Origin: Candidatus Fraserbacteria bacterium
Lineage (GTDB): Bacteria; Bipolaricaulota; Bipolaricaulia; RBG-16-55-9
Length of the DNA: 14,279 nt
Reading direction: 5' to 3'
Assembly (NCBI GenBank): GCA_037443265.1
Contig: JBBIOR010000032.1
Span: 1 to 14,279 of the forward strand
Below the pieces are notes generated by a model. It had not been told where the DNA came from and did no database searches. It saw only the letters and a program-made list of their open reading frames with translations. Positions 1 to 14,279 of this stretch are shown here, one piece after another (the first letter of the stretch is position 1; each line of letters starts with the position of its first letter). The translations under genes were made by a program, and so were the position numbers.

Positions 1-71
1 TGCTCTTGGGGTTCAAGCATCAAGGGCTGAAAGAGCTACAAGGCCGGGTGGAGCTATGGCCGGAGGATTGA
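1..71 (+). CDS. 3' end of an unidentified CDS running in from the left edge (…LLGFKHQGLKELQGRVELWPED*)
   Basis: Frame starting at nt 3 is open to TGA at 69-71 with coding-like codons. Too short to assign a function. Confidence 0.35.
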   Translation, partial: LLGFKHQGLKELQGRVELWPED

Positions 72-243
72 GCTGCCAGTTCCTCACTTGCAGTACTCAA
101 CCCGGATGGTGACCGCGCCCCGCTGCTTCACCTCACCTCTACGGCCTCGCCCTCAGTTTGGACTTAGAGGACCCTGAGGGCGGGCGAGCAGGGCGTTCGT
201 TAAGTCCTCGAGCCGGGGGAGCTCGGCGATGGCGTGCCGCAGT

Positions 244-275
244 CTTGTGTAAGGAATCCTCATTCATTACACAAG
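244..275. repeat. 32-bp near-perfect inverted repeat upstream of the SRAP gene
   Basis: CTTGTGTAA-G-GAAT-cctc-ATTC-A-TTACACAAG: 13 of 14 arm positions are complementary, with a 4-nt centre. AT-rich in a GC-rich context. Confidence 0.8.
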
Positions 276-333
276 GTCAAGCCTCGGCTTCCCTCCCAAG
301 ACGCCGCTGCGTATACTGGATGCGGTGAGGAAG

Positions 334-1008
334 ATGTGCGGCCGCTTCTCGCTGACCGTGGGCGATCGGGATATAGAAGATGAGTTCAAGGTGAAGATCG
401 GGTTTGACCGTCACCCGCGCTACAACATCGCTCCCACGCAAGAAGTCCTGGTGCTGCTGGATGACGGCACTGAGCGACGCATCGAAACCTTCCGCTGGGG
501 CCTGATTCCCCACTGGGCGCCGGATCCCAAGATTGGGAATAAGCTCATCAACGCCCGGGCTGAGACGATCTTTGAGAAGCCCTCGTTCCGCTCGGCAGCC
601 AAGGAGCGGCGCTGCCTCATTCTCGCAGATGGATTCTTCGAGTGGGCCAAGACCGAGAAGGAGAAGGGGAAGATCCCGCTGTATGTGCGGCTCAAATCTG
701 GAAAGCCTTTCGGGTTCGCTGGCTTGTGGGAATCCTGGCAATCTCCGGAGGGAGAAGAGGTCAAGAGCTGCGCGATCGTGACCACCGAGCCCAACGAGCT
801 GATGCTCAGCATTCACAACCGGATGCCGGTGATTGTTCAGAAGAAGCATGAAACAATCTGGCTCGACCCCACCATCAAGGATCCACAAGAGCTCATTGGT
901 GTGTTGCAGCCCTACCCACCGGAGGAGATGGAGGCTTTTCCGGTTTCCAAGCTGGTCAATTCCCCAGCCAATGACCGGCCGGAGTGCATTGTGCCGGTGA
1001 AACGCTAA
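334..1008 (+). CDS. SOS response-associated peptidase (SRAP/YedK/HMCES family, abasic-site protecting protein)
   Basis: Hallmark N-terminal MCGRF (catalytic Cys2, so the true start is ATG 334, not GTG 325), RYNIAPTQ, WGLIP, INARAET, RRCLILADGFFEW, FAGLW, IHNRMPVI, VSKLVNSP. Confidence 0.96.
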   Translation: MCGRFSLTVGDRDIEDEFKVKIGFDRHPRYNIAPTQEVLVLLDDGTERRIETFRWGLIPHWAPDPKIGNKLINARAETIFEKPSFRSAAKERRCLILADGFFEWAKTEKEKGKIPLYVRLKSGKPFGFAGLWESWQSPEGEEVKSCAIVTTEPNELMLSIHNRMPVIVQKKHETIWLDPTIKDPQELIGVLQPYPPEEMEAFPVSKLVNSPANDRPECIVPVKR

Positions 1009-1220
1009 CTCCGCAACAATTCTTGTCTTGATTTTCTCGCACCTCTCAGAGTTCTTCTCAGCGGATGCCCCTGTATGCGGCATCACCAAAATGGGATGCT
1101 ATGGGACTGGTCACCCAGCTGCACGGTGGGTGACCTCCTCAAATGGTGGAAAAGCCACCTATGTATTCGCGTTCGTGGGACCCATAGCCAGCCTTCTGGT
1201 GCAGGGCGACCTAGGTCACC

Positions 1221-1250
1221 TTGACAAAGGGGGGGACTCCTGACAATATT
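1221..1250 (+). promoter_or_regulatory. Putative sigma70 promoter for the membrane regulator gene
   Basis: Perfect TTGACA at 1221-1226. Imperfect -10 candidate CAATAT at 1244-1249 (17-bp spacer), ~115 bp upstream of the ORF at 1364. Confidence 0.45.
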
Positions 1251-1363
1251 GAGACAATAGGATCTATTTCGAGCTTTGCGGGAAACAGCGCAGCTATATT
1301 CCCTGCAAAGTGGTTGAGTGTAAAAGGGGATCTGGAGCAGCGCATCGCCGTAGAGGGTAAAGT

Positions 1364-2323
1364 GTGATGAACAACAAAAGAGCTTGGTTGTCCATCATGA
1401 GTTTAGTGTTGCTGTTTGCAGCGATTACGGCGCTTGCCATATACCTTCACACAGTGAGTCTGGAGCAAACCTTCATCGGAAGCGTGGCGTGGCTTGCCCA
1501 TGCCTTTGCGGATGAGGTGGCTCATCACACGGCCATGGCCAGTCAAGATGAACGGACTCTGCAAAAAGAATTAGCGATGTGGGCTGAGAAGGTGGTTCAG
1601 GAATACCTGCTTTACGCCCAAGTCGTCAAGGGCGGGCAATCCCTGGCAGAGGCCAAAGCCCCTCAGGCCATCAATGTGAAGCTGGACGTAGAAACTCCCT
1701 CTTCGGAGATGTCAGTCACCAAGGGACACCTAGCTGATGGGACGCCGTACTTAGATATGGTCAAGGCGCTGGAGCTGCCTGAGGGCAGCGATCAGTCAGA
1801 AAGCTATCTGCGCATAGGGGTCTCTCTGGCGCGGGTCAGTTCGGCGATTCAGACGGGCACATTGATCCTCGCACTAGCCAGCCTGGTGGGCATCTTCCTC
1901 GGTTCCCTCCTAATACTCCATCTTAGTCAGGCCAGGGGGGCACAAGAGTCGCAGCCAACGACTGCCTCTGAGCCGGCATCGGCCAGCGCCGGAGTTACTG
2001 GCAAGGAGCCAGGCAGGGCTAACTCCCTCTGGCAGGTTGGCCAGCTGTTGATTGACGATCGACGCAAAGAGGTGCACATCAACGGTCGTAGTGCTCAACT
2101 GACCCCGCGGGAATACGCCGTGTTGAAAGTGCTGGCTTCCGATCCCAATCGGGTCTTCTCCGATGAAGAGATCATTGCTCAGGTCTGGCCAGAGAATTCG
2201 TTGGCCTCCGCTGATGATGTCCGCAAATACATTCGCTTCTTAAGAAAGAAGCTGGAAGAAGACCCCAGAAATCCGCAAGTCATTATCACCATCAAGGGTT
2301 TCGGCTACAGGCTACAGGCCTAA
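1364..2323 (+). CDS. Membrane-anchored transcriptional regulator: two TM helices flanking an extracytoplasmic sensor domain, plus a C-terminal OmpR/PhoB-type winged-helix DNA-binding domain
   Basis: Hydrophobic segments at aa ~7-29 and ~166-187, then a low-complexity linker. C-terminus LLIDDRRKEVHING..QLTPREYAVLKVLASDPNRVFSDEEIIAQVW…VRKYIRFLRKKLEEDPRNPQVIITIKGFGYRL is a classic Trans_reg_C domain. No receiver Asp domain or His-kinase motifs. Start GTG 1364 or ATG 1367. Confidence 0.9.
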   Translation: MMNNKRAWLSIMSLVLLFAAITALAIYLHTVSLEQTFIGSVAWLAHAFADEVAHHTAMASQDERTLQKELAMWAEKVVQEYLLYAQVVKGGQSLAEAKAPQAINVKLDVETPSSEMSVTKGHLADGTPYLDMVKALELPEGSDQSESYLRIGVSLARVSSAIQTGTLILALASLVGIFLGSLLILHLSQARGAQESQPTTASEPASASAGVTGKEPGRANSLWQVGQLLIDDRRKEVHINGRSAQLTPREYAVLKVLASDPNRVFSDEEIIAQVWPENSLASADDVRKYIRFLRKKLEEDPRNPQVIITIKGFGYRLQA

Positions 2324-2330
2324 GGAACGA

Positions 2331-2395
2331 GCCTTCTACGCGCTTTTCACGGGATTTCCCCTCGTTTTTCCCCTGATCTCCATGGATTTTCCCCA
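2331..2395 (+). promoter_or_regulatory. Array of 5-6 degenerate direct repeats with ~11-bp period; candidate operator for an OmpR-type winged-helix regulator
   Basis: Units start at 2331 GCCTTCTACGC, 2342 GCTTTTCACGG, 2353 GATTTCCCCTC, 2364 GTTTTTCCCCT, 2375 GATCTCCATG, 2385 GATTTTCCCCA. Confidence 0.55.
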
Positions 2396-2417
2396 CTTCA
2401 GCATCCTATTTGTAGTG

Positions 2418-2439
2418 TTGAGGATCTAAAGATCTTCAA
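2418..2439. promoter_or_regulatory. Palindromic operator, probably the Rrf2 autoregulatory site
   Basis: TTGAGGATCT-AA-AGATCTTCAA (9/10 arm match), ending 11 bp upstream of the rrf2 start and directly after a TAGTGT -10-like hexamer (2413-2418). Confidence 0.6.
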
Positions 2440-2450
2440 GTGAGAATGAA

Positions 2451-2915
2451 GTGATCTACTCGAATGCTTGTGAATATGCGATTCGGGCATTGACCCATCT
2501 GGCCATGCATCCACAAGAGAAGCTGTGCAAGGAGATTGCAGCCGGTGAGAGGGTCCCCCGCTATTTCTTGGGCAAGATCTTGCAGAGCTTAGTGCGGGCG
2601 GGGCTGCTGCAATCAACGCCGGGGCGCAAGGGTGGCTTCACACTGGCTCGAGCGCCTGAACACATCACACTCTATGATATTAAAGCAGCCATAGACGGCA
2701 CTCGGGATCTCTGTGAATGCGCCATCGGGTTAGAGCAATGCTCTGATGAGACCCCTTGCCCGCTGCATGAGATCTGGAAACCTATCCGACTGCAGCTCAT
2801 GAACTATCTACAGAGAACTACGCTAGCGGAGCTGGCTGCAGCTGTACAGAAGAAAAGGGTTCATAGGGGCAAAGGCCGACGTGGGGCATGTCGAGCTAAC
2901 GGGCTGCAGCCCTGA
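2451..2915 (+). CDS. Rrf2 family transcriptional regulator (likely Fe-S binding)
   Basis: YSNACEYAIRAL, EIA…VPRYFLGKILQSLVRAGLLQSTPGRKGGFTLAR.PE.ITLYDI. C-terminal C-x6-C-x5-C-x2-H (CAIGLEQCSDETPCPLH) resembles the IscR 3Cys/1His ligand set. Confidence 0.95.
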   Translation: MIYSNACEYAIRALTHLAMHPQEKLCKEIAAGERVPRYFLGKILQSLVRAGLLQSTPGRKGGFTLARAPEHITLYDIKAAIDGTRDLCECAIGLEQCSDETPCPLHEIWKPIRLQLMNYLQRTTLAELAAAVQKKRVHRGKGRRGACRANGLQP

Positions 2916-2947
2916 TGACCGTTAGAGTTCTTCAAGGAGGACAAGCC

Positions 2948-4072
2948 ATGGCCAATGTGCGCAGAATTGCTCAGATGACGCGGCGGTCCTTCCTCAAATG
3001 GGGTCTGGCTATAAGCACGCTGGCCGGCCTCAGTGGGGGTGGATATGCCCCCCTTGTGGTAAGAGGGGAGGGATCTTTTGGGCGGGTCGGCGATGTAGTC
3101 GACTTCGCCCTGGAAAGCAGAGAGTGGCCGGGAGACTTCGGGTATGTGACCTTCCGCCTACAGCGCGGCTTCTACGACTGCCAACAGACCTTCTTCATCC
3201 GGACAGATTGCTCGGATCGATCGTTTGCAGAAGAGCAGGGGCTCCGATTCGTTCCCCGCTTAAGGCAAGCCCTTGGTGTTCAAGGGGTCGTTGGGGACTT
3301 GTATCTCTTCAAGGAGGATATAGTTGGAGACCGGGGCTACCGGCCTTTACCGGTGTTGAGCACCGTCCCCGGTCAGCCCGACTACAGCCCCCTCTTTAGG
3401 GTCCACTTCATTACCGAGGCGAAGTTCCCTGAACTTTTGGTCTCGGTGAAGGCGATCGAGGCGAGCGTACGAGTCGGCGAAGCCAAGGTCGAGACGACGG
3501 ACATCGTGGTCAATTATCCCGTGGTCCGGTGGCCTGTGATGACCCCCTCGCCCGAGGGGACCGGCGGCTACGTTGAGCTACCTCACGACACCACACTTGA
3601 AGAATATCTGGGAGGCGGGCAGCTGATCAGGCCGGTTGACCTGCTGAAGCAGACGGTCACCTTCAAGCTCCAGAAGTGTTTCCCCAATTTCCGCTACATC
3701 GTCACGGACGTCTCCATGGCCGATCCGGCGGCGAAGATGAACATCGCCTACTCACCCGGCTTAGCCCGGCTGTGGGAGGCGCGCAAGGCGCTCGCGCGGG
3801 TGTTTGTCTTCGGCAACGGAATCCCCGGTGGAGGTCCTATGGGCTTCCAGTCGAGCATCATGGACCCCAAGGTGACGAGCAATTTCTGGAGCCCGCTCTG
3901 GGAGCACTTCACCGTGCTATGGCAGGACCCGGCCAAGGCCGTGCTGATCACCGACGAGCGGGAGCTTCGCCGCAGGCTGGATCGAGGGGAGCTGGAGCGC
4001 TTCATCGGGACGCCCGCGACCCATCCCCAGGGCTTCGTAGTCAACTGCCCGATCCCGGTGGTGGAAGGGTGA
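2948..4072 (+). CDS. Tat-exported protein of unknown function with two 'SPL(W/F)…VVN(C/Y)P' repeat domains (resembles DUF7482-type proteins)
   Basis: AGGAGG RBS at 2935-2940 before ATG 2948. Twin-arginine motif TRRSFLK followed by an h-region. Internal duplication PDYSPLFRVHF…VVNYPVV / NFWSPLWEHF…VVNCPIP, plus a GGPMGFQ motif. The DUF label is from memory and unverified. Confidence 0.8.
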   Translation: MANVRRIAQMTRRSFLKWGLAISTLAGLSGGGYAPLVVRGEGSFGRVGDVVDFALESREWPGDFGYVTFRLQRGFYDCQQTFFIRTDCSDRSFAEEQGLRFVPRLRQALGVQGVVGDLYLFKEDIVGDRGYRPLPVLSTVPGQPDYSPLFRVHFITEAKFPELLVSVKAIEASVRVGEAKVETTDIVVNYPVVRWPVMTPSPEGTGGYVELPHDTTLEEYLGGGQLIRPVDLLKQTVTFKLQKCFPNFRYIVTDVSMADPAAKMNIAYSPGLARLWEARKALARVFVFGNGIPGGGPMGFQSSIMDPKVTSNFWSPLWEHFTVLWQDPAKAVLITDERELRRRLDRGELERFIGTPATHPQGFVVNCPIPVVEG

Positions 4073-4157
4073 GAACAGGGAGGTGATTAGCCGCTCAAAG
4101 GCAGTTCTAAGATCTACATAGCACTATATATAAAGGCAAGGGAGAGGTGACGCAAAA

Positions 4158-4802
4158 ATGAAACTCACGTTCAGAGTTGTCCAGTTGTTGCTGACCGTAG
4201 CGTTGATTGGCATCACAGGTGTCGTCGTGAGCAGCTTACAGCCGACGGAACGCGCGACTGCGGCCCAGCTATCGCCGACCTGCACGGCGAATGCTCCTGT
4301 CAGGGAGTTCTTCGTCGTCACGGGCGAATGGGACACCACACTCAAAGGCCATCTGAAGGATCGTGGGAAAGATCGCCAGAAGGATGAGAAACTGGAGCGC
4401 TACACCTTCGATCCCGCTACCATCATCGTTCACGTAGGGGATTGTGTGGTACTACGCATTCATGACCTCAAGGGAAGCCACCACAACGTGACCATTGAGG
4501 GTACAGGGATTGACTCTGCAGGCGCTCCGATCATCGACGATAGCGGCACAGCGATTGGCACAGCGCGCGCACGACCTAATCCAAACGCTGCCTTTGAAGG
4601 TCCTGCCGATCTAAAAGACGGTGAGTTCGCCCGCGGAGAACAGATCGAGCTCAGGTTCCAAGCGGATCAGCCTGGGACCTTCCGGATCATCTGTGAGGTC
4701 CACACCTTCATTGGCTCCAACGGCGAACTCAAGGGATACGATGACTCGGGCAAACCCATGGGTGGCCCGATGGTCGGTTATCTCGTCGTGTTGCCAAGAT
4801 GA
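4158..4802 (+). CDS. Secreted cupredoxin-domain protein with an extended copper-ligand loop
   Basis: N-terminal signal/anchor. FDPATIIVHVGDCVVLRI, H(H)NVTIEG, F.ADQPGTFRIIC-EV-H…M-VGYLVV give the cupredoxin fold with His/Cys/His/Met ligands. GAGGTGA RBS upstream. Confidence 0.88.
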   Translation: MKLTFRVVQLLLTVALIGITGVVVSSLQPTERATAAQLSPTCTANAPVREFFVVTGEWDTTLKGHLKDRGKDRQKDEKLERYTFDPATIIVHVGDCVVLRIHDLKGSHHNVTIEGTGIDSAGAPIIDDSGTAIGTARARPNPNAAFEGPADLKDGEFARGEQIELRFQADQPGTFRIICEVHTFIGSNGELKGYDDSGKPMGGPMVGYLVVLPR

Positions 4803-5413
4803 TGCCCGGGCATGGAGGTGGGAAGCCTGAGTTGCAGAAGGTGGCTAGGCTTCCCGCCTTCCTTCTTCGATTGAGTCAATTTAAGAAAACTCTCGCCATC
4901 GGCGTAGTCCTCTCGATCGTGATGGCCTTGTTCATCTGGATGCTGCAGCTCGTGGCAGAATATCCCGGTGTGGAGCGCACTTTCATCCTTCCCTCCTGGT
5001 TCACAGGCAGTGCGGAATCTCCTGTTCAGCCTTCACCACAACACGCGCAAGAGACTCTTGAAAAGAACGAGCTAGGTCAATCAGGGGGGTACACGGTCAT
5101 CAGGGGCACAGAAGTGGAGATCAACGAGAGGGAGTACAAGCTGGAGCCGAATCAGATCCGGATAGAAGTCAAGTCGCTCCCAGCCACGATCACCTTCGTG
5201 CTCCACAACCAGGGCCGCTTCTCCCACGACTTCGAGGTCAAAGGCCACGGGATCGACGCCAAAGCCCCCAAGTTCGGCCCCGGGCGCACCCAAGAGTTTG
5301 AGGTGACCTTCGGGGAGCCGGGCGAGTACGAGATCCTCTGCCCGTTGAGCAACCATGCCGAACGCGGCATGCGGGGGACCCTCGTCGTCAAGGGGGAGCA
5401 CGATGCCCGTTGA
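4799..5413 (+). CDS. Membrane-anchored type-1 (blue) copper protein / cupredoxin
   Basis: TM helix at aa ~32-52. EYKLEPNQIRI, FVLHNQG..SHDF, PGEYEILCPLSNHAERGMRGTLVV (C-x4-H-x4-M). ATGA overlap with the upstream gene. Confidence 0.92.
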   Translation: MMPGHGGGKPELQKVARLPAFLLRLSQFKKTLAIGVVLSIVMALFIWMLQLVAEYPGVERTFILPSWFTGSAESPVQPSPQHAQETLEKNELGQSGGYTVIRGTEVEINEREYKLEPNQIRIEVKSLPATITFVLHNQGRFSHDFEVKGHGIDAKAPKFGPGRTQEFEVTFGEPGEYEILCPLSNHAERGMRGTLVVKGEHDAR

Positions 5414-6812
5414 CATCCCAGGACTGGGCGCCCGCAACGCCCTGTGGCTTGTGGCCCAGCTCCACCTCTTCTTTGCGGCCTTTGTGCTCGGCGCGCCCAT
5501 TTTTATTGTTATCAGCGAGTATCTAGGCCTGCGTACCCAAGATCAAAGATACGAGCGCCTCGCGCAAGAGACGATGAAGGTCGTGGCCATTGCCTATTCG
5601 CTCACAGCCATCTTCGGCGTGCTCTTCGCCTTCGTGCTCATGGGGCCCTATCAGCCATTGACGAATTATCTATTTAAGACGCTCTATCCCCTCTGGACCC
5701 TATACGGGCTCTTTATTCTTTTAGAAACCGTCTGCATGTATCTCTATTGGTACACCTGGGGGCCTCTGAGCAAAACACCAGGGCGCAAGTGGGCGCACAT
5801 CAGCCTAGGCGTTCTTTTGAACATTTTGGGTACCATCGTGATGCTCCTCATGAACGCCGTGGGCGGCTTCATGAATACCCCTCCCAAAGAGATCGAAGCG
5901 GCAAGCCTATGGGAGATGGTCAACAACGCCGCCTGGTGGCCGCTGAATCTGCATCGCTTTCTCGGCAACGTGACCTTCGGGGGGTTTGTGGTCGCGCTCT
6001 TTGCGGCCTTTATGTTTCTGACGTCCCCAAAAGAAGAGGACAGAAAATTCTACGACTGGATGGGCTATATTGGGAATTTGATCGGCGTGGGCACGCTCAT
6101 GACGATGCCCCTGGCGGGCTATATTCTCTCCAAAGAACTGTTTCTTTACGACGCGCAGCTGGCAACGTTTATGATGGCCGACAAGCTCTCGGGGTATTTT
6201 GTGGTACAGGGGCTTCTGGTCGTGTTGCTCTTTCTGGGGGCCAATTTTTATATGTGGCTCTCCATGCAGCGCATCGAGGGGGGTCTTCGTTTTGAGCCGC
6301 ACATGAAGGCCATCTTCGCTGTGCTGTTGGCCGGGGGCATCATCTGGGTGGTGCCGCAGAACTTCTTTCCCGATCTTTTGGCCAAGCCCCCGCCGGGGGT
6401 GAGCGAGCAGGCTTTAATCCTGCCAGAGCGTTTTGCGTTCTTGGGTTTGATGGTGGCCAAAGCCTTGGCCGTGACAGCCATTATTATCATGACGTTTGTG
6501 ACGTATCTGCTCTATCGGCGGGCGCGCGCCACGGGCAAAATTTTATGGGGCCGCATCGACCCGATGGCCCAGTACGTTTTGATCTTCATCCCCGCCGTGG
6601 CCGTCTATTTGATGGGGCTGATGGGCGCGATCCGTGAACTTACTCGCATGGACTATCACATTTACGGCCTAATCAAAGACGTGACCCCTTACTGGTATAC
6701 CGTCACGTTGGGGCATTCGTCCATTATGGTGGCGATCACGACGATATTATTTTTCGTGCTGCAGGCGTTCATCTTTTGGGTTGGGTTTGTGATGGGGAAG
6801 GTTTATGAGTGA
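5403..6812 (+). CDS. Cytochrome bd-like oxidase subunit I (CydA fold; resembles the Nitrospira-type/OR-N bd-like oxidases)
   Basis: ATG 5403 after an AAGGGGGAG RBS; polytopic membrane protein. QLHLFFAAFVLG (E. coli CydA H19 equivalent), LLET (E107 equivalent), GFMNTP, NLHRFLGN (H186 equivalent), YDWMGYIGN, GLMVAK (possible M393 equivalent), GAIRELTR (E445/R448 equivalent). No recognisable Q-loop QP.KLAA.E motif. Confidence 0.85.
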   Translation: MPVDIPGLGARNALWLVAQLHLFFAAFVLGAPIFIVISEYLGLRTQDQRYERLAQETMKVVAIAYSLTAIFGVLFAFVLMGPYQPLTNYLFKTLYPLWTLYGLFILLETVCMYLYWYTWGPLSKTPGRKWAHISLGVLLNILGTIVMLLMNAVGGFMNTPPKEIEAASLWEMVNNAAWWPLNLHRFLGNVTFGGFVVALFAAFMFLTSPKEEDRKFYDWMGYIGNLIGVGTLMTMPLAGYILSKELFLYDAQLATFMMADKLSGYFVVQGLLVVLLFLGANFYMWLSMQRIEGGLRFEPHMKAIFAVLLAGGIIWVVPQNFFPDLLAKPPPGVSEQALILPERFAFLGLMVAKALAVTAIIIMTFVTYLLYRRARATGKILWGRIDPMAQYVLIFIPAVAVYLMGLMGAIRELTRMDYHIYGLIKDVTPYWYTVTLGHSSIMVAITTILFFVLQAFIFWVGFVMGKVYE

Positions 6813-7527
6813 TCCCGAAAAGAAGAGGAGCCTCTGGCAGCGCATCAAGGGCCCTGTCCTCTTTGCTGGGGTCAGTTTAGCAGTGATTTGGGGCTTGCTG
6901 CCTCTGGTGCCCCTGAGCTGGGGGGTTCACTTTGGCGTTGCTTATCTCATCTTTTTCAGCCTGGCCGTGCTCAGCGCGGCTCTCTTTTTCGTGCTGCTTA
7001 ACTGGGGGCCTATTGGAAAACCCAACTCCCCCTTGATGACGTTTGCCAGCATCCTGCTCGTCTATGTCGCTACCGTGGGAGGATTGGTGGCCTTCGGGCT
7101 CTGGTATTACCCCCAGTTTGAAATTCCCAAGCCCGTTGTTGAAAAAGAAAAGCCAGAGGAGACCGCAGCGGAGGAGCGGGGTAAAGAAGTCTTCTTGAGC
7201 CCCACGGTCGGCTGCTTTGCGTGTCATTCGATTGAAGCTTTAGGGATCAGAGGCGGGACGAGAGGGCCGGATCTTTCAGAGGTGGGCAAGCAGGCAGAAG
7301 TGCGCCAGCCAGGCATCTCTGCAGAAGATTATCTTAGAGAATCTATCGTGAACCCGTGGGCTTGCTTCACGCCGTTACCCGGCGGCGAACTCGTAGAATG
7401 CCAGCCTACGGCTGATCCTGCGAAGACGTATCCGCCACTCATGCCCCCCGGCTTCGGGGAACGTCTGAGCGAAGAGCAGCTGAATAATCTTATCGCGTTC
7501 TTGAAGAGCCTGAAAGGAGTGCCATGA
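6805..7527 (+). CDS. Membrane-bound monoheme c-type cytochrome (3 N-terminal TM helices)
   Basis: RGKEVF…GCFACHSI (CxxCH), GPDL, YLRESIVNP, distal Met in LMPP, LSEEQLNNLIAFLKSL. Overlaps the oxidase gene stop. Confidence 0.93.
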   Translation: MSDPEKKRSLWQRIKGPVLFAGVSLAVIWGLLPLVPLSWGVHFGVAYLIFFSLAVLSAALFFVLLNWGPIGKPNSPLMTFASILLVYVATVGGLVAFGLWYYPQFEIPKPVVEKEKPEETAAEERGKEVFLSPTVGCFACHSIEALGIRGGTRGPDLSEVGKQAEVRQPGISAEDYLRESIVNPWACFTPLPGGELVECQPTADPAKTYPPLMPPGFGERLSEEQLNNLIAFLKSLKGVP

Positions 7528-7961
7528 AACAGTCTAAAGGACTTGCAACTTTTGGACTTGAGCCTGTAAAAAGCGACATTGCCTGGGGGTGGGTCTTTTG
7601 GGGCTACGGGATCGCCCTGCTGGGAACGCTGATTGCAGGGGGGTTCGGGCTCTTCGCGATGAATAGGGGGATGTGGTGGGTGGCCAACTGGGGCCTAATT
7701 TTTCTGTTCATTGGGGGTTTTATAGCGGGCTTTTTCGCGAAAACTGCTGAGCCCTTGAATGGCGCCTTTATGGCCGTCTTCTACTTTGTGACGGCGACTC
7801 TAATTGTTTTTATCGGGGAATTTCTGGGCGTCTTGCCCGACCCGCTGCCCGGCCTGCCGCGCGGCGACTCGACGTTCTTCTTCGTCTGGCCGCTGGGGCA
7901 GCTGGTGGCCGCGACGCTGGGGGCGGTCTTGGGAGGATGGCTCTCCGCTAAATGGAGGTGA
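7524..7961 (+). CDS. Small 4-TM Gly-rich membrane protein of unknown function
   Basis: Four hydrophobic helices. ATGA coupling to the cytochrome c gene and GGAG RBS. Confidence 0.8.
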   Translation: MKQSKGLATFGLEPVKSDIAWGWVFWGYGIALLGTLIAGGFGLFAMNRGMWWVANWGLIFLFIGGFIAGFFAKTAEPLNGAFMAVFYFVTATLIVFIGEFLGVLPDPLPGLPRGDSTFFFVWPLGQLVAATLGAVLGGWLSAKWR

Positions 7962-7968
7962 GTGCGAG

Positions 7969-8862
7969 ATGAAGACATATCGGGAGATTGCGGGCGATGC
8001 CGGGTCGGATATTCTCGGTCAGGTAAAAGAACAACAGGCGCGCCTGCAAGCGCGCCTGGCGCAGATTACACACACAATTGCAGTCATGAGCGGCAAGGGC
8101 GGCGTGGGCAAAAGCGTCATTACAACGAACATGGCTGCTGCCTTGGCGATGCTGGGCCATCAAGTGGGCGTTCTGGATGCGGACATCAACGGGCCTTCTG
8201 TTGCCAAGATGTTTGGAGTGCGGGGTCAGACCCTCAAGGTTGGCAAAAACGGAGTCGTCCCTGTCCTTGGACCCTTGGGGATCAAAATCATCTCCATGGA
8301 TCTCCTGCTGTCCCGAGATGAGGCGCCGGTGGTCTGGGATGCCCCAGCGCAGCAAGATCCCTTCGTCTGGCGTGGCACGATAGAAGTTAGCACGCTTAGA
8401 GAATTTCTTGCCGATACGGACTGGGGAGAATTAGATTTTCTTTTGATCGATCTCCCTCCGGGCCCAGAGCGGTTGCCCAATCTCCCTGGCCTGCTTCCCG
8501 TATTGCACACAATCGTCGTGACCATCCCCTCGGAGGTCGCGCAGCTCACGGTGAAGAGATCCATCGCTTTAGCCCAGCAGCTGAAGGCAAAGCTTCTGGG
8601 ACTGATAGAGAACATGGCGGGCTATCTCTGCCGGAAGTGCGGCGCGTTAGGTGAGCTTTTCCCCAGCAGTGGGGAGGAAACCGTGAATGTCCTGGGCGTG
8701 CCCCTCTTGGGGAAGATCCCCTTCGATCCGCGCATCGCCCGTTGCTCAGATCGGGGCATCCCTTTCGTCCTCGAGCATAAAGACACAACAGCCGGAGAGG
8801 CGTTCGCCCAGATTGCCCAAAAGATCAAAAGAAACATCACTTTTGGGGAGGGTGAGCGATGA
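7969..8862 (+). CDS. mrp: Mrp/NBP35/ApbC family P-loop ATPase (Fe-S cluster carrier)
   Basis: GGAGGTG RBS before ATG 7969. Deviant Walker A SGKGGVGKS, LDADINGPS, ISMDLL, WRG, WGELDFLLIDLPPG, VVTIP, GLIENM..Y.CRKC, LGKIPFDP. Confidence 0.95.
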   Translation: MKTYREIAGDAGSDILGQVKEQQARLQARLAQITHTIAVMSGKGGVGKSVITTNMAAALAMLGHQVGVLDADINGPSVAKMFGVRGQTLKVGKNGVVPVLGPLGIKIISMDLLLSRDEAPVVWDAPAQQDPFVWRGTIEVSTLREFLADTDWGELDFLLIDLPPGPERLPNLPGLLPVLHTIVVTIPSEVAQLTVKRSIALAQQLKAKLLGLIENMAGYLCRKCGALGELFPSSGEETVNVLGVPLLGKIPFDPRIARCSDRGIPFVLEHKDTTAGEAFAQIAQKIKRNITFGEGER

Positions 8863-9251
8863 AGTTCTTATGTGTCGCGTGCGATGAGGCCATGAAGTAC
8901 GCGGAGGCCCAAGGGCCGGAGGCGGGCTCGTTGTCTGTTGTTTTTCACTGTCCCCACTGTGGCTATAGAGTGGCTCTGTTGACCAATCCATGGGAGACCC
9001 AATTGGTTCGCAGCTTGGGAGTTGTCATCGGTGGGCGGACGGTTCCCTCCGAGCCTTTGGAGTTAGTACGGACGACCCTGGCTGACAGCAAGCTTCTGTG
9101 GACGGCCGAGGCCGAGGAGCGCTTGGAGCGAGTGCCCGAGTTTGCGCGGGCCATGGCCCGCCAAAGCATCGAACGCTATGCCCGAGAGCAAGGCTACCAC
9201 GAGATCACTCCCCACGTGATGGATGAAGCCAGAGCCAAGCTCGGGCTGTAA
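8859..9251 (+). CDS. CxxC…CxxC (Zn-ribbon/metal-binding) protein with a C-terminal PCP_red (protochlorophyllide reductase C-terminal-like) domain
   Basis: CVAC…CPHC, then TNPWETQLVRSLGV.IGG, then WTAEAEERLERVPEFARAMARQSIERYAREQGYHEITPHVMDEAR (W-x2-EA…L.+VP.F.R…IE..A…G…IT pattern). ATGA overlap with mrp. Confidence 0.85.
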   Translation: MKFLCVACDEAMKYAEAQGPEAGSLSVVFHCPHCGYRVALLTNPWETQLVRSLGVVIGGRTVPSEPLELVRTTLADSKLLWTAEAEERLERVPEFARAMARQSIERYAREQGYHEITPHVMDEARAKLGL

Positions 9252-9254
9252 ACG

Positions 9255-10523
9255 ATGAGAAACAATTATCTCCCTAGAGTCGTCTGCTGGAACGTGACAC
9301 AAGCGTGTAATTTGCGCTGTCCCCATTGCTACTTGGCCGCAGGCACCCATGCTGCGCGCGAGCTTTCCACAGAAGAGGGCTTCCAGCTCATCAACCAGTT
9401 ACGTGAGCTTGGGACTCAGCTGCTCATACTCACGGGCGGCGAGCCCCTGCTGCGTCGCGATCTCTTCACGCTTGCCCGCCATGCCGCGGAGCGTGACCTG
9501 ATGGTCGTGCTAGGCAGCAATGGGACACTGCTTGACGAGAATGCTGTCAAAAGGCTTAAAGGGAGCGGTGTGCAGGGGGTAGGGATCAGCTTAGATTCCC
9601 TCGACCCGGAGAAGCACGATACCTTCCGAGGGCTCCAGGGCGCTTGGGAGAAGGCTGTCCGCGCCATTGACATGTGTGTGAGTCAGAGTTTAGAAGTCGC
9701 TGTGCAAACGAGCGTCCTGCCCATGAACTATGACGAAGTCCCACAAATGATCGAGCTTGCCTATGAGGAAGGTGCGCGGGCTTTTAACGCTTACTTTCTG
9801 GTCTGTACGGGCCGCGGCGAGCGGCTCACGGACATCACCCCCCAGCAGTACGAGGCGCTTCTTCATGATTTGATAGACGCACAAGTGCACTACGCAAAGC
9901 ACGGCTTCCTCGTGCGGGCCAAGTGCGCTCCGCACGTCAAGCGCTTGGCCTATGAACGCTTGAGCTTACACAGCGACAACTCGCCAGGGGCCGTGGGGCT
10001 TCTGGCCAGTGCGGGCTGCCCAGCAGGCACCAGCTATTTAAGAATCGGGCCCGAAGGCGACGTCACCCCCTGTCCTTATTTGCCCTTCGTGCTGGGTAAC
10101 GTCCGGCAGCAGGCATTGCATGAGATTTGGGAGGGGCAGCAGGGCCGCAGCCTCACTTTGCTGAAGCTGCGGGCTTTGGAGCTTCAAGGCCGCTGCGGGG
10201 TCTGTGAGTTCAAAAATCTCTGCGTCGGTTGTCGCGCGCGGGCTTTTGCTTTGACTGGAAATCTGCTCGGTGAAGATCCGTGGTGCACCTATCAGCCCAG
10301 GTGCCGACAGCCGTTCGCCCTTACGTGGACTCCCGAGGCACTGACGCGAATTGAAGAAATCCCTCCGTTCCTTCGGGAGCGCGTCAAGCAGGGTGTGGAA
10401 GCGTACGCGCGGGCGCGCGGCATTCGCCAAATCACCCCAGCGCTCTTGGCAGAGTTGCGAGTGGGCTCCTTCGGGAAAAGAGCAGCCACACAAGGGTCGC
10501 CGAGAAAGGATGAGCATGTATAA
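9255..10523 (+). CDS. Radical SAM/SPASM protein, AhbD/NirJ-like, fused to a C-terminal PCP_red domain
   Basis: WNVTQACNLRCPHCY (CxxxCxxC), ELST.E, LTGGEPLLR, SNGTL, ISLDS…HD.FRG..GAW, FLVCTGRG, KCAPH. SPASM Cys: CPAG, CPY, CGVC…C.GCRARA, DPWC. Tail WTPEALTRIEEIPPFLRERVK..VEAYARARG…IT. Confidence 0.93.
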   Translation: MRNNYLPRVVCWNVTQACNLRCPHCYLAAGTHAARELSTEEGFQLINQLRELGTQLLILTGGEPLLRRDLFTLARHAAERDLMVVLGSNGTLLDENAVKRLKGSGVQGVGISLDSLDPEKHDTFRGLQGAWEKAVRAIDMCVSQSLEVAVQTSVLPMNYDEVPQMIELAYEEGARAFNAYFLVCTGRGERLTDITPQQYEALLHDLIDAQVHYAKHGFLVRAKCAPHVKRLAYERLSLHSDNSPGAVGLLASAGCPAGTSYLRIGPEGDVTPCPYLPFVLGNVRQQALHEIWEGQQGRSLTLLKLRALELQGRCGVCEFKNLCVGCRARAFALTGNLLGEDPWCTYQPRCRQPFALTWTPEALTRIEEIPPFLRERVKQGVEAYARARGIRQITPALLAELRVGSFGKRAATQGSPRKDEHV

Positions 10524-11559
10524 GCGCATTCTGGTCGCGATCGACAACTCCAAATATGCCGTGCAGGCATCTGAGCTGGCCGTAGAACTGGCACAGAATT
10601 TCCAAGCACACCTCACCGGCGTCCACGTGACTAATGCCGGACTACACACATATGCTTTCCGTCGGCTCGAGGGAACCCTTCCCGTCCCGTATCAAAGCGA
10701 AGAAGTTTTGCAGCAACAACGAGAAATTCACGAAGATCTCATCCGTCGAGGACTCACGTTGATCAGCGATTCTTATTTTGAGCCGTTGCGGCAGCGAGCA
10801 CAAGCTGCAGGCATCCCTTGTGAGACCAAAGTTTTAGAGGGCCGGCACTACGAGGTGTTATCCGGAGAGATTACAGAGGGGGCCTACGATCTGGCTGCCT
10901 TCGGGCACTTGGGTCTTGGGGCATGCGAGCGCTCCATGCTCGGCGGCGTGGTGGAGCGGGTGGCTCGCCGCGTCAGAAAAGATCTTTGGGTTATCAAAGA
11001 GGCAAGGGCTCTGGAAGACGGGAAAATTTTGGTCGCTGTGGACGGGTCTGAATACTCCTTCTGGGCTCTGCGCAAGGCGATCGTCTTGGCGAAAAGATTC
11101 CAAGCTCAGCTACACGCTGTGCACGTCTTCGACCCGGATTTCCATCGTACGATCTTTCAAGAGCTGGTGGGTGTGCTCACCGAAAGAGCCGCAGAGGTTT
11201 TCGATTTCGAGGGTCAACAAGAGTTGCACGACAGAGTCATCGACAAGGGGCTCGAGCAGGTGGGGCAGCGCGTGCTACGTAGCTGTAAGCTAGCAGCAGA
11301 GCACAGTGGCATTCCCATTGCGGTGACGTTGCTTAAGGGCAAATTCTTCAAAAAGATCGTTGAGGCAACCGAAATCCTAGATCCCTCATTGCTGGTCATG
11401 GGCCGATTTGGCCGACACCGAGTCGAATCTTCAGATTTAGGGAGTACTGCAGAGAACGTGCTGCGCCTTGCGCCTTGTAGCGTCTTAATTGTGAGTACCG
11501 ACGTGCCTGAGACAATGAAGCACTTCAAGACTCCAACAGCCGTTGGAGCTGGGGGGTGA
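10516..11559 (+). CDS. Tandem universal stress protein (two USP domains, each with a His-containing helical insert)
   Basis: MYKRILVAIDNS…G(HL)GLG…LGGVVERVARR, then KILVAVDGSEYS…LLVMGRFG…LGSTAENVLRLAPCSVLIV. AAAGGA RBS favours ATG 10516 (alternative 10510). Confidence 0.93.
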   Translation: MYKRILVAIDNSKYAVQASELAVELAQNFQAHLTGVHVTNAGLHTYAFRRLEGTLPVPYQSEEVLQQQREIHEDLIRRGLTLISDSYFEPLRQRAQAAGIPCETKVLEGRHYEVLSGEITEGAYDLAAFGHLGLGACERSMLGGVVERVARRVRKDLWVIKEARALEDGKILVAVDGSEYSFWALRKAIVLAKRFQAQLHAVHVFDPDFHRTIFQELVGVLTERAAEVFDFEGQQELHDRVIDKGLEQVGQRVLRSCKLAAEHSGIPIAVTLLKGKFFKKIVEATEILDPSLLVMGRFGRHRVESSDLGSTAENVLRLAPCSVLIVSTDVPETMKHFKTPTAVGAGG

Positions 11560-11692
11560 GCTTGCTTGGCTGGCTCTTGTGCCGGCTGCTATACTCGCTT
11601 CTGGTCGCCGATGGGAGCGGCACGCACCCTGATCGATTTTGGAGCCACGCTCCAAGGGCCAACGGGAAGAACGAACGGGGGGAAGGAGAGCG

Positions 11693-12244
11693 ATGGGCCT
11701 CTACGTTTATGTGCTTTTGGGGTTGCTGGGCTTCGTCTGGAGCTTGCGGTACCCTCCGCCGCCGGCGGGTGAGGTTCGGACGGTGACCGTAGAGCTGTTC
11801 GAGTGGGGGATCGCGCTCGACCCGACGCCTTTGCCGGCCGGTCCGATCCGCTTTCGGGTGATCAATAGGGGCAGCATCGGCCATGCCTTTGCCTTGGCCC
11901 TCGTCGGGTCGGAGCGGGCGACTCGGGTGTTCGGACCCGGGCAGACTGAGATGGTGGACGCGGACCTCCTTCCGGGGAGGTATGCGATTTGGTGTCCCGT
12001 CCCTGGTCACCGAGAGCGGGGCATGGAGGCGGAGCTGCGGGTCTTGGCCGTCCCGCCCTCGGCCGGGAAGCGGGTGCTCCGGCTGAAGCGCTTTGACCGC
12101 AACGGGAACGATCTCCTCGACGATCCAGAGTTCTTTGCGATCATCGATGCCTGGGTCGCTAGGGAACTCGACGATGCCACCTTCTTCCTGGCCATCGACC
12201 TGTGGGTCGGTCGACGGCCGATCTCCTCGGTGGCCGGAATGTGA
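11693..12244 (+). CDS. Exported cupredoxin (type-1 Cu) with a C-terminal EF-hand/dockerin-like domain
   Basis: AAGGAG RBS before ATG 11693; hydrophobic N-terminus. FRVINRGSIGHAF, PGRYAIWCPVPGHRERGMEAELRV (C-x4-H-x4-M). Tail FDRNGNDLLDDPEFFAIIDAW…LDDATFFLAIDLW. Confidence 0.9.
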   Translation: MGLYVYVLLGLLGFVWSLRYPPPPAGEVRTVTVELFEWGIALDPTPLPAGPIRFRVINRGSIGHAFALALVGSERATRVFGPGQTEMVDADLLPGRYAIWCPVPGHRERGMEAELRVLAVPPSAGKRVLRLKRFDRNGNDLLDDPEFFAIIDAWVARELDDATFFLAIDLWVGRRPISSVAGM

Positions 12245-12321
12245 GCCGCCTAGGGGCCCAGACCCTAGCTGAGGAGATTAAGAAGGTCATTAAGCTCAAT
12301 TTGGGGCATGATGAATGATTT

Positions 12322-13148
12322 ACTTTCGCTATTGCCACAAGTCTTTCACGGAGTCAAGATGGCCTCCCCTTCCGGCTTGGGGACGGAGACAGGGGAGAGG
12401 AACGGGAAGACCCACAGAACAGAAGCAACCGTCCGAGGGCTGCCAGCCACCCCTTCACCTCCGTGGCCGTCTGGATCAACCTCCATCCCCATGCGTGCCG
12501 CACCTCTCCCAAGTTGGGCTGCTGCCCCACCAACTACCGACCTCAGCGGGTCAGAGCCGCCAATACATAGGCCAACAGCACCAGCTCCACCCAGCGCTCC
12601 AGACTCCGCTTCCCCCGGCAGCGGCAGTCCCCTAACCCAAAGTGCTCCTTGAGCGTCTTGAACATCGTCTCAATCCCCCAACGCCGCTTGAGGTGCCGCA
12701 GGATCTGGCTGCGGTTCCAGGAGAGTTCCGTGCAGATCACCGTGCGACGTCCCCGACCCCGCCCGCGAGGGACGATCCGCAGAGGGATCCCCAGGCCTTG
12801 CAGGTGCGCGATCGTCTCCTCCGAGACCTCCCCGGCCCGCCTCCCATCGGAGAGCCGGCGATTCTTCCGCACCCAACCCACCACGGGGAATCCGCGTTCC
12901 CGGGCTGCCTCCAGCACCGGAGCGCAGCAGTAGGTACTGTCGACCAACACCACCACCCGGCTGCCCGGCGGGGGCTCAAAGGTCCGGATCATCTCCGCTG
13001 CCAGCTCGGTCCGCTTGCGGAAGGCCTCCTCCTCCAAGAAGCGCTCGTTGACGTAGCCCCGCCAATCCCAGGGCACCACTTCCCAACCGGTCTCACCGAC
13101 GGACTCAACTTCCCCACCAAACGCCTCAGAAGTCAGGAGCTTGCCCAC
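12322..13148 (-). mobile_element. Degenerate IS701-like (DDE, IS4 superfamily) insertion sequence remnant
   Basis: Contains the transposase fragment. A possible distal end GCGAAAGT (minus strand) lies at 12322-12329. Boundaries are approximate and no paired TIR or target duplication was seen. Confidence 0.6.
12543..13148 (-). pseudogene. Truncated IS701-family transposase (C-terminal half only)
   Basis: PWDWRGY…FRKRTELAAEMI, VVVLVDSTY (second D), RKNR, RRWGIETMFKTLKEHFGLGDCRCR…ERWVELVLLAY (E motif). The N-terminal half is absent. The frame is broken by TGA (12543) and TAG (12534). Confidence 0.85.
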
Positions 13149-13250
13149 CCTGGTCTATGAGTCTCTAGCGCAAGTAGACATTAGAGTAAGGATTCGTGGG
13201 GCGGGAGGCTCGGATGTCCTTGACTCTGGGGATCGAATGACGGCACCCTC

Positions 13251-13739
13251 TTACGTAGACTCCGCCAGCTTTGCCAAGTGTTCCCTAACCCTCTTGAGCA
13301 GCTCCCCAGGCGGCACCACCTGAAGCGGTGCCGGAGGATCCGGGTAGTCGCTCGTGTTGAAGGTCACCAGATAATGACAACCGTTCAGCAGGGCCGCCGC
13401 CAGCACCGGGAGGTCTTTCGCCTGGGCCCGACCGGACCATGGCTTCAGGGCTGACGCCGGAGGATCCGGTACCCCTCTCAACGCTGCCTGTACCAGCGCC
13501 TGAAAGACCGGCAGAGCCTGCGGGAGCTTCTTCTTCAGGTTCCGCTCCACCTCCACCCGCACATAGGGACAGATGAGCCCGTCAATCAGGGTGAGCTCTG
13601 CAAGCTGCAGCAAGATGTAGCTGGCCGAGGAGTGGGTCTTCGAGGCCGAACCGGCAATGAGCACGTCGGCATCGAAGAAGACGCGCAGCTTACCGGGAGC
13701 GGCCGTAGCGCTCTCGGTAGAGTCGTCGGCGCTGCTCAT
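13251..13739 (-). CDS. PIN-domain toxin (VapC-like RNase) of a type II TA pair
   Basis: LRVFFDADVLIAG, EVERNL, KDLPVLAAAL, YLVTFNTSDY (acidic PIN tetrad). Overlaps the antitoxin 3' end. GAGG RBS before ATG 13739. Confidence 0.9.
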   Translation of the reverse strand: MSSADDSTESATAAPGKLRVFFDADVLIAGSASKTHSSASYILLQLAELTLIDGLICPYVRVEVERNLKKKLPQALPVFQALVQAALRGVPDPPASALKPWSGRAQAKDLPVLAAALLNGCHYLVTFNTSDYPDPPAPLQVVPPGELLKRVREHLAKLAEST

Positions 13740-13965
13740 CTAAGCCCTCGAGCAGGTCTTCTACGCTAAGCCCGGCAGCCTGGCGGAGTCGCTGGATCTC
13801 GCCCACCAGCTTGGGGACCAGGGGTACCTTCGGAGCCAGGATAAAGATTCCTTCGAGATCCAAGAGGGTAAGGGGCTCCCCCTCTTCCAAGCGATATTTC
13901 TTGCGGAGCTCCACGGGCAGGGTGAGAGTTCCACGGTTACGCAGCGTGAGCGTCTTGGTGTTCAT
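13690..13965 (-). CDS. AbrB/MazE/SpoVT-family antitoxin
   Basis: LRNRGTLTLPVELRKKYRLEEGE.L…EGIFILAP swapped-hairpin motif. Lies directly upstream of the PIN gene. Confidence 0.92.
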   Translation of the reverse strand: MNTKTLTLRNRGTLTLPVELRKKYRLEEGEPLTLLDLEGIFILAPKVPLVPKLVGEIQRLRQAAGLSVEDLLEGLDEQRRRLYRERYGRSR

Positions 13966-13979
13966 GGTTCACCGGCAGC

Positions 13980-14008
13980 AGTATATCTGGAATGCAGCAA
14001 ATCTGCAA
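13980..14008 (-). promoter_or_regulatory. sigma70 promoter of the TA operon with an overlapping palindromic operator
   Basis: Minus strand TTGCAG (14008-14003) - 17 bp - TATACT (13985-13980), 14 bp before the antitoxin ATG. Palindrome TGCAG-CAAAT-CTGCA at 13993-14007 overlaps the -35. Confidence 0.75.
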
Positions 14009-14279
14009 GTGGCGGTGGTCAATCCCCCGTGTGCCCCCTGGGGAGGAAGCTGGCAGAGGGGCGCGCTCTACCGCAAACTCTACGTCCTCTGCCGCACTGA
14101 GAGCTTCCCTCGCTGGAGTAATGCCCCCCGCCCGCTAAAATCAAAATGTCCGGAGGGATCAAGGAAAAAGAGCTTGGGAGCGAACAGATGCCAGTTAAGT
14201 ATGCGTACGTCTTGCGCTCGACCCAGGCTGGATAAGAGCTCCGATGCTCGGCGCTATGATCGAGCGTTTTATGGCGCAA

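Follow-up and report, generated by a model that had tools for sequence, protein, structure and literature searches.

A widely transferred operon encoding an OR-N-type relative of cytochrome bd with cupredoxins, a cytochrome c and a candidate heme module

The window analyzed here, 14,279 nucleotides of a Candidatus Fraserbacteria genome (contig JBBIOR010000032.1), carries an operon that is real and widely transferred and that encodes a relative of cytochrome bd that has never been purified. Its electrons seem to come from copper proteins and a cytochrome c rather than from quinol. On balance, we favor the interpretation that the operon has spread horizontally, is self-contained and encodes an OR-N-type cytochrome bd-like oxygen reductase that does not depend on quinol, accompanied by a USP/radical SAM heme module. 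Functionally, it is best read as a cupredoxin/cytochrome c:O2 oxidoreductase that works under microaerobic conditions and has its own module for supplying or tailoring heme. We infer this activity from what is observed: the fold and its ligand residues, the lost quinol site, the order of the genes and their co-occurrence. O2 reduction by the window oxidase rests on homology, because no OR-N enzyme has been assayed so far according to the accounts in PMC10839748 and PMC12342949. How O2 is reduced without a heme-copper oxidase in Nitrospira and related nitrite and manganese oxidizers has been a question since 2010, and the 7.4-kb block described here brings together a minimal enzyme, likely donors and a likely maturase. 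It is a self-contained system in which to test how OR-N-type enzymes work.

The operon and its distribution

Nine genes run from 4158 to 11559 with every junction overlapping or at most 7 bp wide (-4, -11, -8, -4, +7, -4, +3 and -8 bp, in order), including ATGA overlaps at 4799, 7524 and 8859; the window genes described here all lie on the plus strand. A check of the ORF coordinates reproduced these junctions and found every ORF where the preliminary description of this DNA had placed it. The tight block is confined to these limits: a gene for a Tat protein ends 85 bp upstream, and a third cupredoxin gene begins 133 bp downstream, with a promoter-like consensus match between it and the block at 11566-11595. 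The promoter and terminator scan was at chance level (4 promoter-like sites found against 4.1 expected), and the window had no Rfam match. The block is more than a chance arrangement because its gene order recurs in other phyla.

The core set, consisting of two cupredoxins, the oxidase, a membrane cytochrome c, a 4-helix protein, a USP and a radical SAM protein, was found in Betaproteobacteria, Chloroflexota, Acidobacteria and Bipolaricaulota-type genomes. Given the near-identical copies (85%) in Betaproteobacteria and Sulfuricaulis, expression of the whole operon is possible. Locus counts throughout exclude L055, a duplicate of L007, and the sister-clade loci. In the neighborhood analysis the oxidase, the first two cupredoxins, the cytochrome c, the 4-helix protein, the USP and the radical SAM protein stay together as a conserved group, whereas Mrp (9 of 24 loci) and the PCP_red protein (14 of 24) are optional.

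A compact OR-N-type subunit without a quinol site

The gene at 5403..6812 encodes a 469-aa OR-N-type cytochrome bd-like subunit, assigned by an AF2 model, its match to the CydA fold, a residue table and trees. The model (pLDDT 86) has 11 transmembrane helices and no Q-loop, while Pfam Cyt_bd_oxida_I matches residues 11-246 only. Superposition on CydA structures gave Z scores of 27.7-30.5 and an rmsd of 3.4-3.9 over 341-358 residues, and the subunit shares with the bd superfamily the CydA fold with its first four helices and the His19 equivalent, His21, which aligns with the His of 5doq. Key residues are His21, Tyr101, Glu108, His132, His184, Met350, Glu412, Arg415 and His419; among 56 homologs His21, Glu108, His132, His184, Met350 and Arg415 are invariant. 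Compared with canonical CydAB of E. coli and G. thermodenitrificans (Z about 30, 14-17% identity), equivalents of His186/Met393, His19, Glu107 and Glu445 (PMC6853902, PMC13189123) are kept, whereas Glu99, CydB and the quinol site are absent: the Lys252/Glu257 positions are replaced, and two extra helices take the place of the Q-loop.

We found no cydB in the operon and none in the window's 88%-complete genome, and in the 7 of 19 host genomes that have one, cydB always adjoins a canonical cydA. The subunit had been described beforehand as OR-N-type and devoid of a quinol site and CydB, and fold, residues, tree and cydB search all agree. In the tree it falls inside the OR-N1/N2 lineage (support 100/100) and not with quinol-oxidizing CydA. 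The window oxidase and its compact relatives form a clade of their own (100/100), sister to the N1-like set at only 80/86 and not nested in it, with Asp260 common to both; the N2-like rows lie on one side of a 100/99 branch that does not include the window clade. The careful tree left out 38 of 81 rows, among them the long-branch row L120, and the OR-N1 and OR-N2 labels were set by synteny with PMC6606698 and PMC12342949, not by the authors' HMMs.

Other subgroups of the superfamily fit less well. The oxidase has no CxxCH and the cytochrome c is a separate gene, unlike OR-C, whereas the absence of a quinol site and of a fused heme c and the grouping with Nitrospirota bd-like proteins agree with OR-N. 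It also differs from the 'a' subunits of OR-N3/4/5, which have both glutamates of the proton channel and are paired with a cydA paralog, in being a single gene with Tyr101 in 56 of 56 homologs on a branch separate from the paired Glu101 rows. Judged from its sequence, it is a member of the published OR-N family, in a compact 11-helix clade near OR-N1. The long forms (OR-N1/OR-N2, about 14 helices) have a further helix at the N-terminus and, behind the Met350 helix, an insertion of ~100-190 residues, and their His at position 319 is Gln in the window oxidase. An 11-helix subunit plus a 3-helix cytochrome c could be imagined as a split 14-helix OR-N2, which we ruled out as the extra helices of the long forms are N-terminal and internal.

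Several points were counted against the oxidase reading. Glu99, which matters for the heme of the active site in E. coli (PMC6853902), is replaced by Tyr101 in all 56 homologs, and Glu412 is replaced by Ser in 6 of 56, betaproteobacterial copies among them. A heme-copper-family gene scored over cut-off in 17 of 19 hosts, and thus an OR-N-type oxidase is not needed there as sole oxidase. Related long forms also occur in anaerobic anammox bacteria, as described in PMC3578206.

Relation to published systems

The preliminary description called the system undescribed, which is too strong, since the OR-N family and clusters of bd-like, cupredoxin and cytochrome c genes are already published. The OR-N family has been named as part of the cytochrome bd superfamily, with OR-N1 and OR-N2 as subfamilies (Murali, Gennis, Hemp; bioRxiv 10.1101/2021.01.16.426971). 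As characterized there, these subfamilies share with the window the CydA fold, the His19 equivalent, the lack of a quinol site and of CydB, and neighbors offering other electron donors. They differ in having 14 helices rather than 11 and in lacking, as far as that account goes, the dedicated 4-helix protein and two cupredoxins; the window oxidase stands alone in its operon, which the same account describes for N2 rather than N1. In Nitrospira, bd-like_1 is of OR-N1 type and lies beside Rieske/cytochrome b genes, and bd-like_2/NIDE0901 is OR-N2 and the proposed terminal oxidase (PMC6606698, PMC12342949), with TO_1 of Ca. Manganitrophus as its counterpart (bioRxiv 10.1101/2021.11.15.468770). Both Nitrospira proteins belong to the Tyr101 lineage and are followed by a membrane cytochrome c, as in the window, but the window operon has none of the Rieske/cytochrome b or NxrC-like genes reported for them. 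In Nitrospina, Kuenenia and Nitrospira, the NXR gene cluster encodes a bd-like oxidase together with cytochromes c, a putative zinc-finger protein and two proteins similar to cupredoxins (PMC3578206). The bd-like protein of this cluster has 14 helices and belongs to the N2-like clade, whereas the window oxidase has 11 and belongs to another; the window lacks NXR or any other Mo enzyme, and its USP, radical SAM and 4-helix proteins do not figure in the cluster list of that paper.

It has been proposed that the NXR-cluster bd-like protein is an electron-transfer module (PMC3578206, PMC6606698). For the window this would mean a membrane module similar to alternative complex III, working between the quinone pool and periplasmic cytochrome c or cupredoxins, with Tyr101 as a heme ligand that closes the O2 site. 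The fold does show a relation to membrane subunits of the ACIII/Psr type as well (Z 13.6-19.4), and sister forms adjoin Mo oxidoreductases. In G. thermodenitrificans, Glu101 is 2.1 A away from the heme iron (PMC6853902), and a Tyr in its place could act as ligand. However, the canonical quinol residues are gone with no new site identified, His21 and the proton-path residues Glu108 and His132 are invariant, and the window host already has three cytochrome b genes and an NrfD-type complex. We regard the electron-transfer role as unlikely.

Dimers of OR-N1 and OR-N2 have been proposed for Nitrospira (PMC12342949, PMC10839748), and the subunit could by analogy form only one half of a CydAA' heterodimer, its partner being an OR-N2 paralog from another locus. 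Of 17 hosts, 6 do carry a long OR-N2-like gene at another site, as do 4 of 4 Dehalococcoidia with the clade of the window oxidase, and a two-paralog enzyme was counted against the single-subunit oxidase reading. Yet 11 of 17 hosts, including the window genome (88% complete) and G001 (94%), show no second non-canonical cydA-family gene, and the long forms have their own cytochromes and several also their own USP or radical SAM copy, which makes a heterodimer very improbable.

Electron donors and a 4-helix partner

Two cupredoxins precede the oxidase. Cupredoxin 1 (4158..4802), predicted to be exported and with weak Pfam matches below cut-off, has a candidate type-1 copper site of His109/Cys179/His182/Met205 with a long ligand loop. 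At least 92% of 36 aligned homologs keep each of these four residues, and the gene precedes that of the oxidase in 48 of 52 loci. Cupredoxin 2 (4799..5413) is membrane-anchored, matches PF13473 and PF00127 over cut-off, carries a type-1 copper motif with conserved ligands (His143/Cys181/His186/Met191) and is encoded before the oxidase in 65 of 66 loci. By sequence conservation, both thus have the His/Cys/His/Met ligand set of type-1 copper proteins. Downstream of the oxidase, in 59 of 61 loci, is a monoheme cytochrome c (6805..7527; PF00034) with three N-terminal helices, CxxCH at 137-141 and, in the alignment, an invariant Met213; homologous domains are fused to some long relatives.

The cytochrome c is followed by a 4-helix membrane protein (4-TM; 7524..7961) that has 180 homologs and no Pfam or other named family, and whose gene is present in 43 of 43 loci. 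Complex modeling, in which this was the only chain scored against the oxidase, docked it with a score of 0.75 against 0.01 for the best of 3 controls, a mark reached by 116 of 157 solved pairs and 2 of 215 mismatched pairs; the runs agreed in at least 87% of contacts and the partner pLDDT was at least 77. The 4-TM protein is predicted to be a subunit that packs on the Met350 helix of the oxidase. Its modeled contact lies on oxidase residues 237-377, away from the first four helices, so a role as CydB replacement is unsupported. We also found no support for homology to the insert of the long forms (hmmsearch; hhalign probability 0.35%).

In the oxidase reading, electrons would arrive on the periplasmic side through soluble cupredoxin 1, anchored cupredoxin 2 and the membrane cytochrome c, enter at the low-spin heme (His184/Met350) and pass to a di-heme site (His21, Glu412), where O2 would be reduced. 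In keeping with periplasmic donors, a sister compact form in locus L109 lies behind aioBA, the genes of arsenite oxidase, itself a periplasmic donor enzyme. Protons would come from the cytoplasm by way of Glu108/His132. A helical hairpin would occupy the place of the Q-loop, the 4-helix protein would brace the Met350 helix, and copper would sit in the carriers and not in the active site.

A USP/radical SAM pair that tracks the oxidase

The last genes of the block encode a radical SAM/SPASM protein of the AhbD/NirJ group with a C-terminal PCP_red domain (9255..10523; assigned by NCBIfam and clade), a candidate heme synthase or heme-tailoring enzyme, and a two-domain USP-family protein (10516..11559; PF00582 x2), with six conserved His (37, 44, 72, 210, 238 and 301; 51 homologs), that we infer to be its partner. 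Each occurs in 21 of 24 loci; four loci with enough downstream DNA lack one or the other. An ortholog of the USP was found in 40 of 41 bd-like-positive against 1 of 39 negative Nitrospirota genomes, in 5 of 5 against 1 of 196 Dehalococcoidia, and among the window genome's own relatives in the same 3 of 61 as the oxidase; the radical SAM ortholog was found in 39 of 41 against 1 of 39 Nitrospirota. Genomes within one phylum are not independent in these counts, and those for Nitrospirota leave out G167, a weak match, and 40 of 79 negative genomes. The USP gene thus tracks OR-N1/N2-type oxidases in both groups. Nitrospira hosts carry the same pair as the window, unlinked there and inside the operon here. 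The pair looks like a dedicated maturation module, which agrees with the earlier proposal that the operon brings its own. In the largely non-subscription literature searched, we found no paper linking a bd-like oxidase to a USP/radical SAM maturase.

Between the 4-TM and radical SAM genes lie those for an Mrp/NBP35-family Fe-S carrier ATPase (Mrp/NUBPL; 7969..8862; PF10609, E 2e-74) and for a protein with a CxxC...CxxC zinc ribbon (Cys5/8/31/34) and a PCP_red domain (8859..9251; PF08369, E 3e-18), and HemY, over cut-off, is the last operon gene in 11 of 24 loci. The USP/radical SAM pair may supply or tailor a heme that the enzyme lineage needs under low oxygen, helped by the Mrp and PCP_red proteins and, in some hosts, HemY.

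Alternatively, the radical SAM protein could be a spare oxygen-independent heme b synthase (AhbD), with USP and Mrp as general stress genes co-regulated with the oxidase. Its closest NCBIfam models, all below cut-off, are NirJ2 (TIGR04055; 310/500), AhbD (TIGR04545; 301/500, homologs 248-313 bits) and TIGR04053 (277/395), with which it shares CxxxCxxC and SPASM cysteines, and apart from this protein the window host depends on hemE, hemH and a ChdC/HemQ-family gene, so that it would profit from a substitute that works without oxygen. HemY plus AhbD would yield a coproporphyrin route to heme b. Unlike the members of these three families, however, it has a C-terminal PCP_red domain and is paired in a fixed manner with a His-rich USP. 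Its clade is separate from that of the housekeeping, hemE-linked AhbD-like genes, it coexists with such a weaker paralog in 10 bd-like-positive Nitrospirota genomes and with a TIGR04053 member in the window genome, and it is nearly absent where OR-N1/N2 is absent. A spare synthase is plausible, if at somewhat below even chances; it touches the accessory genes only and is compatible with the oxidase reading.

A more specific form of that reading is a single-CydA cytochrome c/cupredoxin oxidase with a copper-free site, Tyr101 in place of Glu99, the 4-helix protein as new subunit and, as product of the USP/radical SAM pair, a modified heme other than b or d. We consider it doubtful as a whole; if true, the presumed terminal oxidase of all Nitrospira would have its missing maturase in this pair. 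The co-occurrence predicts that attempts to express an OR-N subunit may fail if the pair is left out, and it points to these genes as the ones to supply.

Genes flanking the block

Upstream lies an Rrf2-family regulator (2451..2915; PF02082, E 1e-33) that may be an Fe-S sensor, given its Cys88/90/97/103 and His106; it scores below the IscR and NsrR cut-offs. Just before its start, at 2418..2439, is a near-perfect palindrome (10-bp arms, 2-bp spacer, one mismatch), a candidate Rrf2 operator, with its core kept in L002 and only one further genome site within 4 mismatches. Among 36 related loci with enough upstream DNA the regulator was found in 1, most having a two-component system instead, so it is lineage-specific and not core to the system. 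High-spin di-heme sites are able to bind NO. The Rrf2 protein with its Fe-S ligands, the palindrome and the heme-copper oxidases already in the hosts would suit a cytochrome c/cupredoxin-fed NO reductase or NO/O2 detoxifier, here under an Fe-S Rrf2 sensor. Against this, Rrf2 is rare, no copper nitrite reductase exceeds the cut-off in the window genome (best 146.7 against 296.3 bits), and no nir, nor or nos gene was recognized beside the operon in the selected subset of neighbors scanned. NO as substrate, raised in the preliminary description, appears improbable.

The gene at 2948..4072, with its likely start at 2948 behind a strong RBS, encodes a DUF7482 protein (PF24298, E 1e-59) predicted from a weak TAT signal match to be Tat-exported. 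It had been placed in the electron-transfer chain, a placement that its presence in 1 of the 36 loci does not support, and it is not core. The protein has 205 homologs and an AF2 pLDDT of 90.5. Foldseek against the PDB gave nothing at E 0.001 and VIA wide 0 of 48161 chains at Z 2, which is no proof of a new fold; ESM Atlas gave only leads under 0.9 for this and the 4-TM protein, and no paper on DUF7482 was found in the largely non-subscription literature searched.

Of the three cupredoxins first assigned to the system, cupredoxins 1 and 2 are core and the third (11693..12244; His64/Cys101/His106/Met111) is not. It probably lies outside the operon, differing in its higher GC and its absence from this position in L002 and L028. 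Its C-terminal domain is repeated elsewhere in the genome, as judged by similarity to other ORFs.

A compact bd-like subunit of the OR-N class

The Pfam CydA match to the oxidase subunit (5403-6812) is confined to its N-terminal half, and an AF2 model built from a 56-row alignment (pLDDT 86) has 11 long helices. The ten best structural matches of this model were all CydA chains (Z 27.7-30.5, 14-17% identity), followed by the membrane subunits of ACIII and Psr (Z 13.6-19.4). Across the 56 homologs, His21, Tyr101, Glu108, His132, His184, Met350 and Arg415 are invariant, His419 is kept in 49, and Glu412 is kept in 50 and replaced by Ser in 6. His184 and Met350 align with His186 and Met393, the heme b558 ligand pair of the canonical enzyme in the available text of PMC6853902; Glu412 aligns with Glu445, and a gap-free profile alignment to G. 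thermodenitrificans CydA places Tyr101 on Glu101 and Glu108 on Glu108. The canonical Lys252/Glu257 motif is replaced, and two helices take the position of the Q-loop. An additional three-His copper site in the compact clade (the 11-helix relatives of the window oxidase) was considered and dropped, because His300 and His438 are not conserved across the clade. The change of Glu412 to Ser, found in 85%-identical betaproteobacterial copies and in the long forms (OR-N1/OR-N2-type proteins of about 14 helices), is seen at two or more places in the tree.

Long Nitrospirota/Nitrospinota-type proteins made up most of the matches when 1.84 billion representatives were searched with a profile. The subunit was placed in the CydA superfamily, for which the accessible part of Murali et al. 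(bioRxiv) defines the classes qOR, OR-C and OR-N, with a 43-row tree (LG+G4; supports as bootstrap/SH-aLRT). The window clade (100/100) falls with N1- and N2-like relatives in a Tyr101-marked lineage that is itself supported at 100/100; the N2-like group (100/99) excludes it, and its sister relation to the N1-like set has support of only 80/86. Nitrospira OR-N labels were assigned by synteny: a 567-aa paralog followed by Rieske and cytochrome b genes matches bd-like_1, and a 685-aa paralog followed by two cytochromes c and an EB_dh protein matches bd-like_2/NIDE0901 (contexts from the available text of PMC6606698), which are OR-N1 and OR-N2, respectively, in the accessible sections of PMC12342949. 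Compared with the window oxidase, long forms carry one additional helix at the N-terminus and extra sequence inserted just beyond the Met350 helix.

The subunit had been described as CydB-less, and indeed no cydB was found in the host genome (1.69 Mb, 88% complete), where the window gene is the sole cydA-family gene. Seven of 19 host genomes carry cydB, always adjoining a canonical cydA. Among the 17 hosts with the compact clade detected, all incomplete MAGs, no second non-canonical cydA-family gene was seen in 11 and a long form was present in 6. In a Dehalococcoidia sample (n=201; incomplete MAGs), 4 genomes encode the compact clade and all 4 also a long form.

Gene order and spread of the operon

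The ORFs and tight junctions of the preliminary description were borne out, with successive gaps of -4, -11, -8, -4, +7, -4, +3 and -8 bp from 4158 to 11559. This block starts 85 bp after the Tat gene and ends 133 bp before the third cupredoxin gene (11693-12244). Its gene set proved conserved in part when 83 clade loci, near-duplicates among them, were counted, with denominators being loci with enough flanking DNA. Cupredoxin 2 (65/66), cupredoxin 1 (48/52), cytochrome c (59/61), the 4-TM protein (43/43), USP (21/24) and radical SAM (21/24) belong to the conserved part, and the Tat and Rrf2 genes (1/36 each) do not. The zinc-ribbon/PCP_red gene occurs in 14/24 loci, HemY in 11/24, Mrp in 9/24 and a two-component or OmpR-type gene in 32/36.

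Named hosts are Betaproteobacteria, Sulfuricaulis, Acidobacteria, Chloroflexota, a Deinococcus-labelled bin and Fraserbacteria, and among named records the oxidase gene stands closest to those from Fraserbacteria (92%) and Bipolaricaulia (89%). A close copy is present in only 3/61 genomes sampled from the window's own class, yet betaproteobacterial copies are 84-87% identical, which points to horizontal transfer of the operon.

Some relatives differ in content. In L002, the closest relative, genes for a YncE-like beta-propeller, a further cupredoxin and a BNR-repeat protein interrupt the operon (11576-16530). SCO genes adjoin it in L015, L081 and L091, and in a subset of Chloroflexota copies the cytochrome c and 4-TM genes are separated by an additional small membrane gene (L013:11039-11344, L093:12272-12532, L016, L071, L072, L087). 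Loci of a sister compact clade (46-50% identity) include cytochrome c and adjoin Mo enzymes; they gave no cupredoxin or 4-TM match. At L109:6660-12594, aioBA (arsenite oxidase) immediately precedes a compact bd-like gene and one for a diheme cytochrome c; this single operon might encode an arsenite-to-oxygen chain. In L018, L098, L101, L107 and L108 the compact gene lies inside operons of other Mo oxidoreductases with TorD and cytochromes c; the best matches of these enzymes are PhsA-like or Fdh-like, all below cut-off.

A predicted 4-helix subunit

The 4-TM protein (7524-7961) has 180 homologs and matched no named Pfam family. Modelled as one of three chains together with the oxidase and cytochrome c, it reached 0.75, against 0.01 for the best control; 116/157 solved complexes and 2/215 mismatched pairs attained this mark, counts that apply only approximately to three chains with custom alignments. 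Model runs agreed in at least 87% of contacts, with partner pLDDT of at least 77. The predicted contacts lie on oxidase residues 343-377 (the Met350 helix), 237-244 and 296-297, which supports its reading as a putative structural subunit close to the heme where electrons would enter.

The radical SAM/USP pair accompanies bd-like oxidases

The operon's radical SAM protein passes no NCBIfam cut-off (its best models are NirJ2, AhbD and TIGR04053) and ends in a C-terminal PCP_red domain. We examined 80 of 121 sampled Nitrospirota genomes, comprising 41 of 42 bd-like-positive and 39 of 79 bd-like-negative ones. A USP ortholog was found in 40/41 positive and 1/39 negative genomes, and an ortholog of the radical SAM gene (E of 1e-90 or better) in 39/41, with a further copy truncated at a contig boundary, and 1/39. 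The exception, G093, is a bd-like-negative genome with both genes. USP was likewise present in 5/5 positive and 1/196 negative Dehalococcoidia genomes, and among the window's own relatives in the same 3/61 genomes as the close oxidase copy. We read all of these counts as patterns, not statistics, because related genomes are not independent.

A weaker radical SAM paralog (33-38% identity) without the PCP_red tail occurs in 20/39 negative and 10 positive Nitrospirota genomes. The fetched copies form a clade separate from the operon type, and 6/8 of them adjoin a gene that we take to be hemE-like from its N-terminal motif. USP and radical SAM are adjacent or nearly so in 10/12 fetched Nitrospirota regions; the pair is unlinked to oxidases in Nitrospira and linked to long forms in L148, L149, L160, L161 and L171. 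In L147, L148 and L149 (betaproteobacterial) and L160, L161 and L171 (Nitrospirota), long OR-N2-like oxidases are flanked by USP-PCP_red, radical SAM-PCP_red and HemY genes, and in L149 these stand beside a Nar/Nxr-sized Mo enzyme.

Six histidines are conserved in USP and, judged from sequence, would suit heme or metal binding. Since the host also has ChdC-family, hemE and hemH genes and a TIGR04053 radical SAM, the operon's copy is not obviously needed for ordinary heme b supply.

Proposed electron path and role

We propose that electrons would pass from cupredoxin 1 through cupredoxin 2 and cytochrome c to the His184/Met350 heme and on to a high-spin site at His21/Glu412, where O2 would be reduced with cytoplasmic protons arriving via Glu108/His132. 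Type-1 copper proteins and His/Met cytochromes c are high-potential carriers, which makes O2 or NO the more likely acceptor unless electrons are driven backwards along the chain. No copper nitrite reductase scored over the cut-off in the host genome. The host has a heme-copper oxidase operon, cytochrome c maturation and three cytochrome b genes, and 17/19 hosts have a heme-copper-family gene; thus, the preferred reading of the operon is an additional branch for low oxygen. The main uncertainty of the mechanism is Tyr101, which occupies the place of E. coli Glu99, a residue facing the O2-binding heme (PMC6853902, available text), and could be either a catalytic residue or a blocking ligand.

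We conclude that the system is real and conserved and belongs to OR-N, whose enzymes are presumed cytochrome c users without experimental confirmation in the accessible text of PMC10839748 and PMC12342949. Part of PMC3578206 describes an NXR cluster in which a bd-like oxidase accompanies two cupredoxins, cytochromes c and a zinc-finger protein, with a quinone-linked role proposed as an alternative, and bd-like 'terminal oxidase' clusters TO_1-4 are described in the available account of Manganitrophus. We found no paper joining a bd-like oxidase with radical SAM, USP or NirJ, although subscription papers or supplements may hold one. Three features give the system its value: a compact form with a single subunit, a predicted new 4-helix subunit and the putative link to a maturase. 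Taken together, they allow a question of long standing to be put to the test.

Other features of the window

The DUF7482 Tat protein (2948-4072) has a confident predicted fold (pLDDT 90.5) in which both halves repeat a secondary-structure pattern; with the whole chain as query, Foldseek and VIA wide returned 0 PDB matches, and the modelled fold is possibly undescribed. Its His320, Cys244, Cys367 and several Trp are conserved. C14 of the same genome (15455-17001, equal to L029:6456-8002) encodes an Rrf2 paralog of 59% identity; its gene overlaps one for a TIGR04053 radical SAM enzyme and has an upstream region that shares a short motif with the window palindrome. The window itself is the entire contig C32. 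Its 1364-2323 gene encodes an OmpR-type DNA-binding domain on a membrane-anchored protein without receiver domain, with paralogs on C20, C8 and C13 and synteny with the operon in L002 and L028. Downstream of the operon, a higher-GC stretch holds an IS701/IS4-type transposase fragment and a PIN and AbrB/MazE pair (12543-13965, - strand), and an ordinary SRAP (SOS-associated peptidase) gene lies at 325-1008.

Follow-up and report, generated by a model that had tools for sequence, protein, structure and literature searches.

The CydA-like protein encoded at 5403-6812 (+ strand) of the window, the 14,279-nucleotide stretch of Fraserbacteria DNA analyzed here, belongs to a compact, single-gene clade of the published OR-N ('bd-like') family. 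Its gene lies in what looks like a self-contained expression unit, together with genes for candidate electron donors and for two helper proteins, a tandem Usp and a radical SAM enzyme, which on their co-occurrence with OR-N genes are candidate dedicated maturation factors for these enzymes. The catalytic-subunit features flagged in an earlier note on this DNA are largely published already. The OR-N family without a quinol site was defined by Murali, Gennis and Hemp (10.1101/2021.01.16.426971), and PMC3578206 noted in 2013 that membrane helices stand in for the Q-loop and that cupredoxins and c-type cytochromes are encoded close by. Accordingly, the novelty the note implied for a CydA with neither Q-loop nor CydB is not supported. 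The single-gene 11-helix form, its operon and the Usp/radical SAM link were not found in the literature searched, which took in few subscription journals, and preprint supplements may include the clade.

A compact CydA-like subunit of the OR-N family

The open reading frame begins with an ATG behind a GGAG site, overlaps the stop of the upstream gene, and encodes a catalytic subunit of 469 residues with 11 predicted membrane helices. That the protein has the CydA fold, as the earlier note proposed, was borne out on several counts. Pfam PF01654 (Cyt_bd_oxida_I) matches residues 11-246 at 58.1 bits (cut-off 26.2), and an AF2 model based on an alignment of 119 relatives has 11 long helices (pLDDT 89.9, pTM 0.88). 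With this model, the top ten Foldseek structures are all CydA/AppC chains (E 9e-9 to 1e-5), and CydA/AppC chains also head the VIA matches (Z 27.7-30.2, rmsd 3.4-4.0 Å over 342-357 residues). With the CydA fold and His19 in helices 1-4, the protein is a member of the cytochrome bd superfamily.

Residue equivalences were taken from a profile-profile alignment of OR-N against 34 canonical CydA sequences (99.8%) because the MAFFT tree alignment of canonical outgroups was unreliable beyond helix 4; the 34-sequence profile was required, as pairwise alignment with E. coli CydA alone covered just the first 131 residues (28.8%). In this register H21, K59, Y101, E108 and H132 correspond to E. coli H19, K57, E99, E107 and H126, and H184, M350, E412 and R415 to H186, M393, E445 and R448, with low column confidence in the stretch that pairs M350 with M393. 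The roles of H186/M393, E99, E445, K252/E257 and K57 in E. coli CydA are described in PMC6853902 and that of H19 in the family preprint (10.1101/2021.01.16.426971). The ligands that had been lined up by eye (H19, H186, M393 and E445/R448) are thus in register. Invariant across the 119 relatives are H21, Y101, E108, H184, R185, M258, M350, K353, R411 and R415.

Whether all heme ligands are kept, as had been claimed, is less certain. The positions do align in this protein, but residue 412 is Glu in 102 of the 119 close relatives and Ser in the other 17, so a set of three hemes cannot be taken for granted. When the 27 relatives with at least 70% identity are compared, the sole column dividing the Glu from the Ser group is 412 itself, and no column covaries with it; the third-heme ligand therefore appears dispensable in near-identical proteins. 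Ser also occupies the E445 site in 9/13 N1-like and 47/57 N2-like rows.

The sole Glu at the E99/E107 sites is E108, the E107 equivalent. The E99 equivalent is indeed lacking, but the site is not simply missing, as it is occupied by Tyr101 in 119/119 relatives. Mutating E99 costs the E. coli enzyme its heme d or its active site (PMC6853902), and in a model of M. smegmatis bd-II the E99 equivalent has to dissociate before O2 binds (10.1101/2025.06.23.660515). Given the importance of E99 in both enzymes, Tyr at this site may mean a different reaction, which makes the altered active-site chemistry suggested earlier plausible. However, the trait is clade-wide: Tyr is found at the E99 site in 38/38 compact, 13/13 N1-like and 54/57 N2-like rows (105/108 in all), and a loss of E99 peculiar to the window's protein was rejected on these counts. 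The short paired forms have Glu there in 12/19 rows.

Absence of the Q-loop was confirmed. No KLAA.E motif was found in the protein, and the E. coli K252/E257 sites hold L253/M258 in the profile alignment, or Q252/M257 in a register with one gap. In place of the Q-loop are two membrane helices (263-289 and 294-316) with hydropathies of 2.04 and 1.76, versus at most 0.96 within the E. coli Q-loop. The CydB partner is likewise absent, with no PF02322 match in the 88%-complete genome, a search in which 9 of 14 controls gave matches. Neither CydB nor a second CydA-like gene was found at any of 17 related loci, tblastn detecting CydB at 29 of 30 canonical control loci. The structural alignment and the genome-wide CydB search that the earlier note called for therefore both agree with its reading. 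A partner OR-N gene elsewhere in the genome was also looked for and not found, 5403-6812 being its only CydA-like gene; of 16 related genomes that encode a compact copy, which are incomplete MAGs, seven have a longer OR-N copy elsewhere and nine show none.

Placement in the OR-N family rests on at least 1623 relatives among 8000 scored candidates and on trees of 132 rows, for 64 of which SH-aLRT support was computed. The compact clade (463-546 aa) has a support of 98.1, its sister clade of 516-700-aa proteins 99.7, and the two jointly 100. The sister clade includes a Nitrospirota copy upstream of a cytochrome c gene and a Rieske/cytochrome b pair, which by gene context we judge to be bd-like_1 of PMC6606698; from gene context and PMC12342949 we infer that this type is OR-N1. 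The protein is 42% identical over its full length to this bd-like_1-type copy and groups with Nitrospirota bd-like proteins in trees whose references are labelled from gene context rather than published accessions. The compact clade is sister to the bd-like_1-type sequences, not nested within them (support 100), the N1 label of these sequences being taken from gene context. As in OR-N, the quinol site is absent, the subunit has no heme c, and the operon encodes alternative donors. The subunit lacks a CxxCH heme c motif, with a lone Cys at 111, and so falls outside OR-C. None of the features of qOR enzymes (the Q-loop with K252/E257, a CydB or CydA' partner, E99 with E107) was found, the last pair being Y101/E108 in 119/119 relatives.

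The closest known system is the bd-like_1 type, which also lacks a quinol site, CydB and a heme c motif in the subunit, keeps His19, and shares Y101/E108, R185, M258, D260, M350 and K353 with the window's protein. In both, a homologous membrane cytochrome c gene lies directly downstream. The Nitrospirota proteins are longer, however (567-587 aa), and N1 and N2 are reported with 14 helices (10.1101/2021.01.16.426971) compared with 11 in our model. Unlike bd-like_1 the window's gene has neither a Rieske/cytochrome b pair nor another bd-like gene beside it, the Usp and radical SAM genes are inside its operon, the four-helix 145-aa protein of that operon was not found in five Nitrospirota genomes, and the E445 site is mostly Glu in the compact clade but mostly Ser in the bd-like_1 type. 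Named relatives include the 'bd-like oxidase' of the NXR clusters of Nitrospina, Nitrospira and anammox bacteria (PMC3578206, PMC6606698) and TO_1 of Ca. Manganitrophus (10.1101/2021.11.15.468770), which likewise have helices for the Q-loop, have lost the quinol residues, and are clustered with genes for cupredoxins and c-type cytochromes, features already on record in 2013. They differ in having 14 helices and about 620-690 aa, in being just 33-39% identical to the window's protein, in having G rather than D at 260 and S at the E445 site, and in being linked to genes for NXR or Mn oxidation. Canonical quinol-oxidizing cytochrome bd (E. coli CydAB, G. thermodenitrificans and M. smegmatis bd-II) shares the fold (Z about 30) and the heme-ligand positions, but has the Q-loop with K252/E257, E99 and CydB, and only 13-17% identity. 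Paired short OR-N (N3/N4/N5 a+b) and archaeal CydAA' are similar in having about 10 helices and no CydB, but are encoded by two adjacent paralogous genes, and their 'a' subunits retain Glu at the E99 site. In our trees, where N3 and N4 references were not identifiable, the window's protein is on a branch separate from the paired short forms.

Predicted docking of the cytochrome c and proposed electron entry

Cytochrome c as the electron source is a published OR-N hypothesis (10.1101/2021.01.16.426971; PMC10839748; PMC3578206), which the earlier note arrived at for this locus. Directly downstream of the CydA-like gene is a gene for a membrane-anchored monoheme cytochrome c (6805-7527, + strand; CxxCH at 137-141, M213), homologous to the cytochrome c following the Nitrospirota bd-like_1-type genes and present in all 16 related loci that extend far enough. 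The CydA-like subunit was modelled in complex with the cytochrome c and four hemes, using our own alignments; the complex scored 0.64, compared with 0.00 for the best of three controls. The score mark used was attained by 116/157 solved complexes and 2/215 mismatched pairs, a calibration only roughly applicable here because our own alignments were used and heme ligands included. Contact agreement in the runs was at least 51% and partner pLDDT at least 75. The confident interface places cytochrome c residues 46-108 against residues 203-207, 261-340, 386-402 and 432-451 of the subunit, and is centred on the hairpin in place of the Q-loop, where the cytochrome c membrane helices dock.

The model thus supports binding of the cytochrome c as a predicted subunit at the Q-loop-replacing hairpin, and the constant gene order and the docked helices favour cytochrome c over quinol as the electron source. 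The proposal stands less firmly for the route itself, as the heme c domain makes no low-error contacts in the model. Helices 2-3, which in canonical enzymes flank the CydA/CydB proton channel (PMC8951039), are outside the modelled interface, and the TM2/TM3 face normally covered by CydB is free in the model of the subunit. This face may be covered by a second copy of the subunit, by the 145-aa four-helix protein or by nothing; we lean, tentatively, toward a putative second copy.

The operon and its candidate maturation genes

All genes of the region are on the + strand. A tightly packed run opens with an Rrf2-family regulator (2451-2915; PF02082, E 1e-33), present in L003 and absent upstream of the Betaproteobacteria-titled copies. 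Before it lies a gene for a membrane protein with a C-terminal OmpR-type DNA-binding domain (1364-2323; PF00486), a possible regulator also found upstream in L003, L014 and L015. A TAT-signal DUF7482 protein (2915-4072; PF24298) occurs among related loci only in L003 and is not core. Two cupredoxins precede the CydA-like gene, one exported or anchored (4158-4802; C-x2-H...M type-1 Cu-like motif; 12 related loci) and one membrane-anchored (4799-5413; PF13473/PF00127, C-x4-H-x4-M motif; 14 related loci), the latter a candidate electron donor. After the cytochrome c come the 145-aa four-helix membrane protein (7524-7961), a His-free candidate accessory subunit with weak DUF3792 likeness, an optional Mrp/ApbC-like Fe-S carrier ATPase (7969-8862, starting at 7969; PF10609), and a small Cys-motif protein with a PCP_red domain (8859-9251; PF08369), a domain fused to Usp or radical SAM in other lineages. 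The radical SAM/SPASM enzyme (9255-10523) and the tandem Usp (10516-11559) follow. A third cupredoxin-like protein (11639-12244; C-x4-H-x4-M motif, weak SoxE match) has an uncertain link to the operon. Two possible roles of the 145-aa protein gained no support from comparisons: that of a half-CydB, no bd chain being among its fold matches (best Z 7.0), and that of a stand-in for the helices by which the Nitrospirota copy exceeds the compact subunit, there being no sequence likeness and Atlas matches staying under 0.9. A promoter and terminator scan returned chance-level counts (4 vs 3.6; 18 vs 11, sd 3.6).

The recurring order, cupredoxin(s), CydA-like gene, cytochrome c, 145-aa protein, optional Mrp and PCP_red, Usp and radical SAM, is found in MAGs titled Fraserbacteria, Betaproteobacteria, Acidobacteria, Chloroflexi and Deinococcus. 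The 145-aa gene is present in all 15 loci that reach far enough downstream, and Usp at 13 related loci, with a fourteenth having it where the locus continues. Just 3 of 151 genomes of the window's phylum have the operon, and the Betaproteobacteria-titled copies are 84-87% identical; this rarity and identity suggest that the operon was acquired or spread by transfer. A Rieske/cytochrome b-like pair seen by eye elsewhere in the window's genome could feed periplasmic carriers.

The His-rich tandem Usp (two PF00582 domains) is a candidate for a heme chaperone or an assembly factor. Each domain has a His pair (H44/H72 and H210/H238), symmetrically placed and kept in 30 or more of 31 homologs, and other Usp proteins of the same genome match it only at about 1e-9. 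In 61 Nitrospirota genomes it is found in 18/18 with OR-N genes versus 1/43 without, usually on another contig or distant from the OR-N genes and fused to PCP_red domains. Nine of 121 Chloroflexota genomes encode it, all with Q-loop-less CydA-like genes; in a tenth Chloroflexota OR-N genome (G012) the Usp is truncated at the contig end. Among the nine, the CydA-like pair of G252 has CxxCH and may be OR-C-like, and G344 has a weak CydA-like match with CxxCH and no Usp. Beside canonical CydA a Usp was found at 0/30 loci, a weak control with loci of only about 4 kb.

The radical SAM enzyme is of the NirJ/AhbC/AhbD group and a candidate heme- or Tyr-modifying maturase. It matches the NirJ2 and AhbD HMMs at 310 and 301 bits, below the curated cut-off of 500, and is separate from the heme-pathway copies. 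In a tree of 37 rows, with a midpoint root, moderate clade support and labels taken by eye from neighbouring genes, the OR-N-linked clade (86.6) is apart from the hemE-/ahb-linked copies and sister to AhbC-like proteins. Matches of at least 300 bits occur in 16/18 OR-N Nitrospirota genomes versus 1/43 others, and identities are bimodal, at 46-52% beside Usp (the 16 OR-N genomes and G034) and 33-38% elsewhere. In the remaining OR-N Nitrospirota there is a radical SAM fragment (G028) or no match (G035), and in G034 Usp and radical SAM are present with no OR-N gene found. Among the 121 Chloroflexota, only the one Tyr101-type genome has a high-scoring match; the nine Glu/Glu-type genomes, those with paired short OR-N, have none. 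As the genomes counted are related, these co-occurrence counts overstate independence, but the pattern recurs in separate phyla. Expression ranks reported for N. moscoviensis (PMC6606698 supplement) put a 'modular' Usp of 2106 bp at 152, near bd-like_1 at 112; judged by its length, this Usp may belong to the tandem family.

Possible functions of the enzyme

We hold with moderate confidence that the operon encodes an O2 reductase fed by cytochrome c and cupredoxins, in which Tyr tunes the H21 heme, along with maturation factors dedicated to it. Under this scenario, the gene for a compact OR-N terminal reductase, most likely a low-oxygen O2 reductase, would be accompanied by those for the proteins that feed and assemble it. 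Periplasmic cupredoxin(s) would reduce the membrane-anchored cytochrome c, whose membrane helices are predicted to be held against the Q-loop-replacing hairpin, from where electrons would pass to a low-spin heme at H184/M350, ligands assigned by alignment. They may then travel via an uncertain third heme at the E412 site to the H21-bound heme, where Tyr101 in place of the distal Glu99 might ligate the heme, serve as a redox partner or be cross-linked. Protons would presumably come from the cytoplasm via K59/E108, the kept equivalents of K57/E107, and the tandem Usp with its two His pairs and the OR-N-specific radical SAM enzyme may deliver or tailor the heme site. A bolder possibility, to which we give less credence, is that Tyr101-type OR-N enzymes, including the presumed Nitrospira oxidase, have a non-standard active site, with a radical SAM-tailored heme or a Tyr/heme cross-link and delivery by the bis-His Usp; the window's operon would then be the minimal self-contained form, perhaps homodimeric. 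On that reading, the Usp and radical SAM genes of Nitrospirota lie at a distance from the oxidase genes and would have been overlooked.

The chief rival reading is a fold repurposed as an electron-transfer module or as a reductase of another small ligand (NO, peroxide), in which Tyr101 would close or retune the H21 heme, and several observations could point that way. The distal Glu is replaced by Tyr across the N1/N2-like clade, where the E445 site is mostly Ser; the ActC/F subunits of alternative complex III have the same fold (Z 17.6-19.4), and a role like that of this complex was proposed earlier for the bd-like protein (PMC3578206). An Rrf2 regulator gene is upstream of the operon, and a 46%-identical relative lies within a molybdopterin-oxidoreductase cluster (L019). 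The host genomes also own other oxidases: the window's genome has a CtaD-like oxidase and 16/17 cassette-bearing genomes a heme-copper-superfamily subunit, so O2 reduction by the OR-N enzyme would be redundant. Nevertheless, H21, E108, K59, H184 and M350 are all kept, the operon has no partner catalytic subunit, and Nitrospira, which lack a canonical heme-copper oxidase, express such genes highly (PMC6606698), leaving repurposing rather unlikely in our judgment. A quinol oxidase with its quinol site relocated into the new hairpin is far less probable still. Mycobacterial bd has a second menaquinone site near heme b595 (PMC8951039), and M258, D260 and K261, close to the former site, are invariant; however, K252/E257 are gone, the hairpin is the predicted docking site of the cytochrome c, and cupredoxins and cytochrome c are constant neighbours.

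The helper genes, too, may have a more ordinary role. ChdC requires peroxide, hence an anoxic alternative is useful, and with the enzyme otherwise as described the radical SAM protein might be an O2-independent coproheme decarboxylase (the AhbD role) for heme b at low oxygen, with Usp a generic co-regulated stress protein. NirJ2 and AhbD are indeed the top NCBIfam matches of the former, and Atlas annotation of the latter is no more specific than Usp. The window's genome has HemE, ferrochelatase and ChdC, with no AhbA/B match, and therefore does not require the radical SAM enzyme for ordinary heme b when oxic. We nonetheless find this explanation doubtful, as the enzyme is outside the hemE/ahb-linked AhbD-like group, and the Usp keeps His pairs in both domains and tracks OR-N presence even unlinked. 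Dedicated maturation of OR-N enzymes by the two proteins is the reading we favour.

Since 2010, O2 reduction by nitrite- and manganese-oxidizing Nitrospirota has hung on a bd-like protein of large gene clusters, a presumed function. PMC10839748 and PMC12342949 describe OR-N function and affinity as untested, and our literature search returned no demonstration of O2 reduction by any OR-N enzyme. The compact operon and its Usp/radical SAM link make this question testable, as a single catalytic gene comes with its donors and two helpers that co-occur with the family, in a unit that can be cloned to ask whether O2 is reduced, which hemes are bound and what Tyr101 does. They also point to maturation candidates without which expression in another host could fail. 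Should the helpers be generic or the enzyme redundant, the protein would be merely another member of a described family. The OR-N family is known but has never been purified, and the two helper genes, which accompany it in several phyla, may be what building it takes.

Neighbouring genes within the window

A gene for an SOS response-associated peptidase (SRAP) lies at 325-1008 on the forward strand. A DDE transposase gene is found immediately past the operon end (12543-13148, reverse strand). Also on the reverse strand is a PIN-domain and MazE/AbrB-type antitoxin gene pair (13251-13965) that is an ordinary toxin-antitoxin module. Between the Rrf2 gene and the cupredoxin genes, a TAT-exported DUF7482 protein is encoded (2915-4072); among the related loci, this gene was found only in the closest relative.

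CydA-like genes in other settings

In a MAG titled Nitrospirae, the quinol-site-lacking bd-like (OR-N) family appears in different company. There, a 516-aa subunit near the Nitrospirota bd-like_1 type is flanked by genes for an 866-aa molybdopterin oxidoreductase, a 4Fe-4S protein and cytochromes c with two and four hemes (L019/L091, 928-7723). This is a DMSO-reductase-type cluster holding an OR-N subunit.

In Chloroflexota (L134-L136, L138, L140 and L141), other genes, by eye apparently Rieske and cytochrome b, sit between the two members of the short paired OR-N, and the tandem Usp gene often adjoins the paired genes. Genome G252 encodes two CydA-like genes side by side (L139), each with one CxxCH and each without the M350 equivalent; the pair adjoins the same Usp as in the window operon and is possibly OR-C-like, the type with CxxCH in the CydA subunit. 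A frameshift, from either assembly error or decay, divides the CydA-like gene of the L011 MAG in two (3146-4562).

Candidate maturation genes and their surroundings

In a Dehalococcoidia-titled MAG, an ORF resembling SCO/SenC by eye is immediately 5' of the CydA-like gene (L016:2-691), consistent with copper being loaded into the cupredoxins. Two Nitrospirota genomes (L146, L147) encode a conserved gene of 540-550 aa upstream of the Usp-radical SAM pair, and at L152 the radical SAM gene is followed by one resembling porphyrinogen oxidase by eye. Elsewhere in the window's own genome, an Rrf2 paralogue precedes a further radical SAM/SPASM gene (G000:C14:15437-17001), which falls outside the OR-N-linked radical SAM clade.

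Variation at the possible third-heme site

At residue 412, equivalent to E. coli CydA E445, Ser is found in L004-L010, copies titled Betaproteobacteria and Acidobacteria, and no change covaries. Together, these Ser412 copies and the Glu412 copies are a natural pair for probing the possible third heme.

Follow-up and report, generated by a model that had tools for sequence, protein, structure and literature searches.

In a 14,279-nucleotide stretch of a Candidatus Fraserbacteria genome (hereinafter the window), we found a four-gene cassette coding for an Mrp ATPase, a small CxxC-PCP_red protein, a radical SAM/SPASM enzyme and a tandem USP with histidine-bearing inserts, which is probably a module for maturing heme in the cytoplasm and delivering it specifically to OR-N-type bd-like oxidases. 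This proposal builds on directly observed features, namely the gene anatomy, the motifs, the separate clade formed by the radical SAM enzymes, the tight co-occurrence of the cassette with OR-N and the alternative routes to heme b in the hosts. It can be read in two ways: it is possible that an enzyme sister to AhbD turns coproheme or heme b into an undescribed heme, which the His-insert USP would deliver to the remodelled O2-reduction site of OR-N. The synthesis or insertion of heme b specifically for the oxidase, a reading only slightly less likely, would fit the observations as well as a modified heme. A literature search found no paper describing the module.

The first-pass annotation had placed four coupled genes directly behind the oxidase and cytochrome c genes, with no further heme-biosynthesis genes in the window. 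Both points are borne out: the genes lie on the + strand across positions 7969-11559 with tight junctions, and no such additional gene is present among the 17 window proteins scanned by family profiles. Absent from that annotation were the PCP_red domain of the radical SAM enzyme itself and the small membrane-protein gene at 7524-7961. The product of the latter has no family match in domain and family profile searches; it shows 57-78% identity in all eight compact-oxidase loci compared, where its gene is located between those for the cytochrome c and Mrp or nearby. The cupredoxins are likely electron donors to the oxidase, and the monoheme cytochrome c is its partner. A promoter scan gave 4 matches against 3.6 expected, which is chance level.

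Table. Genes and domains of the oxidase-cassette locus in the window
Feature	Position	Strand	Evidence and context
Rrf2 regulator gene	2451-2915	+	Pfam scan; start of the gene run; order as in L002
DUF7482 protein gene, Tat-exported	2915-4072	+	After the Rrf2 gene at the start of the run; order as in L002
Two cupredoxin genes	4158-4802, 4799-5413	+	Weak PF13473/PF00127 matches; conserved 5' of compact CydA
OR-N-type bd-like oxidase subunit (CydA-like), compact 469-aa form	5403-6812	+	PF01654 on residues 12-247; alignments
Membrane-anchored monoheme cytochrome c	6805-7527	+	PF00034; comes after CydA in related loci
145-aa membrane protein, no family	7524-7961	+	Between cytochrome c and Mrp
Mrp/NBP35-type P-loop ATPase, 297 aa	7969-8862	+	PF10609, 251 bits; starts 7 bp after the 145-aa membrane-protein gene
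CxxC-PCP_red protein, 130 aa	8859-9251	+	PF08369, 66 bits; ATGA overlap with the Mrp gene
PCP_red domain of the CxxC protein	9099-9233	+	68.5 bits
Radical SAM/SPASM enzyme, 422 aa	9255-10523	+	PF04055, PF13186 and PF08369 (residues 358-402); 3-bp gap from the CxxC gene
PCP_red domain, C-terminus of the radical SAM enzyme	10326-10460	+	53.8 bits
Tandem USP, 347 aa	10516-11559	+	PF00582 twice; 8-bp overlap with the radical SAM gene

The presumed client of the cassette is the OR-N-type oxidase. It has a CydA N-terminal domain and a cytochrome c partner, with neither a CydB nor a CxxCH motif in CydA, the combination that defines the OR-N family in bioRxiv 2021.01.16.426971. The compact CydA is 39-43% identical to longer forms, and its structural model (low confidence, pLDDT 59) has about 11 long helices and a fold matching the bd oxidases. 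The active site departs from that of the canonical bd oxidases: alignments reveal Y101 in place of E101, along with an invariant H419. Two points weigh against the proposed heme module: canonical bd oxidases are not known to need a heme d synthase, and a bd enzyme with heme b only is active (bioRxiv 2021.01.16.426971). It has been proposed that OR-N enzymes act as terminal oxidases in Nitrospira, Nitrospinota and manganese oxidisers, and PMC10839748 describes their composition and function as lacking experimental confirmation.

Of the 462 genomes sampled, 61 have both OR-N and a cassette marker (the USP or CxxC protein and not the radical SAM enzyme itself), 398 have neither and three have one of them alone, in each case at a contig end; these counts overstate independence because they mostly reflect physical linkage and shared ancestry, and every sample contains a centre genome picked as a positive. 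By sample, the same three of 61 relatives and the same 14 of 201 genomes carry both; among 151 genomes 41 have both and one each has either alone, while among 49 there are three with both and one with the oxidase only. Two weak matches, to CxxC in G056 (20.8 bits) and to CydA in G003 (25.9 bits), were left out before counting. Moreover, 27 of the 28 CxxC-bearing genomes have OR-N, with the locus in the 28th stopping within the start of CydA. The association proposed by the first-pass annotation holds for the OR-N clade. Its extension to all bd-like oxidases is unsupported, since G003, a single genome that is 88% complete, codes for an OR-C-type CydA with a cytochrome c domain and has no cassette marker; on this account we take the specificity to be for the OR-N clade.

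Many cassette islands additionally carry heme-copper oxidase or NXR/Nar-type genes, and CoxI/II/III, CtaA, EB_dh-type cytochromes and molybdopterin enzymes recur in them. Hence, the client might conceivably be another heme protein of the island, such as the heme-copper oxidase, the NXR/Nar gamma subunit or a cytochrome c. This is very improbable, given that OR-N is the constant neighbour of the cassette among the genome loci, that the island in the window is limited to OR-N, one cytochrome c and the cupredoxins, and that the heme-copper oxidase of the source genome is on a different contig with its own CtaA.

The radical SAM enzyme has the CX3CX2C motif (C18/C22/C25, invariant in 35 of 35 rows), C224, C255 and C273, and a cluster at C314/317/323/326/344 that matches the auxiliary motif CX2CX5CX2CX17C given for AhbD in PMC10114771; the full radical SAM/SPASM cysteine set is invariant in the alignment. 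It remains below the cut-offs of TIGR04545 (AhbD; 301 of 500 bits), TIGR04055 (NirJ2; 310 of 500), TIGR04053 (277 of 395) and TIGR04051 (NirJ; 215 of 515), and five homologs score 276-339 bits against TIGR04545 with its cut-off of 500. In a tree with AhbC, AhbD and NirJ proteins, the cassette enzymes form their own clade (support 99/97) outside the AhbD+TIGR04053 clade (100/95), on the AhbD side as against NirJ/AhbC (100/100); the AhbD reference rows here are AhbD-like proteins at 420-496 bits in place of the characterised M. barkeri and D. vulgaris enzymes. The initial label "AhbD/NirJ-like" therefore stands in its first half, whereas a NirJ identity was rejected on score and clade. A tblastn search of the source genome (88% complete) with one NirDL query gave no match for the nirDLGH partners, and a plasmid search recovered no cassette-type enzyme (best identity about 36%).

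Beyond these cysteine motifs, the enzyme shares the xTGRG and CAP motifs with AhbD and the related TIGR04055 and TIGR04053 proteins, and differs from AhbD in its C-terminal PCP_red domain, its ties to OR-N and its coexistence with ChdC and TIGR04053 proteins. PF08369 is listed for all 120 best homologs, and the L115 enzyme has a PCP_red-like tail. The nir heme d1 cassette offers a parallel in logic: there, one respiratory enzyme is supplied with a special heme by radical SAM genes reserved for that purpose. For insertion of heme b into a respiratory complex by a radical SAM protein the precedent is HemW (PMC10114771); however, HemW is CgdH-like, lacks SPASM and is homologous to the cassette enzyme only at the superfamily level.

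The AhbD-side placement and AhbD motifs could also mark a general O2-independent heme b synthase, an AhbD isozyme for bulk heme, with the link to OR-N arising from shared low-oxygen regulation and operon transfer. Consistent with this, some sources label members "AdoMet-dependent heme synthase", no AhbD above the cut-off was found in 51 cassette genomes, the cassette of G075 lies within a complete hem operon located 5' of CydA, and H. volcanii is described in PMC5746218 as using ChdC aerobically and AhbD anaerobically. Nevertheless, such a housekeeping role is unlikely because the source genome already has ChdC, together with HemH, and a second AhbD-like paralog of the TIGR04053 clade; this paralog is also present in eight other cassette genomes and in L071 sits inside a hem operon. 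Further, hosts among the Betaproteobacteria have HemF but lack ChdC, and an enzyme for bulk heme should hardly be lacking from the 398 OR-N-negative genomes, as counted by the USP/CxxC marker. The 301-bit score and the separate clade set the enzyme apart from a canonical AhbD, and the other heme b routes of the hosts speak against a bona fide housekeeping AhbD, an identity that the first-pass annotation had itself held up against its proposal.

Residue cross-linking is known from SPASM enzymes such as PqqE, which among solved structures is the nearest relative of the cassette enzyme. Together with the invariant Y101 and H419 of OR-N, this raises the alternative that the target is the oxidase protein or a metal site, as in a Tyr/His cross-link or a copper site, rather than a free heme. 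A copper site has been proposed for one Nitrospira bd-like oxidase (PMC6606698), and in Nitrospira a DUF4149/CopD-like gene, below the CopD cut-off, comes next after the USP-radical SAM pair. We give this alternative little credence: the candidate residues lie inside membrane helices, no PqqD/RRE domain or precursor peptide was seen, and the enzyme clusters with heme-acting AhbD-like enzymes in the tree. All six full-length HemY matches in four betaproteobacterial genomes are at OR-N islands, which along with the hem-operon context favours a tetrapyrrole.

The cassette Mrp has the deviant Walker A (GKGGVGKS) and C-terminal CxxC (C221-x2-C224) of the Mrp/ApbC/NBP35 Fe-S carriers, with GKGGVGK, C221 and C224 invariant across 17 aligned rows, and remains below the equivalog cut-offs for ApbC (167 of 348 bits) and MrpORP (254 of 450 bits). 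A separate housekeeping Mrp, 37% identical, is encoded on another contig (C2); compared to it, the cassette version lacks the FeS_assembly_P domain and has a family-specific N-terminal helix. The CxxC protein is predicted to bind metal via C5, C8, C31 and C34 (CxxC...CxxC), which are invariant in 31 of 31 rows; 20 of these 31 homologs have Cys-Pro-Phe motifs, which count as a further pointer to heme; against this, the version in the window has no Cys-Pro motif. The two PF08369 matches in the source genome are both within the cassette. The same 45-residue domain forms the C-terminus of BchB/ChlB in DPOR (2KRU, 2L09), which likewise has a P-loop ATPase partner in its gene set. However, the cassette is without a BchN/BchB core, and a DPOR-like reductase was rejected as neither the Pfam scan nor the PCP_red search recovered these catalytic subunits. 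Our search of the DPOR literature found nothing on the PCP_red domain, and Atlas protein-cluster look-ups returned PCP_red or generic USP clusters only.

The tandem USP (predicted structure with pLDDT 93.8) has the G-2x-G-9x-G motif in both domains, at G130 and G296, and its model retrieves the tandem USPs Rv2623 (E 5e-17) and TTHA0350 (E 3e-16) in Foldseek searches, which share this fold and these motifs. It differs from them in having a helical insert of about 28 residues with two invariant histidines per domain (H44/H72 and H210/H238), in addition to H301. The inserts noted in the first pass are real: in the internal repeat H44/H72 align exactly onto H210/H238, and none of the four residues varies in the rows that cover them among 80 metagenome homologs (78, 79, 80 and 80 rows), making them candidate heme ligands. 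Also unlike Rv2623 and TTHA0350, most homologs of the cassette USP carry between one and three PCP_red domains, and often a rubredoxin-like domain as well; the USP in the window has no PCP_red, which tells against the heme module. The USP fold with its nucleotide-binding motifs, and the rubredoxin-like domains and Cys-Pro motifs of homologs, might instead point to a module that senses heme, redox state or oxygen to regulate the oxidase and does not build its cofactor. UspA proteins are up at low O2 in N. marina according to PMC8115632, though the cassette USP may not be among them. We regard sensing as improbable, since the Pfam scan shows neither a DNA-binding nor a signalling domain in any of the four proteins, the catalytic cysteine set is invariant and the Rrf2 regulator is encoded separately.

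The four genes, coupled in the window, are not an obligate block elsewhere. The CxxC gene is unlinked yet retained in five of five Rokubacteria-type genomes, while the Nitrospira pair of USP and radical SAM genes is found at a distance from the oxidase with no Mrp or CxxC gene nearby, which suggests two sub-modules. Retention of these genes despite the lost linkage favours the tie to OR-N. On the opposing side, among 18 metagenome loci of at least 16 kb, 14 have no OR-N nearby, 13 of these with a Nitrospira-type context; the presence of OR-N in Nitrospira is taken from the literature and not from these loci. The Nitrospira link given in the first-pass annotation was correct for the USP and radical SAM; for CxxC none of the 120 matches listed, most of them nameless, is named Nitrospira. 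In N. moscoviensis, transcript levels reach 9.3 times the median for the syntenic USP gene and 3.3 times for the radical SAM gene (PMC6606698 Table S1), and its 'mrp' (NITMOv2_2065) looks like a housekeeping gene because it adjoins lipA and a ferredoxin gene.

For the favoured heme module we envisage the following scheme. In the first sub-module, the radical SAM enzyme would attack a coproheme or heme b side chain by a radical mechanism, and the USP, with its ATP motifs, would hold the heme via the paired histidines and pass it to the oxidase. In the second, the Mrp ATPase and the CxxC-PCP_red protein, as a small metal-binding adaptor, would load the Fe-S clusters needed by the radical SAM enzyme. 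The PCP_red domains on several members are probably shared docking or tetrapyrrole-binding modules.

The cassette thus suggests a role for PCP_red outside photosynthesis and points to a new AhbD-related enzyme, whose product could be found by a simple LC-MS assay. If OR-N needs the module, its heterologous expression without the cassette would fail, and these four genes are what to co-express; the compact operon (about 9 kb, with one oxidase subunit and one cytochrome c) offers a handy unit for this. If the new-heme reading is true, the oxidase proposed as the terminal one in Nitrospira and related lithotrophs would work with a cofactor of its own, produced on an assembly line organised by PCP_red.

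The cassette forms the 3' end of a forward-strand run of genes for Rrf2, a Tat-exported DUF7482 protein, two cupredoxins, a CydA-like subunit, a monoheme cytochrome c and a 145-aa membrane protein. All four of its ORFs were recovered as the tightly coupled genes described in the first-pass annotation.

Features of the window bearing on the cassette
Feature	Position	Strand	Basis
OmpR-type membrane protein	1364-2323		
DUF7482 protein	2915-4072	+	
Two upstream cupredoxins	4158-5413	+	
Compact OR-N CydA	5403-6812	+	
Mrp ATPase	7969-8862	+	ORF
CxxC-PCP_red protein	8859-9251	+	ORF
Radical SAM	9255-10523	+	ORF
Tandem USP	10516-11559	+	ORF
Third cupredoxin-like protein	11639-12244		
Transposase fragment and toxin-antitoxin-like pair	12543-13965	-	

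The Mrp ATPase retains the Walker A motif and C221/C224, and is a dedicated paralog: a separate housekeeping Mrp with an FeS_assembly_P domain is encoded on contig C2 of the same genome (1.69 Mb, 88% complete). The CxxC protein has four cysteines invariant across an alignment of 31 rows; the linker in 20 of these, the window copy not among them, bears a Cys-Pro-Phe motif of the heme-regulatory type. The PCP_red domain recurs at the C-terminal end of the radical SAM, with PF08369 present in all 120 radical SAM homologs among the matches listed, some of them named as Chloroflexota or anammox proteins; the anammox enzymes carry extra PCP_red-like repeats. The final protein was modeled as a tandem USP (pLDDT 93.8; best structural matches Rv2623 and TTHA0350). 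In each of its domains a helical insert carries a pair of histidines that align across the repeat (H44/H210, H72/H238) and are invariant wherever covered among 80 metagenome homologs; each domain also keeps a G-2x-G-9x-G motif, presumably ATP-binding. Among USP homologs, many have between one and three PCP_red domains, and a rubredoxin-like domain is present in some. Several loci encode a fifth member consisting mostly of repeated PCP_red domains (L012:10517-11410, L022:16587-17366, L075:4709-5962). The closest related loci are from Bipolaricaulia and Fraserbacteria.

To profile the cassette against the oxidase, four samples were each searched with the CydA of the bd-like OR-N class and then with a cassette marker. 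Among the window's own relatives CydA and the CxxC marker occur in the same three of 61 genomes, one weak match per search being set aside. With the His-USP as marker, CydA and marker were each found in 42 of 151 genomes from the phylum of G075 (labelled Gemmatimonadetes), 41 being common. Both occur in the same 14 of 201 genomes from the phylum of G085 (Thermoanaerobaculia), and in the phylum of G072 all three marker genomes are among the four with CydA (n=49). The last sample was labelled Nitrospinota, but with so few OR-N genomes it probably represents a different phylum in GTDB. Summed over 462 genomes, 61 have both, two the oxidase only, one the marker only and 398 neither, these being incomplete genomes of non-independent kin, with most positives physically linked and a positive center genome in each sample. 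Among the discordant genomes, G138 and G206 end inside the cassette and the CydA of G626 begins at a contig end. OR-N is likewise present in 27 of 28 genomes found via the CxxC protein, the 28th locus ending in the CydA start. The proposed tie to bd-like oxidases is supported for OR-N but not for the OR-C type, the one such genome (G003) lacking the marker. In G003 the CydA ends in a cytochrome c domain and is accompanied by an unannotated partner (L131:2331-4961), without a cassette.

An alignment of 35 OR-N sequences shows no variation, where covered, at H21, E108, H132, H184, M404 and M407, nor at H419; Y101 occupies the position of E101 in Geobacillus CydA. At position 412, 27 of 32 sequences have Ser; from motif comparison rather than alignment, we assume this position to be that of the heme-ligating glutamate of canonical bd. 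A site so remodelled is compatible with a different heme, without proving one.

The radical SAM scores below every curated cut-off: NirJ2 (310/500 bits), AhbD, the heme b synthase (301/500), TIGR04053 (277/395) and NirJ, the heme d1 enzyme (215/515). It contains CX2CX5CX2CX17C, given as the AhbD auxiliary motif in PMC10114771. A careful tree used 44 core domains of 71 rows (PCP_red excluded, PqqE and 26 close relatives omitted), with ten AhbD-like proteins of 420-496 bits as references and characterised enzymes not among the rows. In it, 18 cassette enzymes form a single clade (support 99/97) on the AhbD side as against NirJ/AhbC (100/100), but not within the clade that unites AhbD-like with TIGR04053 proteins (100/95). 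When 72 rows were placed in a fast tree, two Nitrospira-type enzymes fell inside the cassette clade (31 rows, support 99). The earlier label AhbD/NirJ-like is borne out as regards the AhbD side; the low NirJ score and the opposite placement speak against the second.

The core of the cassette is the USP-radical SAM pair, with Mrp and CxxC as a second pair. The CxxC gene lies on a different contig from the oxidase in all five Rokubacteria-type genomes tested, four of which have the other PCP_red proteins no further than about 13-16 kb from CydA. The 80 USP-anchored metagenome loci, many on short contigs, include the radical SAM in 52, OR-N in nine, Mrp in nine and CxxC in seven; at 16 kb or more (n=18) the radical SAM is found in 17 and OR-N in only four. 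Half of the 80 (40) show the context ubiE, B12-radical SAM, USP, radical SAM, DUF4149, and proteins from such loci carry the names Nitrospira or Nitrospirota. N. moscoviensis NITMOv2_0500-0496 has the same gene order and lengths, a match by these and not by sequence. In PMC6606698, its USP and radical SAM hold transcription ranks 152 and 748 (Table S1), and the pair lies far from the four bd-like oxidase genes. A link to Nitrospira is borne out for the USP and radical SAM. At L148:7322-14095 (Nitrospira) the pair is bordered on one side by ubiE and a B12-binding radical SAM, and on the other by a membrane gene of the DUF4149/CopD-like kind. A fixed four-gene block is ruled out by the unlinked CxxC and the remote Nitrospira pair. 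The two-pair structure is supported by window-versus-betaproteobacteria identities, high for CydA (85-89%), Mrp and CxxC (60-75%) against about 42-43% for USP and radical SAM. The high CydA identity, together with the presence of the compact form in just 3/61 relatives, suggests a recent inter-phylum transfer of this OR-N island.

The source genome encodes hemA, B, C, D, E and L, a ChdC-like protein (194 bits), ferrochelatase and a TIGR04053 enzyme (450 bits); HemY was not found at its 88% completeness. TIGR04053 paralogs occur in eight other cassette genomes, in G061 within a hem operon; from this context and from H. volcanii HVO_2144 (PMC5746218, PMC8305020), TIGR04053 may be the anaerobic AhbD. 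Across 51 cassette-associated genomes AhbD was found above cut-off in none, and ChdC-like matches reach at least 174 bits in 19, 134-163 bits in nine (possibly chlorite dismutase), are weak in eight and absent in 15. Four betaproteobacterial hosts, in which ChdC was not found, have HemF, and their full-length HemY-like genes all (6/6) lie at OR-N islands. In G075 the cassette genes are interspersed among those of a complete hem operon, which lies immediately before CydA. On these grounds heme is probably what the cassette acts on, with bulk supply usually covered by other genes. A housekeeping AhbD, the main alternative for the radical SAM, is disfavored by its score, its place outside the AhbD-like clade and the other heme routes usual in hosts.

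Genes for three cupredoxin-like proteins lie to either side of the oxidase. The upstream two recur in compact-oxidase loci, which suggests that this bd-family enzyme receives electrons from copper proteins; the third has an EF-hand-like C-terminal tail that has several relatives in other parts of the genome. The DUF7482 gene, directly after Rrf2, is kept in L002 and missing from the other close loci. A second Rrf2 (L031:7456-8999, G000 C14), which shares 60% identity with that of the window, is coupled to the TIGR04053 radical SAM, a hint that the two enzymes may be regulated together. The protein at 1364-2323 is anchored in the membrane and has an OmpR-type DNA-binding domain, with no receiver match; several paralogs occur in the genome and, ahead of the island, in L001 and L002. 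Downstream of the island lie an IS701-like transposase fragment and a PIN/AbrB pair. NXR/Nar-type molybdopterin enzyme genes share islands with OR-N and the cassette in L022, L026, L028, L087 and L125, betaproteobacteria included.

No description of the gene set was found in full-text literature, a corpus mostly outside subscription journals; the OR-N preprint supplement on operon contexts may mention the genes. We consider it fairly probable that the cassette serves OR-N specifically, as a module for heme maturation and delivery. Its anatomy, clade and distribution are directly observed, and its chemistry would run as follows: Mrp and the CxxC adaptor would load Fe-S clusters, the radical SAM would perform radical chemistry on coproheme or heme b, the His-bearing USP may carry the heme, and PCP_red could be a shared docking or tetrapyrrole-binding module. 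The cassette would work in like manner to the nir and HemW accessory systems, while being a member of neither.
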